Notes: generated from the letters alone by a model not told the origin. Counted from the stretch's first letter, positions 1 through 64,000 are shown. The stretch: 64,000 nt of DNA from Phycisphaerales bacterium (GCA_027451365.1 DAIDJN010000059.1:43317-107316); one strand, 5' to 3'. Numbers and translations: made by a program.

Positions 1-533
1 GTTAATGCCCAATTTTCCGGCATGAAAGGCGTGGCTGTAGGCAACGGGCTGCACGGGTTGGTAATTAACGTTTAATGTTCGCGCATTCGCCCCATAACCG
101 AGCAGTATTACCAAGTACACGGGCACAAGAACCCCACATGCCAGTATCACTTTTGTGGCCGTATCCGACCATCGGGGAAATACGAAAGATGGTTTGTCGC
201 TCATTGCTGTGGCCGCTATCCCAAGTCGTTCATACACCAACCACAAAACTTTCCAACCGCCCCGCAGGCAGGTTGTGAAAGATTGCACAAAGTTTTTAAG
301 ATACTAATGCCGACCCTTTTTTGAGTCAACATGCACCCGATTATTTTCCGGATATTTCATTTTGCCTATCCTTTTCAATCGGATTTATCCAATTTCTCCA
401 TCCGGTAATACCGGCGTTCCGCCATCGGCTATTGTCCCATGGTCCGAAATTCCTCTCGGCGCAGCCCCGCCGCTTCTGTTATCATGGCCATCTGGTTATT
501 AAATGCGTGATTGAGTCTGTTACGAGGTATTTT

Positions 534-1160
534 GTGGCCCTTCGTCCGAATCTGGTGGTTGAACCCGTTCTTCTGGATGTTTCTGATGACTTGGGAATCC
601 TTGATTGGCCCGGAATTTTCGGCAACAATAACCCGGTGGAACTTGAGATTGGCTCGGGTAAAGGAACCTTTCTGGTGTCCGTTGCTGAAAAGTCTCCGCA
701 GACAAACTTTATTGGCATCGAATGGGCCAAAGCCTATGCAGATTTCTCCGCTGACCGCCTTCGTCGCCACGCGCTGCTGAATTGCCGCATCGTGCGAGCC
801 GATGCCGTCTGGTGGATTCGCTGCCATGTTCCGGCGGATTCCATTTCCGCCCTGCATGTCTATTTTCCGGATCCTTGGCCAAAGGCCCGCCACCATAAGC
901 GGCGGCTCATCGCGCCTGGCTTTATGGCGGAGGTGGCGCGCATCCTTATCCCTGGCGGAAAATTCCGTCTGGTCACCGATCACGCCGGCTATTTTGAGCA
1001 TATTCAGCAGGTCTTGGCGGGCTTTTCAGGCCTTGTTCCGGCTGCGTTTGATTCCCCGGTGCAAACACCGGATGGGCTGATCGTGGGCACTAATTTTGAA
1101 CGTAAATATCAGGCCGAAAATCGTGCCGCCTATTCCATCGCCGCCATAAAACCGGCTTAA
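534..1160 (+). CDS. trmB: tRNA (guanine-N7)-methyltransferase
   Basis: ELEIGSGKG SAM motif, FIGIE, YFPDPWPKARHHKRRL, TDH and TNFERKY motifs. Start moved to the in-frame GTG at 534 behind GAGG (ORF track starts at 321). Confidence 0.93.
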   Translation: MALRPNLVVEPVLLDVSDDLGILDWPGIFGNNNPVELEIGSGKGTFLVSVAEKSPQTNFIGIEWAKAYADFSADRLRRHALLNCRIVRADAVWWIRCHVPADSISALHVYFPDPWPKARHHKRRLIAPGFMAEVARILIPGGKFRLVTDHAGYFEHIQQVLAGFSGLVPAAFDSPVQTPDGLIVGTNFERKYQAENRAAYSIAAIKPA

Positions 1161-1231
1161 CCGCGGCTTGGGAAAGTGCGATAAACGCATCGCGGCATCA
1201 TGCCTTTTTTGTAAATGCCTGCGCAAAATAG

Positions 1232-1259
1232 AAAAAGCCGGAACTTGTCGCTCCGGCTC
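1232..1259 (-). terminator. Intrinsic terminator downstream of xerC
   Basis: AGCCGGA-N9-TCCGGCT stem followed by T5 on the minus strand, between convergent trmB and xerC. Confidence 0.6.
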
Positions 1260-1309
1260 GTGAGGAATTCCGTTTTCACCAGATTTTTCGCAGCGGATCG
1301 GATCGCGGG

Positions 1310-2308
1310 TCAGGTCACTTCATGTGCCCGCGGATGCGCTGAATCATAGGCATCCTGAATGCGTTTCGTCGTCAGGTGGGTATAAATCTGGGTGGTGCTT
1401 AGACTCTGGTGCCCCAGCATTTCCTGAACCGACCGCAAATCGGCTCCATGGTTGAGCATGTGCGTCGCAAAGCTGTGCCGCAGCGTGTGCGGACTGATAT
1501 CCGGATCCAGATGGGCTTCAATCAGGTATTTATCCAGCTTGCGCCGCACTGATCGCGTGCTTAGCCGCTGGCCATGCTTGTTGATGAACAGCGCTGTGGC
1601 CAACTGGCTGGGCGGCACAATGTGATTACGCATCTCAATATATTTTCGCATTGCGGCTACCGCGGTCTCGCCGATGGGGCTCAGGCGTTCTTTGCGACCT
1701 TTGCCCCGCACTTTCAGCACGCCGCCCGCAAAGTCAATGTCTTCAATATTAAGCCCCACCAGTTCGCTGACGCGCATTCCAGTGCTGTAAATAACTTCCA
1801 GCATCGCCTTGTCGCGGCAGCCCAGCAGATCCGTGTCTTTGGGTGTCTGCAGCAGTTTTGTAACCTGTTCCTCGGTCATGAACTTGGGCAGGCGCTTTTC
1901 CAGCTTCGGCGTGCGGATTGTCAGCATCGGGTTGTTGCCGGTCAAACCTCGCTTGTTCAGGAACTTGAAAAAGCTTCGCAGAGTGGCCAGTTTCCGCGCC
2001 ACTGTCGCCTTGGAATAGTTGTGCTCGCGCATGTGCTGAAGGTACGCTCGCACGTTGTCTGGACCGGCCGAAAGCAGCAGTCGGTCAAATTCTTCGGGCA
2101 CCGGATCCGTTTCCGCCGTCTGCGGTTTGGAACCTGGCGCATGATTAGAGGTCGGTCCGAATGAATCTGGCAGACCGGCAAGGAAACGGCCGAACTGCTT
2201 AAGATCGGCCCCGTAGCATTTACTCGTATAGGTCGAAAAATGCCTCTCGAATTGCAGATAATTCAGGAAGTCCTGAATACGCTGTGGCTGGGGAACCTGG
2301 TTTTCCAT
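1310..2308 (-). CDS. xerC: Tyrosine recombinase XerC
   Basis: ATVARKLATLRSFF, YSTGMRVSEL, GKGRKER, SPHTLRHSFATH, LGHQSLSTTQIY motifs. Probable start at MENQVP. Confidence 0.9.
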   Translation of the reverse strand: MENQVPQPQRIQDFLNYLQFERHFSTYTSKCYGADLKQFGRFLAGLPDSFGPTSNHAPGSKPQTAETDPVPEEFDRLLLSAGPDNVRAYLQHMREHNYSKATVARKLATLRSFFKFLNKRGLTGNNPMLTIRTPKLEKRLPKFMTEEQVTKLLQTPKDTDLLGCRDKAMLEVIYSTGMRVSELVGLNIEDIDFAGGVLKVRGKGRKERLSPIGETAVAAMRKYIEMRNHIVPPSQLATALFINKHGQRLSTRSVRRKLDKYLIEAHLDPDISPHTLRHSFATHMLNHGADLRSVQEMLGHQSLSTTQIYTHLTTKRIQDAYDSAHPRAHEVT

Positions 2309-2709
2309 AATGCACTGAACCTTTCGACCGCGCACTGCCCGCCAGACGTCCACGAATGGCTGGGCCGATGCTGCTGTCATCGCCAAAAAACACCGGATCA
2401 ATTCCATTGACCCGCCTTCAGTGCTCTCCATCCATCGTGCACGCCCCGGTCAACAGTTACCAGACCTCTTACAGCAGGCCCGATCCCGGTTCCGACACCC
2501 GGCTTTTGACCGGCGTTGCCCCGATGGATTTCAAAGTATTTATCGGCGTTTTACGGAGCTAACGTGAACGGCATGCGATTATATTTTTCAAGGGTTTGTT
2601 TTTTGCCAAGTAGGCGTATTTTAAGAGATTTTCAAGATTTATATCGGACGCCCCACAGTGTCTTTGGCTTGACGAAGCGTCGCTGGCGTTTTCGGTGTGC
2701 CCGGGGATT

Positions 2710-4275
2710 TCAGTTTTCGGCGACGGCAGCCTGTTCGCCCCGTTGCAGAAAGTGCTGTTTCGCCTCACCAATAAGGTAGAACGAACCGGTTACCGTTACC
2801 AGGTCTTCGCGCGTAATCGCTCGCGAGGCAATTTCCATTGCTTCACGAAACGAGCCTGCAACCTGTGCCATTTTACCGAACCGTTCCACATAGGCAGCCG
2901 AAAGTTCCTCGGGTGCCGCACTCTTGGGATTGTTGGCACTGCGCGTAAAAATCACTTTATCCGCACCAAGTGAAATCTGTTCGAGCATTCCGTCGATATC
3001 TTTGTCGCAGTTACAGCCGAAAATAACCACCATGCTGTCATACGGAATGTACTGGCTGATGCCTTTGAATAGCGCCTGGACCGAGGCCGCATTGTGGGCA
3101 CCGTCAATCACGACGCGCGGGTCGCGCCATATCAATTCCATCCGGCCGGAAATGGCCACGCGGGCCAGACCCTCGGCCGCTTTGGCATCGTGAATGGCTA
3201 TTCCGCGTGTCTTGAGTTTGTCCAGCATCGCCAGAGCTAGACCGCAATTCACCGCCTGATGTTCGCCGATAAGAGGTACGGTTAAATGTTCGAATCTGGA
3301 TGTGGGCGTCATCAGCGTTACCCGAACATGCGGGCCGATGGGACGGGTATTTTCAAAACGGTGCGAAAATTCAATATCTGATCCGACAAATGCCAGCGGT
3401 GCGTGCACCTGTTGTGCCACCCGGTTAAGGACCGCCATCACCTCCGGCGGCTGAAGCGAAGCGACCGCCGGCACGTCTTTTTTGAAAATTCCGGCCTTTT
3501 CCTCGGCTATTTTGGCCAGTGTGGATCCCAAAACCGCCATATGGTCATAACTGATTGAGCAGATGCCGGTCACTTCAGGAGTGATGACATTGGTGGAATC
3601 CAGTCTGCCGCCCATACCAGTTTCAATGACTGCGATATCCACCTGCTGGTCGGCAAAATAACAGAAGCCAACCGCGGTCATTATTTCAAAAAAAGTCGGT
3701 CGATCGCTGCCCATTTTGCGAATGGCCGCCTCTGCGCGCCGCACCAGCTTTACAAAATCGCCGTGTGAAATCATGCGGTCGTTGATGGAAATCCGTTCCC
3801 GGATGTCAATTAAATGCGGACTGGTGTATAGCCCCACCTTCAGGCCACCGTGTTGGAGCATGGCCGCCAGCATTGCACAGGTGCTGCCCTTGCCCTTCGT
3901 GCCAGCTACATGAGCGGATTTGAATTTGGTGTGCGGATCGTCAAGCAATTTCAACAGACGCCGCATGCGGTCCAGGTTAAACGTGGTGGTGTTATACCGT
4001 ACTATGCGCATACGTTCATAGTCAGTTTGCGCATTCAAGAATTCGATAACTTTATGGAATGAACGGACCTCACTAGACGGAACCAGCTTGGCCGCCACGG
4101 TAGCCCGGGCTTTTATCGCACCCTGAAGGGTTATCCGTCGCGATTCAACCCTTAACCCTCGCCGATTTGCGTGTGGCTTCAGGGAAAGTGTTGTCCGGCC
4201 AGTCTTCTTCCCGTTACTGGTCGCGGACTTCTTCCGTGCTTTGGGACGATTTTTAGACTTTCCAACCGTTACCAT
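2710..4275 (-). CDS. folC: Folylpolyglutamate synthase/dihydrofolate synthase, with a basic N-terminal extension
   Basis: HVAGTKGKGST, YTSPHL, ETGMGGRLDSTNV, EKAGIFK, DGAHN, TGSFYLIGE motifs. Confidence 0.93.
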   Translation of the reverse strand: MVTVGKSKNRPKARKKSATSNGKKTGRTTLSLKPHANRRGLRVESRRITLQGAIKARATVAAKLVPSSEVRSFHKVIEFLNAQTDYERMRIVRYNTTTFNLDRMRRLLKLLDDPHTKFKSAHVAGTKGKGSTCAMLAAMLQHGGLKVGLYTSPHLIDIRERISINDRMISHGDFVKLVRRAEAAIRKMGSDRPTFFEIMTAVGFCYFADQQVDIAVIETGMGGRLDSTNVITPEVTGICSISYDHMAVLGSTLAKIAEEKAGIFKKDVPAVASLQPPEVMAVLNRVAQQVHAPLAFVGSDIEFSHRFENTRPIGPHVRVTLMTPTSRFEHLTVPLIGEHQAVNCGLALAMLDKLKTRGIAIHDAKAAEGLARVAISGRMELIWRDPRVVIDGAHNAASVQALFKGISQYIPYDSMVVIFGCNCDKDIDGMLEQISLGADKVIFTRSANNPKSAAPEELSAAYVERFGKMAQVAGSFREAMEIASRAITREDLVTVTGSFYLIGEAKQHFLQRGEQAAVAEN

Positions 4276-4519
4276 ACCATAGATTGTATCAGACTGGTAA
4301 GCGGTTTACAATTCAACCCTATTTATTCGCATACGTATAAATAAAATTACGCATAGTAGATTAATGTTTACGTCTATGCGAAATAACGTCCCATAACAAT
4401 GCGCACCTGCCGTGTTCGATAAAAATGCCAGGCGCATTTTATTTAACAATAACCGACCAATCCGCGAACCTTTCACCCTGTAATAACGAACGCCAATATG
4501 TCGCCATTGGCGATCTGGT

Positions 4520-4921
4520 TTAGGGTGTTTTCACCAGTTTAGTCTTTACGTAATTGCAAATTGTTTCAACAGTGAAAACATCTCGAAAATTATTGATATT
4601 GGGATCCTTCTCAAATGCGGAAAGGTCCGCAAACGGCATTCGTTTCTTCAGTTCTGCGATACCGGATTCGGTTACCTTTCCTTCGGAATTCACATATTCC
4701 TGATTGGAGAACACTGAATCCGGAATCATTTCACCGGTCGGTATTTTGATTCCGAACGCCTTTTCCAATTGAAAGGTAATATCCAAGTAATCTATCGATT
4801 CGGCACCCAAGTCTTTATTCAGCCGGGCTTCTGGCGTAACCTCATCCTCATCCACTGCCAGCGCCTGTGTTAAAACGTCGCGCACCTTAATAAATACTGG
4901 GTCATCTGTGGCTATTGTCAT
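4520..4921 (-). CDS. Acyl carrier protein (long planctomycete-type)
   Basis: DLGAESIDYLDITFQLEKAFGIKI phosphopantetheine-site motif; acidic; adjacent to a FabZ-like gene. Confidence 0.85.
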   Translation of the reverse strand: MTIATDDPVFIKVRDVLTQALAVDEDEVTPEARLNKDLGAESIDYLDITFQLEKAFGIKIPTGEMIPDSVFSNQEYVNSEGKVTESGIAELKKRMPFADLSAFEKDPNINNFRDVFTVETICNYVKTKLVKTP

Positions 4922-5066
4922 TGATCTTATCCTTCTGCAACTCCGGAATTCTAAAATGTGCCCGTGGCCGCATTCGCCACACAATCAGGCTGTACCCTGA
5001 CTAGTTTCCGGTAAAATCGTCATTTAAGCAACCTTGCGGACCATCGGAAGGTACCCGTTTGTCCCA

Positions 5067-5552
5067 TTACACCGTCGGATCGTTGGACCGCCGTAATTGC
5101 CGCCATTGTCTGGCCATAGCCTCATTCACTGAGTTGTCCAGATTTTCCAGTGAACTTTCGAGATGGCCTAATTTCAGGTGGGCAAGTTCAATCCGACCGG
5201 TAATGGCCGCATCGTTGCCCACGCTGCCGCGTATTTTAAATTCACTCTGGTTCATATCCAGAGATACCACTTCGGACCGCATGATGAGCGTCCGACCCGG
5301 TTCAACAAACGAACCATACCGGATTCCGCGGGCCTCTTTCAGTACCACCAGCGACGGCCGAAAGCCACTCCATTCCCGTACCAGCCAGGCTGACGCCTGC
5401 ACCGCCGCCTCCAGCATCAGCACTCCCGGCAACACAGGAAATCCCGGAAAATGGTCCGCCAGATACTCTTCGGCGAGGCTCACATTTTTGGCGGTGGTAA
5501 TGTTTTTGGCTGATGTAAATTCCTCAATGCGGTCGACCAGACAGAATTTCAT
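5067..5552 (-). CDS. fabZ: 3-hydroxyacyl-ACP dehydratase (FabA/FabZ hot-dog family)
   Basis: LVDRI...KNVS..E.YLADHFPGFPVLPGVLMLEA motif. Confidence 0.85.
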   Translation of the reverse strand: MKFCLVDRIEEFTSAKNITTAKNVSLAEEYLADHFPGFPVLPGVLMLEAAVQASAWLVREWSGFRPSLVVLKEARGIRYGSFVEPGRTLIMRSEVVSLDMNQSEFKIRGSVGNDAAITGRIELAHLKLGHLESSLENLDNSVNEAMARQWRQLRRSNDPTV

Positions 5553-5910
5553 GGCTTATAATTCCTGAAAAAGAGACCAGCTTATTTATCAAAACACGAC
5601 TGATCAAACCATATTCGGCGTTTTACACAAATATCAGGATTTTGACAACTGCAAATTGTAACCTGATGGCGACAGGCCAGACCGCATTTCTTCAAATGGC
5701 ATTTACGCCGCAATTTGTGGAGTCACAATTTCAGCCAAATGGTATGGCCCCGTACTATTTCCGGGTCAGGCTGAATTTGGCGATTTTTCACCGCAATAAA
5801 CGGCCTTTTTCAGGAATTATTTTCTTCGGCGAACTTCCGGACTCCGACGAGCGTATGTATCTAACTGAAAGGGACTCGAATAAAATATGAAAAAAGTTTC
5901 GTATTTGCTG

Positions 5911-5938
5911 TTGACAAGTGTAACAATGTTCCTATCAT
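5911..5938 (+). promoter_or_regulatory. Sigma70-like promoter upstream of the ArsR gene
   Basis: TTGACA-16 nt-TATCAT with an AT-rich upstream tract. Confidence 0.55.
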
Positions 5939-6143
5939 CAAATAAGAATGCGGGCGGATGATTTTGCGGGTTCTTGTGAAACCACTAGTACAACCCACTG
6001 GCATTATGGAAGTGTGTTGTCGCGTCCGGTCGTTTGCATGACGGCTTTTTTACCGTGCACTGTACTGCAAAAAAGGTGTAAAGTTTAGTTTTTCGAGCGC
6101 CGGTTGTACAACGGCCCGAGTCTATTTTAAGGAGTATCTACCC

Positions 6144-6461
6144 ATGGCTAAATCCAACTCATCTGAGCAGGGGCTTGCATCTGCGTGCTCGTTGTTCAAA
6201 CTTCTGTCGGACAAGACCCGCCTTCAGATAGTTCTGCATCTGGCACAGAGCGAATGCACAGTGACCGGACTTTGCAAGGACCTTAAGCTTCCTCAGCCAA
6301 CGGTCAGTCACCATCTGGGGCTGCTGCGGATGAACCGTCTGATCATCAACAAGCGCAATGGTAAGCAGGTGATTTATTCACTTGGGGCACAGGCAAAAAG
6401 CGTCAAAAGCGGCCTGAAATTTGCAGTCGCCCCTTATTCCGTTTCCCTTGATCTGAACTAA
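6144..6461 (+). CDS. ArsR/SmtB family transcriptional regulator
   Basis: FKLLSDKTRLQI...VTGLC..L...QPTVSHHLGLLR...RNGKQVIYSL; strong AAGGAG RBS. Confidence 0.9.
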   Translation: MAKSNSSEQGLASACSLFKLLSDKTRLQIVLHLAQSECTVTGLCKDLKLPQPTVSHHLGLLRMNRLIINKRNGKQVIYSLGAQAKSVKSGLKFAVAPYSVSLDLN

Positions 6462-6688
6462 GCCGCGTCAGTGGAATCGTCCTCTCACGATCTTCTCCAT
6501 TTGAAACGCATGCGGTTCGGGTTAACTACCGCCATTTTAGCAAATGCTTCGCCCGCCCTGGATTTTTCCGGGGCGGGCATCGGCATTGCGCAGGGTGAAC
6601 GCATTTCATTCGCCTTTTGATATGTCGCGTTTAATTCGCTGCGCAGCGTAAATATGAATGCTGTTCGCACGGGTGCTGGCCTTGACGG

Positions 6689-8032
6689 ATGGCCTCCTGT
6701 GCCTGCACCATAGTCACGATGCGATTGCCATCCGCAAAACCTGACGCCTACCAGCCGGAAAACAACGGCTGCACTGTTCCCACGCTCGAAATGCTGCTGA
6801 CGCCTGACGGACAGCGCCTGCTTGAGGCCGCGCGCGCTCATATGGCCGATTGCCAGAACGAACAGCCCTCCATCGCTCAAATTGAACGCTGGCGTCGGGA
6901 ATTTTCACCGGAATTGGTGCATACCGCATTGGTTGTCGCTCGGGCGGCAAACGCGGCCGGAGGCCAGCGCGGAAAATTTCCTCATACGCCTCCTGACCTT
7001 CTGTTCTGGGCGGTTCCCGAAGCACTGGAACAGGCCACTTCAGCCGCAGTGGCCGATTACAAAGCACAAAAACTGCTTTCCCTTTTGCCCGCAACCACCA
7101 CCATTTTTGACATATGCTGCGGCATCGGCGGTGACACCCTTTCTCTGGCCCGTTATGCGCCCGTGGAGGCTTGGGAAATCAATCCTCAGCGAGCCTGGAT
7201 GGCCCGCAGAAATGTCCGCCGGAATGGGCTTTTTCCAGTGATTGTGCATCAGCGCGACATCCTTGAGGCGGATATTCCAGTGCTTCCACATTGCGCCTAC
7301 CACTTGGACCCGGCTCGTCGCTCCGGCGGTCGAAGACTGAATGTAAATTCATCCATGGTTCCCGATCCGTGGCGAGTCATTCAGAGGCTGAATTTCTGCA
7401 CCGGAGGAATGGTCAAACTTAGCCCCGCTATTGATTTTTCCACTCTCCCGCCCGGACATCTGGAAATTATCAGCCACGAGCGCAGCGTCGTGCAGGCGGT
7501 GCTCTGGACGCGCGCGGCTGGCGAATCGCTCGGTTGCAATCTGCGCACTGCGACCGGAATTACCCGAGACGGAAATATCTGGTCTTTTTCAGGATCGCCC
7601 GGTTTTCCGACCACTCTGCATGAGCCGGCGGAATGCGTTTATGAATTAGATGGCGCACTGACACGTTCTGGTCTTGCGGCCACATTTATCATCCAGACAG
7701 GTCTTATGCCATTGACCGTAGATGGCGGCTACGCCACTGGGATTGCGCCATCGCCGCATGCCGCTCTGGCTGAGTTTAGGGTTCTCACCGTGATACCTTA
7801 TAGCCCGCAACGAATTGTCCGCTGGCTCAAAAGTCAGCCGCCCGGTGCCATGACATCTGCGCCCGTAGTGGAAGTAAAAACCCGAGGCGGCCTCGGTCTG
7901 GATACAGATCGTCTACAGCGGGAGTGGTCTGGTGCCGCACGTGAATCATGTACTATTCTGATTTATTCCGCCCGCGGCGGGCAGATGGCCATTGTAGCCC
8001 GCAGACCGACAGTCTGCGGGACATCGGCTTAA
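6689..8032 (+). CDS. Class I SAM-dependent methyltransferase with C-terminal THUMP-like domain (start uncertain)
   Basis: ALEQATS..VA.YKA, DICCGIGGD, LDPARR, VKLSPAID motifs. Confidence 0.75.
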   Translation: MASCACTIVTMRLPSAKPDAYQPENNGCTVPTLEMLLTPDGQRLLEAARAHMADCQNEQPSIAQIERWRREFSPELVHTALVVARAANAAGGQRGKFPHTPPDLLFWAVPEALEQATSAAVADYKAQKLLSLLPATTTIFDICCGIGGDTLSLARYAPVEAWEINPQRAWMARRNVRRNGLFPVIVHQRDILEADIPVLPHCAYHLDPARRSGGRRLNVNSSMVPDPWRVIQRLNFCTGGMVKLSPAIDFSTLPPGHLEIISHERSVVQAVLWTRAAGESLGCNLRTATGITRDGNIWSFSGSPGFPTTLHEPAECVYELDGALTRSGLAATFIIQTGLMPLTVDGGYATGIAPSPHAALAEFRVLTVIPYSPQRIVRWLKSQPPGAMTSAPVVEVKTRGGLGLDTDRLQREWSGAARESCTILIYSARGGQMAIVARRPTVCGTSA

Positions 8033-9786
8033 TACCAAGCCTTGCCGGCGCTATGCGGAAAGCCCTTAAAGCCGTAGCATTTCCACAGGGCCAGCCCTTT
8101 CATGAAAACGCCATGGTAGTACAGATGAATCATTCGCATTTTTCCCACCCTTGTAAATGCGGGGAGAATCAGGTGATGAAATACACTGGGTGAAAACCAG
8201 CCAATGAGGACCGCGTTCCGGCCCGCGAAGCGCAATTTTCCGGTCGATGGGTTGATCTGATCAATGCCCGGCCAGAGGTTAAATTGACTTTCGCGCCCGC
8301 CCGTCAGGCTTTGAATGCAATACACAAACGGGTGGCCCGGTAGATAGAAGCTGATGGAACTCGCCTCATCCCAACGGTCGGCTATTACCAGTGGAAGTTG
8401 TCCGTTTCTGGTCCGCATGGACATTCGGACTTTATTCACCGCCAGCCCCCGAATGCGTAGATCGTGGAGGCGAAACGCCGGGTCCCACCGCACCGCGGGA
8501 AACTTTGTTCCTGTCGGATCAAGGCGGGCTGCCAGCGGATAGAATCGCTGTGTATTTTCCGCCAGCACATAAAGGCAGAATCCGAATACCACCGCCGTAA
8601 TCAGCCATCGGCGGTAAAGCTTGTTTTCCCGCGGCCTATTCCAACGCAACGTCGCCACACCGGCCAATAGAATCATAGCTGAAAAATATCCTGCCGCCGG
8701 CCAATTCGGTTGAACTTTCGTCCATAAACTTAGAACAAAATAGAAGCCAAACAGCGGCAGAGCCAGGCTCAGCAAAAGCGCCCAATGTGCCGTTTCCACC
8801 GCCGCAGGCTGCCTGCGGCAAATTTTGACCGCATCCACAAACGCCAGAATCAGCAGCACAAATACAATGCCGGCACAAATACCCGCCTGTGACCCGAGAT
8901 ATAGCCCGACCTGGGCGGGAATATGTTCCAGATGTTTAATCATATTGAAATGGCCTTCCAGGCCGCCCTCTCCTCCTATGTGGCGGAACATGACCCAGTT
9001 ATGGGCTGCATTCCATACGAGTGTCGGAATCTGTATGGCCAGCATCAGGAGAACCGCGCCCAGGCTGTGCCATGTTGCCAGCTTCTGTCTTAAATAGCTG
9101 TTAAATATTGCCGCCAGGACCAGCGAAGGCACCAGAAAAAGCGGGATCGGCTTGCACAAAATTCCCAGACCGGCCAGTAATCCAGCCAGATAAAGCCACC
9201 ACGCCGAGGCGTGCTTACCCGGCTGTTCCACCACGTTCCCTTCCTTGTCGCGGTTGGGTTCTACCGCCAGCCACACACACAGGCTTGCCAGCGCCCAACT
9301 TAAATACATTGGCGAATCAATTGTCATGAGAAGGGATCCAATCGCAAATACCGGCATACCCGCTGACAGCACCATCAGCATCAGGCAGGTGCGGTCGTCG
9401 CGGAACATCCGCCTCGCCAGTACCAGACTTGCCAATCCGCTTATACATGCAAATATGACCGCCGGCGTGCGAATGACCGGCATCGTGGCATGAGTCGCGC
9501 CAAACCAGCGGCCGACCACAATGGCCGCATGAATAATGGCGGCTATGCCCGGCCCTTTGGAATAGTAGCCCCACGCCAGGTGTTTCGACCAGAGCCAGTA
9601 ATGGCTTTCATCCTCGGTCAGATCAAACGGGCAGTGATGATATAAAAACATCAGATTGGAAAACAGGCCGAATGCCAGAATTCCCAGTGCTGTGCGGAAT
9701 GCCCATGGCCGCCGGATCGTTGGCCGCACCTTCTGGCCCCAAAATGAATCCGCCGCGATGCCCGACTCAGGTTGTGTGTCTGTCAT
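8029..9786 (-). CDS. ArnT/PMT-family (GT39/GT83) membrane glycosyltransferase
   Basis: DESHYWLWSKHLAWGYYSKGPG motif, multiple TM helices, TIDSP, KVQPNWPAAGY. Confidence 0.85.
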   Translation of the reverse strand: MTDTQPESGIAADSFWGQKVRPTIRRPWAFRTALGILAFGLFSNLMFLYHHCPFDLTEDESHYWLWSKHLAWGYYSKGPGIAAIIHAAIVVGRWFGATHATMPVIRTPAVIFACISGLASLVLARRMFRDDRTCLMLMVLSAGMPVFAIGSLLMTIDSPMYLSWALASLCVWLAVEPNRDKEGNVVEQPGKHASAWWLYLAGLLAGLGILCKPIPLFLVPSLVLAAIFNSYLRQKLATWHSLGAVLLMLAIQIPTLVWNAAHNWVMFRHIGGEGGLEGHFNMIKHLEHIPAQVGLYLGSQAGICAGIVFVLLILAFVDAVKICRRQPAAVETAHWALLLSLALPLFGFYFVLSLWTKVQPNWPAAGYFSAMILLAGVATLRWNRPRENKLYRRWLITAVVFGFCLYVLAENTQRFYPLAARLDPTGTKFPAVRWDPAFRLHDLRIRGLAVNKVRMSMRTRNGQLPLVIADRWDEASSISFYLPGHPFVYCIQSLTGGRESQFNLWPGIDQINPSTGKLRFAGRNAVLIGWFSPSVFHHLILPAFTRVGKMRMIHLYYHGVFMKGLALWKCYGFKGFPHSAGKAWY

Positions 9787-9803
9787 GCCGTTGTATCCGT
9801 CTT

Positions 9804-10199
9804 TTAATCCTGGTTCGCCCGGTCCACAGGAGGCCGGTTCTCGATTGGCCGTGCGTAATGCCCCCGGAATTTCTCCACCGGATATTTAACGCGGTTCCGT
9901 ATCATTTTGGCTTCCGCGGCTGCGGAAAGATCAATGTCCAGCCTGTTTGCCAATGAAATAATATACATTAGAACATCTGACATTTCGTCGGCCACAGCCT
10001 GCCGGAATGCCCAGTCGCCCAAGCGAGCGGTCGACTCATCTTCGCCCAGCCATTGAAACAATTCCAGCAGTTCGCCCGCCTCTACCGCCGCGCTGACCGC
10101 CAGATTCCGCGGCGTGTGAAATTTTTCCCATTGCCTCTCGGCTACAAATTCCTTCATCATGATCCGCAATTGAGCCACTGTCGTCTGGTCATCTGTCAT
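9804..10199 (-). CDS. MazG-like nucleotide pyrophosphohydrolase (dCTP pyrophosphatase-like)
   Basis: FVAERQWEKFHTPRNLA..EAGELLELFQW...DEMSDV...KMIRNRVKYP. Confidence 0.88.
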   Translation of the reverse strand: MTDDQTTVAQLRIMMKEFVAERQWEKFHTPRNLAVSAAVEAGELLELFQWLGEDESTARLGDWAFRQAVADEMSDVLMYIISLANRLDIDLSAAAEAKMIRNRVKYPVEKFRGHYARPIENRPPVDRANQD

Positions 10200-10292
10200 A
10201 ACGCCGCCAATATCATGAAATTCAATTTAAGCCTCTGTTGTCCGCGCATTCCGCTGGCTGCGGCGAAACGCCGCCCGTTGCCGCAGGATGTT

Positions 10293-11228
10293 TTACGGTT
10301 TGGCCTCTATCGGATCCACCGTCGCGACAGTATACCAGTCTGCCACACGCGATTGCTTTCGGCAGTCCAGACAGGGAATGCCGCCTTGGCTCAGGTCCGT
10401 ACCGCAATGGCCGCACCGGCCATGGTTTTCAAACAGGTCCACTGGTTGCTGGCAATGGGCGCACGTCCAGCACGGACCTAGCGGTGGGTTTGCATGGCAA
10501 TTAGGACAGGTTGGTCCCTGGCGACGCGCGATTTTCTGGATGGTCTTCATTGCCCCGCTGATGCGGAATCCCTGCCATGCGGTGAACATCAGAAACACCG
10601 CCATGAAGATGCTCCAGCTTTGATGGTATTGAATCGCCCAGAATAAAAAGGCAGCGGCGCCAATGATCCCGATAATTGCCGCGATTCTAAGAGCGTTTGC
10701 CTCACCTATTACAAACCATAGACAACTCATAAGAATCTGCCCGCCATCCAGCGGATAGACCGGCATGACGTTGAAGACCAAAATGACCAGATCAATGTTG
10801 AACATGGCGGCCATGAATCTTTGCACGCTGTACGAGATCCCAATATGAGCCGCCATCGGTGAATGTGCCGCAAGATACAGGATCGGCAGCAGTGCTACAT
10901 TCACCAATGGCCCCGCCGCAATAGTCCAAAGCGTTGCTCCTGGCCGACGCGGGGTATCCACATACGCCACGCCGCCCAGCGGCCAGAGCACAATGGTATC
11001 CGCTTTGCCGCCCACACTCCGACAAGCCAGCGCATGTCCGAATTCGTGCATCAGGACAATACCAAACAGGCCCAGAAGCCCCGCGATATTTAATGCGGTA
11101 TTGTGCCGGCTGATCAGGCCTGTCGTGACCAGATAATAGGCCGCCAGCAGCCACAACCAGTTCAAATAAACGTCAATTCCGAATGCGCGGAACAGGCGGA
11201 TAGATCCATTTCTTATGGCGCCAAACAT
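10293..11228 (-). CDS. Site-2 protease (peptidase M50) with C-terminal Cys-rich zinc-ribbon region
   Basis: HEFGH, AGPLVN, FNVMPVYPLDGG; four CxxC pairs at the C-terminus. Confidence 0.88.
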   Translation of the reverse strand: MFGAIRNGSIRLFRAFGIDVYLNWLWLLAAYYLVTTGLISRHNTALNIAGLLGLFGIVLMHEFGHALACRSVGGKADTIVLWPLGGVAYVDTPRRPGATLWTIAAGPLVNVALLPILYLAAHSPMAAHIGISYSVQRFMAAMFNIDLVILVFNVMPVYPLDGGQILMSCLWFVIGEANALRIAAIIGIIGAAAFLFWAIQYHQSWSIFMAVFLMFTAWQGFRISGAMKTIQKIARRQGPTCPNCHANPPLGPCWTCAHCQQPVDLFENHGRCGHCGTDLSQGGIPCLDCRKQSRVADWYTVATVDPIEAKP

Positions 11229-11406
11229 GGCAGACTCCTGTGCTTGCGTCGCAACGTGTCATGAAGAATGACGAATTCCGCCCATGCCATGCGACCCAAT
11301 TTAATTGTAGAGGCTTTATATCCGTCCGGCGAGTCCACAGGTGATTCTTTTTGGAGTCCGATGTGCCACCTTTCGGGTTTCCGCCATGACCGGAAATAAT
11401 CCATGG

Positions 11407-12288
11407 CTATCCAATTGCGGGCGGAAGTTCAAACAAGCCAAGCTGTTCACCGGGCAGCGCCTGTCGGCGCTCGCTGGAAAGCCATTCGGTTCGCTGGTTT
11501 TGATGTGCCAGTGTCAGAATGGGCGCAAGGCGCGGGTCCTGCCTGAACAGCCTCTGGACAATGGCCGGCGAATTGCATTGCCTGCTTCTATGCAAAAGCA
11601 CCAGATGCCGCGGCCATCTACCTGCGCCGAGCCGCGCTTCAGTTAAATCCAGGATATCCTGCACCGCTTCAAATGCTTCCTCATTGGACAAATGCCCGCG
11701 GCCGCCCATGATTCGCTTTTTCACCCGATCCGACCGGCGGCTGGCAAGCTGCATGTCCGGATCATAATTGCTTTCCATCGCCAGCAGGTCCACACCGGCG
11801 AACAAATCGATCAGTTCAACAGGCACCCGGCCCAGGTCTGTCGCAAATCCAAGTCGGCTGCCCCTGTATTCAAATACAAACCCCTGACTTCCCTGCTTAT
11901 CATGTGGCAGTCGCAATGTGCGGCAATGCACTTCTGGAAATATGTTAAATGGTTCAGTTCCGAATAATGTGATCAGTGGCTGCAATGGCTTAAGCAGCTT
12001 CTGCTGACGCGCCAGCCGTCGCAGGTCTTTGGCGTGTCTTTCCGGACAATACACCTTTATTTCCTGCCGACAAATGCTGCTTAGCCAGGCGGGGCTGAAA
12101 TGATCTGAATCCAGGTGTGTCAGGCAGATCGCGCGAATGTCCGCAACCGCAATTCCCGTGCCGGTCATGCGTTTATCCGTCGCGCGCGGGCCAATGCCCG
12201 CGTCAATTAGCGCACACTGGCCATCGGCCCGCAGCAGTGTTGCGTTGCCCGCTGACCCACTGGCCAATACACAAAATTCCAAAGCCAT
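11407..12288 (-). CDS. MBL-fold metallo-hydrolase (YycJ/WalJ-like)
   Basis: VLASGSAGNA, LIDAG, THLDSDH, PHD, ATDLG, ESNYD, GHLSN. Confidence 0.85.
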   Translation of the reverse strand: MALEFCVLASGSAGNATLLRADGQCALIDAGIGPRATDKRMTGTGIAVADIRAICLTHLDSDHFSPAWLSSICRQEIKVYCPERHAKDLRRLARQQKLLKPLQPLITLFGTEPFNIFPEVHCRTLRLPHDKQGSQGFVFEYRGSRLGFATDLGRVPVELIDLFAGVDLLAMESNYDPDMQLASRRSDRVKKRIMGGRGHLSNEEAFEAVQDILDLTEARLGAGRWPRHLVLLHRSRQCNSPAIVQRLFRQDPRLAPILTLAHQNQRTEWLSSERRQALPGEQLGLFELPPAIG

Positions 12289-12299
12289 TCAGTGGTCCC

Positions 12300-13655
12300 T
12301 TATGCCGCTGGCAATACCGGTTGTGGTTGCCAGTTCCACATTGCCATCAGTCCGGCGCCCCACAGCACCAGCGCTCCGTACGTCACCAGGCCCAGGTTCC
12401 GCAGAATATAAAATGGCGGCGGTAAAACCGTAAAAATATGTGACAATGCAAAAAATATCAGAACAAAGCCCAATCCCCGGCCGATAGGAAGTTTCTGATC
12501 GTATTCCCATTTTGCCGCCAGCAATGTAAGCACCAGGGGCAGCACCATGCAAAAATAATGTGGATGGCATATTGGAATAATCGGCAGCATAATCACGATC
12601 AAGGTGCCCAGGAACAGATTCCGAAATATCGCATCGTCCTTTCGTCGCAGCCGCTCCACAAGAAGCGTCACAGCCACCAGCACAAAAGAAATAATCCAGT
12701 GCGCCAGTTTTTCGCCTTTATCCGGCGCGGGCGTTTTTTCACCTAAGTGCATGGTATGATCAATCATCGCCAGAAAGGATGTGGAATCGGTTTTGTTTAC
12801 ATCCAGCAGTTCGCGCCCACGGCTCTGGTTATGGTTCAGCCCCAATGCCGGCTCAAGCACCACTTGATTGAGCGTTTTATACGCGGCCATCATCGGCCGC
12901 GGTCCCATGACCGCCAGTGGAATGATTGCCACGCCCAATATCACTCCCGCCGTCGCGCCCAGTAAAACCTTCCAGCGCAGCCGCCAGATTCCATAAAGCA
13001 CCAGAAACGCGGGAAATATTTTAATCGCCGCTGCAAGTCCCAGTGCAAAGCCGGCCCGCACTTCCTTGCGACAAGCCAGAGCCGCTCCGGCCATGCAGAA
13101 CAGCATTAACAGAATGGAATTCACCTGTCCGCGCACCAGCGCTCGGCCCAGCGCCGGCAGGCAGACAAGAATCGGAATAATGCGCAAAGCCCACCACCGC
13201 CGACATAATCGCGGCTGGTTCCGCACCTGCGGGTCCTGGCTGGCTTTTTCCAGCGCGGCCGCCAAACTGCAGGCTCCCAGCCAGACAGCTAGAATACCGA
13301 CCACATACCATATAGCCACCGACACCGCATAAGGCAGCAGGCCTGCCCGGCTTTGTCCGGCCGGCGCATCAGCCAAAGGATATAGACCAATCGCCAGTAG
13401 CGGCGGATAATTATAATGCCAGTGATTCGTATCGGTAATATCATACGGATTCTGGTGCACGCGCACCGCCCATGCCGCGCGAAAATAGGTGTCCACGTCC
13501 GTCATTCGTCGTTTCAGAAATGCGGACCGGATTTCCGTTACCGTGCCGAATGCAATGACTCCGATCAGAAGCGCGATCAGGCCAAGGCGTTCGAGCTTGC
13601 CGAGCGGGTCAAAAGCGCCGGTGGAATCAGATGGTGCTGTGGGTTGTGTCATCAC
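12300..13655 (-). CDS. GT87/DUF2029 family membrane glycosyltransferase
   Basis: DVDTYFRAA, YNYPPL, RGQVN, AAAIKIFP, HPHYF; multi-TM. Confidence 0.8.
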   Translation of the reverse strand: MMTQPTAPSDSTGAFDPLGKLERLGLIALLIGVIAFGTVTEIRSAFLKRRMTDVDTYFRAAWAVRVHQNPYDITDTNHWHYNYPPLLAIGLYPLADAPAGQSRAGLLPYAVSVAIWYVVGILAVWLGACSLAAALEKASQDPQVRNQPRLCRRWWALRIIPILVCLPALGRALVRGQVNSILLMLFCMAGAALACRKEVRAGFALGLAAAIKIFPAFLVLYGIWRLRWKVLLGATAGVILGVAIIPLAVMGPRPMMAAYKTLNQVVLEPALGLNHNQSRGRELLDVNKTDSTSFLAMIDHTMHLGEKTPAPDKGEKLAHWIISFVLVAVTLLVERLRRKDDAIFRNLFLGTLIVIMLPIIPICHPHYFCMVLPLVLTLLAAKWEYDQKLPIGRGLGFVLIFFALSHIFTVLPPPFYILRNLGLVTYGALVLWGAGLMAMWNWQPQPVLPAA

Positions 13656-13731
13656 TCAAATTTCTTGTTGTTATGTCGCCCGTTATCCGGAATCTTTATG
13701 CGAATATTTAGACCAATCAACGCACTGCTCG

Positions 13732-14826
13732 TTAAAGTGTTTCCGCCGCCCGCGGGAAACTGCCGAGCACCGCCAGTTGCAGGCAATGCTGTTTGGCTTC
13801 TGTCAGCGCGGCCTGCACCTTGGTATCCTCCACATGTCCAAGCAGGTCCGTGAAAAAATAATACTCAAAATTTCGTTTCTGGCTCGGCCGGGTGTCAATA
13901 TTCGTCAGATTGATATCATGCCGCCGAAAAACATCCAGCACATCGACCAGAGCGCCGCTCTTATGAGCGGTCGTGAAAATGATTGAGGTTTTATCATCCC
14001 CGGTGCGCCGCGCCGGCTGTCGGCCAATGACCATGAAACGTGTGGCGTTATTCGGGTTATCTTCAATGTTGGCAAACAGCGTCTTAAGTGAATAAACTTC
14101 CGCCGCCAGGGATGAGCCGATGGCCGCAGCGCCCGATTCTTGCGCAGCGAGTTCAGCCGCCTTGCTGCTGGACCCGACCGGAATCCGCCGCGATTCGGGC
14201 ATGGTGGCATTCAGCCATTTGCGGCATTGGTCCAACACTTCGGGCTTGGAATAAATAATTTTCACCTGTTCTGGCGGGCACATTGCCAGCAAGTGGTGAT
14301 GAACCGCTATTACCACTTCCGCCACGACGGTAACCTGTGGATGGTCGATGAACGCATCCATGGTTTCCATAATGCCGCCTATAATGGAATTTTCGATTGG
14401 TGCCAGCCCTAAATCCGCGTGGGATCGCGAAATTTCATCGAATACCGTGGTAATATCGGTGACTGGAACGTGTGTGACTGATGAGCCGAATTTTTTTACT
14501 GACGCCAGATGAGAAAAACTTCCCGGCGGCCCAAGGAAGGCAATTCGCAATGGCTTTTCCAAGGCGAAGCTGCCCGACATTAATTCGCGGTAAATAGCCT
14601 CCAGACATGAATCCGGCAGAGGACCGCCGACGGCCTTGTTTGAACGGCGTATTTTTTCCAGAACGATTTTTTCCCGGTCTGGCGCGTAAATGGGCGCATT
14701 GGACAGATGTTTGACTTTCCCGATTTGTACCACTATGCGCGCACGGGCATTCAAGAGTTCAACAAGTTTTTCGTCCAGTTCGTCGATCTGCCGGCGAAGC
14801 GGGGCCAATGATTCATCTTGTGACAT
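13732..14826 (-). CDS. pheA: Chorismate mutase/prephenate dehydratase
   Basis: LRRQIDELDEKLVELLNARA, FLGPPGSFS, PIENS, IEDNPNNATRF, ACT domain with IDTRPS. Confidence 0.95.
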   Translation of the reverse strand: MSQDESLAPLRRQIDELDEKLVELLNARARIVVQIGKVKHLSNAPIYAPDREKIVLEKIRRSNKAVGGPLPDSCLEAIYRELMSGSFALEKPLRIAFLGPPGSFSHLASVKKFGSSVTHVPVTDITTVFDEISRSHADLGLAPIENSIIGGIMETMDAFIDHPQVTVVAEVVIAVHHHLLAMCPPEQVKIIYSKPEVLDQCRKWLNATMPESRRIPVGSSSKAAELAAQESGAAAIGSSLAAEVYSLKTLFANIEDNPNNATRFMVIGRQPARRTGDDKTSIIFTTAHKSGALVDVLDVFRRHDINLTNIDTRPSQKRNFEYYFFTDLLGHVEDTKVQAALTEAKQHCLQLAVLGSFPRAAETL

Positions 14827-15034
14827 GCCTATCCTCTTGCGGACCCATGGCAGATTTCCGGTCCCTTCCGGTCTGCAAAATCCATTTTATGTTACTGGCG
14901 GGGCGGGGGGGTGGCAAACCGGCGCTAATTGGTCTCAACACGCCGCCCATTACTTTGCCCGGCAACCGACCGGCCCGATAGCCGCGGCAAGGGCTTTCAC
15001 CAAATGGCATAAAAAAAAATTGAGAACAGAACGG

Positions 15035-15063
15035 AAAAAGCCGGCACATTGGCCGGCTTTTTT
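15035..15063. terminator. Bidirectional intrinsic terminator closing the glycan operon
   Basis: AAAAAGCCGGC-ACATTG-GCCGGCTTTTTT. Confidence 0.8.
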
Positions 15064-15128
15064 CAGGAGATGTCAGAATACGTTCAAATGGGATGGATGT
15101 TCCGGCAAACCCGCCGGATGAGGACAGC

Positions 15129-17516
15129 TTAATGCGCTGCTATGGATTCGTATAACGGCTGAATTGAATCAATGGTTGTTTGAATGGTGAAATGTTCCAG
15201 ATATCGCCGGCGGCCTGCTGTTCCCATCGCGGCGGCCTGCCCAGGGTTGGCCAGAATCATCAAAATAGCGGCGGCCATGGCATCGGCATCTCCCATTGGC
15301 ACCAGCAATCCGGTTTCATATTCCGCCACAATTTCCACAACTCCGCCGCCACGCGTGGCCACAACGGGCTTGCCGGCGGCCATGGCTTGAACCACGACTT
15401 GGCCAAAAGGTTCCGGCGTGGTGGAGGCATGAACCAGAAGGTCTGCGGCATCAATCAATTCAGGTACGTCGTTACGGAAACCCAGGAATGAGACAACTTC
15501 CCGCAAGCCCAGGCTGTCAACCAATCCGCGAATGTGGGCGGCGTAGGCATCTTCATCAAAAAGTGCTGAACCGATAATTTCAAATCGGGCCTCGGGTCTG
15601 GCTTGATGCACTAAGGAGGCCGCGCGAATAAATACTTCCTGCCCTTTCCATGGACTTATGCGGCCTACCATCACGACTTTTCCGCCGGTTCCTGCTGGCT
15701 GTTCCGCAACTGCCGGGACTGGAGCCGGTGACCACGGGGCTAACTGGGGATCGGGCAGTCCGGAATAAACGACGGCGGACGGTTTTGATTTCGGCAGGTT
15801 CAATGTTGCCAGTGTGGAGTGGGAATTGGCAATCACAAAATGTGGAGCACGCTTCGCCAGCTTGCTGAACGCTCCGGCGGCCTTTTTCGGAAGATAGCCC
15901 GCTTCGATTCTGTCACGTATATGCCATACCAATTTATGACCGGCCAGACGGGCCGCGGCACCACCTAAAATATCAGATTTCAGCGAGTTGGTGTGCACGA
16001 TGTCGGGCTGAATTTCGCGAATAGTCCGCGTTAAAAACCGCACAAATCGGGCCAACTCCACAATTTTCCGCAACTCAAGAGAGAATTTGCCTAATTCGTA
16101 CCGGTTGAGCTTATTGATGGCCGGAATTAAGGTCACGATTCGGACTTTCAAACCTGCTTTGCGCAGTTCATCGGCCAGCGGACCGTCGCTGAATAATATG
16201 ATCGTTATCTGATACAGGTTTTGATCCAGCCGGCGGGCAAGATTCAACAGGGCGTATTCGCCACCGCCTAATGCCGCAGTATGATTTAAAAACAATAGAT
16301 GCAACCGCCCGGTTCCCCGCCGTATGCCGGGGCCGTTTCTGTCGTCCCTCATGCGTTGATAAACTTTTTTTATTTCACTCACGGTGGTGTCTATGGTGAA
16401 ATGTTTCAGATATCGCTGGCGGCCTGCTGTTCCCATCGCGGCGGCCTGCCCTGGGTTGGCCAGAATTGTCAAAATAGCGGCGGCCATGGCATCGGCATCT
16501 CCCATTGGCACCAGCAATCCGGTTTCATATTCCGCCACAATTTCCACAACTCCGCCGCCACGCGTGGCCACAACGGGCTTGCCTGCGGCCATCGCCTGCA
16601 CCACAACCTGCCCGAAGGGTTCGGGACTGGTGGAGGCATGAACCAGCAGATCCGCCTTGGAGATTAAATCAGGCACATCTTTGCGAAATCCAAGAAAAGA
16701 GATGACCTTTTCCAGGCCAAGCTTTTGAACAAGCTGTCTGATTTCCGTTTCATACGCTTCTTCGCCAAAGAGAACTGAACCGACGATATTAAAATGTACA
16801 TCAGGTCGGGTCCGGTTCACGATGGCCGCGGCCCGAATAAATACGTCCTGCCCTTTCCATGGACTTATGCGCCCTACCAAAATAACTGTGGCTCCGGAAA
16901 CGGTCCGGGGCTGCCGGGCCGAAGGCTGTTCAGGGAAAGGCAAGCGACCCGCCATGGGATCGGGAATACCAGGATACGCAATAATTTTGGGCTTAGACGT
17001 GGGCAGATACAGTGTCTCAAGCGTGGATTGCGAATTGGCTATAACAGCCTTGGGCACGTGACGGCTTAATCTGCGAAGCAGCCAGACCATGCGGCCGGGA
17101 AGGTAATCCGAGGCAATTCGATCGTGGATATGCCAGATGACGGGTATGCCCGCAAGGCGTGCCGCCAGACCACCAAGCAGATCGGCCTTTAGTGAATTGG
17201 TGTGGACAATATCGGGGCGATGGTGGCGAATAGCGCCGCGTAAACGCCAGATAAAAGCCGCGATTTGAAGAACCCTACCGGGGCTAAAAGCGCTGGCTTT
17301 TCCGGCGGCAATGCGGGTGGCCTTGTTGATGGCGGCATTCAGTTCAAGCACGTGAACAGGAATGTGCTCCTTCCGAAGCGCCTCGGCTAATGGCCCATCA
17401 GCAAAAAGCAGCACATGCGGGTCGAACTTTGTGCGATCAAGATGTTGCAGTAGATTAAGCAGGGCAAGTTCGCCGCCGCTTAACTGAGCTGTGTGATTTA
17501 TATAAAGAAGTTTCAT
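15129..17516 (-). CDS. Tandem double GT4 glycosyltransferase (two complete GT-B units)
   Basis: Two copies of NHTA.L.GGE...VGRISPWKGQ...EPFGQVVVQAMAAGKPVV. Start at MKLLYIN. Confidence 0.9.
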   Translation of the reverse strand: MKLLYINHTAQLSGGELALLNLLQHLDRTKFDPHVLLFADGPLAEALRKEHIPVHVLELNAAINKATRIAAGKASAFSPGRVLQIAAFIWRLRGAIRHHRPDIVHTNSLKADLLGGLAARLAGIPVIWHIHDRIASDYLPGRMVWLLRRLSRHVPKAVIANSQSTLETLYLPTSKPKIIAYPGIPDPMAGRLPFPEQPSARQPRTVSGATVILVGRISPWKGQDVFIRAAAIVNRTRPDVHFNIVGSVLFGEEAYETEIRQLVQKLGLEKVISFLGFRKDVPDLISKADLLVHASTSPEPFGQVVVQAMAAGKPVVATRGGGVVEIVAEYETGLLVPMGDADAMAAAILTILANPGQAAAMGTAGRQRYLKHFTIDTTVSEIKKVYQRMRDDRNGPGIRRGTGRLHLLFLNHTAALGGGEYALLNLARRLDQNLYQITIILFSDGPLADELRKAGLKVRIVTLIPAINKLNRYELGKFSLELRKIVELARFVRFLTRTIREIQPDIVHTNSLKSDILGGAAARLAGHKLVWHIRDRIEAGYLPKKAAGAFSKLAKRAPHFVIANSHSTLATLNLPKSKPSAVVYSGLPDPQLAPWSPAPVPAVAEQPAGTGGKVVMVGRISPWKGQEVFIRAASLVHQARPEARFEIIGSALFDEDAYAAHIRGLVDSLGLREVVSFLGFRNDVPELIDAADLLVHASTTPEPFGQVVVQAMAAGKPVVATRGGGVVEIVAEYETGLLVPMGDADAMAAAILMILANPGQAAAMGTAGRRRYLEHFTIQTTIDSIQPLYESIAAH

Positions 17517-17731
17517 TGCAAAAGCCGGATAGTTAGCGCGGTGGAATACCAAAAATCGCCGCGGCCGAGCCCATGGCAACTGATGTCAGTTGTGCATTCA
17601 ACCGTTGAACAGTCCCGAAATGCCGAGTCATTTGGCATAGCAGGATTTCGTATATCGGCTCAACCGGCTGAAACACAAGGAATACAATAATTATGATTGC
17701 AGCGCAATTTGCTTTCCATATTGATCAGCCA

Positions 17732-18907
17732 TCAGTGGTTTTTGTCGCCCCGGTTTACGGCGGCGTAAATGTCAGCCATCTGGTTGGCGATTTGCTGCCA
17801 GGAACACCAGGATTCCACGCGTTGTCGGCCAAGGCGGCCCATATCCGCGGCCAAGTCCGGGTTTTCGGCCAGTTTGGTTATGGCTGCGGCAAGCGATTGT
17901 GGATCGGCTTCCCGTGCGACCAGGCCGGCGTTGCCGATGACTTCGGGAATGGCACCAGAATCGGAGCCAATGACGGGTATTCCACAGGCGTGGGCTTCAA
18001 TAATGACGCGGCCGAATTGTTCTTTCCAGGTACGTGTGGTGCGCGATGGCAGGGCAAACACGTTCAGGCTGCGCATCCAGTCCGGAAGCCGCGCCAACGG
18101 TACGCCGGGCGAAATGCGGACACGGTCGGCGAGTTTTGCTTTTACGATGCGCCGCTGAAGTTCCGATTTAAATGGTCCATCACCAATAAGGGTAAGCTGA
18201 ACGTTGGCAGGACATAATGCGATGGCATCCACAAGATCGCCAAGGCCTTTTTCTTCCACCAGACGGCCGGCATAGCCGACCAGAAAAGAACGACCGGCTT
18301 CGCTTGACCGGTGGGGGGAAGTGGCATTTGCTTTTCCGTCTGAATTTATTGATGGGGTGAACATATCGGCATCTACGCCATTGGGCACGGTGCAGGCGGG
18401 GCCGCCGTAGCCGTGGCGGCGCATGACTTCAATGGCTTCGCTGCTTCGGCCAATCAGGAAATCGGCGTTAGCAATGGTAAAACGGCGGAAGGAATCAAAT
18501 GGAAACGGAAGCTTGCGGAAAATGTTCTGTTCTGTTTCTGAAATAATTTTAGCGTCGGGCAGGTATTTGTTCCGCAAATAACAGGTTTGGGCACTGACCA
18601 TGCTCCAGGGTTCTTCCCACAGGTCAATGACATCCGGTTTGAAATCCAACAGTATTTGCCGGAGGTTCGGGTAATAATGCAGAAAAAACAGGGCCGGTCC
18701 CATGGACGGCCAGCGCACTTTACCGATTTCATAATCAGCTTTGGCATCGGGAAGAAATGCCACGGGCCGCCATTTGCCGTAGTGTTTCCAACGGTCCGGA
18801 ATAAGAATTTTCAGAGTTAAATCGCCACGGGCATGAAGCAGTTCAGACTTCGGCTGGCCTTCGGCGGGAGACTGACAGGTATGAGATATAAGTAAAATTC
18901 GAAGCAT
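17732..18907 (-). CDS. GT4 glycosyltransferase
   Basis: GRLVEEKG, EQFGRVIIEAHACGIPVI. Confidence 0.9.
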   Translation of the reverse strand: MLRILLISHTCQSPAEGQPKSELLHARGDLTLKILIPDRWKHYGKWRPVAFLPDAKADYEIGKVRWPSMGPALFFLHYYPNLRQILLDFKPDVIDLWEEPWSMVSAQTCYLRNKYLPDAKIISETEQNIFRKLPFPFDSFRRFTIANADFLIGRSSEAIEVMRRHGYGGPACTVPNGVDADMFTPSINSDGKANATSPHRSSEAGRSFLVGYAGRLVEEKGLGDLVDAIALCPANVQLTLIGDGPFKSELQRRIVKAKLADRVRISPGVPLARLPDWMRSLNVFALPSRTTRTWKEQFGRVIIEAHACGIPVIGSDSGAIPEVIGNAGLVAREADPQSLAAAITKLAENPDLAADMGRLGRQRVESWCSWQQIANQMADIYAAVNRGDKNH

Positions 18908-18937
18908 CGGGTCCTTTGGAATGCGGTTGCGCCGAAT

Positions 18938-20377
18938 TTATTTGCGGCTGGACAACAACGGAACGATCTGATCTACACGGGCCTGCCAGGTGTGGCTGGC
19001 CGCGGTGGCCTGGCGATGGGCGGCTTTGCTGGTGCCTTCGGCCAGGGCGGCCTGCAACTGCGCCAGGAATTCTTCAGGGGTTCGGGCAATGCGTACCAGA
19101 TCGGGAAAGTCGCGAAAGCCGGCCACATCGGTGGAAACAATCGGCTTGCCTGCCGCCAGATATTCCCACAGTTTGATGGGATTAAGACTTTCCACAAATT
19201 CGGTCATGCAGTGCGGTGTCATGCAGACATCAAACGCGCGCATAAATTGCGGCAGATCATGATAAGGACGCGGTCCGGGCAGCGCCACCCGGCCGGTGGC
19301 CAGAAGCCGTTGCGAATCGGCGGTGCTTAACATATTTGGACCCAGCAGCACCAGTGTGCCGGGCAAATTTCGGGCGATAAGCAGGCGGGCAATGGCCGCA
19401 ACCATGTCAACATCCACGCGGTCGGCATGAATGGAACCGGTGTAGCCATACACCGGCCGTGGCCAGGCGGCCGGGTCGGCATCCGGCGGCAGGGGACCGG
19501 TGCCTTTGAGCACGGCGGCGTAATGGGCGGCATCCACACCATTGGGAATTAAATGAAGGCGGCGGGCAAGTTCTTTTTTTGAATCGTATAATGCCTGGGA
19601 ACATACAATCACATCATCGGCCAATTGGCACAGGCGGGCGTCCTGCGCAATGGTTAACCGCCGCAGGGCGGGGCGGTCGGTAAAATGACTGAATTTGGTC
19701 CAGTCATCTGTAATGTCATAAATAACTTTAGATTCCCCCATGCGGCCAACAAGATGCACCGCGTCGTGGGCGTTGATCCAGAGCAACGCCGAGTCGCTGC
19801 CTTCCAATGCGACAGCCGTCTGCGGCGGCTTTAATGCGTCGCCCGGCTGCGCCCCGCTAACTGAGGCAACAGGCGCATCACCTTTATTTACTGCTTCCGG
19901 CAAAGCGGTTTCATTCATGCGCAGCCGCCTGATAGATGCGGTGGCACGGCGAATTTGAAGGCGAATCAGCCATTCGTTAAAAACACGGGCGACCGAGAGT
20001 GAATTGGGCAGAAATTTAAGCGGGCGGAAAATGGTGATGTTGGGCAGGCCATCCGGGTGCCACGGTTTGCCGCCACGCAGGCTGGCAAAATTGCGGGTGC
20101 GGATGGCGTTGGAAACGTCGCGTGGGGGCGCAACGAAAAGAATGTGCATGTCAGGAAAGCGGCGGGCGAGTTCGGCGCAGATAAACTGATTCCTTCGCCA
20201 GATGTCATCCCAATTTTCGAGCGAAAGAAAAAGCAAAAAAACTCCGCCTGTTGTTTTTAACGAAAGGAATTTCAGCGTCCGGTCCATGAAGGCCGACAGT
20301 GCGGCGGAACGGCCGCTTCGTTTCAGCGGCGGGGGCGAGCGGTTCGTTTTCGCCATGCCCGCGACCGCCTTAAGCAA
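18938..20377 (-). CDS. Glycosyltransferase (GT-B, TuaH-like) with a low-complexity insert; start uncertain
   Basis: WDDIWRRNQ, YDITDDW, IPNGVD, NPIKLWEYLAAGKPIV. Confidence 0.85.
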   Translation of the reverse strand: MLKAVAGMAKTNRSPPPLKRSGRSAALSAFMDRTLKFLSLKTTGGVFLLFLSLENWDDIWRRNQFICAELARRFPDMHILFVAPPRDVSNAIRTRNFASLRGGKPWHPDGLPNITIFRPLKFLPNSLSVARVFNEWLIRLQIRRATASIRRLRMNETALPEAVNKGDAPVASVSGAQPGDALKPPQTAVALEGSDSALLWINAHDAVHLVGRMGESKVIYDITDDWTKFSHFTDRPALRRLTIAQDARLCQLADDVIVCSQALYDSKKELARRLHLIPNGVDAAHYAAVLKGTGPLPPDADPAAWPRPVYGYTGSIHADRVDVDMVAAIARLLIARNLPGTLVLLGPNMLSTADSQRLLATGRVALPGPRPYHDLPQFMRAFDVCMTPHCMTEFVESLNPIKLWEYLAAGKPIVSTDVAGFRDFPDLVRIARTPEEFLAQLQAALAEGTSKAAHRQATAASHTWQARVDQIVPLLSSRK

Positions 20378-20420
20378 ACCGCTTCATTTGAATCCGGTGG
20401 GGGGGTGATTCTTATATTCT

Positions 20421-21383
20421 TTATTTATTGACGGGGGTGTTCCCATGAGTTTTGCACAGCAACGATCGCGATTGCTGAAGCGCGATATATTTGTACAGGC
20501 TGATTTTTCCGGCGGCCTGTTGGCGGCGTGCGGATTTTGCCACGCGAATCAGTGTCCAGAATAAAATGCGGGCAATGGCCCCGCAAATGTTGGCAATCCG
20601 GAAACTGAAAAGACCCGCCCAGCCGTGGTGCTTGCGAATAAAGTAATTGTGGCTTTCCAGTGCCATGCGGCTTATTTTGGGTTTAGAGTTGGCGCTGCTG
20701 GCCCCACCCAAATGGGTGACAACCGCCCGGTGCGTAAAGGCAATTTTCCAGCCGGCGTTGGCGATTCTTTTCTGCCAATCGGTTTCTTCGGCATACATGA
20801 ACATGGCTTCGTCAAAGCCGCCAACCTGGGTATAGACTTTTCGCCGCACCAGCATGCAGGCGCCGATAACCCATGGGCAAAGCCAATCCGAATCGTGCGG
20901 CCAGTGCCGCAGGTCATCCCAGCCACAGCGAACGGGGGCGATGGCGGTAATCCACAGGCTTTCCAGCCAGGCCCGCCCCGGTGATGGGAAGTAATAAACG
21001 GACTGCTGAAGTTTTCCGGGCGCATATTCCAGCCGCGGGCCAACAAGGCCAACCGCCGGCTGGGCTTCCAGGATGGACATCATGGCTTTCAGCGCACCGG
21101 GTGAAAGGAACGCGTCGCTGTTAAGAAGCAGGAAAAAATCGGCGGAGGGATGGGCGGCGGCCATGGCAATATTGTTCGCCGCGCCAAATCCGGCGTTGGT
21201 CGGATTACGAATCAGCTTTACCTGCGGAAACTGCTGTTCAATAGCCTGGGGTGAACCGTCGGCCGAGGCGTTGTCCACCACGATAACTTCCAGTTCGAAA
21301 CCGTCGGCGCACGCAAAGACGGATTCTAGGCAACGGAGCGTCAGGTCGCGGGTGTTAAAAGATATAATTAATATGGATATCAT
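20421..21383 (-). CDS. GT2 glycosyltransferase (WbbL/rhamnosyltransferase-like)
   Basis: VVDNASADGS, NAGFGAANN, LLNSD, GGFDE..FMYAEETD. Confidence 0.9.
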   Translation of the reverse strand: MISILIISFNTRDLTLRCLESVFACADGFELEVIVVDNASADGSPQAIEQQFPQVKLIRNPTNAGFGAANNIAMAAAHPSADFFLLLNSDAFLSPGALKAMMSILEAQPAVGLVGPRLEYAPGKLQQSVYYFPSPGRAWLESLWITAIAPVRCGWDDLRHWPHDSDWLCPWVIGACMLVRRKVYTQVGGFDEAMFMYAEETDWQKRIANAGWKIAFTHRAVVTHLGGASSANSKPKISRMALESHNYFIRKHHGWAGLFSFRIANICGAIARILFWTLIRVAKSARRQQAAGKISLYKYIALQQSRSLLCKTHGNTPVNK

Positions 21384-21434
21384 GATGTGCGCTGCGATTC
21401 ATAAAGCAAACAGGGGGCGAAGAGCATGTGACGG

Positions 21435-21990
21435 ATAATCCACAGATTTTCACAGATTCACACAGATTTAAATAAACAGCTAGAGAATCAGGGATAAAAA
21501 AAGTTGGCGGATGATTATCCACAGATTCGCACAGATTGACACAGATTTAAATAAACCGCGAGAGGATTAGGGATACGAATTTGGCGAACGATTATCCACA
21601 GATCTACACAGGGCTTTAGCCTGTAAAATATTAATTATGGTCGCCCTTAATCTGTGCAAATCTGTGTTCATCTGTGGATCAAACCGTCTCTTCGTGGTAA
21701 ATCCGTTCTCGTCGTTAATCTGTGAAAATCTGTGTCAATCTGTGGATGGCATCGTCTTTTTTTTTGTGTTAAATTTAGTCGTCGTTAATCTGTGTCCATC
21801 TGTGGATCAAACCGTCTCTTTGTGGTGAATCGTCCTCTTCTAACTTCTGACTTCTAACTTCTAAATCCTTCGCCGCGTCCTTCGTGTCTTCGTGCCTTCG
21901 TGGTAAATCAGTCGTCGTCGTTAATCTGTGCAAATCTGTGTAAATCTGTGGATGACGTCGTCTTTCTTCGTGGTGAATCGCTCTTTTTCA
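21435..21990. repeat. Intergenic composite inverted-repeat element (CACAGATnnn 10-mers plus other modules), copy 1
   Basis: ATCCACAGATT..CACAGAT arrays flip to ATCTGTG arrays around the central motif at 21611-21643; homologous to 39900-40440. Confidence 0.85.
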
Positions 21991-21994
21991 GATT

Positions 21995-23905
21995 TTAGAT
22001 GCCAGGTTCTTTATGCTTCCGTGTCGCCACGGCGGCATATATGGCCGCGACTTGTGCGGCCATTCTGCTGGCGGTGAAGTGCTCTTCAAACCGCTGGCGG
22101 CCCGCCGCACCCATGGCGCGGGCTTTTTCAGGATTGTTCAAGAGGTCCGCAATTGCGGCGGCCAAACTTTGGGGATTGCCCGGCTCAAACAGCAAGCCAG
22201 TTTGGCCGTGAACCACTATTTCGCACGGGCCGCCGGCGTTGGCGGCGATAACCGGTTTGCCCATGGCCATTGCCTCCAGCAGCACCAGACCGAAAGGCTC
22301 GGCGGGCGCGGGCAGTACAAAAATATCGCAAGCAGACATAAGGGCCGGAATGTCGCGACGGAAGCCTAAAAGCCGCACGGGCGGCTTTTTAATGGGCAAA
22401 GAGCAATGATCAATTGTCAAATGTTTTTGAAGCGCTTCGCTTCCGTTTTCTTCTAGATGCAAGGTGCTGGGTGCTAGATTCTTTTCCGGCTGACTTTTGG
22501 TTAATCTGTGCGAATCTGTGTCAATCTGTGGATTATTCGCCGTATTCTCTGTGTCTAAGCCAATTTCTGTTTTTTGCCCTCTGGCTTTTTTCTCGTTCGC
22601 CGTCGTCAATCTGTGTTCATCTGTGTCAATCTGTGGATTATTCGTCGCATTCTCTGTGGCTAAACCATCTTCTGTTTTTTGCCCCTTGGCTTTTTTCTCG
22701 TTCGCCCCCGTTAATCTGTGCAAATCTGTGTTAATCTGTGGATTATTCGCCGTATTCTCTGTGTCTAAGCCAATTTCTGTTTTTTGCCCTCTGGCTTTTT
22801 TCTCGTTCGCCGTCGTCAATCTGTGATCATCTGTGTTAATCTGTGGATTATTCGTCGCATTCTCTGTGGCTAAATCGTCTTCTGCTTTCTTCATTCCCGC
22901 GAACAGTAATTCGATGAGTTTTTCGATTTCGGGCCGTTGGTCGCCTTCACCGGCGATAAGCAACGCGGGCAACGCCACAGCGTCGCAACCAACCGTTTGG
23001 CGTCGCGAGGAGCTAAAAAAGCTTTGAAGCGCGGCGCTTGCCGGCTTTTCTTTTGTCTCATCCGTCGCCCTCGTCGATCTGTGTTCATCTGTGTAAATCT
23101 GTGGATTATTCGTCGCATTCTCTGCGGCCAAGCCGGCATCTGTTTTCTGACTTCTGGCTTCTGTCTTCTTCTGCTGCTGCTGCAGCAGCGCAAACGCTTT
23201 GATCAGCGTGGGAATATCTTTTTCTTTTTGCAGGCGGGCCGCGCAAAAAACGTTGCGGCGTTTTTCATTGACCAATAATCGCTGATCACTGGTCAATGAA
23301 AAGTCAGAAGGCAGAAGACTGGATGCAGAAGAATGCGGACGCGTTTGGCTTCCGTTTTCTTCTGTTTTCTTCACAACGGGATCCGCATCGCGAATTCCGT
23401 TATGCACGACGGTTATTTTATCTTGGGGCGCATCGTGCCGGGTCAGCATCGCGTCGCGCACGGCCTGCGAAATGGCGATAAACGCGGCGGTGTTATGTTC
23501 CGCCCAGCGGTGCAAACGTGTGGCCAGCCAGGCCTTCGGGCCGCGGCGGCCGGTGCGGTTGGGGGCAAGGAAATGCTGCGTGGCCACAACGCTGCCGCGG
23601 CCGGCGCGTTTCATGGCGGCCACGGCCAGCAGATGGGTGCGGCCGTTGTGTGCGTGAATAATGTCCACCCGACCGGCGCGAAGTTCAGCGGCCAGCGTTG
23701 TGATGGTTGTCAGTCCGGGAAATTTTTCGGCGGCTATGTGGGTCACCGGAATGCGCGCGTCTGTGGCACGCGACCACAAGGCAGATTGGCGGGGGCACGC
23801 GATGGTAACGGAAACGCCCTCGGCAAGCAGAGCGGCGGAAAGGTCGAAAACGTGCGATTCAGTGCCGGCGAACGGAAGGGTGTCCAGGAATTCTATCACG
23901 TGCAT
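21995..23905 (-). CDS. GT4 glycosyltransferase carrying three in-frame repeat-derived insertions
   Basis: GTESHV, DIIHAHN, VVHNGI, ARLQKEKD, LLIAGEG, LLGFRRDI, EPFGLVLLEAMAMGKPVI, interrupted by ~280 aa of repeats. Confidence 0.85.
   Translation of the reverse strand: MHVIEFLDTLPFAGTESHVFDLSAALLAEGVSVTIACPRQSALWSRATDARIPVTHIAAEKFPGLTTITTLAAELRAGRVDIIHAHNGRTHLLAVAAMKRAGRGSVVATQHFLAPNRTGRRGPKAWLATRLHRWAEHNTAAFIAISQAVRDAMLTRHDAPQDKITVVHNGIRDADPVVKKTEENGSQTRPHSSASSLLPSDFSLTSDQRLLVNEKRRNVFCAARLQKEKDIPTLIKAFALLQQQQKKTEARSQKTDAGLAAENATNNPQIYTDEHRSTRATDETKEKPASAALQSFFSSSRRQTVGCDAVALPALLIAGEGDQRPEIEKLIELLFAGMKKAEDDLATENATNNPQINTDDHRLTTANEKKARGQKTEIGLDTENTANNPQINTDLHRLTGANEKKAKGQKTEDGLATENATNNPQIDTDEHRLTTANEKKARGQKTEIGLDTENTANNPQIDTDSHRLTKSQPEKNLAPSTLHLEENGSEALQKHLTIDHCSLPIKKPPVRLLGFRRDIPALMSACDIFVLPAPAEPFGLVLLEAMAMGKPVIAANAGGPCEIVVHGQTGLLFEPGNPQSLAAAIADLLNNPEKARAMGAAGRQRFEEHFTASRMAAQVAAIYAAVATRKHKEPGI
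22500..22880 (-). repeat. ~3.5 x 105-bp tandem repeat (alternating A/B units) inside the GT4 gene
   Basis: Encodes (A/D)TEN(AT/TA)NNPQI(N/D)TDxHRLT(T/G)ANEKKA(R/K)GQKTE(I/D)GL, a 35-aa unit. Confidence 0.9.
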
Positions 23906-23920
23906 TTCAGGTATCCACAG

Positions 23921-24067
23921 ACACGGGGTTTCACAAGAGGGAACGGAGATTTAAAAATATTATGACGATGAACGGGGATTCACAGGAGGTAACAGAGGAT
24001 AAGCGAGGATTAAATAAATAATTATGACAAGGACGACGAACGGGAATTCACAGGAGGCAACAGAGGG
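23921..24067. repeat. Repeats downstream of the GxxExxY gene, inverted relative to the upstream repeats
   Basis: GACGA(T/C)GAACGGG(G/A)ATTCACAGGAGG(T/C)AACAGAGG at 23964-23998 and 24032-24067, plus a degenerate copy at 23921-23948. Confidence 0.8.
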
Positions 24068-24160
24068 AAAAAGAGGATTAGGCACCACGGTATTACTACC
24101 GATTTACGGGCGGGAACGGAGGATGGCCGAGGCCTGAATATTATTACGACGGGTGAGGCG

Positions 24161-24577
24161 TCACAAAGGGGAAACGGTGGGGCGACTACCGGGGCGGTGG
24201 AAGCGGGATATGCCATCGCGCAGGTGTACCACATTGAAGTTAATTAATAATCCAACGGCTTTGCCACTGAGCTTCAGGTACGAGATGATTTGCGCCTTGT
24301 GGATTGGCAGGAGCGCGTCAACTGCTTTCAGTTCCACGACAACCAGCTCCTCAACCAGCACGTCAATGCGATAGCCAACATCCAGCGTGGTGCCGTCGTA
24401 CACCACAGGAAGTTCCACCTGGCTCCGCACTGAATGGCCGCTCGTTCGCAGTTCGTGGACCAGGCACGCTTCGTAAGCGCTTTCCAGAAGTCCCGGCCCC
24501 AAGGTGCTGTGTATCCGCATGGCGGCACCTATTATTTGTTCAGTCAGTTCCTTGTGCGCGGCCTCATTTTCGTTCAT
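24161..24577 (-). CDS. GxxExxY protein (PD-(D/E)XK nuclease-like fold)
   Basis: LTEQIIGAAMRIHSTLGPGLLESAYEACL...YRIDVLVE..VVVELKAV...HKAQIISYLK...GLLINFN; GGAGG RBS before the ATG at 24577. Confidence 0.93.
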   Translation of the reverse strand: MNENEAAHKELTEQIIGAAMRIHSTLGPGLLESAYEACLVHELRTSGHSVRSQVELPVVYDGTTLDVGYRIDVLVEELVVVELKAVDALLPIHKAQIISYLKLSGKAVGLLINFNVVHLRDGISRFHRPGSRPTVSPL

Positions 24578-24787
24578 CGGTCCTCCGGTCCCCTCTGTTA
24601 CCTCTGTGTGAATCAATTCCCGGTGTTTTCGTTTCTTTGTGGTCCTAGTGCACTTGTTGGCGGAGTCTATCTCGACGAATCGGGATGGTGAACTCGGTCG
24701 TTCATCGGTCCTCCGGTCCCCTCTGTTACCTCTGTGTGAATCAATTCCCGGTGTTTTCGTTTCTTTGTGGTCTTGGTGCACTTGTTG
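24571..24787. repeat. 89-bp direct repeat x2 (24571-24659, 24699-24787) upstream of GxxExxY
   Basis: Two mismatches between copies; copy 1 supplies the RBS/ATG, copy 2 overlaps the 3' end of the upstream gene. Confidence 0.9.
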
Positions 24788-26117
24788 TCTTAGTGTTGAA
24801 TTTGATCGCCGGTGCTCGCTGGCGGGTGACTTCAAAATGCACCGCCGCCAACATGCCGACAGCGCACCAAGCCCATTCTATGCTGCCGCGCAGCCAATAT
24901 TCGTCCACCATGCCGTGCGCAAAGCGGCCAAAGATAAGCGCGGCTCCCAAGGCCACCAGTGTAAAGCGTGGGTCGGCCGGCGAAAGCTTTTTGTGCGTAT
25001 TCCAGGCGGTTAAAAGGGCCACGGCATATATTGCCAGAAATGCGGCAAGCCCCTGCACGCCGGTTTCGGCAAGGGTAATCAGAAATACATTGGTTGGGTC
25101 CACTTGCTTGCGCAGCCCAACGCCCACGCCCAGCACCGGATGGTTTTCAAATTCATTAATCGCGTGGTGAATCAGTTGGATTCGCGGCTGGATGCTTCCC
25201 TTATTTGGATTAAAATCAAACGCATAATGCTGCTGCTTGTGCGGCAAAAACAAATAAAGCAAAACCAATAACGGCAACATGACCGCAGCCATGCGGGCCA
25301 TTAAAATAAAGCGCCGGCGCAGCAGCAGAATTACCATGCATCCGGTGATGGCTTCCAGCCAGCCGCCGCGTGACAAGCTCATGAATAGCGCCGCGCCGAT
25401 AAGCAGCAAGGCCAAGCCCAGCCAACGGATCGCCCGTTTGCGGCCGACAATTTTGGCACCCAGCCACAACTCAAATGTAATGGCGAAGCCAGCACCAAAG
25501 GAAGATCCCCATGCGGCGTTTTTGTTGTTACCTGGTGGGTAGTGAAAATGGGTAGCCAGCACCAGAATCGCAAGAATCGCTAGTGCACCGACTGCCCCTT
25601 CCAAGGCAAAATGCAGGTCATCCGTTCCGCCAGGAAATGAAGCGCAGAGCATCGGGGCAATTATGATGAATACGAACATTTCCACGAAGGCCTTAATGGC
25701 CTCCAGATGCCAATGCGGATAAAGGGCGCTGGAAACCAAGCAAAGGAAAAGATAAATAACGCTAGGCCACAGCGTGGGGCCAATGCGCAATGGCTTTCCC
25801 ATTTGGGCAGATTTCACCAGCACAATGGGCAGCAGAATTGCCATACACAATTCTGAAATTGAAAGGCGCAAGGGGATATGCAGTGGCACGGCTTGCAGCA
25901 GAGGAACTGTTGCAAAAGTAAGCAATAAACCAATTCGCGGCTGACTTGCGCTAAGGGCAATAAAAATGACAATAAAGCCCGCGCCGGCCACCAGCGGTGA
26001 AAAATGGGCCAAGACCGCGAGTACAACCGCTACGGGCAGCCCCCAGATAGCAACCTGGCCAAGGGATGTCCCCTTGGCCGGTGTCCGGCGTAAAATGTTA
26101 TTGGGCATGGCTGTCAA
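24741..26117 (-). CDS. O-antigen ligase/Wzy polymerase-like membrane protein
   Basis: ~12 TM segments, SLSRGGW, HPVLGVG.G and NVFLITLAETGVQG (Wzy_C-like) motifs. Confidence 0.75.
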   Translation of the reverse strand: MTAMPNNILRRTPAKGTSLGQVAIWGLPVAVVLAVLAHFSPLVAGAGFIVIFIALSASQPRIGLLLTFATVPLLQAVPLHIPLRLSISELCMAILLPIVLVKSAQMGKPLRIGPTLWPSVIYLFLCLVSSALYPHWHLEAIKAFVEMFVFIIIAPMLCASFPGGTDDLHFALEGAVGALAILAILVLATHFHYPPGNNKNAAWGSSFGAGFAITFELWLGAKIVGRKRAIRWLGLALLLIGAALFMSLSRGGWLEAITGCMVILLLRRRFILMARMAAVMLPLLVLLYLFLPHKQQHYAFDFNPNKGSIQPRIQLIHHAINEFENHPVLGVGVGLRKQVDPTNVFLITLAETGVQGLAAFLAIYAVALLTAWNTHKKLSPADPRFTLVALGAALIFGRFAHGMVDEYWLRGSIEWAWCAVGMLAAVHFEVTRQRAPAIKFNTKTTSAPRPQRNENTGN

Positions 26118-27508
26118 TTCGTGGGTGCTCCTATCGCTTGTCCGCTGGCGATAATTGGGTCGCGTGATTTTTCCGGGAAAAAGTTCTTAAGCTTAAGGAA
26201 ATGCTTTTCATAAACGTGGTAGCTGATAAACGCCAACCCAAATGCGATAGCCACGGCGCTGGCGTAGTAGGCTAACAAGCCCAGCAGTGCGCTGTGCAGT
26301 ATTTTTGAAAACAGAGAGTAGGGCAGCCAACGGATTTCTAGCGAAAGGTAAATATAATGGAACACGTACATGGCGTAACTGTATTTGCCAATGGACCGGA
26401 GAAATTGAATGGACAGGAACCGCGACAGGATGGATGCAGGCTTGCAAGTCAGGACGTATCCCAGGGCGGCGCCAAACAGCAGCGGCGCCAGCGTGACATG
26501 GCCAATTACTGCCGTGGGCAGTCCATAAATGTAGCTGGGAACGAAGGCCAGATAGGCCGCAATGATAGCCACGGTAACCACGAAAGCCCCGCCAAAACAA
26601 ATCCGCCATTCCATCAATTGGCCATTGGCCTGCAAAACCGCCAATGCCCCACCGATAAGCAATGAATCCGCCCGAAACAGCGTGAAGCTTGCCAAACCGT
26701 TGTAGATGACAAACGGGTTCCAGCCGGTTCCGGGCATCCATTGAACGGCAATGAAGCCTAATCTACTCAGGTTAATCGCCACTATCCCAGCCACGGCCAG
26801 CCGCAGCAACCAGCGCGGCGGCAACAGGAATACAATCAGCGGCCAGACCAGATAAAATTGCTCTTCAATGGCCAGGGTCCAGAAGTGAAAAAAATTGCCA
26901 AACGGGCTGCCACCTTGGCTGGCGCTGTAAATATTGGTGGTATAGGTCCAAAGCCAAATCTGATGGTGGTAGGCGGCGGAAATCATTTGCGGTACGCGGC
27001 CTAGCACCAGCGGTAAAATAACCAGAATTGCCAGCAATGTGCCGTAATATAGTGGGAATATACGCAGCGTGCGGCGGGCATAAAAATTGCGAAAATAATG
27101 TGCCTGCCCCTTGGATGAAAGCAATATTCCCGTAATAAGATAGCCGGAAAGCACGAAGAATAAATCCACACCCCATGCTCCGTGTGAGAACATTCTGGTA
27201 ATAAATTCCACGGGGCGGCCGCCCGCGGCGATTTGGGAGGCGGGTATGCAGGCACAAAAATGCAGGCCGATAACGCCCAGAATCGCAAAGGCTCGCAGGC
27301 CGTCCAATTCGGGGTAATGCTTGCGGCCGCTGTATAACGGATCCGCCGAGCGCAGCTCTGCGGAGGAGTCAGAAATTAGGAGTTGGGGGTTAGGAGGGCT
27401 TTGAAGCACTTCGCTTCCTTTTCCTTCTAACTTTTGTCTTCTAACTTCTGGCTTCTTTTCCGTCCCCTGTCTTCCGCCTTCTGTCTTCTGATCGTCCATG
27501 TGGTTCAT
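26114..27508 (-). CDS. Acyltransferase 3 (OafA/YrhL family) with repeat-derived N-terminal extension
   Basis: PELDGLRAFA, GVDLFFVLSGYLIT, FYARRTLRIFPLYY, HFWTLAIEEQFY, IGKYSYAMYVFH; TAATG overlap with the upstream stop. Confidence 0.9.
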   Translation of the reverse strand: MNHMDDQKTEGGRQGTEKKPEVRRQKLEGKGSEVLQSPPNPQLLISDSSAELRSADPLYSGRKHYPELDGLRAFAILGVIGLHFCACIPASQIAAGGRPVEFITRMFSHGAWGVDLFFVLSGYLITGILLSSKGQAHYFRNFYARRTLRIFPLYYGTLLAILVILPLVLGRVPQMISAAYHHQIWLWTYTTNIYSASQGGSPFGNFFHFWTLAIEEQFYLVWPLIVFLLPPRWLLRLAVAGIVAINLSRLGFIAVQWMPGTGWNPFVIYNGLASFTLFRADSLLIGGALAVLQANGQLMEWRICFGGAFVVTVAIIAAYLAFVPSYIYGLPTAVIGHVTLAPLLFGAALGYVLTCKPASILSRFLSIQFLRSIGKYSYAMYVFHYIYLSLEIRWLPYSLFSKILHSALLGLLAYYASAVAIAFGLAFISYHVYEKHFLKLKNFFPEKSRDPIIASGQAIGAPTN

Positions 27509-28974
27509 TATTCCTTGCTCGTGGAGTGTTCTATTGCCGCCCCGTAGGCCTCCAGATATTGCTTTGCAATTACCGGCCACGCGAATTGGGCGGCGCGGGC
27601 TTTACCATTTTCGCCAAGTCTTGCACATAGCAACCTATCTGCCGCTAGTTTCTGCATGGCCGTGGCCAATTCAGGAACGTTGCTTCCTTCAACTAACACG
27701 CCATTTGTTCCATCGGCGATAATTTCCGGTACGCCGCCGACCCGGCTTGCAATCACCGCCTTGCCGGATGCCATTGCTTCCAGGTTGACGATACCAAGCG
27801 GTTCGTGGCGGGACGGAAGGACGAAGAATTCACTCCCGGCCATGAATTCAGCCACCTGGTTCCGATCAAGTCGCCCGGTGAAACGCGTATTGGCTGAAAT
27901 GCCGAGTTCCGCGGCCAGCGCCTTCAGATTTTCTCCTTCGGCGCCGGCTCCGCCAAGCACCAGATCGTGCGTTTTGCAGGTGCCCTGGGCAAAGGCCCTT
28001 AGCAGAATATCAAACCCCTTTTCCTTAACAAATCTGCCCATTGCGAACACGTAGCGGCGCGGGGCGCGGCCGCTCAATGAGACAGCCGCCTGCGGCGGCT
28101 TTGATGAGACGCTCGGCTGCGCCTCGCTTAATGAGACGCGATGCGGTGCGTCGCTTAATGTTTTAAAGGATTCGTTATTTATTTCATGGCCAGCGAGCTG
28201 GTCCGCTAAACGGACATCTTTGGCCGCTGATTCAGCCTTGGCGGAACCGTCGTCCTGTTTAAACATTCCTCCGTTTTCCTCTGTTACCTCCTTGTGAATC
28301 CTTCGTAGTCCGTTCTCCTTCGTGTCTTCGTGCCTTCGTGGTAAATCAGTCGTCGTCGTTAATCTGTGCGCATCTGTGTCAATCTGTGGATGAAAATCGC
28401 CCAAGTTTATCCCGTTATAGATGACCCGGCCTTTATCGCCAAATGGCTTGCCGAAAAAAGCTTGCGCCTCTTCCAGGGTCTGCCGGGAGCAGGCGGTTAC
28501 AACCTGCGCGTTGTCCAATGCCCGCCGCAGGATATCTTGCGCCTGGGCCGATTTCTGGAAAATCTGATTGGCATCCATGGTCAATTCGCCCTGCAGCGTA
28601 ACCACCAAAGGCAGTTGCAGACGGTCCTGGGCGATCATGGCGTAATGTGCATTACTGCTGACGCATTGGACATGCAGCATATCAATTTTATTTTCATGCA
28701 GAATCAGCAACATGCGTTGGGTAATCAGGTAATGCGACAAATGGTAGTTAATGGCGGCCTTGGCCGAGCCTTCGGGCAGGCGGAAGGCAAGGCGATAGAT
28801 CGGGATGCCATCAATTGTTTCCGTCGCCGGCAAATCCCGTGGCCAGCGATTGGTCAAGATGATGACATGGTGGCCCTGGCGAATAAGTTCCATTGCCAGT
28901 TGGCGGCAGAGTTCTTCCACACCGCCGAGGGAGGGGTGGAACGCGGAAGCGAAAAGCGCGATATTCATTTTCAA
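27508..28974 (-). CDS. GT4 glycosyltransferase with a ~110-aa repeat-derived interdomain insertion
   Basis: FHPSLGGVE, VIYNGI, GRFVKEKGFD, EPLGIVNLEAMASGKAVI. Confidence 0.88.
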   Translation of the reverse strand: MKMNIALFASAFHPSLGGVEELCRQLAMELIRQGHHVIILTNRWPRDLPATETIDGIPIYRLAFRLPEGSAKAAINYHLSHYLITQRMLLILHENKIDMLHVQCVSSNAHYAMIAQDRLQLPLVVTLQGELTMDANQIFQKSAQAQDILRRALDNAQVVTACSRQTLEEAQAFFGKPFGDKGRVIYNGINLGDFHPQIDTDAHRLTTTTDLPRRHEDTKENGLRRIHKEVTEENGGMFKQDDGSAKAESAAKDVRLADQLAGHEINNESFKTLSDAPHRVSLSEAQPSVSSKPPQAAVSLSGRAPRRYVFAMGRFVKEKGFDILLRAFAQGTCKTHDLVLGGAGAEGENLKALAAELGISANTRFTGRLDRNQVAEFMAGSEFFVLPSRHEPLGIVNLEAMASGKAVIASRVGGVPEIIADGTNGVLVEGSNVPELATAMQKLAADRLLCARLGENGKARAAQFAWPVIAKQYLEAYGAAIEHSTSKE

Positions 28975-29377
28975 TTCCGAACAGAAGCTAATGTTCCGTC
29001 ACAGTAAAATTTTAGGGAGACTGACTCGCGAAAGACAAACCGCAAAACATCGGGATTCCTTGCCAATCCTAACATCCTGATGTGACAGAGCACTAGAGCG
29101 TGGAAACGAGGACCTGGAACTTAGAATATTTTTGAGACTTTGCTGCCCTAATTTCCCTTGCGTTCGAGGCACCAGTTTTCTGTTTCTTTTCCAGGCTCTG
29201 ATCGTTAAGGTTCCTCGAAATTTAAAAACAGGCCGGGACGGTCGCCGCAGCCTGCTTGGCCACCTCGATTAATTCCGTATCATCGCAAGCCCCCGCGGCT
29301 CCCAGAACATACCCCAAGACGGGAAGAGGAACGATTTCCTACCGTCCAAGTGCAATAGGTCATTCTTTACGAATTGG

Positions 29378-30400
29378 TTAAGCGCCGTCTGGGAAACTGC
29401 ATATTTTTTTGGTGGCTGCCTGGACATTTTTCTCGCCGCAGAGCGAAAGCAACGCACAAAATGTGCCCTTGAACGACAACGAAGCCGCCTTTGCCTTGGC
29501 TCCTTCAGCCAACTTCCGGCGAAGCCCTTCATTCTCCATCGCCTGCCGAATGCGCTCACGCAACTGCTCGGCGTCTCGCGGTGCGACCAGCAGCGCGTCG
29601 ACGCCATCCTCGGCATAGTCGCGGGTGCCGTTCACGTCGCTGGCCACGATAGGCTTACCGAAGGCCATCGCGTCAAGCAAGATCAGGGGGCCGCTAGGCA
29701 ATTCGGTTTCCAGGAATGGTAGGACCACAAGCTTAGCGGACGCCATCAATCGTCGGCCTTGTCCGGGGGGGGGCATCGGGCGGACCTTGATTCGATCTTG
29801 CGCATCAGCGGGAATCTCTACAGGACGACCCGGGCAGATAATGGCCCGATATGGCAAATTAGACAACGCTTGGATCAGGGTTGGCCAGTCGCGGTGGGCG
29901 TAGCCAGCGGAATAGATGTAATCGTCTTCGGGGCAGGTCGCCTCGGCGGACAAAGAAGGGGCCGGAAAGGGAAGAAAGACGCACCTTCCCAGCGGATACC
30001 CAAATCGGCGGTTAAGCATGGGGGCATCGCCGCGTCTGATGACGGCTACGGTGTCCACACTCGCAATCCAGGTTCGGACAAAATGCGCCAGTCGATTCTC
30101 TTTTGGGATCAGAAGGTCAAATACGACCAGCCGCAGGTGCCTCGCACCAAACCACCGTTTGAATTTGGCGATAATAAAGGCTTCGGTCCCAACCGTGCAG
30201 AGTACCAGGGAGTCGTAGGAACGTGCAGCCCGCAATATCTGCAACGACTGGAGTACGTGATGGAAGTGCTTTCGTGCTCCGCGTAAACCCCAATCGGAGG
30301 CGCGACGGCGTACGGCGACGGAGTGGTCACCGAATACGCCGGTGGGTGGCTCAAATGTCGGGTCATAGGGGACCGAAATAAGGATACGCATAATTGACAC
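29378..30400 (-). CDS. GT4-like glycosyltransferase
   Basis: SAGYAHRDW, ILLDAMAFGKPIVASDV.G..DY. Confidence 0.8.
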   Translation of the reverse strand: MSIMRILISVPYDPTFEPPTGVFGDHSVAVRRRASDWGLRGARKHFHHVLQSLQILRAARSYDSLVLCTVGTEAFIIAKFKRWFGARHLRLVVFDLLIPKENRLAHFVRTWIASVDTVAVIRRGDAPMLNRRFGYPLGRCVFLPFPAPSLSAEATCPEDDYIYSAGYAHRDWPTLIQALSNLPYRAIICPGRPVEIPADAQDRIKVRPMPPPGQGRRLMASAKLVVLPFLETELPSGPLILLDAMAFGKPIVASDVNGTRDYAEDGVDALLVAPRDAEQLRERIRQAMENEGLRRKLAEGAKAKAASLSFKGTFCALLSLCGEKNVQAATKKICSFPDGA

Positions 30401-30624
30401 CGGTAGTGAAATTTCAGGGCATTATCATTGTTCGCAGTTAGCCGAGGGTCGCGACTGAGATCGAAGCGCCAGCTAATCTGTAAAACGCCGGATAATGCTT
30501 TCGACTTGGTCCGGCGATTCCGCCGATGCCTTGCGCAGTTCCGAGCGCATCCCAACTGCTCATTTTTAGCCCGCGGCTCCCCGTTTGTGAATTCTAGCAT
30601 TGATCGATGTTCATTGCTCTGTGT

Positions 30625-32041
30625 TCATTGGGGCGGCACGCCGGCCGCCGCCGTCTTCTCCGGGAAATATTTTTTCAGCTTCAGGAAGTGTTTCTCGTAA
30701 AGGTGGTAACTGGCGATCGCGACTCCAAATGTTAGCAACGCATTAGCCAGAATAAAAAACACCGAGCACCAAAGGTTGTTCTGGATTGCGGTGCTCATCC
30801 GCGGGACTCTGAAACATACAGCTCCCGTTAATCCCAATATAATCAGATGGTAGACATATATGCCGTACGCGTAGCCGCCGGCAATTCTAAACGGCCTCCA
30901 CGAAATGGCCCGCTTAAGCATTCCCGTCCCCGGGAGGGATGAATAGAGCACCGTGGCCGCGAACCCAGGCGAGAGGAGGGTGGGAAGGGCATCCAAGCCC
31001 CACGGACTGGATAAGGCTCTTATTGCTTTGTGCGATGACGCGGCCCCATAGGCGATCACCTGAGGCGGAATCGGGCCAATGACCGACCCAAAGAGCGGCC
31101 CAGCAAGCAGAATTGCTCCAATCAACAGCAGAATGGTGACTGAAATCCATGCGATGTTCCTCTGCAGCGGGGCAAGCAGCACGGGGTCGCGGGCCACCGC
31201 TGCGGCGACCGCCCCCATTGCTAGGGAGTCAAGCTGGCAGGGCGTAAAAAAATAATTAGCTTCGTTTGGGGTAGCTGCCAGCGTCAGTCCGAGGCGGCAC
31301 CCCAGGGCGAACACGGCCAACGCTAGACAAAATAGGACAAGCCGCCGCGGTGAAAGCAAGAATACTGCGACCGGCCAGAGGAGGTAGAACTGCTCCTCCA
31401 CCGCCAGCGACCAGAAATGTGTGAGCCAACTGGGGTTGAGGGAAAAAAAAAGCGATCCCGATATTGGTTGTGTAGGACCAGAGCCACGGCATAGCGGAAA
31501 GTATCGCGTGGGCGTTATGGTCACGGCTGTAGAATCCGGGAAGCGCCGCACGCAGCGCGGTGATGATGAAAAGCACGGCAAACAATACGCCGTAATAGAG
31601 CGGGAAGATACGCAGAAATCGCCGCGCGTAGAAATTGCGGTAATAGTTTAGCTGCCCTTTGCTATCCAAGAGTATCCCGGTGATCAGGAAGCCGGAAAGG
31701 ACAAAGAATAAATTGACGCCAATCCATCCCTGGAAGCTTGCAAGTTTGACGACGGCCACCGTACGGTTCGGCGGGGCCAGCCAAAAACCGTAGTGGCAAA
31801 CTAATACCAATAACACAGCGATGCCGCGGAGGCCGTCGAGGGCGGGAAAATGTTTGCGGCCGCTAAAGAAGGGATCCGCAGATCGTGGCTCTGCGGAGGA
31901 GTTAGGGGTTAGGAGTTGGGATTTAGGAGAGCTTTGAAGCGCTTCGCTTCCTTTTTCTTCTAACTTCTGACTTCCAACTTCTAACTTCTTTTCCGTCCCC
32001 TGGGTTCTGCCTTCTGTATTCTTATTATCTGTTTCGTTCAT
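30625..32041 (-). pseudogene. Acyltransferase 3 (OafA family) split by a frameshift in a T9 tract (phase-variable gene or sequencing error)
   Basis: N-half (PALDGLRGIA, GVNLFFVLSGF, FYARRFLRIFP) and C-half (HFWSLAVEEQFY, YAYGIYVYH) are in different frames, joined at the A9 tract 31443-31451; removing one base gives 471 aa. Confidence 0.85.
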
Positions 32042-32158
32042 TAAGTCTTGCCTATTGCCAATTGTTCTTTGTTGGGTGCCAGGTATTTTCTGGGGGGGCG
32101 TCGCATGCTTAGTCGGCGTCCTGGGTGGCGAATATTTTGGGGTCTTTGCTCTCGGCTT

Positions 32159-33322
32159 TCACGGCTTGCCGGATGCGGAAAGCTCTACAAGGCGGGCCCA
32201 GGTTCGGTCCCAGGTGAATTGCTCCGCCCGGCGCCGCGCTTTTTGGCCGTAGGACGCACGCAAATTCTGGTCCAAGATTAGATTTTTCAGTTGTGCGGCC
32301 AATTCCGCGGGTGCGTTGGGGTTAAAGAGGAATCCGGCGTCGCCCACTACCTCTGGGCTGCCGCCCGTCCGGGATGCGATGGTGGCAAGGCCCGAGGCCA
32401 TGGCTTCGATCGTGGCGAGCCCAAACTCTTCACGCTTGCGGGAGGGCGTAACGTGGATACTAGCCTTGCGGACCTCCGCCGCGATCTGGCGTCGGTCAAC
32501 ATGACCCGGCCGTCGAACCTGGACGCCGCGGAGTTCCAGCTTTGCGACCAAGTCTAATATCTCCTGCTCGTAGGCATCTACGCAACCTTGGGGAAGTTGA
32601 CTGGTGCCGAGGAGCTGGATCGAGAAGGCGTTCGTGGATTCGCTTAGAATAAGCGCCGCTTTGAGAAGGATGTCCGGCGCCTTGTCGCAGCGGATTCGGC
32701 CAACGTAATTAATAATCGGCAATTCATTGGGCGGGGTCGGAGCGGGCTTGAAATGTTCCAGGTCCACGCCATTGTAAAGGGGCCGCACGGTATTGGGCTT
32801 GAGCTTGTAGGCTGTCTCAACTTCCCGCGCGGCTGCGGCGCTCACCGCCATCACCAGGTCGGCGGATTGGCTGAGGCTGCCGCGGAAGGCGTCCCGCATG
32901 TAGTGGTTTGCGTTATGGAACAGGAGCAGGATTCGTGCCGCCGGCAGGATGCGTCGGAGGTAAATGGCCATCTCGGGATCGTTATGCAGTATTAGGCGGC
33001 CGTTTTCCATGCCGGCGTCCCTGACTGCTGCGGCAACGCGGCGAACATAGGTGCGCTGGCGCAAATAACGCCATCCGGTGACCTTTCGCTCCGCGCGAAA
33101 CGCAAATTTTAGCAGGGCGTTTTCCGGTGGCGGCGGGAATGGGACGAATGAGATGCGCCGCCAAGGATAGGGCTCGGCGGGGCTTGCTTTCGCTATTACC
33201 AGCGGTTCTACCCCGGCTTTTTGCGCAGCCTGGCACATTTCCCACAACCACATGCTGATGGCCGCTCCGGCGGAGGTTGGTGAAAATGGCTCGTCTGAAT
33301 AATTTATAAAGGTGAATTTCAT
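32159..33322 (-). CDS. GT4 glycosyltransferase
   Basis: LYNGVD, YVGRI..DKAP, EEFGLATIEAMASGLA. Confidence 0.88.
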   Translation of the reverse strand: MKFTFINYSDEPFSPTSAGAAISMWLWEMCQAAQKAGVEPLVIAKASPAEPYPWRRISFVPFPPPPENALLKFAFRAERKVTGWRYLRQRTYVRRVAAAVRDAGMENGRLILHNDPEMAIYLRRILPAARILLLFHNANHYMRDAFRGSLSQSADLVMAVSAAAAREVETAYKLKPNTVRPLYNGVDLEHFKPAPTPPNELPIINYVGRIRCDKAPDILLKAALILSESTNAFSIQLLGTSQLPQGCVDAYEQEILDLVAKLELRGVQVRRPGHVDRRQIAAEVRKASIHVTPSRKREEFGLATIEAMASGLATIASRTGGSPEVVGDAGFLFNPNAPAELAAQLKNLILDQNLRASYGQKARRRAEQFTWDRTWARLVELSASGKP

Positions 33323-34464
33323 GGATATTGGTGCTCAGCTATTGCCTTTTTGTAAGTCTCCAACAGCCGCGGTGCGACGGCCTTGCAGCTGAAATGTTCA
33401 TCGAATCGGCTGCGCGCGGCCTGGCGGAAACGCATGTTCGTGTCGGGGTCCAATAGCGCGATGATGTTTTCGGCCAGCTTTGCGTGATTGCCTACGGGCG
33501 AAACCATCCCCGCTTTGCCGTAGTCAACGGCTTCGGGCATGGACACATAGTCGCTGGTGGCGATGGCGCAGCCAGCGGCCATGGCTTCAAGCGTTACGTA
33601 AGAGAAGCAATCGCACGGGGTTGGATAGGCGAAAACATCGAAGCTGGGCATTATATCTCGCAACAGGCGGTCGCGATCAATCTGGCCCAGCCAGGTAACA
33701 CCCGCGATTTCGCCGAGGTCAGCTGGTCGGCCTCCACCCACGATCCAGAGTTCCGCTCGTGGCACGGCGGCTTTTACCGCCTGGAAGGCCTTAAGCAGGA
33801 CGCGGCCGCCCTTTGCATCGAAGTCGTTAGCCACGAAGCCGATGCGGGTGGGCAGGCGCGGTTCAATTGGCCGCAGGTCTGGCTCATGCATGATCGGGAT
33901 TACGTCAATTTTTTCTGGGCCGATTACATGGTGCGACACCAGCCAGTCGCGGTAATATTCCGTGTAGACGGCAACGCGCGCCGCCTGGGGCAGCGCGGCC
34001 GCACAGCTATTGACCCCCAGCATACGCGCCAGGAGCGTATCCGTACGAAGCATCCGTGACACTCCCGCGCGCGAGCGGACCCTTCTATCGATGTAAAGGT
34101 CGGTCTGGGGAGCCCCGCTGGTGACGACCAGGGGGCAGTCTATGCGCCAGAAGCCAGCGCTGAAGACATGGAGATGCACAGCATCGTAGGCGCCGGGGGC
34201 GAGGGAAAAATAGCGAAACGGTTCCCAGAATAGCCATCGCTTTGATCGCGCGATGTTAATAAGTTTATTGGCGGCCGTTGTGACGGGCTCGCGCCAGAAG
34301 CGGTTGCGTTTGGCGTTTTCGACAAGCCGCCCCGCGGCCAATGCGGAGGCATGTGTTTCGTATTCGACACCGGGCGGCGGGTGCCGCAGCAAGGTTTCGG
34401 TGTAGGTAATGTCCCCGCAGGGGGGATCCAGATCGCGTAATGGGCTGATCAGCAATACCCTCAT
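33319..34464 (-). CDS. GT4 glycosyltransferase
   Basis: FDAKGG, DCFSYVTLEAMAAGCAI. Confidence 0.85.
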   Translation of the reverse strand: MRVLLISPLRDLDPPCGDITYTETLLRHPPPGVEYETHASALAAGRLVENAKRNRFWREPVTTAANKLINIARSKRWLFWEPFRYFSLAPGAYDAVHLHVFSAGFWRIDCPLVVTSGAPQTDLYIDRRVRSRAGVSRMLRTDTLLARMLGVNSCAAALPQAARVAVYTEYYRDWLVSHHVIGPEKIDVIPIMHEPDLRPIEPRLPTRIGFVANDFDAKGGRVLLKAFQAVKAAVPRAELWIVGGGRPADLGEIAGVTWLGQIDRDRLLRDIMPSFDVFAYPTPCDCFSYVTLEAMAAGCAIATSDYVSMPEAVDYGKAGMVSPVGNHAKLAENIIALLDPDTNMRFRQAARSRFDEHFSCKAVAPRLLETYKKAIAEHQYP

Positions 34465-34506
34465 CGCTTCAGTATCCTTGAGTTAGTTATACCGCCAGGC
34501 ACCGGT

Positions 34507-35550
34507 CTATCCGCCTCGCGAGGCCGGGCTGGTCGAAGGGGCGAGTGGGGGCAGCCGTGCCGGCGCGGAATCTCCGGGACGAGTTCCGCTAAGTGGACTG
34601 CTCCAGTCGCGGCGGACGAGGCCGTGGTGTTCGTAATTTGGCTCGCGGCGCAGCTCGCGCAATAGACATCGGCGGGCGTGGAACTTTTCCAAGGGTTCGA
34701 GTTCCCAGGCGGGCATCGTTGGGGCTGTGATCCAGCCCGGGAGATGCCGCAGCCGTTCCCAACCCAGTTTGCACGCGGCGCGGTAAAACGCCAGGCGAGG
34801 CCACCGGCGACGCTGGTGTTCCCAATGGTGTTCGACGTAGGCCGCGAATTCCCCGCGTTTATACGCCTGGCGTGCGAATGATTGCCGCGAAAGCCGCCCG
34901 GGTTCCAGGTGGTGTTCAACCTCTATGTCCAGGTGGGTGACGATGCGAAAGCCGGCCTGGCGAACCTGCAGCCAGAATAAGGTGTCCTCCGCGTGTCCCA
35001 GTGCGCCTGGGCCTACTTCGGGATCGAAGCCGGGCACGGCGGTTAAGACGCGGCGGCTAACCGCCATGTTCGCGCCGATGAGCGGCATATTGGTGTTTTT
35101 CGGCAAGTCCTCGGTGCTGGCGAGCCAGCCGCGCTGTGCGGCGGTCAGCCAGGGCCTGCGTAATGATGAGGCTAATCTGATGCCACCGGCGACGGCATCG
35201 GCGCTTCCATCCAGAATCGGCCGGGTTAATTTTTCAATCCAATCTGCGGGGACGTGCACATCGTCGTCCGTAAACATAAGGACGTCGCCGGTCGCGGTCG
35301 AAAGGCCCTTGTTGAGGGCTACGGATTTTCCGGGGGTGCCCACGAATAAATGACGAAGCGTCAGCCTGCCGCACGAGTTGCCGAATGCCTTGAGCACGTC
35401 GGCGGTCTGGTCACGCGATCCGTTGTCAATAACGATCAGTTCGGCCGACATCCCGGCGGGGATTTCGATATCCGCCAGCGCTTCCAATGTTGCCTGGAGA
35501 TGCGTGGCGCGGTCCCGTGTGCAGATTAAGATTGATATTGTATGAGACAA
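34507..35550 (-). CDS. GT2 glycosyltransferase
   Basis: ISILICTRDR, VIDNGSRD, FTDDD, GANMA, GHAED. Confidence 0.88.
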   Translation of the reverse strand: MSHTISILICTRDRATHLQATLEALADIEIPAGMSAELIVIDNGSRDQTADVLKAFGNSCGRLTLRHLFVGTPGKSVALNKGLSTATGDVLMFTDDDVHVPADWIEKLTRPILDGSADAVAGGIRLASSLRRPWLTAAQRGWLASTEDLPKNTNMPLIGANMAVSRRVLTAVPGFDPEVGPGALGHAEDTLFWLQVRQAGFRIVTHLDIEVEHHLEPGRLSRQSFARQAYKRGEFAAYVEHHWEHQRRRWPRLAFYRAACKLGWERLRHLPGWITAPTMPAWELEPLEKFHARRCLLRELRREPNYEHHGLVRRDWSSPLSGTRPGDSAPARLPPLAPSTSPASRGG

Positions 35551-35603
35551 TTAACGGCAACCTCTATCGTTTCGCAAGTTTCAGGCCTCCTGGCTTGCCA
35601 AGT

Positions 35604-36395
35604 TCAGGCGTTGTTCCATTTGGCTTCTTCCCGCAGGTGGATTCCCAACGGGCCGTCGCAAAGCTGTGACTCGTCGGCGTAGATCGCCGTGAGGCGGGTT
35701 CGCGCGACGAGGATGTAGCCCCGTTGCCGGAGGAAAGACGATATCTCTGAACTTCCCGGCTCGGAGAGCGATTTAAGGCCAATTTCCTCGGCCAATACAA
35801 AAGTGGGGTGGAATTGTTCCCAGTCGTTCGATTGCAGTGCCTCAAGGTCCATGCCTTCCACATCCACGGAGAGAAAATCAATCCGTTGCGATTCAGGCAG
35901 GTGTTCCTTTAGGATTATTGCGAGCGGCATGGCCGGTATTTCGCGCTTTCCAATGATTCGATGCTTACCAGAAAAATCCCGGCTCTCACAGAGTTCGCGG
36001 TCGAAGCCGTTGAGCAGCGGCTCGTCGAAGCAATGGTAGGTGAGCGATCCGGGGCTGCGAGCAATCGCCATTTCAAGGTTAATGTCGCGCGGTCGTTCGG
36101 GGTCGAAAAGAGCCTTCATTCCCGGGCGCGGATCGATGTTTATTCCGTGCCATCCGCGCTGGTAGAAATAGCAGGTGTTTGAAAATCGCCATGGGTCGTG
36201 TGCGCCGACGTCGACGTAAAAGCCAGCGCGGCGATGAAGCACGGACCCGAGGAGCGCCCCTAAAATAAGATCTTCCCCTTCTTGCGCGTAGCTGAGCGCC
36301 GCATGCGGGCTGATATAGGCCTCACGCAGCGAGCGTTTCATCCAACCTGGGACGAAACTTTTTGCGGCTCGCACAAGGGGCGAACTTCTCAACAT
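35604..36395 (-). CDS. FkbM family methyltransferase
   Basis: YAQEGED, FYVDVGAHDP..FSNT, GWHGINIDP, IDFLSVDVEGMD; start at MLRSSP behind GGAG. Confidence 0.9.
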   Translation of the reverse strand: MLRSSPLVRAAKSFVPGWMKRSLREAYISPHAALSYAQEGEDLILGALLGSVLHRRAGFYVDVGAHDPWRFSNTCYFYQRGWHGINIDPRPGMKALFDPERPRDINLEMAIARSPGSLTYHCFDEPLLNGFDRELCESRDFSGKHRIIGKREIPAMPLAIILKEHLPESQRIDFLSVDVEGMDLEALQSNDWEQFHPTFVLAEEIGLKSLSEPGSSEISSFLRQRGYILVARTRLTAIYADESQLCDGPLGIHLREEAKWNNA

Positions 36396-36405
36396 TTGGA
36401 AACTC

Positions 36406-37671
36406 CTAGATTGCTGAACCGGTGTTGGGTTGTGTCTGACTCCACTGGGCCTCCAAAAGCAGAGGTGCGTCGCCCTCGAATCCGCGTGAGCCAGTTCCGT
36501 AGAAATCTCCGGCCTCGACATCGAGCTGCGCGACAGGGTCCCTCGGGAAGTCCGCCTCGGTGCCGGCAACGACGATTCGCGCATGCACGGCGTATCGACC
36601 GGCTGCCAACGGCAAACGCCCGACGGAGCACCGGAACTCGCTGACACCGGCGCCGGCCGTAAACGTGCGCGACTGGTACGATCCGTAAAAGACCGAGAGC
36701 AGTTGCCCGGTGTAGGAGGTAAAGGACATGCCGATGTCGACCTTGGGCACCGGACGCGAATCTGGATTTTCGCAGTTGAAGACGAATTGGAGGGCCATGC
36801 CGGAAAGGGCGGAGCGGATTGTCTTGCCGTGATCGTTCTCGAGCCGGAATTCAGTGATTCGCAAGGCCCCCGTTCCGCTGCGGGCGACGTCCTTTCTGAT
36901 AGTTATGCGGTCGGCGGCTTGTGGATTGGCGGCCCGCAGGTAGGAGTCGATTGCGGTCCTGACTGGGCCCGAGCCTGCGACGTTGCCTCGCTCCAGAAAA
37001 ATAGCCTTGTTGCAGAGACCGGCCACCGAGGCCATGTTGTGGCTGACAAACAATACGGTCCGGCCACTTTTGCTTACATCCTGCATTTTGCCAAGGCATT
37101 TGTTCTGGAATTCGCTATCGCCCACGGACAGAACTTCATCCACAATTAAAATTTCGGAACTTAAATGGGCGGCTACCGCAAAGGCCAATCGCACATACAT
37201 GCCGCTGGAATAACGCTTTACCGGAGTGTCCAGAAATTTTTCCACGCCCGCGAAATCCACTATGGCGTCGAACTGTTTTCGTATTTCAGACTTTCGCATG
37301 CCCAGAATGGCGCCGTTAAGGAAAATATTTTCCCGGCCGGTAAGTTCCGGGTGAAAGCCCGTGCCTACCTCCAGCAGACTGCCGACGCGGCCGAAAAGGT
37401 CGATCTGGCCACGGGTTGGTTCGGTGATGCGGCTTAAGATTTTAAGGAGTGTGCTTTTGCCCGCCCCGTTGCGGCCAATAACGCCCACGACATCGCCTTC
37501 CTGAACGTCAAAGGAGATATCGTTTAACGCCCAGAAGGTTTCGCGGGTGGGGCGGCGGAATGGGTTTTTAAGGCGCGCCAACGCGGCCTCGGCCAGGGTG
37601 ACGTGGTCGGGGGCGTTGTGGCGAATGGTGTAGGATTTGGCTAAACCTTGGACGCTGATGGCGATAGACAT
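36406..37671 (-). CDS. wzt: Polysaccharide ABC transporter ATP-binding protein with Wzt C-terminal domain
   Basis: GRNGAGKST, LLEVGTGFHPELTGRENI, YSSGMYVRLAF, VDEVLSVGD; C-terminal beta domain. Confidence 0.92.
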   Translation of the reverse strand: MSIAISVQGLAKSYTIRHNAPDHVTLAEAALARLKNPFRRPTRETFWALNDISFDVQEGDVVGVIGRNGAGKSTLLKILSRITEPTRGQIDLFGRVGSLLEVGTGFHPELTGRENIFLNGAILGMRKSEIRKQFDAIVDFAGVEKFLDTPVKRYSSGMYVRLAFAVAAHLSSEILIVDEVLSVGDSEFQNKCLGKMQDVSKSGRTVLFVSHNMASVAGLCNKAIFLERGNVAGSGPVRTAIDSYLRAANPQAADRITIRKDVARSGTGALRITEFRLENDHGKTIRSALSGMALQFVFNCENPDSRPVPKVDIGMSFTSYTGQLLSVFYGSYQSRTFTAGAGVSEFRCSVGRLPLAAGRYAVHARIVVAGTEADFPRDPVAQLDVEAGDFYGTGSRGFEGDAPLLLEAQWSQTQPNTGSAI

Positions 37672-37681
37672 AGTGGGGGTC

Positions 37682-37880
37682 CAGAAAACAGAAGACAGAA
37701 AACAGAAGACAGAAGGCAGAAGACAGGAGGCAGAAGACGGAAGACGGAAAACAGAAGGCAGAAGACAGAAAACAGAAGGCAGAAGGCAGAAGACAGAAGA
37801 CAGAAGACAGAAAACAGAAGACAGAAGGCAGAAGACAGAAGACGGAAGACAGAAGGCAGAAAACAGAAGACGGAAGACAG
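37682..37880. repeat. 28 x 7-bp tandem repeat CRGRARR (mostly CAGAAGA)
   Basis: Counted directly; lies between the four-helix-bundle stop and the wzt start. Confidence 0.95.
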
Positions 37881-37917
37881 TTTGAGGCGCCGGGCTTGTG
37901 TTTTGGTTCCTGATTTC

Positions 37918-38295
37918 TTATTCACCTATTTTTGATACATTCGCAAGGATGGCGGCACGGTAGCTGTGCAACAATCGGGCAACTTCCTGACAGTTTTGCC
38001 ATAGGGCTTCTTTATTCAGATGGCCCAGGTCGTGGGAAAGGATTAAATAATAGCGACATTCTTCAAGTGATCCTTCTGCGGTATTAAGGAATTTGGCCTT
38101 GTCGGGTCTGGTTTGCTTGCCGAAGCCTTCAGCAATATTGGCGGAAATTGACACCGCGGCACGGCGAAATTGTGATACAAGGCCGTAGAGTTCATCCTTG
38201 GGGAATTTTCTGGTGGCAATATATACTTGAAGCGTGAACGCGTGTGCTTTTTGCCAGACAATTAGATCTTGAAAGGAAGAAGCGGGCGGCGGCAT
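37918..38295 (-). CDS. Four-helix-bundle protein (23S rRNA IVP / Avd-like family)
   Basis: SFQDLIVWQKAH...FPKDELYGLVSQFRRAAVSISANIAEG...FLNTAEGSLEECRYYL..DLG; AGAAAGG RBS; 125 aa. Confidence 0.93.
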   Translation of the reverse strand: MPPPASSFQDLIVWQKAHAFTLQVYIATRKFPKDELYGLVSQFRRAAVSISANIAEGFGKQTRPDKAKFLNTAEGSLEECRYYLILSHDLGHLNKEALWQNCQEVARLLHSYRAAILANVSKIGE

Positions 38296-38310
38296 GGGGG
38301 ACCTTTCTAA

Positions 38311-38808
38311 AAGAAGACAGAAGGCAGAAGACAGAAAACAGAAGGCAGAAGACAGGAGGCAGAAGACAGGAGGCAGAAGACGGAAGACAGAAGGCAGAAG
38401 AGTTTTGAAGCGCTTCGCTTCCGTTTTCTTCTCTTTTCTGGCTTCTTCGTCGCCGGGTTCTTCGTGTCTTCGTGGTGAACTCGGTCGTATCGTTGCGTCG
38501 TCGTGCCGTTGTGGTGAAATCCGTCGCCTTCTGCCTTCTGTCTTCTGTCTTCTGTTTTCTGGCTTCTTCGTCGCCGGGTTCTTCGTGCCTTGGTGCCTTC
38601 GTGGTGAATCGTCATCTTCTGTTTTCTGTTTTCTGACTTCTGCCTTCTGTTTTCTCTTTTCTGGCTTCTTCGTCACCGGGTTCTTCGTGACTTCGCGTCG
38701 GAGTTTATCCCGACGCATCGGGATGGTGAATCGTCGTCTTCTGTTTTCTGTTTTCTAGCTTCTGTTTTCTGACTTCTGCCTTCTGTTTTCTCTTTTCTGG
38801 CTTCTTCG
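38311..38808. repeat. Composite inverted-repeat array between wzm and the four-helix-bundle gene
   Basis: 13 CAGAAGA-type units (38311-38401), hairpin at 38407-38421, then inverted TCTTCTG tracts within ~4 higher-order units (TTTTCTGGCTTCTTCGTCGCCGGGTTCTTCGTG). Confidence 0.9.
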
Positions 38809-39750
38809 TTAAATAACGTCCGCGAAACGGCGTTCCATTTTCTTAAACAGCATCAGCCCGCTGGCGAACAGGATAATGGCGCACGCGGCGCTCCAGACGG
38901 TGGGGCCGACCAGAAGATGCCCACGGCCCAACAGCGACCAGCGAATGGCGGACAACATGCCCGTAAGGGGGTTGGCACAGTACCAGGGATAAACCCAAAG
39001 TTTGTGGTCTTTAAGGAGCTTGGCGTGAACCGAGGCCAGCGAATAGCCAACCGGGCTGGCATACATAAGCATCTGCATGAATACCGGCAGAATGTATTGA
39101 ATATCGCGATAGCTGACGGCCAACGCGCTGGTGACCATGCCGATGCCCAGCGCGGCCATAAGCATAATTGCGATCCAGATCGGGAGCAGCAGAATGCCGA
39201 CGCCGGGGTTCACACGGTAAATCAGCAGCAGGATAAGCAATACGGAAAAGGCACAGCAGAAGTCCACAATAACGGAAAGACTGCTGGCGACCGGAAGAAT
39301 AACCCGTGGGAAAAAGACCTTGGAAACCAGGTTGGAATTTGCGACCATGCAGGTGCTGGACCGGCTGATGGTGTTGGCGAACAGGTTCCAGCCCAGCAGG
39401 CCGGCGAAGGAAAGGACGAAGTAGGGGGTTCCGGAGCTTTTCATGTGGCCCAGAACGCCGAACACGAACGTGAAAATTAACGCGCCCAGCAGGGGCTGCA
39501 ACACGACCCAGGCGACGCCAAGAATCGTTTGCTTGTAGCGGAGTTTCAGGTCGCGGCCGGCGAGGGAAAAAAGCAGGTCGCGGAATTCCCAGACTTCAAT
39601 AAGGTCTACAAATTTCCAGGGCTTGCTGGGCCGAATGGTAAGGTGCGCGCGGCGCGCGGGCGCAGCGGGGGAAGGCGCCGCGACCACGGCGACTGCCGAT
39701 GGCGACGATTGGGCGGGATCGTTGGTAAGTGAATTCGGAAGTTCAGTCAT
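38809..39750 (-). CDS. wzm: Polysaccharide ABC transporter permease
   Basis: RDLKLRYKQTILGVAWVVLQP, LVSKVFFPR, YRDIQYI, NPL, FKKMERRFADVI. Confidence 0.92.
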   Translation of the reverse strand: MTELPNSLTNDPAQSSPSAVAVVAAPSPAAPARRAHLTIRPSKPWKFVDLIEVWEFRDLLFSLAGRDLKLRYKQTILGVAWVVLQPLLGALIFTFVFGVLGHMKSSGTPYFVLSFAGLLGWNLFANTISRSSTCMVANSNLVSKVFFPRVILPVASSLSVIVDFCCAFSVLLILLLIYRVNPGVGILLLPIWIAIMLMAALGIGMVTSALAVSYRDIQYILPVFMQMLMYASPVGYSLASVHAKLLKDHKLWVYPWYCANPLTGMLSAIRWSLLGRGHLLVGPTVWSAACAIILFASGLMLFKKMERRFADVI

Positions 39751-39774
39751 GGTTATCCAAAGAGGTTAGGGTGA

Positions 39775-40440
39775 TAGAAGGCAGAAGACGGAAAACAGAA
39801 GACAGAAGGCAGAAGACAGAAAACAGAAGGCGGAAGACAGAAGGCAGAAGGCGACGATTTTTACCACGAAGGCACGAAGACACGAAGAACGAGACAGAAG
39901 ATAACGATTTAGCCACAGAGGGCACGGAGAATCCACAGATTAACACAGATTTACACAGATTAACGGCAACGACGGATTTACCACGAAGGTACGAATGGCA
40001 CCAAGGCCAAAGAGGGCACAGAGAATTACACGAATAATCCACAGATTGACACAGATTTACACAGATTTACACAGATTTAATTAACCAGCCAGACAATCAG
40101 GGATACGAATTTGGCGAACGATTATCCACAGATTAACACAGATGAACACAGAGACGACGAACGCAGGGGGTATTGACCAATAAGACCACCAAGGAAACTA
40201 AGGACACAGAGAACAACACATTTAATCCACAGATTTACACAGATTGACACAGAGACGACAACGAGGCGATTAGCCACAGATTCTCACGGGGCTATAGCCT
40301 GTAAAATATTAATTATGGTCGTGGTTAATCTATGAAAATCTGTGTAAATCTGTGGACAGCATCGTCTTTCTTTGCGCTAAATTTAGTCGTCGTTAATCTG
40401 TGAAAATCTGTGTCCATCTGTGGATCAAACCGTCTCTTTG
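39775..40440. repeat. Intergenic composite inverted-repeat element, copy 2, plus a 7-mer tract (39775-39851)
   Basis: CAGAAGA tract, CACGAAG module and CACAGAT arrays flipping around the central motif at 40289-40321. Confidence 0.88.
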
Positions 40441-40483
40441 TTGTCCTCGCGAAACGGCTTTCCATTAGATTTCCCTGGCGAGG

Positions 40484-43400
40484 CTAAGCGGATTCGTTGC
40501 TTGCCGCAGCGGGTCCCGGAATCGGGATGGCCGCGGTGGGCGGAATCTGCTTTTCAGAAGCTGCCTGGGCCAGGCGTGTGGTATCCACGGTGGCGATGCG
40601 GCTTTGGCCGAATTCCCGCCAGCGGACTTCCACAAATTCCCGCAGCTTTTCGCGAAACACCGGGCGGCTGAACCGCATGGCGTTGGCGCGAATGGCGTGC
40701 GGGTCCCATTTTAAGCGTTCAAACCGATCTACCGCTTCGTTTAAGCTTTCCGCGGTATGTTCCATAAAGAACATTCCCGTGGCACCATCCACAACCGTTT
40801 CCGTGGCCCCGCCATGGCCGAAGGCGATAACGGGCGTGCCGCAGGCCTGGGCCTCCACCGGCACAATGCCGAAGTCTTCTTCGGCGGCGAAAATGAAGGC
40901 CCTGGCGTGCTGCATGTAATGGCGGAGTTCGGCTTCGGGCAATCGGCCGACCAATTTCACATTCGGACCGGCCAGAGCTTGAATTTTGTTGAATTCCGGG
41001 CCTTCGCCAACCACCACCAGGCGGCGGTTGGGCCTGCGGGAAAACGCTTCCACAATCAGGTCCATGCGTTTGTAGGGCACCATGCGGGACGCGGTTAAAT
41101 AATAATCCGCTTTCTGGCTGTCCAGCGAAAATGTATCTGTATCCACGGGCGGATATAGCGTGGTGGCCGATCGACCATATACCTTGTTAATGCGGCGGCC
41201 GACAAAATCGGAATTGGCTATAAACGCATCCACGCCATGGCTGGTGCGGACATCCCATAGTCGCAGGTAATGAAGAATGGCCCGCGCGGCCAGGCTTTTT
41301 ATTCCCGCCGTTAAGGAGGCTTCCTTAAGGTACTGGTGCTGCAGGTCCCAGGCGAAACGCACCGGGCTGTGGCAGTAGCAGATGTGAAGCTGGTCGGGCC
41401 GTGTCAGAATTCCTTTGGCCACCAGATACGAACTGGATAACACAATGTCGTATTGCGATACGTTAATTTGTTCAATCGCCATGGGCATCAGCGGCAGATA
41501 GGCGCGGTGTTTGCGGCGGGCCAGCGGCATTTTCTGCAGAAAGCTGGTGGTGACGGGTTTGTTCTTTATGAACGCCCGGTTTTCCGGTGGAAGGAAATCA
41601 AACAGGCTGAAAAGGTCCGCACTGGGGAAAACCTCCAGCATCTGTTCCAGCACCCTTTCGGCTCCGCCACAGGTGTACAGGAAATCGTGAACAATGGCGA
41701 TTTTAAGATCACCGACCGGACGGGTATAGCGGTGGCGCAATGGGTCGATATTTTCCAGTGGCGGCGTAATGCGGCCGGCGATGGGTGGGGGAATTTCAGC
41801 GATCAATCCCGGCGGGGGGGAAAGTGCCGGGACCGGGTCTTCGGCTTTCTGACTTTTTGCATCCATGTTCTTACCGGTGTCCTTGAATTCTTCTTTATTC
41901 CGCGTTCTTTGTTCGCCGAAGTTTATGGCCTTGAAAATGCCCGAGCCGGTATTTTTCTGTCCTTTTCCGGGTGGATTGGGCTTGCCGGAACCAAAAATAC
42001 GTATTCGGAACGGACCGGGGTTCTGGTCTGGCAGGCTGGCCAGAGAATTTTCTTCCATCAGCCGCGCAAACAGCGCCAGCCGATGCCCGGCGGATTCCAG
42101 AAACGTGGTGCTGGGAATGGTGAGTTCAAGTGTCATGTGCGGGCCGATGCGCCGATGGCGAATGGGCAAAGAAGCCTGCAGCAGCGGGGCACCGGCGAAA
42201 TCTTCCTCCGGGGCGGTCCAGAAGCGCGGTTCCGTGGTGCCATCTCGCCGGGTAATGGTCATGGCCACCCGGCTGAAGTGCAGCATTTGCGCGCCTTGGC
42301 ATACGCTTTCCCACCAGGCATCAAACGTGCCGGCGCGGCTTAAACGAAGCTGCAGCATTTCAAACGCCTGCCGGTATTGTTTGCTTTCGCGGGCCAGTTG
42401 CCGATTGCGCCGAATGGCGTGAATAAGGTCGAAGAATCGCGTGGACCCGGCGGAACGGAACAGTACCAGCAGCAGAAACGCCAGAATCAACAGGTACAAG
42501 ACCCGCAGATTGCGGCCGCAATTCAGGATTAATATCGCCAGCAGGCCGGAGGCTGCGCTGAAAACATACAGGAAATAGACCGCATGTTTATGACTCAGGC
42601 CAAGGTCAAGCAACCGGTGATGAATATGGCCGCGTTCAGCCGCAAAAAGGGATCGGCGGTGCAGAATGCCGCGGCGTAAAAGAGTGGCCACGGTATCCAG
42701 CAGGGGGACGCAAAGGGCAATGGCGGGCACCAGGACGCCTTCCAGATTTCCGGTTTTGCCGGCCAGAGCCACCGTGCCGGCGGCAATAACAAAGCCAATA
42801 AACAGGCTGCCGCCATCGCCCATGAACACCCGTGCCGGATTAAAATTAAACAGCAGAAACGCGGTAATGGACCCGGCCATGGCCAGCATAAGAATGGCAA
42901 TGCTTACTTCACCAAGCGCCGCGGCGGTAATGGCGACAACGAGTGCCGCAACGCCGGAAATACCGCCGGCCAGGCCATCAAGCCCGTCGGTAAAATTCAG
43001 GCTGATGGGCACGGTTATAAGCCAGAACATGGTTACTGGCCACGCAAGCCAGGAAAGGTGCGTCAGCCAGGCGGGCGCGTTCCAGGCGGCCGGCAGGATC
43101 AGATTCGGAATCGGTATCTGCGCGCCGTAGGCGGTAAAAAGCCATGCGATAACCAGCAGCCCAATAAGCTTGAGTTTGGCCGGAATATTAATCAGATCAT
43201 CCACCACGCCCAGCGCCAGCAGCATAAGGGAAGCGGCTATCAGGGCGGCCATGGGAGTGCGAATAAGGTGGCCAACCATTTCGGAACTGCGATAGACAAT
43301 CAGCACCGGAATGGCGACGGCCATGGCGGCCAGTGCGATGGCCAGCCCGCCGACGCGGGGAATGGGTCGCTGATGCACTTTGCGCGCATCGGGTACATCC

Positions 43401-43504
43401 ACCAGGCCAAGGTGCTTGGCCATGATAATAACGGGCGGCAGCAGCAGCACGCCGGCGCAGATCCCACCCACGTAGGAAATGCCGTACCATGATGAATGAT
43501 CCAT
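40484..43504 (-). CDS. WecA/MraY-family phosphoglycosyl transferase fused to a GT4 (WbaZ-like) glycosyltransferase
   Basis: N-part: DVPDARKVH..PIPRVGG, GVVDD, NFTDGLDGLA, FMGDGGS, HIHHRLL. C-part: AIVHDFL..GGAERVL, YCHSPVRFAWD, EEDFGIVPVEAQACG. Confidence 0.88.
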   Translation of the reverse strand: MDHSSWYGISYVGGICAGVLLLPPVIIMAKHLGLVDVPDARKVHQRPIPRVGGLAIALAAMAVAIPVLIVYRSSEMVGHLIRTPMAALIAASLMLLALGVVDDLINIPAKLKLIGLLVIAWLFTAYGAQIPIPNLILPAAWNAPAWLTHLSWLAWPVTMFWLITVPISLNFTDGLDGLAGGISGVAALVVAITAAALGEVSIAILMLAMAGSITAFLLFNFNPARVFMGDGGSLFIGFVIAAGTVALAGKTGNLEGVLVPAIALCVPLLDTVATLLRRGILHRRSLFAAERGHIHHRLLDLGLSHKHAVYFLYVFSAASGLLAILILNCGRNLRVLYLLILAFLLLVLFRSAGSTRFFDLIHAIRRNRQLARESKQYRQAFEMLQLRLSRAGTFDAWWESVCQGAQMLHFSRVAMTITRRDGTTEPRFWTAPEEDFAGAPLLQASLPIRHRRIGPHMTLELTIPSTTFLESAGHRLALFARLMEENSLASLPDQNPGPFRIRIFGSGKPNPPGKGQKNTGSGIFKAINFGEQRTRNKEEFKDTGKNMDAKSQKAEDPVPALSPPPGLIAEIPPPIAGRITPPLENIDPLRHRYTRPVGDLKIAIVHDFLYTCGGAERVLEQMLEVFPSADLFSLFDFLPPENRAFIKNKPVTTSFLQKMPLARRKHRAYLPLMPMAIEQINVSQYDIVLSSSYLVAKGILTRPDQLHICYCHSPVRFAWDLQHQYLKEASLTAGIKSLAARAILHYLRLWDVRTSHGVDAFIANSDFVGRRINKVYGRSATTLYPPVDTDTFSLDSQKADYYLTASRMVPYKRMDLIVEAFSRRPNRRLVVVGEGPEFNKIQALAGPNVKLVGRLPEAELRHYMQHARAFIFAAEEDFGIVPVEAQACGTPVIAFGHGGATETVVDGATGMFFMEHTAESLNEAVDRFERLKWDPHAIRANAMRFSRPVFREKLREFVEVRWREFGQSRIATVDTTRLAQAASEKQIPPTAAIPIPGPAAASNESA

Positions 43505-43661
43505 AAATTATCCGTTGGAAATCATAGGATTGGTTACCCGTGGCATAGCGCCGAAAAGCCGCGGCCTTATAGTGCAATCAGCGGTAACAGCATGATTTGG
43601 CCAGTCAAGTCTGAATACCGCGCGCTGGCCGGAAAAAGTTGATCATCTTCCGCCGGGCGGC

Positions 43662-46600
43662 TTATTGAATTCGCAATTGGGCTTGCAATTGCCGGTAATG
43701 TTTGCGGGCGTTCACGGAAAGTTCCTGCAACTGTGTGGCATCGGGGCGGAAACCTGCCAGAACCGAACGCGCCTGGGCTGTATTGCCGGAGGCCAGAAGA
43801 ATTGCCGCCGTATCCACCGGCCATAGCGGGTTGTTCGGGTCCAGCGCCTTGGCCTTGGCCATAGATGTCAGTGCCTGCGGATATTTTCCTTCGGCGGCTT
43901 GTACCCGCGCCAGGGTATCCCACAGTGTGGGGCTTTGGGGCGCAAGATTGATCGCCTGATGGGCCAGGGTCGCGGCCCGTTCAATGTCGGCCGGCGACAG
44001 GGGGGATTGCCGCAGCAGAAGAATGGCCAGATTGTTCAAAGCGATGGTCTGTTTGGGATCCAGGGTCAACACCTGGTTATAAATTCCGATGGCCGGGGCA
44101 TTTTGTCCGCTGACCAGTTCAATGGTGGCCAGGTCTGATAGCAGATTGATTTTCTGGGCCTTGTTGAAATTCTGACCGCTGGCCAGCAAAGAGCGGATCA
44201 GCGATTCGGCGCGTGCCGTGGCGGCGGCGTTGTGAAACCGCTGCCCAATCGCCCACCAGCCCTGGGCCAGAGCCAGTTGTTCACGATTGCCTTTTGGTCC
44301 AGTAGTTATGTATTTAGATATATAATTAATCCAGTTCGTGGCGGACCGCAACGGCAGGGTTTCGGCGGCCAGCGGCATGGCTCCTATGCGGACACTTGCG
44401 GATATTTTCGCCAGGGGCCATAACAGCTGGCGCGCCGCGATGGGGTCTGCGTTCAAAATGTCGGCTTGCGCCGCAAGAATTAAAAGCTGGTGCAACTGAT
44501 CGGGATTTTGTTTTGCCTGGGCCAGATACGGCTTTATCCGGCTGATCGCGCTGGCGGGGTCTTCCAGATTAATATCGGCGGTTGCCATCACCACATCCGC
44601 CGCCACACGGTTGCCGCTCATGCGTTTCCGCCACTGTTGTGCCGCGTTAAGGCAGCTTGCCCATTGTCGCAACTGTAAATAGGCCAGCGCGGCGATACGC
44701 GCACTGGAAGGGTCCGCTGGAAATTTTGCCATTGTGCGAATCGCCAGGGATGCCGCATCCGCGGCCTGTCCGGTGGCCAGCAGAACTTTTGCGGTGGCGT
44801 TTCGCAGATCAAGGTCATGCGGATATTCCACCACCAGCGATTGAAGCCGTGCGCTTATGGCTGTATTGCTCGGCTTGCCGGTAAGTGCGTCGGCAAGTGC
44901 CAGCACCACCGGCTGGGTGCCATCGGGGGCGGGGGTTTGCAGCAGAGCGGACACTAGCCGCCGAAAAAGGACTAATTTGTTTACTTTCAGCACGGCTGCC
45001 AGATTGTTGTTCAGGAACCGCAGCGTGGTGTTGTGCGGCAATTCGGCTGTTGCCGCCGCAAGCGTTGCTTTCACCGCCGAAGTGTCGTTCAGGGCAAGTT
45101 CAAAATTCAGGAGGGAAAGCCATGGCGACGAACGCTTGGGAGCCGCCTGCACGGCGGCATTGTACGCGTCTCTGGCTTGCGCACCCAAATTGTGATTCAT
45201 ATAAAAGTCGCCGGCAATAAGATCGGCCTCTCCAGCGGGAAGTTTTATTGTGGCCAGCCGATCAAGCAGCGCCTGGGCGCGCTTCAAATTTCCCTGATCT
45301 CCGTAAAAGTTGGCGGCCGCGGCCAGCACCGCCGCATCGGGTTTTTTCAGGAGTTGGTCAAACAGTGTTGCGGCCGCCGCGGTATTTCCCGCACGTTGAT
45401 AGAGTTGTGCCAGCAGCAGCGACCGGGCGAGTCCCAGTTTGTGGCTTTGGGCCTGCTTTTCCAGCAGGGTAATGGCCTGACTGTTATGTCCGTCTATGGC
45501 AAAAAGCGTCGCGGCTTGTTTCTGTTGTGCGGGTGTGGCATAACTGGAATCAGCCACATCGGCCAGGTACTGTTGAGCATGGCTCGTGCGCCCCTGTTTT
45601 TGATACAGTTGTGCCAGCGTGAGTGCCAGACCGGGATTTCGCGGAGTAAGTGCATATGCCACTTGAAGCTGATTGATCGCCTGGGTAATTTTTCCCTGTT
45701 TCTGGTATACGGAAGCAAGCAGCAAATGCGGCCCCAGCACGCCGTTAGATTCCTGAATATCTTCATGAAGCAGTTTCACCACAAGTTTGAGATCCGCCGG
45801 TGTCGGCTTGTGGCTTAGCAGCCAGCCAGCCTTGCTTAGCTTCCATGCGAAACCGCGATTGCCGATAATTTTTTCCAAGCGGTTAAAAGCACCGAGTACA
45901 AACTTCCGGTCATTCTGCATGATGGGGGATTCAATCGCCAGCCATTGGGCCCGTGTGTTGTCCGGACTGGCGGCGACCGCTTTTTTCCATGCTTTTGCGG
46001 CCGCCGGATTTTTCTGTATCGACAGATATTCCGCCAGTGCAAGCCGCCATTGTGCCGCATCGGGTCCGGTTCTCTGGCTGTTCTGCCGCAGCAGAGTGAA
46101 CCCCTGGTTGGGATGTTTAGCCTGGGCCAACAGCAGCGCACGGGCCAGCACGATGGCGGGCGTTTTTCCATACGCATGTTCGGCCTGCGCCAGAACGGTG
46201 GTGCCAAGGCCTAATTTGGCATTATGGCTGATACTATACAGGGCTAAAAAGGCCGTCTGGGGCAGCGGCGGCTTTTGCCGCAGTGCTTGAATCAGCAGTT
46301 GTTTTGCCTTGGCGGTCTGGCCCAGTTGCAGATAAACCCGTATACGCGTAATCACCAGATCGCTGTCAACCGGCTGCTGGTGGGCCAGCTTGGCCAGATC
46401 TGTCAGCAGGGCAACGGGAGGGTGCTTTGGATTAAGTGGTGTGCTGGCCACCCGTACAATTGCCTGGGCGGCCTGAAGCCGAGGCGAATCCGGTGCCAGT
46501 TTTACAGCCTTGTGCATAATGGCCCGCGCAAAGGCGGCGTCGCCGCCCCTGACAGATTCCATGGCCAGGCGTTCCAGGGGCTTCGGCCAGGTAAGTGCGG

Positions 46601-47840
46601 CGCTGGCGGCCACCAGCCAGTATTGCCGGGCAACTTCAGGCTCGCCGGCCCGCTGATAGGCGTTGCCCAGGCGATATAGAAAATATGGCTGATCGGGAAA
46701 CGTGGCCTGGGCTGTTTTTAAAACGGAAATTCGGGTTGCGTCCGTCACCTGTTTATTCAGTCGCAGGGCCAATACCGCGGCCCAGTTCTGGGCGGCCGGC
46801 GTGGATATCTTTTTGAGTGCCGCGATGATCTTCCGGGCGGCGGATTTTTCATGCAGGGCCAGCAGCGAACGGGCCTTGTAGGCCGCCAGAACTTCGTTCT
46901 CCATCGGGTTGACGGTTTTGGTGATGGCCAGCACCTGATGGTTGTGGCCATGCTGGTAAAGACGCTCGCAAAGCGCCCGCAAAATATCTTTTTGCGCGCC
47001 GTCGGCCACCGCATTGCGCAACACCACGGTGGCGCGTTTCGAGAGGTTTAACCGATCCAGTTGATTGACCAGGGGCAGAATCAGGACTTGCGGCAGGTGT
47101 CGCAGCCGTGACAGCCGCAGAATAATGGTGGTGGCGCGGGACACATGGCCGGACACCAGATTCGCCACGGCCTGCAGGAATTGATACGCGGGCGCGGAGG
47201 GGTTTTTCTTCACAAGATTTTGCGCCCAGATCGTAATCTGGCGGTTGGGGAGCTGTTGCTGGCGCATCAGTTCTATTGCCAGGAGGCCTTCCCTGAGCCG
47301 ATCTGGAGAAAGTTCTACACATCTAGATGCGTAAGTAAAAGCCTCTGAAAGCTTGCGAAGCCGTGTGAGCGCCTGGGCCAATGCGCTAAGCGCGGTCAGA
47401 TTCCGCGGGTCTTTTTGCAAAATGGTATGGGCCAGGGTGACCGCTTCCACGTTGGCGTTGGTCTGAATCAGCAGTTTCAGAAGCATCGTCTGATATTTCA
47501 GATCGCCCGGAACCTGATACAGAATCTGGTGGAGCACGCCGATCGCCTGGAACAGATTGCGTCCCCGCGGCTGCGGTACTTTCAAACTGGCTTTTGCATA
47601 AGCCTTCAGGCTTGCCAGATCCGAAGGGTTCTGCCCGAGATAGGCGCCCAGGTCATTGACACCGGTCGGATAATTACCGGCTTTTACCGCGGCCAGCCCG
47701 GCGGCGCGTAAATGCAGGAAATGCTCCGCAATCCGGTGTTTCCGGTAGATATAAAGTGACCCAAGCACGAAAACCAGAATCAAAAACGACGTCGCCAGTA
47801 TTAAAAGACGGCGTTTCATTCTGCTGCGGGGAGGAGCCAT
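43662..47840 (-). CDS. Large TPR-repeat protein with N-terminal membrane anchor (EPS/exosortase-locus associated)
   Basis: Basic N-terminus plus one TM segment, many TPR-like helices (ALNNLA..., DTLARV); start at MAPPRSR behind GGAG. Confidence 0.8.
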   Translation of the reverse strand: MAPPRSRMKRRLLILATSFLILVFVLGSLYIYRKHRIAEHFLHLRAAGLAAVKAGNYPTGVNDLGAYLGQNPSDLASLKAYAKASLKVPQPRGRNLFQAIGVLHQILYQVPGDLKYQTMLLKLLIQTNANVEAVTLAHTILQKDPRNLTALSALAQALTRLRKLSEAFTYASRCVELSPDRLREGLLAIELMRQQQLPNRQITIWAQNLVKKNPSAPAYQFLQAVANLVSGHVSRATTIILRLSRLRHLPQVLILPLVNQLDRLNLSKRATVVLRNAVADGAQKDILRALCERLYQHGHNHQVLAITKTVNPMENEVLAAYKARSLLALHEKSAARKIIAALKKISTPAAQNWAAVLALRLNKQVTDATRISVLKTAQATFPDQPYFLYRLGNAYQRAGEPEVARQYWLVAASAALTWPKPLERLAMESVRGGDAAFARAIMHKAVKLAPDSPRLQAAQAIVRVASTPLNPKHPPVALLTDLAKLAHQQPVDSDLVITRIRVYLQLGQTAKAKQLLIQALRQKPPLPQTAFLALYSISHNAKLGLGTTVLAQAEHAYGKTPAIVLARALLLAQAKHPNQGFTLLRQNSQRTGPDAAQWRLALAEYLSIQKNPAAAKAWKKAVAASPDNTRAQWLAIESPIMQNDRKFVLGAFNRLEKIIGNRGFAWKLSKAGWLLSHKPTPADLKLVVKLLHEDIQESNGVLGPHLLLASVYQKQGKITQAINQLQVAYALTPRNPGLALTLAQLYQKQGRTSHAQQYLADVADSSYATPAQQKQAATLFAIDGHNSQAITLLEKQAQSHKLGLARSLLLAQLYQRAGNTAAAATLFDQLLKKPDAAVLAAAANFYGDQGNLKRAQALLDRLATIKLPAGEADLIAGDFYMNHNLGAQARDAYNAAVQAAPKRSSPWLSLLNFELALNDTSAVKATLAAATAELPHNTTLRFLNNNLAAVLKVNKLVLFRRLVSALLQTPAPDGTQPVVLALADALTGKPSNTAISARLQSLVVEYPHDLDLRNATAKVLLATGQAADAASLAIRTMAKFPADPSSARIAALAYLQLRQWASCLNAAQQWRKRMSGNRVAADVVMATADINLEDPASAISRIKPYLAQAKQNPDQLHQLLILAAQADILNADPIAARQLLWPLAKISASVRIGAMPLAAETLPLRSATNWINYISKYITTGPKGNREQLALAQGWWAIGQRFHNAAATARAESLIRSLLASGQNFNKAQKINLLSDLATIELVSGQNAPAIGIYNQVLTLDPKQTIALNNLAILLLRQSPLSPADIERAATLAHQAINLAPQSPTLWDTLARVQAAEGKYPQALTSMAKAKALDPNNPLWPVDTAAILLASGNTAQARSVLAGFRPDATQLQELSVNARKHYRQLQAQLRIQ

Positions 47841-47889
47841 ATGGTTCTCCAGAAAATACCTGCCATGCCAAATGTGTTCGGCAGTTTGT

Positions 47890-48519
47890 TCAGCGGTCAA
47901 AAATGGCGGTTTGACGGGGCAATGCTGTGCCATTCCATTGTTCGTGACCAAGACCGATCCAGAGCGGGCGTGCCGGCGATTGCATCAATCGAGCATCGGC
48001 ATTGGCCGGACCGCGGATCTTGCGGCCCAGCTTGGTGACGCCCTCTATGGTCAGTTCCGGATCGTTCCAGTCGCGCGCCAGTGATCCGACATATTCCTCA
48101 GCTTGTTCCGGACCATAGACACGACCAGGAATTCGGATGGCTGCATTATCCGGAAAAGCGGCTCGCAAAGCCATCCAAGGACGTGATTTTGCCGCCATAC
48201 CCGCCCAGAATTCCGCCACAGTTGGCAATACGGTCATGGCCAGTCGCAGGGGTTTGTCATATCCGGCCTGCGGCTTTAACCCGATCAGATAAAGCGAATG
48301 ATGCACCCAGTAATGCCGTTCCAGAACCGCGTGCAAATGCAGTCGCACCAGTGCGGAACCTTCCGTAAGCAGATAGACCCTTGTCGCGCCCGCCGCGGGC
48401 AAGTGGCCTCCGCGACGCACCACGGCCACTTCGCGAGCCATCCAGTATCGGTCGTGAAGGTCAACGACCGAAAGCCCCCAAAGCTGCAGTGGCTGGTTAT
48501 TCATTGGCGGATTTGTCAC
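47890..48519 (-). CDS. Hypothetical protein (possibly resembles the N-terminal region of Phycisphaerae sugar transferases)
   Basis: ORF fits operon spacing; the family resemblance (LWGL...LHDRYW.AR.V.VVR) is from recall only. Confidence 0.5.
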   Translation of the reverse strand: MTNPPMNNQPLQLWGLSVVDLHDRYWMAREVAVVRRGGHLPAAGATRVYLLTEGSALVRLHLHAVLERHYWVHHSLYLIGLKPQAGYDKPLRLAMTVLPTVAEFWAGMAAKSRPWMALRAAFPDNAAIRIPGRVYGPEQAEEYVGSLARDWNDPELTIEGVTKLGRKIRGPANADARLMQSPARPLWIGLGHEQWNGTALPRQTAIFDR

Positions 48520-51010
48520 TGGCAGTTCCTGTATGTCCGGATTCGTGTTTTATATCTTCATCAGAAGACTGCACGGAAACGCCCACTGCGCATGCCAAAG
48601 GCCCAAGCTTTCGCAGCGATTCCAACGCCGCGGGGTCCGGATCGGTTACCGGCACAGATGAGCTGTCCTGCGCGCGGTAACTGCTGTTATATGAATATTC
48701 ATGACGCGAGACATCTTTTTCGCTGGCCCTGTTGAAAATCACACCTTCCAGTCGCGCGCCGACGGAAGTCAGGTAGCTGGTGGTGCGTTCAATCAGGCCG
48801 CGGGTTTCACCGCGCGCCACCACCAGTACCACGCCATCCACCTGTCCGGCGATGAGTGCGGATTCAAGGGAACCCAGCACTGGTCCGGAATCCAGCAGAA
48901 TCATGTCATAGGTCGATTTGGCATTCTGAATCATCAGGCGAATTGCCGCCGGCGAAAGATGATTGGCGTGATGCGGCCTCGCCCGCCCCAGTGCCAGCAC
49001 ATCCAGGTTTTTAATCTTGGTTTTGCTGACGCAGTTATCCAGCGGTTTGCCCAGCGCGGCATCCAGCAATCCACGGCGCGACCGTCTTTGCGATGCCAGC
49101 ACTTTGTCCAGATTTTCCGGGGTGATAAGCCCGCGCTGCAGCAGTTCCCACCCGATCGGCCTTCGCGATTCCCTGGCCGCGGCGATGGCATCCTGGAGTT
49201 GTTCGGGGCTGATCATTTTTTCTTCCACCATGATTTCCCCGAGCCGTCGGCTTCGGGGAATACCCATGCGGTCGGTCAGCGTGCCGGTCACAAGGTCCGC
49301 ATCTATCAACAGTGTGCGGGCACCGGATGCCGCATACGACATCGCCAGGGCAATGGCCAGACTTGTTTTGCCGGCTCCAGCCGTCGGGCTGGTGAATGCC
49401 AATGCCCGTGGCCCGGGCGCGCTGGCCTGAACCTGCAGCAATCCGCGGATTCGGTGAATCACACTGGCGCCCAAGGCCAGGTCCAATGGCATGGCCGCTC
49501 CGTTGGCCGGCAATTGGGGAACAATTCCCAGCATGCGCCGGGAACCAAGCGTCGTAATATTCACATCCCCCGAATCACGCATGTTTCCGCCAATAAATCC
49601 GACCAGGGCCATCACCCCGAATCCCAGGAGAATGCCCAGCAGTCCCAGCGCTGCGGCTATAGGTTTGCGCATGTCTTTGGAAGGTGATCCCGGCTCGCTG
49701 CCCGTACTGATGATCCGCACGCGCCCGCCGGTGGCTGCCTCCATATTAATTGCTTCAACGCGCTGTTTAATGTGCTGAAGCTGCTGGCGCACATAATCCG
49801 CATGTTGCTGCAGACTAAGGACTTTGGAATAGCGGGTGCCCAGTTCCAGAGTTTGAGCTTTGACGGTCTGATACAGCTTACCGAGTTGATGTTCGCTGGC
49901 CTTAAGCATAGCCAGTGAAACCGGCATTCCGGAAACGTCAGTGGTGGGTCCGGACAAATTAACCGGTACTTTTCCCTTAAGACTTTCACGGTAAAGAGCC
50001 TCTTCCTGCCGAACCGAGTCAAGTTTCGCCTGCTCGGTCAGAACCTCGTGATTGTATTTTCCCAGCCCTTCCAGTTTCAGTGCATGAATGTGCTGGGCAA
50101 TGCCCATGGCCTGCAGATGCATTTGCTGCAGGGTGGAATCGGTCAGTTCGGCGGGCGGCGGTGCCTTAACGCCTTTCTTTTTATTGGCTTTTTCACTTGC
50201 CGCCGCCGCGCCCACCTTCGCCAGGGCGATGCGCGACTGCTGCCATTGGCTGTCAATTTTGGTCATCAGATTCAGTTTGTAGTTGTACACCACTCCCAAA
50301 CCATTGACGCCATACTGGCTGGACAACGCACTGATCTGGGTCAGGGTGCTTTGAAGATCATTTTCCAGGACCGTTTGCCGGTCGCGCAAGGCCCGCATCT
50401 GCAGGTTCTGAGTCACGTAATCGCCCTGGCCGTAAAGTTTGTTATAGGCTTCCACAATGGCGTGGGCACCAATCACCGCGACTTGCGGATTCAGGGCGGA
50501 AAAATCAATCGTAATAATTTCACTTCCCGGAACACGTACCACTTTCAGGCTTTTGGCGAAGGCCTCTTTTGCCTCCGGGGTAAGGCCTCGCTTAAGCGCC
50601 GCCCATTTCGGGTCCTGCATGGCCAGGTCAATGGTGTCGCGGCTTTGAATCAGCGCGGTTTGTGAGGCGACATAGGCACTGAACATCGGCATCGCCTGGT
50701 TTTCCGATGTCGTGTACAAAATTCTGGGCAGGTAGGGCAGAATGCGGATTTCCGCCGTGCTGGTGTAAATCGGCTTGATTGCCTTGAGTCCCACCACTAT
50801 GCCCACCACCGCCAGCACCAGGCCGATGATTAAAGCCTTCACATATCTGCCGCGCAGTAACTGGTGCGCCACCAGCAATGGATTGGCGGCCGGTTCATTG
50901 GTCATTCCGGAGGTCGCGGCATATGAATCAACCATTGGTTCGCCCTGCCACAAGGCTGGAGAATTATCATTTTGCGTGATCATTGGAAACTCCGTGTAGG
51001 ATCGCATCAA
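48497..51010 (-). CDS. Wzc-like polysaccharide co-polymerase/BY-kinase with an inserted MshEN-like module
   Basis: Two TM segments flanking a coiled periplasmic region; Walker A (TSPTAGAGKT), A' (LLIDAD), B (ILLDSGP); C-terminal Tyr cluster (EYSYNSSY). Confidence 0.85.
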   Translation of the reverse strand: MMRSYTEFPMITQNDNSPALWQGEPMVDSYAATSGMTNEPAANPLLVAHQLLRGRYVKALIIGLVLAVVGIVVGLKAIKPIYTSTAEIRILPYLPRILYTTSENQAMPMFSAYVASQTALIQSRDTIDLAMQDPKWAALKRGLTPEAKEAFAKSLKVVRVPGSEIITIDFSALNPQVAVIGAHAIVEAYNKLYGQGDYVTQNLQMRALRDRQTVLENDLQSTLTQISALSSQYGVNGLGVVYNYKLNLMTKIDSQWQQSRIALAKVGAAAASEKANKKKGVKAPPPAELTDSTLQQMHLQAMGIAQHIHALKLEGLGKYNHEVLTEQAKLDSVRQEEALYRESLKGKVPVNLSGPTTDVSGMPVSLAMLKASEHQLGKLYQTVKAQTLELGTRYSKVLSLQQHADYVRQQLQHIKQRVEAINMEAATGGRVRIISTGSEPGSPSKDMRKPIAAALGLLGILLGFGVMALVGFIGGNMRDSGDVNITTLGSRRMLGIVPQLPANGAAMPLDLALGASVIHRIRGLLQVQASAPGPRALAFTSPTAGAGKTSLAIALAMSYAASGARTLLIDADLVTGTLTDRMGIPRSRRLGEIMVEEKMISPEQLQDAIAAARESRRPIGWELLQRGLITPENLDKVLASQRRSRRGLLDAALGKPLDNCVSKTKIKNLDVLALGRARPHHANHLSPAAIRLMIQNAKSTYDMILLDSGPVLGSLESALIAGQVDGVVLVVARGETRGLIERTTSYLTSVGARLEGVIFNRASEKDVSRHEYSYNSSYRAQDSSSVPVTDPDPAALESLRKLGPLACAVGVSVQSSDEDIKHESGHTGTASDKSANE

Positions 51011-51719
51011 TCAGCTTCCAGTTCGGTTTTAGAAGCTGATAAAAAACCTTCATCCGATCCGTCGGAAGCATGTTGCCGGGCAGTGTCAGTTCCAACTGCG
51101 CGGCACCGAAAAATCGATCATTAAAAGTACCGGCATGACGGATAAATTCCTGTTCCGTGGGCAGGAATCGTCCATCCGGCATTACGAAAAAGTCCTCAAC
51201 ATAAATTTGCGTTTCTGTATCAAAACTTCCCCGACGAAATTTGTATTCCATTCCCGGTATGCGGTATCCGGCAATTTTCCAAATTCGCTTGGTTGATTTT
51301 TCCAGAATCCACCCATTGCCTGGATAGCAATTGGGGGGATAATGCCCCGTCAGGTTACGTGTGTCGGAACAGTCAATTATCATCAGGGTTGCAGCTTGCC
51401 CGGTCCGATTGTTGGTAAACTCCCTGCAGAAATCAACAGTGGGCTGCAACAGCGAAACGGCAGATCGCGGCAACGGAACATCACGGCCGTGCCAATTGCC
51501 GAAATGATGCGGCAGGCTTGCGGCGATCGCCATGACATGCGCCCGGTATTTTCGTGCCCCATGCGGAACGGGCCGGAAATAGCCGCGAACATTGATCGCC
51601 AACAGCAGCAGCAGCGCCAGAATCAGTGGTGCGGCCCGCCAGAGGCGATCCCGTCCGGAAACGGCGCGGCACCTGCCCGACGCATTTTCTGCGGAACGTT
51701 TACTCATATCCCAACCCAT
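50967..51719 (-). CDS. Exosortase-associated EpsI-like protein
   Basis: N-terminal TM, LPHHFGNWHG.D, GHYPPNCYPGNGW; directly follows the exosortase. Confidence 0.75.
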   Translation of the reverse strand: MGWDMSKRSAENASGRCRAVSGRDRLWRAAPLILALLLLLAINVRGYFRPVPHGARKYRAHVMAIAASLPHHFGNWHGRDVPLPRSAVSLLQPTVDFCREFTNNRTGQAATLMIIDCSDTRNLTGHYPPNCYPGNGWILEKSTKRIWKIAGYRIPGMEYKFRRGSFDTETQIYVEDFFVMPDGRFLPTEQEFIRHAGTFNDRFFGAAQLELTLPGNMLPTDRMKVFYQLLKPNWKLIDAILHGVSNDHAK

Positions 51720-52638
51720 AAGGCGTAACCGGTACTGCCGCCCACCGCAGCAGTTTCAATGTGCTCCAGAATAGCAGAAATGCGACCGGAAGCATCAACC
51801 AGCCGGCGGTATCGTGAAATAATTCGGCAGTCGCATGCGGATAGTTGCCAAAAACCCACACAGAGGGGACCAGACGCACAATATTGCAGAAAAGTGCCAC
51901 AAACGGACTGCTGATGATAAAAATAGCCCGCGCCACGCGATTCATGGGTGTCGCCAGGGCATACGTCGCCACCAGAATCATAAGGGCGATCGCCATTCGC
52001 AGGCCATCACAGGCTTCCGCGACTTCCACTTTAATATGATTGACAATCAGCACATTACCGGCCCGCGCCACCGGTACGCCAATAATTTCCAGCACCTGCT
52101 GGCTGATGCGGCTGGAAAGCTGCTCCAGCGGAACGGAGATTTCCTGCCGCACCGTTGCCGGTACGGGCACCAGAAAAAGCAATACCAGAATGGCCGGGAA
52201 GAACTTCTTCACAACATCAGTGCCCAAGGCCGCCATTCCCGCCCCAAACGCCATAAGTAATGAACCAAATTGCCAGAAAACCGCCATGCCGTGCCTGACG
52301 CCAAAATGGCTCACAAGAAACCCGCAAGCAATCACCAGCGGTCCCCACCAGCGCCCGGTCAGACGGCAATCGCGCCAGCGAAGCCGCCGAACCCATGTTA
52401 GCCAAATAAAAAACAGCGGTACCAGCAGGATGTGGCTGGAATCCTGGTCATTCATAGCAATATGGTAAATGTCTTTCCAGGCGGGCAATTGCACAAATAC
52501 CGCTACGGTAATCATGCCGGCTGCCGCCAGCAGATTCCACCAGCCCAGCCTGTCCCGAGGTGCGATGCGGGTCGCTCTGGCGAGAGGCCAAGATTTTGTC
52601 TTGGCATCTGGAACGGTCATTGTGTTTGTCATGGTCAC
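51700..52638 (-). CDS. Exosortase (EpsH family)
   Basis: SHILLVP, FLVPVP, GNVL, VAEACDGLR (Cys), NIVR (Arg), FHD..GW (His). Confidence 0.9.
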   Translation of the reverse strand: MTMTNTMTVPDAKTKSWPLARATRIAPRDRLGWWNLLAAAGMITVAVFVQLPAWKDIYHIAMNDQDSSHILLVPLFFIWLTWVRRLRWRDCRLTGRWWGPLVIACGFLVSHFGVRHGMAVFWQFGSLLMAFGAGMAALGTDVVKKFFPAILVLLFLVPVPATVRQEISVPLEQLSSRISQQVLEIIGVPVARAGNVLIVNHIKVEVAEACDGLRMAIALMILVATYALATPMNRVARAIFIISSPFVALFCNIVRLVPSVWVFGNYPHATAELFHDTAGWLMLPVAFLLFWSTLKLLRWAAVPVTPYGLGYE

Positions 52639-52910
52639 ACAAATATAGTACGTCTATGGCAATCCGTTTGGCGGTAATTTCCGCAGCTCGCACCGGTTCT
52701 ATGAGCGTGTTTTAATTAATTAGTGGTTGAAAAGAATGAAAATCTAAAAGACGGCGGTTGATTGCACCCTGACTTTTAGCGAATTCGGCAGCTTGTCAGC
52801 CGATTTTTGCAAAAGCTCCGCTATTCTCAACTGCGCTAAATTTTGCGCAGAAAGTCCCAGCTCGGCGCGGCGAGTGGCTTTTCTGACTCCCTTGCTCCCA
52901 ACCGGACGGA

Positions 52911-53498
52911 TTACGCCGCCCGGATTTTCATCGCCTTGGTTTCCTGCTCCGCAACTTCGGCCAGCTCTACAAGGCCTGCCTCAATTTCCATGCTTACCGC
53001 CTGACCAAGTATTTCCACCTGAAGCACCAGACGGTGCAGGTTCCCTCGGCTTTCAATTATACCGTGGACGCCCCGCATTGGACCTGATTTTACCATAACC
53101 CGCGTTCCAACTACAAGGAACGGATGGGGATCAAAGGTTTTATCGGCCGCAAGTGCCAATGTCAGGCTTCGCAGTTCACTGTCCAGGCGAAGCTGATCGA
53201 AGACTGTAATAATCCGAACTATCCGCCGCGTACGATCAACTGAAAAAGCGTCGTTGGCGGTGCCTTTCAAAAATACATAGCCAGGAAACAGGGGCAGTTC
53301 GCTTTTTAACTTGCGCCGTCCGCAGTAAGTGGTCTTGGAAACCAGCGGCAATACGTGGTGAATCTCGTTTTCGGCAAGAAATTCAGAAACCATCTTTTCC
53401 TGCCGGCTTTTTGTGTGCAGAACGAACCATTTGGCATCGTGGCTAATCGGCCCCGCGGTTGCCTGGTGAAGTTCAGGATTTGATAAGGATTCAATCAC
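52911..53498 (-). CDS. NusG-paralog transcription antiterminator (RfaH/UpxY/LoaP-like)
   Basis: WFVLHTKSRQEK, PLFPGYVF, KOW motif GTRVMVKSGPMRGVHGII; first gene of the glycan locus. Confidence 0.9.
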   Translation of the reverse strand: MIESLSNPELHQATAGPISHDAKWFVLHTKSRQEKMVSEFLAENEIHHVLPLVSKTTYCGRRKLKSELPLFPGYVFLKGTANDAFSVDRTRRIVRIITVFDQLRLDSELRSLTLALAADKTFDPHPFLVVGTRVMVKSGPMRGVHGIIESRGNLHRLVLQVEILGQAVSMEIEAGLVELAEVAEQETKAMKIRAA

Positions 53499-53723
53499 AG
53501 TACGCCATTTTTTCTGTCAAAGCCAACTTTTCCATGGTCAAACCTGACCCCGCAGCCCCGGCAATTTGGTGCCACACGGCCGATTACACAAGCATATTCG
53601 GACATTCAAAGCATGTGACTTTAGCTAAGTGTCCCCATAAAACCGTTTCGCGATGAATTTCACTCGCGTTTGGGCTAAATTCGGCGCGGAACCCCGGGTC
53701 CCACACCGTACTTTACTCATTTT

Positions 53724-53752
53724 ATTATAGGGATTCAGACACCTCATGTACA
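53724..53752 (-). promoter_or_regulatory. Candidate sigma70 promoter for the glycan operon
   Basis: TGTACA-17 nt-TATAAT on the minus strand, ~220 nt upstream of the antiterminator gene. Confidence 0.55.
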
Positions 53753-54007
53753 CAGGGCGGAACGACGGCGAAGGCACTGCCGGCCAGAGGCTTGATAAAT
53801 TAGAATACCAGCATCCGACGTGCGGCCAACCCGCCCAGCGTTCGCGAAAAAGAAAAATAGATACTTGTTACCGCTTTCGCGAAAATAGTATGTCGGTGCC
53901 GGTGACTAACCGCACCCCAAAAGCGGGGTATCCGCAGCAATGCACGCGCGCGTGATTAAGAACGACCAAGTAAAGCCAATTAGCCATGATATGGGTGAGG
54001 TAATGAT

Positions 54008-56647
54008 TTATCGGCAGGGTGGTACGCGCAAACCGTTATCGGTCATCGCAATATCTACCGCGCCGCATTTGCCGGTTTGCAAAAACCGTATTCCGGTTTG
54101 ACGCAGCAGGTGGCGATCATGGCGGATGGCCCGGCGATTTTCGCCGCAGGTTATTACCAGTTGCGGCGCAAGAGTTCGCAGCCAGTAGGCGGTGCCCGCG
54201 TTCAAATTGCCTGAACCGGTCATAATGACCGCGCAAATATGCTTGCGTATGTGCAGATGCTCAAGAACCGCACCGTGCCCCTGGGCGCGACTGATAATCA
54301 GAACATGCTGGCCATGAAACGAAATCAGCAGGACCAGGCCACGCAATTTTCGTGGCGGAACCTTGCGGGTCGGAAACAGGATGTCTATCGTGCAACCATC
54401 TGCTGTTTTCAGCGTATCTCCGGCGGATAATGGCCGCAGTGTACGGCCAGATTTTTGCACAAGTTCAATGACCCCGGCGGTCCCCGAAGCGTTCCGGTAG
54501 CTGGTCATATCCGGCCGATCGGTAAAAGCCTGTGCGATACGGTTGCGGGCCAGGATATTTGGCAGGGCGGCGGCGTGTGCAGAATCAATTTGCGGCGCGA
54601 TGACCGCCGTAATGCTGGATAGACCACGCAAACGCAGAGCGGTATTGATCTCGCCGGTCAACCGGCTTGGCGAGCCAAGGGTCCCGGCGGCAAGAACAAT
54701 TACCCGCCCGCCTGGCGTTTCGGCCAGCAATGCGTTTCCGCTGCCGGCGGAAAGTGCCAAAATCCGCATCGCACGGTGCGGCTGTGACCACGCATACCAG
54801 CCGACAAGCAGGACCAGCCAAGCGGTAAAAAGAACGGCAATATCCGCGCGGCACAAGCGAACCCGGCGACGGAAAATCCAGATAATGAGCAGAATAAAAA
54901 ATAGCCAGACCAGCAGACCCGGTGGCGACCGAACCGCAATATTGCTGCCGGGTAAATGGGCCAGATGTTTTACCAGCCAAGCCAACAGGCGGACCGACGG
55001 GTCACCCAAAATTGCAAGAAAATGGGCCAGCGGGGGAAAGATAAGGCCTGCCAGTAACTCCACCATCCCAAAAACCAGAACCAGTGTGACCAGCGGCAGA
55101 AGCAGCAGGCCGTTGATAACAGCCAGAGAATTGATTTGATGGTAATGCAGCGCAACCAGCGGGAACGCGATAAGCGAACCGATCAAATTGGCGGTGAATG
55201 CACCTAGAAAAAATGTCAAGACGTGCAGGCGAATTGCGGCGCTGATAGTCGCTGTTCCGCGGGCCAATTCAGCCTGCCTTCTCAGGTAACCGCCGAACAG
55301 GCCGCAGTACACGCGAGGGGCAAGACCTATCAGCCCAAGCGTGGTTAAAAAGCTTAATTGGAATGGAGCCTCAAACACTTCCATTGGCGACCAGATCACC
55401 ACCACAATGGCGGTGATCGCCAGAATATTCAGTATCCGTGGCGGTCGGGACCGCAACATGGAAATCAGGACCAGCACTGTGCCCAGCGCAGCGCGCACAA
55501 CAGGCGGCCCGCAGGGCGTTAACAGCATGTACATGAGTACCACCAGAAGCGTGATGGTCGCCCGGCGGCGTGGCCGGCGAATCAGAAGTCGCAATAGGAA
55601 CCAGATTGCGCCCGCAATAATCACCACGTGCATACCGGAAAGTGCCAGCAGGTGGGCCGCGCCAGCCATGGAAAATGCGCGTGCCACGCTGCGCACAGAA
55701 CGGTCGCGGTAGCCGAGCAACAGGGCGACCAGCGCATGGCCTGACTCACTGCCCTTCGGCTGGCTGGCCAGAATCAGATGTCGTAAATGCTGCCGATATG
55801 CGTCCAACCAACCAGTTAATGGCCAGAATCGCTGCGTTGGACTGGTCAACCGCAATTGCGACGCATGTGCGGTGGACAGCACTGCAAACATGCGCTGCCG
55901 TGCCAAATACGCGCGGTCATCAAATCCGCCCGGATTTTCGGCCTGCGGCGGACGCGACAGCCACCCCTCTATTTCCACCACCTGGTTGGTAGCTAGTGCG
56001 GGAAATTGCCCTGCCGCGCGAACTTGCACCCGGCCATTCGCCGAATGCCATTTGCCGTTCGCCCGGCTTGCGAGGACTTTCCCGCAAAAGGTGGTCACCG
56101 GACTGGCCAGTCGGAAAAGTGCGCCGCGTGCCGGTGGCGGCGGACACTTTGGCGCGCTGATCACCTCCAGTCTCAGGGCGGCAAGAATTCGGCCATGGGG
56201 AGGCAATGCGCGGGCGATATCATATGAGTTCAGGGCTGATTGCTGAGTATTTTCCAGTATAGCGCCGGTGATCAGAATGCTGATTGCCAGGAATATTTGC
56301 CCCAGGACGCTGGCGGTTGGAGTCAATCTTCTATGCGACGACACAGATTCATGCCGAACCGCTGACCACAGGCCCGCTATGGCACACAGGACCAGACAAA
56401 CAAAACCGATGATCAACAAGAGTCGCGCGGGCAGACCGGGCAGCAGATGGCCGCAAATAATGCCCGAAATCAGCAGCACCGCGGCGGGAAATAGTGGCTC
56501 TGTGCGAATGGATGGTGAACGTTGCAATGGAACGTCGGAAATGTCGGCGGCGAGAAAAATTGTATCGTCTGGTTGCGCCATCAATGTATTGTCCGTAGAT
56601 ACCGCCTTTTCGGTCTGGCCGCTAAACCTTTTTCTATGGTGCGGCAA
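54008..56647 (-). CDS. comEC: ComEC/Rec2 competence protein (degenerate C-terminal MBL domain)
   Basis: NPGGFD.R.YL, ALLLG, GAAHLLALSGMHV, PPVVRA, FQLSF. Confidence 0.88.
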   Translation of the reverse strand: MPHHRKRFSGQTEKAVSTDNTLMAQPDDTIFLAADISDVPLQRSPSIRTEPLFPAAVLLISGIICGHLLPGLPARLLLIIGFVCLVLCAIAGLWSAVRHESVSSHRRLTPTASVLGQIFLAISILITGAILENTQQSALNSYDIARALPPHGRILAALRLEVISAPKCPPPPARGALFRLASPVTTFCGKVLASRANGKWHSANGRVQVRAAGQFPALATNQVVEIEGWLSRPPQAENPGGFDDRAYLARQRMFAVLSTAHASQLRLTSPTQRFWPLTGWLDAYRQHLRHLILASQPKGSESGHALVALLLGYRDRSVRSVARAFSMAGAAHLLALSGMHVVIIAGAIWFLLRLLIRRPRRRATITLLVVLMYMLLTPCGPPVVRAALGTVLVLISMLRSRPPRILNILAITAIVVVIWSPMEVFEAPFQLSFLTTLGLIGLAPRVYCGLFGGYLRRQAELARGTATISAAIRLHVLTFFLGAFTANLIGSLIAFPLVALHYHQINSLAVINGLLLLPLVTLVLVFGMVELLAGLIFPPLAHFLAILGDPSVRLLAWLVKHLAHLPGSNIAVRSPPGLLVWLFFILLIIWIFRRRVRLCRADIAVLFTAWLVLLVGWYAWSQPHRAMRILALSAGSGNALLAETPGGRVIVLAAGTLGSPSRLTGEINTALRLRGLSSITAVIAPQIDSAHAAALPNILARNRIAQAFTDRPDMTSYRNASGTAGVIELVQKSGRTLRPLSAGDTLKTADGCTIDILFPTRKVPPRKLRGLVLLISFHGQHVLIISRAQGHGAVLEHLHIRKHICAVIMTGSGNLNAGTAYWLRTLAPQLVITCGENRRAIRHDRHLLRQTGIRFLQTGKCGAVDIAMTDNGLRVPPCR

Positions 56648-56658
56648 TGAATGCGAAC

Positions 56659-58536
56659 CTAAGGTTTTGTCAGAAGTTTAATCTGGTCTTGGATGGCATG
56701 AATGCTTTTCTTGATTCGGGCTTTGTGTTGTGTCAGGCGCGCCATATGGGCCGCCGAGACAAAACCCTTATCTTCAGCAATTCTAAAATCCACTTGCACA
56801 AGTGCCACCTGCTGCTGCCGCAGAGATACGGTCAAAATTGCCGCAATATAAGCCTTTTGTAATTTAATCGTACCATGATTGTGCGCCAGAGCATCGGCAT
56901 ATTGGAGGCCGATCTGCCCAAGCGCCCGGCGAGCCTGGGCCAGCGCCAGATTTGCGGCAATATCCGCCAGCCAGTTTTTTCGCGGATCTGTCGGTTTGAT
57001 GTGATGCTGCTTCTGTTGCCAGAAATTCAGATGCTGCAGGTTGCCGTCCAGAAGAGCGCGGGATTGGGCAGCCAGTTCACGGGACTCAAGCATGTGGATT
57101 TGTTTGGTACGAGCGGCCGAAGCTTTTGCATTGTCGTTCAGGGGTGAACTCTTTATTTTGTTCAGCAACGCATGACATTGGGCGGCCAGCCATAGCTGAT
57201 GATATTGCGATCTTTTCTGGTCAAGATGTGAATCAAACAGCATGGCCTGTTGCTGGATCTGTTTGGCGGATTTGCCGGAACTGGCGGCAAAATGGGCATG
57301 TTTCACGTCCCAGTCAATCCAGGCGGCATCCAAGGCTGTATAACAGCGGGCAATTTCGGCCTGGTCCAGCATGATGGTGCCTGATGTTTGCCAGTTTTCG
57401 TGCAGCACATGCCATGCCTTCCACAGCGATTCACGACATCGGTCAATGCGCTTAGCCAAAGGCAGATAGTGGTGAATGTACCGGGCAAAGGCGCGGTTTT
57501 TCCAGACCGCCCCCACAGCCCGCAGGTACTCCACTTCCGATACCCGCTTGAATTCAAGAGTCACTTTTACCCGACCGTTGCTGTCGAAAACTGTCTGCGG
57601 AACCCGCGACATATTCCGGTGATAGCGGATGTTGGGATATATCCAGTTATCCGCAGACAGTGGAAAATTCAGAAGCGATTGCGATTCATGCCGCAAGCCG
57701 CGAAACTGCATGGCAATCTGCGGATCGTCCATGAGAATAGTGTCCGCCGACACGCTCTGGCCGCCATGGACAGCACGCACGCTCGCTGGCAGCTTAAACG
57801 GACTGGGGTTTCCCAGATACAGCCAGCCGAAAGGACCGATGGCTACATGCCAGCCGCGCAAGCTGATAAGTTCTTCCAGTGGCCAGGTTTGTATTTTTCC
57901 ATGAAGTTTGAAGCGAACCAGAATCAGGACCGGTTCACCTCGATTGATTGTAAAATCCTTCAGGTTCGGTGCCCATTGCATGGCGGGATGAAAGCCGATC
58001 TTCTGCATATTGCGCATCAGCATGCTGCGGGTGGCGACGATTGAAAGCACGGTTTCGTGTAGAAAATTACTGGGGCGGCCGCACAGGGCGACATCCAGCC
58101 AGTTCGCCAGATGTTCATTCCAGAATGCGGCCGGCATGGTAAAGGAATGGCCGCTGGCACTGAGCGTAAATCTGGCCAGCTTTTCGTCGGACTGCTTTCC
58201 AGCGGGTGGCCGCGGCGGGCTGGTCGCGGTGGCCGGTGCAGCCCCAACCGCCCTGGCCGGGGGGCAATGCGCCAGCCACGATCCGGCCATCAGGGCCAGC
58301 AGACCGATGACCGGCAGAGTGACGCTAGCGGCTAATGATATGGAATGACGCGGTTGGTCGGTCGGTTTTTGCCTGTGATTCAAAATGCCGGCTCCTGCTG
58401 ATTGATTGTTGGATGGTTCAAGACAATTGCGGTCCGCAACGGGATTGATCGCGATCGTGGTGTTGCGGAGATTTTTCGCCGCCGCCATCCAATCGCTTCC
58501 TGATTTCCCGCAGTCTTCCCGATCGGGCGTTTTCAA
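56659..58536 (-). CDS. Hypothetical exported protein, YdjY-like domain plus helical C-terminus (start uncertain)
   Basis: Signal/TM segment; LDVALCG....LHETVL motif resembles YdjY domains (recall). Confidence 0.5.
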   Translation of the reverse strand: MKTPDREDCGKSGSDWMAAAKNLRNTTIAINPVADRNCLEPSNNQSAGAGILNHRQKPTDQPRHSISLAASVTLPVIGLLALMAGSWLAHCPPARAVGAAPATATSPPRPPAGKQSDEKLARFTLSASGHSFTMPAAFWNEHLANWLDVALCGRPSNFLHETVLSIVATRSMLMRNMQKIGFHPAMQWAPNLKDFTINRGEPVLILVRFKLHGKIQTWPLEELISLRGWHVAIGPFGWLYLGNPSPFKLPASVRAVHGGQSVSADTILMDDPQIAMQFRGLRHESQSLLNFPLSADNWIYPNIRYHRNMSRVPQTVFDSNGRVKVTLEFKRVSEVEYLRAVGAVWKNRAFARYIHHYLPLAKRIDRCRESLWKAWHVLHENWQTSGTIMLDQAEIARCYTALDAAWIDWDVKHAHFAASSGKSAKQIQQQAMLFDSHLDQKRSQYHQLWLAAQCHALLNKIKSSPLNDNAKASAARTKQIHMLESRELAAQSRALLDGNLQHLNFWQQKQHHIKPTDPRKNWLADIAANLALAQARRALGQIGLQYADALAHNHGTIKLQKAYIAAILTVSLRQQQVALVQVDFRIAEDKGFVSAAHMARLTQHKARIKKSIHAIQDQIKLLTKP

Positions 58537-58648
58537 TTGTCTATGGTAGTCGGATCACAAGGCGGGTCAAGGCGGGCAGCGCGGGGCGGTGTTGATGCAG
58601 GAAAATTTTCGCTTGGCATTCGTCCGGCGGGGGGTGACGAGCAAGGCG

Positions 58649-61600
58649 TTAATGAAAATCACGGGAAACCGGCCCGATGGCGGAAGGGTTGTCTTTGGGT
58701 GAAATGGCCCCGGCCATATCCGCCGCTCGTTCCACCAGCAGGTGAACAACCTGACCGTGGCGTTGAATAGTTCCCCATACCAGCAGCCCCGCTGCGCTGC
58801 GCAAGGCTTTTCGCCATCGGCGGTAAATGGCTGGTTTGACAATCAGATTGGTTATGCCGGTTTCATCTTCCAGTGTGACAAAAAGAATACCGGCCGCGGT
58901 TTGGGGGCGTTGCCGCACCAGAACCAATCCTGCGGTAGCGGCGGGGGAGCCATCGGGTGCTTTGGCCGGATCGGAAAAATCGATAGCGGGCAAAACGCCT
59001 AACGATTTTAGCCGGTCGCGAACGAAGCTAACGGGATGAGCCTTCAAGGAAAGACCGGTACTCTGATAATCCCGCACCACATCTGCTGCGGCCGAAATGC
59101 GGGGGAGTGCCACAAATTCCGCATTTTCCGGCATATTTTCATTTAATATTAATGCCTTTTTTAATGTGACATCAAATAAAGGCAAAATGGTTTCAGATAG
59201 CTTCGCGATACTCCAAAGAGCCTGTTGGCGGGTTAAATGAAAAGAACCGAACGCATCCGCACGGGCCAGTTTTCTTAAATCTGACCGGTGGATACCGCTT
59301 TTCCGCCACAGGGCATGAATATCGGAAAACGGACCGAAGCGATGTATGCAGGCGGCCAACTGGTCGGCGGTTTGGCGGGATAACCCGCGTACCAGACGCA
59401 TTCCCAGCCGCAGGATCGGTTGCTCTTTTTGTTGGTCGTGAATCGCTCCATCGGACGATTCAAGGGTGCATTCCCATTGGGACCGGTTGACATCCACCGG
59501 ACGCACCGTAACGCCATGGTCACGGGCGCAGCGGATAATTTGTGCCGGTGGATAAAATCCCATCGGCTGGCTGTTGAGCAGTCCGGCCGCGAAGGCGGCG
59601 GGGTGAAAACATTTGATCCAGGCCGATACATACACGAGCAAGGCAAACGACGCGGCATGGGATTCAGGAAAGCCATATTCGCCAAAGCCTTTGATCTGAT
59701 TGAAGCACCGCTGGGCAAATTCCAGACTGTATCCGTTGGTCAGCATTCCGGCGATAATCTGCTGACCGAATTTTTCCAACTGATTTCCCTTGCGTTTCCA
59801 CGCCGCCATGGAGCGGCGCAGCGCGTCGGCCTGACCACCCGTGAAACCGGCGGCGACCATGGCCAGCCGCATGACCTGCTCCTGAAACAGTGGCACACCA
59901 AGCGTCCGCTCCAGCACCTTTTTGACCTCCGGCGAGGGGTAGTCAATCGGTTCTTCTCCATTTCTGCGGCGCAGATAGGGATGCACCATGCCGCCCTGAA
60001 TCGGGCCTGGTCGCACAATGGCCACCTGTACCACCAGATCGTAATAGCAGCGGGGCATCATGCGCGGCAGCATGGCGGTCTGGGCGCGTGATTCAACCTG
60101 AAACACGCCTATGGAATCTCCGCGACAAAGCATGTCATACACCTGCGGAACTTCCGGAGGAACGGTGTGCAGGTCCAGCTTTGCCGATGGTGCCTCGGTC
60201 TTCCTGTGGTTGATCAGATCAAGCGATCGGCGAATGCAGGTCAGCATGCCCAGGGCCAGAATATCAATTTTCAGAATTCCCAGTGCTTCAATATCGTCCT
60301 TGTCCCATTGAATAATGGTGCGGTCGGCCATGGCCGCATTTTCTATCGGCACCAGTTCGCACAACGGCCCATCACTGATGACAAAGCCACCCACATGCTG
60401 GGATAAATGGCGGGGAAATCCGATCAGTTCTCCCGCCAGCCTGATCAGCAGCTTGAGCGTGGTATTCCGTGGATTTAAACCCATGGAGAGAATCTGACTG
60501 TCGGTCAAAATGCCTTTGTCCCACCAGTCGGCGGCACCGGCCAGGCGGGCTGCGCCATCCGCGGAAAACCCAAACGCCTTGCCCACATCGCGGATGGCGC
60601 TGCGCCGGCGATAGGTGATCAGTGCGGCGGTCAGCGCGGCCCGGTGGCGTCCGAACCGCTGATAGATATATTGAATCACCTCTTCGCGGCGCTGGTGTTC
60701 AAAATCAATGTCAATATCCGGTGGTTCATTGCGCTGGCGACTGATGAATCGCTCCACCAGCAGGTCCACGCGCTGCGGATCCACTGCGGTGATGCCCAGG
60801 CAGTAGCAGACCGCGGAATTGGCCGCCGCTCCGCGTCCCTGGCACAAAATATTGCGTCCACGGGCGAATTGAACAATATCGTACACGGTTAAAAAATAGG
60901 CCGGATAATTCAAATCGCGAATCAGTTCAAATTCATGATTCAAACGCCGGGTCACTTCCGGCGGAACGCCATTCGGATAACGCTGGGCGGCACCTTGCCG
61001 GGTCAATTCCTCCAGATGGGCCATGGGAGATTTTTCCGGCGGACAGACTTCCCGCGGATACCGGTAAGTCAACTGATCCAGCGAAAATCCGCCGGCCCGC
61101 CGCGCCACTTCCATGGTGCGGGTGATGGCCCCCGGACAACTGGAAAACAGATTCGCCATTTCACCTGGAGATTTCAAATGCCTTTCCGCGTGGGCCATTC
61201 GCCGCAGCCCCAGTTCTTCCAATGTGCAATGGTAATATATACATGAAATGACATCATGCAGTGGTTGGCGGTCCGGAATGTGATACAGCACATCATGCAC
61301 CGCTACCAGCGGAATGCCCATACGGACGGATAACCCGGCCCGCGCGGAAAGTTCGGCGGAATCATGGCCGGTATACTGCGGACAGACGGCCAGAGAAAGC
61401 CGGTCGTCATGAAACAGATCGCGAATTTCCGCCAGAATATTCTGTTGATCCAGCGGGTGACCCGGGTTCCGCGGCAACCCGGCCCCATGCGTTGCGGCCG
61501 CAGGCGAAAAAGCCGGTGGCAGCACAATGGCCAGCAGCCCTTCATTTGCTGCGGTTATATCGCGCCATTCCAGATGATACGTTCCTTTGGGGCGGCACCG

Positions 61601-61981
61601 GCGACCGGTGGTAATCAGGCTGCATAATCGTCCGTAAGATGCGGTATCCGTTGGATACAACAGCAGGGAAACCTGTGTCGTACCGCCTTCAGGGCGCGGC
61701 ATGTCAAAATCAATTCGGGATCCGATGATAAGTTGAATGCCCGCCTGCCGGGCTGCCACATGGGCGCGAACCACGCCGGCCATGCTGGCCATATCGGTAA
61801 GGGCGATAGCGCGATGGCCGATTTCCGCGGACCGTTGCACCAGTTCCTCCGGATGGCTGGCACCGCGCAGAAAAGTGAAATTGCTGGTGACCTGAAGTTC
61901 CGCATAATCCGGCCCGGCGGCGCAGACGCCGGTGCTGCGATGCACGGATGGACGAAGACGTTTTTCCGGTTGTTCAGGCAT
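58649..61981 (-). CDS. dnaE2: Error-prone DNA polymerase (DnaE2/ImuC)
   Basis: YAELQVTSNFTFLRGASHPEEL, GRGAAANSAVCY, EPPDIDIDFEH, PRHLSQHVGG, YGFPESHAASFA, C-terminal SRDFH. Confidence 0.95.
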   Translation of the reverse strand: MPEQPEKRLRPSVHRSTGVCAAGPDYAELQVTSNFTFLRGASHPEELVQRSAEIGHRAIALTDMASMAGVVRAHVAARQAGIQLIIGSRIDFDMPRPEGGTTQVSLLLYPTDTASYGRLCSLITTGRRCRPKGTYHLEWRDITAANEGLLAIVLPPAFSPAAATHGAGLPRNPGHPLDQQNILAEIRDLFHDDRLSLAVCPQYTGHDSAELSARAGLSVRMGIPLVAVHDVLYHIPDRQPLHDVISCIYYHCTLEELGLRRMAHAERHLKSPGEMANLFSSCPGAITRTMEVARRAGGFSLDQLTYRYPREVCPPEKSPMAHLEELTRQGAAQRYPNGVPPEVTRRLNHEFELIRDLNYPAYFLTVYDIVQFARGRNILCQGRGAAANSAVCYCLGITAVDPQRVDLLVERFISRQRNEPPDIDIDFEHQRREEVIQYIYQRFGRHRAALTAALITYRRRSAIRDVGKAFGFSADGAARLAGAADWWDKGILTDSQILSMGLNPRNTTLKLLIRLAGELIGFPRHLSQHVGGFVISDGPLCELVPIENAAMADRTIIQWDKDDIEALGILKIDILALGMLTCIRRSLDLINHRKTEAPSAKLDLHTVPPEVPQVYDMLCRGDSIGVFQVESRAQTAMLPRMMPRCYYDLVVQVAIVRPGPIQGGMVHPYLRRRNGEEPIDYPSPEVKKVLERTLGVPLFQEQVMRLAMVAAGFTGGQADALRRSMAAWKRKGNQLEKFGQQIIAGMLTNGYSLEFAQRCFNQIKGFGEYGFPESHAASFALLVYVSAWIKCFHPAAFAAGLLNSQPMGFYPPAQIIRCARDHGVTVRPVDVNRSQWECTLESSDGAIHDQQKEQPILRLGMRLVRGLSRQTADQLAACIHRFGPFSDIHALWRKSGIHRSDLRKLARADAFGSFHLTRQQALWSIAKLSETILPLFDVTLKKALILNENMPENAEFVALPRISAAADVVRDYQSTGLSLKAHPVSFVRDRLKSLGVLPAIDFSDPAKAPDGSPAATAGLVLVRQRPQTAAGILFVTLEDETGITNLIVKPAIYRRWRKALRSAAGLLVWGTIQRHGQVVHLLVERAADMAGAISPKDNPSAIGPVSRDFH

Positions 61982-62097
61982 GGTGAATCCACACAATTTA
62001 TCCAAATGGCTGGTTGTGCCATCACGATCCGGCCACGCGCCGGATCGTGCCGCAAATCGCGTGATGCCGCTTTGACCGCGCCGCGCGGGGATGCCGG

Positions 62098-63672
62098 TCA
62101 AAGCCATAAACCCTGCACAAACCAGCGTCGCCGATCGCGTTCATGAAACAGCCACATCCATTGCCCGGCCTGAGTCCGCGCCGCGAAATAATCACGGGTT
62201 TCCACAGTGTTCCGCCGCCACCAGGGTGTGGTGATGCGTTCCGGGCCAAGGCTCTGTTGCATCTGATGTACCCTTTGTCGCCATTGCACAGCAGAGGGAA
62301 CATGCGCCACTGAATTCGGCGGACTTTCCGCGTCTTCCGGTTCGGCCAGCATAAGGGAGGGTCTTTCTGTGGCCGTCATGTTCAGATTGTTAGACAAATA
62401 TGCGACGGCATTTTCCCCGCACCACGGTTGGATGCCACTGGTCAATTCCGGCGCATGAGATTCCAGAACAGACGGCTGATGAATCTGTCCACGTGAAAGC
62501 CTGCCCAGAAGAATGCTGATGGTCCGCCCAAGCAGTTCCCGCTGTCGCACGTGTCTCTGGTTCGAGGCGGCCGTAAATTCCGCAAATGTTTCCTGCCCGG
62601 CATGCAGCGGCGCGGTACGGCAGGCGGTCAAGCGCACTATTTCCACACCGCCGGAAAGCCGCAATGTTTCCACCCGTGGCCGCAGGGCGGCCCGAAAATG
62701 GGCGCTGTCACGGGTAAGGGCGGCAAGTTCAATACGCATGGTCCATGGCGGGATATCCGGTCCAAATCCCTGGCAGATCAGCGCTCCGGCACCCAGTCCG
62801 CGATGTTGCAATTCAAGGCTTAAATGCGTGGCAAGGTCCTGTCCGACAATCAGGAGTGCCCCGAAATCTGTCATCGGGCCATCCGCACGGAATTCCACCT
62901 GTATCGGCGGATTTTCCCGAAGCGGTACAAATACTTCCGGCTTGGTACCCAGAGCCTGGTCCAGCCGTTCAAGCACCTGGGGGGAAAATCGGCTGATAAT
63001 TCCTGAGCGGGGAATGACCAGAAGTTCTTGAATGGTTTGCAGGCCAATTTCCGCCAGTATATCAGCCGAAGCTGTATCCAGACGTAAAGACTCCAGCGGC
63101 AACGGACCTAAAGCCGCTATCAGATCAGATTGTTCCACATGGCAGATTTCCCGCGGAGAAAATACAGCCAGTGCGTAAGCCGCACCCGTCGTGGGGGCTG
63201 CGGCAGCACGACAAATAAGTCCGCTGCGCCGCAAGGCACCATGAATCCGCTTCAGCAGACTCAGGCTTCCGCCAAATAGGGGCGCTGCGCCTTGAATATC
63301 CATAAGCACTACCGGCGGGGCAGATGGGAATGGTTCTTCCGATGCGATAAACCGCAATTCTACCAGCGGCGTAAAACGTACAGCCCACGCGGCAATACGC
63401 CGCAACTGGCGCTCGCCAAGCGAACTTTCAAAGGGCACTACCTGTGCCGTGGGCAACGCCGAACGGGCTTGCGCCAATGCCATTCCAGGTATCACGCCTT
63501 GGCTGCGAGCTTGCGGACAGCAACGTATGATCTGGTCCTGACCGCCGCCTTTTTTTACCAGCAGAAGTGGCCGGGCGTAACGCATGGCGGCCGGATCAAA
63601 CCGGCCGAACTGGCGGCAGCGGGCGCATTGAATATCCCAGTCAGGAAAATAAAGACAGACGAAACGACTCAT
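62098..63672 (-). CDS. imuB: ImuB (inactive Y-family polymerase)
   Basis: GV.PGM.LAQARS, RFTPLVE, LFGG, LDQALG, GPERI..PWW....RDYF, WFVQG; directly upstream of dnaE2. Confidence 0.88.
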   Translation of the reverse strand: MSRFVCLYFPDWDIQCARCRQFGRFDPAAMRYARPLLLVKKGGGQDQIIRCCPQARSQGVIPGMALAQARSALPTAQVVPFESSLGERQLRRIAAWAVRFTPLVELRFIASEEPFPSAPPVVLMDIQGAAPLFGGSLSLLKRIHGALRRSGLICRAAAAPTTGAAYALAVFSPREICHVEQSDLIAALGPLPLESLRLDTASADILAEIGLQTIQELLVIPRSGIISRFSPQVLERLDQALGTKPEVFVPLRENPPIQVEFRADGPMTDFGALLIVGQDLATHLSLELQHRGLGAGALICQGFGPDIPPWTMRIELAALTRDSAHFRAALRPRVETLRLSGGVEIVRLTACRTAPLHAGQETFAEFTAASNQRHVRQRELLGRTISILLGRLSRGQIHQPSVLESHAPELTSGIQPWCGENAVAYLSNNLNMTATERPSLMLAEPEDAESPPNSVAHVPSAVQWRQRVHQMQQSLGPERITTPWWRRNTVETRDYFAARTQAGQWMWLFHERDRRRWFVQGLWL

Positions 63673-63721
63673 AGGGCGATTCTCGCTATTCCGGCCATAT
63701 CTCTGGATCATCCAGAGTTTT

Positions 63722-63767
63722 TGTTCGGTATATGTTAGGTATACAGAAAATGGGGGGGTGGTGTCAA
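63722..63767 (-). promoter_or_regulatory. imuB promoter with an overlapping 11-bp tandem repeat (candidate LexA/SOS operator)
   Basis: TTGACA-18 nt-TATACC on the minus strand; TGTTCGGTATA TGTTAGGTATA at 63722-63743. Confidence 0.45.
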
Positions 63768-63916
63768 TCTTTCTCCTTTTTTCGGTTGCATTGCCCTGCC
63801 AAAAGTTGGCACCATCGACCGTTCCTTTGCTGGCGGCAGCATTTATCCCATCCCGCTTCCTTGGATTGTGGCAGCCGGTTTGTTAGCATGGAGCAGGTGT
63901 ACTGGAGCAACCATCC

Positions 63917-64000
63917 ATGAGCGACTGGCAGGAAGCGGAGCAGCGTGTTGAACGCGCACATGACCTGTATGAACGTGGCCGGTGGGAGGAAGCCGTTTCT
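63917..64000 (+). CDS. Partial CDS, probable TPR protein (runs off the window)
   Basis: GGAG RBS, then MSDWQEAEQRVERAHDLYERGRWEEAVS (TPR-like helix). Confidence 0.55.
   Translation, partial: MSDWQEAEQRVERAHDLYERGRWEEAVS

Follow-up and report, generated by a model that had tools for sequence, protein, structure and literature searches.

REP/BIME mosaics, and REPINs with RAYT, are mosaics of short motifs located between the genes of operons; they form hairpins, are non-autonomous and occur in many copies. The Rickettsia palindromic elements are hairpin repeats inserted in frame within protein loops, and integron cassette arrays carry small genes in series, often toxin-antitoxin genes, with imperfect hairpins between them that are likely read as single-stranded DNA. 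PF05635 and GxxExxY genes occur commonly in bacterial operons, where their presence is unexplained.

Excerpts of a report on Coxiella (PMC4990558) describe an intervening sequence (IVS) with an S23p ORF, inverted repeats and a variable count of heptameric repeats in the stem region, which is cleaved by RNase III. According to the accessible portion of another study (10.1101/2023.10.23.563531), the pentameric Avd protein of the diversity-generating retroelements (DGRs) engages an RNA stem-loop through each of its five protomers. Abundant heptamer repeats have also been noticed without explanation, according to the available part of PMC4692102. Our literature search, which reached few subscription papers, found no description of repeat-armed elements of the present kind in operons.

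Here we analysed a stretch of 64,000 nucleotides from a Phycisphaerales bacterium (GCA_027451365.1 DAIDJN010000059.1:43317-107316), hereafter the window; the genome that carries it (G000) is 93% complete. We propose that the spacer between wzm and wzt is probably an insertion of a selfish, repeat-armed family of DNA elements, tolerated by the operon via self-pairing. This reading is preferred over that of an RNA switch because the same repeats, together with other small cargo, fill many gene gaps and even enzyme loops, both in this cluster and in relatives.

Anatomy of the wzm-wzt junction

The features lie on the minus strand in the order 10-mer array, 8-mer tract, CU1, wzm, purine modules, hairpin core, CU2, four-helix gene, CU3 and wzt. 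The first-pass annotation had placed a four-helix gene between wzm and wzt, with CU- and AG-rich tracts around them; Pfam and NCBIfam models confirmed the three genes, and the tracts were confirmed as well, with a period of 7. The gene wzm (38809..39750) encodes an ABC-2 permease (PF01061), and wzt (36406..37671) an ABC ATPase (PF00005, with Wzt_C below cut-off). They belong to a polysaccharide cluster comprising a TPR gene and a WecA-glycosyltransferase fusion, followed by many glycosyltransferases. In this fusion (40484-43504) a WecA-like domain is joined to a GT4 domain by a degenerate word linker; the two parts match separately in G016.

The four-helix-bundle gene (37918..38295) encodes 125 aa that score far above the curated cut-offs of PF05635 (123.7 bits vs 33.8; E 4.6e-36) and TIGR02436 (113.8 vs 24). 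The protein matches structure 2GSC (E 4.8e-15), and by analogy with the five chains of that structure and with the accessible text of PMC4990558 it would form a homopentameric ring. Its gene has a GC content of 47%, compared to 57-58% in the neighbours, and a GC3 of 46%, compared to 66-73% in wzm, wzt and wecA; this GC3 marks it as a presumably foreign gene.

Upstream of wzm are an array of 10-mer words (CACAGATTNA type; 39934..40422), in purine and then in pyrimidine orientation, and CU1 (39775..39888), which unites pyrimidine heptamers (39775-39851) with an 8-mer tract (39865-39888). The CU1 block is an inverted copy of a whole purine module, linker and 8-mer word included. The purine side, which had been described as a single AG arm, turned out to have four AG blocks, arranged in tandem as three modules (136, 102 and 121 bp) and a short fourth one of 44 bp. 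The first module (u1, 38674..38809) begins within the wzm stop codon and contains the AG1 heptamers, a linker and the 8-mer word, which is present in each full purine module. It is followed by u2 (AG2; 38572..38673), u3 (AG3; 38451..38571) and the short u4 (38407..38450), which ends in the hairpin core GAAGCG-AAG-CGCTTC with a GCGAAGC mini-hairpin; the period-7 tracts of this side are at 38736-38805, 38615-38669 and 38528-38567, and those of CU1 and CU2 at 39776-39850 and 38312-38401. The heptamer tract CU2 (38311..38401) closes a gene-less hairpin element, and CU3 (37682..37880) is a pyrimidine tract of 28 units (28.4 copies). As had been claimed, the CU tracts lie just 5' of translation starts, ending about 24, 15 and 10 nt before the ATGs of wzm, the four-helix gene and wzt.

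The hairpin noted in the first-pass annotation is a conserved core, GCG-NAG-CGCTTC, which as in REP/BIME/REPIN is a multi-copy intergenic hairpin motif, found at four sites in the window and 20 in G003. In the latter genome the N-A-G loop occupies 20/24 non-mirror pattern sites. All four N bases occur among the core loci read, the core is found in both orientations, and pyrimidine words follow it at 18/18 sites with enough flank, these sites having been chosen for the core. The loop was present in 0/10 pattern matches of G011 and G018, and the core is clade-limited. GCGNAGC was dropped as a class-wide hallmark, since its enrichment near four-helix genes across the class was weak (30 vs 22±3.6 in 96 loci). 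In excerpts of PMC13037366, GCGNAGC is described as an unusually stable DNA mini-hairpin whose quoted RNA counterpart is much weaker, and hairpins of this type are said to mark single-stranded phage origins and promoters.

Homologous four-helix genes were found at 79 loci, 74 of which were kept (four had a short flank, N or a misread ORF and were excluded, as was one duplicate). Period 7 was present upstream in 29/74 and downstream in 44/74 loci, with none in shuffles and at most 2 for other periods. Flanks were purine-rich upstream in 48/74 and pyrimidine-rich downstream in 45/74, and both the purine-then-pyrimidine polarity and period 7 hold across phyla. Inverted stems were detected at 48/74 loci, compared to 1/148 shuffles, with no clear stem in 26; the stem bases bridge the upstream stop and the downstream start with a median gap of 16 nt (40 loci), and the neighbours are co-directional on both sides in 41/65 loci. 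Among 41 genomes, some of them kin and hence non-independent, the heptamer pattern occurred in 23 of the 34 with PF05635 and in 0/7 without it, being absent from 11 carriers. In some genomes more than 200 overlapping heptamer matches stand beside 3-5 genes, suggesting that many copies are gene-less.

The words spread through the cluster and the cargo changes between relatives

The words of the junction recur across the cluster. A region of 29 kb holds 15/37, 7/14 and 19/21 of the genome's matches to the 7-, 8- and 10-mer patterns, compared to 0.26, 0.10 and 0.15 expected, the patterns having been derived from that same region. A sister element composed of purine words, core and pyrimidine words (31897..31989, minus strand, as are all the following) forms an in-frame N-terminal part of an acyltransferase ORF, and another sister element (27400..27490) lies at the N-terminus of a second one. 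In a GT4 gene (27508..28974) the linker between the domains carries a word mosaic of about 95 codons, in frame, and a further GT4 gene (21995..23905) has three in-frame word insertions, one of them ending in the core. Between genes, a GxxExxY (PF13366) gene (24161..24580) carries its own inverted word arms, and a gene-less word hairpin (21434..21975) combines 7-, 8- and 10-mers, purine then pyrimidine.

Several details accompany these copies. The first acyltransferase (30625-32041) is divided between an ORF at 31256-32041 and one in another frame at 30625-31581, which may reflect a frameshift. The GxxExxY locus (24161-24835) has a duplicated purine arm upstream and complementary arms downstream, so that the layout is shared but the word is different. 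The GT4 gene at 21995-23905 is enlarged to 636 aa, and its insertions include a 105-bp unit present 3.7 times.

The slot before wzt differs between relatives, whose wzt proteins are 68-76% identical. At 15 of 21 wzt loci wzm was located within 1.5 kb; none of these 15 junctions carried a four-helix gene, two had short heptamer runs and none conserved the tract arrangement. No near-identical empty site was found for the exact wzm-wzt junction. In G016 the order is wecA-wzm-wzt, with wzm and wzt overlapping and the slot empty; in G014 two ordinary genes separate wzm from wzt, and G011 has a small ORF with a different heptamer before wzt. In G003 and G019 other words precede wzt, and among them lie GxxExxY and toxin-antitoxin genes (UPF0175/DUF3368, PIN and nucleotidyltransferase/HepT). 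A second G019 spacer contains a nucleotidyltransferase, another four-helix subtype, an antidote gene, MazE/PIN and GxxExxY, with word hairpins between them. At the same GT4 linker, in-frame word mosaics of differing content are present in G000, G003 and G019 and absent from G012, G014 and G016. The only same-genus genome searched, G001 (93% complete), is without a close wzt, PF05635 or the heptamer pattern, which suggests recent gain or loss of the cluster.

Strain contigs from four DNA runs were also compared. Among the matches listed, the tracts and gene showed 36 differences in 667 nt and wzm 6 in 1026 nt, although repeats can yield chimeric contigs, and in these assemblies the order of units within the tracts varies between strains. 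None of the strain-contig joints listed from the four runs skips the four-helix gene. Opposite-strand joints such as 38613/39892 and 37847/38446 were rejected as inversions: their sides are about 33 nt long, 85% alike and at non-homologous positions.

Other loci carry related arrangements. A second word hotspot, G000:C18:6500-12600, lies among pilin-like (GFTLIELL) genes, where the words fall within the leader regions or ahead of them, and has counterparts in G003 (L162) and G019 (L175, L176). Four-helix genes are found directly 3' of a tRNA gene, after 194-bp tandem hairpin units, at G000:C77:26900-27900 and in L132, L136 and L138, and in G020 and G024 the tRNA-linked hairpin unit and four-helix gene are repeated in tandem. 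CRISPR-like arrays that repeat every 70-73 bp occur in G000 on C29, C42, C56 and C81.

Predicted pairing of the tracts and possible routes of mobility

The long-range pairing on which the first-pass annotation relied was indeed predicted by RNA folding, stable and beyond chance (z about -8 to -11): relative to 25 dinucleotide shuffles each, the duplexes of the AG region with CU1, CU2 and CU3 reached z of -7.6, -9.8 and -11.2. What did not hold was the idea that one AG arm chooses between alternative partners. With true loop lengths and the coding regions kept unpaired, the lowest-energy fold pairs CU1, CU2 and CU3 simultaneously (-371 kcal/mol). Omission of CU2, CU1 or CU3 gave -353, -329 and -299 kcal/mol respectively, the three-tract fold thus being 18 kcal/mol lower than the best two-tract fold. 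The three pairings are compatible rather than mutually exclusive because the purine side consists of several tandem modules. In the fold that lacks CU1, the partner of u1 is the end of CU3, which brings the wzm stop and the wzt start to about 17 nt from each other.

In the folds computed, start windows were never buried in long stems; across forced folds their unpaired share was 0.47-0.87 for wzm, 0.6-0.8 for the four-helix gene and 0.6-1.0 for wzt. As modelled, the locus does not appear to form the mutually exclusive folds that hide a start or build a terminator in riboswitches and attenuators.

With a stem scoring that credited Watson-Crick pairs only, juxtapositions in the stems of the 48/74 homologous loci were G·U in 74 cases and A·C in 93 (p 0.16); the compared genomes are kin, so that p-values are overstated. 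By comparison, 21 terminator-like hairpins of the genome that carries the window gave 14 G·U and 1 A·C, and the nine main pairings of the window, which are non-independent, gave 7 G·U and 36 A·C. Since there is no excess of G·U over A·C in the arms, they give no sign of selection for an mRNA duplex. As far as sequence comparison can tell, the balance argues against ongoing selection for an RNA switch; the symmetric mismatches would also fit neutral decay after RNA-mediated insertion, and an RNA step in mobility is compatible with them.

Of the alternatives to a selfish element, the one that survives best is that the arms persist as stems serving RNase III processing or stabilisation, which segment the operon mRNA and tune subunit levels for the host. 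We consider it unlikely. The predicted uninterrupted helices of 30 bp, the RNase III gene present in the genome, the RNase III cutting of the heptamer-repeat IVS in the Coxiella excerpts (PMC4990558) and the pyrimidine tract found directly before the wzt start in G000, G003, G011 and G019 would all agree with it. Against it, G·U is not in excess, the antisense strand of the spacer folds better than the sense strand (-219 vs -176 kcal/mol), and word and cargo vary between relatives; this possibility is also disfavoured because cutting the copies located inside coding frames would be harmful.

The second possibility, which we regard as doubtful, is RNA-mediated mobility, in which an Avd-like four-helix pentamer would bind its own hairpin RNA and recruit a reverse transcriptase in trans. 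The four-helix protein matches Avd models weakly (E 5e-4 for Pfam bAvd, 1.3e-6 for NCBIfam, 1.8e-8 for PHROG), and Avd binds its RNA stem-loop via all five protomers in the text available (10.1101/2023.10.23.563531). Moreover, word type tracks protein similarity (Mantel r -0.54; 72/110 loci), but two sampling sets and co-inheritance confound this correlation, which leaves recognition inseparable from the latter. The protein scores below the Avd cut-off (28.6 bits vs 80), and the core, present in both orientations, suits DNA. The one reverse transcriptase found is a short stand-alone protein of 295 aa on another contig (G000:C18:43237-44124), with neither words nor a four-helix gene beside it and far from the four-helix genes.

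An improbable third alternative is that the words are plain slippage microsatellites without dedicated machinery, and that the locus, tolerant and subject to horizontal exchange, receives the small genes independently. The variation in unit order between strains would be expected, and no mobilising enzyme emerged from the RAYT searches: the 93%-complete window genome has no PF01797 or NF047646 match to the RAYT (Y1) transposase. Plain slippage is at odds, however, with the fixed polarity and period across phyla, with the pyrimidine words that follow the core at every site scored, and with a heptamer pattern seen in PF05635-bearing genomes only.

Finally, a host-evolved switch controlling wzm, the four-helix gene and wzt, in which the oligomeric protein would read the choice of one AG arm among three CU tracts, is very improbable and the weakest of these readings: the closeness of the tracts to the ATGs, the pairing partners that shift during simulated transcription of a shortened construct and the varying accessibility of start windows would speak for it, but, like a processing site that controls the transporter, it is unsupported because the tracts pair at once, the mRNA strand shows no G·U bias, the same words lie across the cluster and within coding frames, no wzm match was found within the 1.5-3 kb flanks of 108 other four-helix loci, and the wzt slot of relatives holds other or no cargo, to which are added the lack of conservation in the 15 junctions, a pyrimidine tract directly before the four-helix ATG in only 1/74 homologs, and no Rfam family at gathering score (three weak matches fell below it), sigma-70 promoter or mRNA-strand terminator match at the locus.

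Regarding a mobilising enzyme, a protein of about 540 aa is head-to-head with the four-helix gene at 10/79 loci and has at least 6354 relatives. Searches of Pfam, PHROG and PDB gave no sequence match for it; its model (pLDDT 88.9) matches rolling-circle Rep_trans initiators weakly in Foldseek (E 2e-3 to 7e-3, TM 0.18-0.20) and the TBP fold with Z 8.7 (rmsd 4.0, 175 residues). The four-helix gene was beside it in only 4 of the 62 relatives with enough flank and is therefore a passenger there. We therefore rejected this protein as the family's own transposase, also because searches for it in G000, G003 and G019 came back empty. In a filled/empty pair, a four-helix cassette is inserted near the end of an element encoding this protein, with a repeat of at most 2 nt. 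The protein defines an IS-like, unannotated family (L085:1306-3410; L159 on G009:C2; L180-L259) with a predicted TBP-like fold and C-terminal winged helix. Its elements end at CTA/CTAG with differing flanks, and two lineages have different four-helix genes at the same end.

The proposed element and its described counterparts

We return to the selfish, repeat-armed element as the preferred reading. A foreign four-helix gene and a gene-less hairpin would have been inserted between the purine words after the wzm stop and the pyrimidine words before the wzt start. Pairing of these arms on the mRNA is predicted to loop the insert out without burying a start codon. We infer that such elements insert where a stop meets a start or where a protein loop is permissive, that they may grow through slippage and tandem module duplication, and that words and cargo may be swapped via recombination between arms. 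They would persist because only about 12-17 nt separate the wzm stop from the wzt start once the arms are paired. Their action is most likely exerted on DNA, in the form of single-stranded hairpins; the putative four-helix pentamer is likely a word-binding helper of the family, and a putative cutting enzyme would act in trans.

A more speculative extension, which we think rather unlikely, is that the word arms and the GNA-loop core are recombination sites of an undescribed integron-like platform of single-stranded DNA hairpin cassettes. Such a platform would load four-helix, GxxExxY and toxin-antitoxin genes into surface-polysaccharide and pilin-like loci and reorder core genes such as wzm, the four-helix pentamer reading the heptamers. 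In the window wzm is bracketed by inverted modules, and in G019 it is located elsewhere in the cluster: there it follows the TPR gene on another contig and wecA runs to wzt without wzm, a single case in a fragmented assembly.

As a specific regulator of wzm and wzt the locus appears unremarkable. If the elements form one repeat-armed family, rRNA intervening sequences, heptamer repeats and the scattered small genes of polysaccharide clusters would share a testable cause. The locus supplies defined substrates (word arrays, the core hairpin and the 125-aa protein) and illustrates how elements may remodel surface-sugar enzymes and gene order.

Like REP/BIME/REPIN, the elements are multi-copy, non-autonomous intergenic hairpin mosaics within operons, but their arms are tandem heptamer, octamer and decamer arrays carrying genes, and the RAYT models found no counterpart in the 93%-complete genome. 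With the Rickettsia palindromic elements they share in-frame hairpin repeats in protein loops, but have variable tandem words instead of a single conserved palindrome, and a linkage to four-helix and GxxExxY genes. As in integron arrays, small genes, including toxin-antitoxin genes, are placed in series and separated by hairpins (the single-stranded reading being putative here), whereas core biosynthetic genes are interleaved with the cargo. The four-helix protein is from a family related to Avd, but falls below the Avd cut-offs and has no adjacent reverse transcriptase or template repeat.

The likeness to rRNA IVSs claimed by the first-pass annotation stood: the ORF-bearing 23S rRNA IVSs of Coxiella and Leptospira share with the present element the S23p/PF05635 family, a sense-strand ORF within inverted repeats, here predicted to form a long stem, a variable number of heptamers and a sporadic, horizontally gained distribution. 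In contrast, the present element is located in a protein-coding operon, between wzm and wzt and without any rRNA match; it includes nested hairpins without a gene, modules in tandem and words of three lengths, and its cargo is exchangeable in relatives. The element is IVS-like in build, but is not a member of the IVSs.
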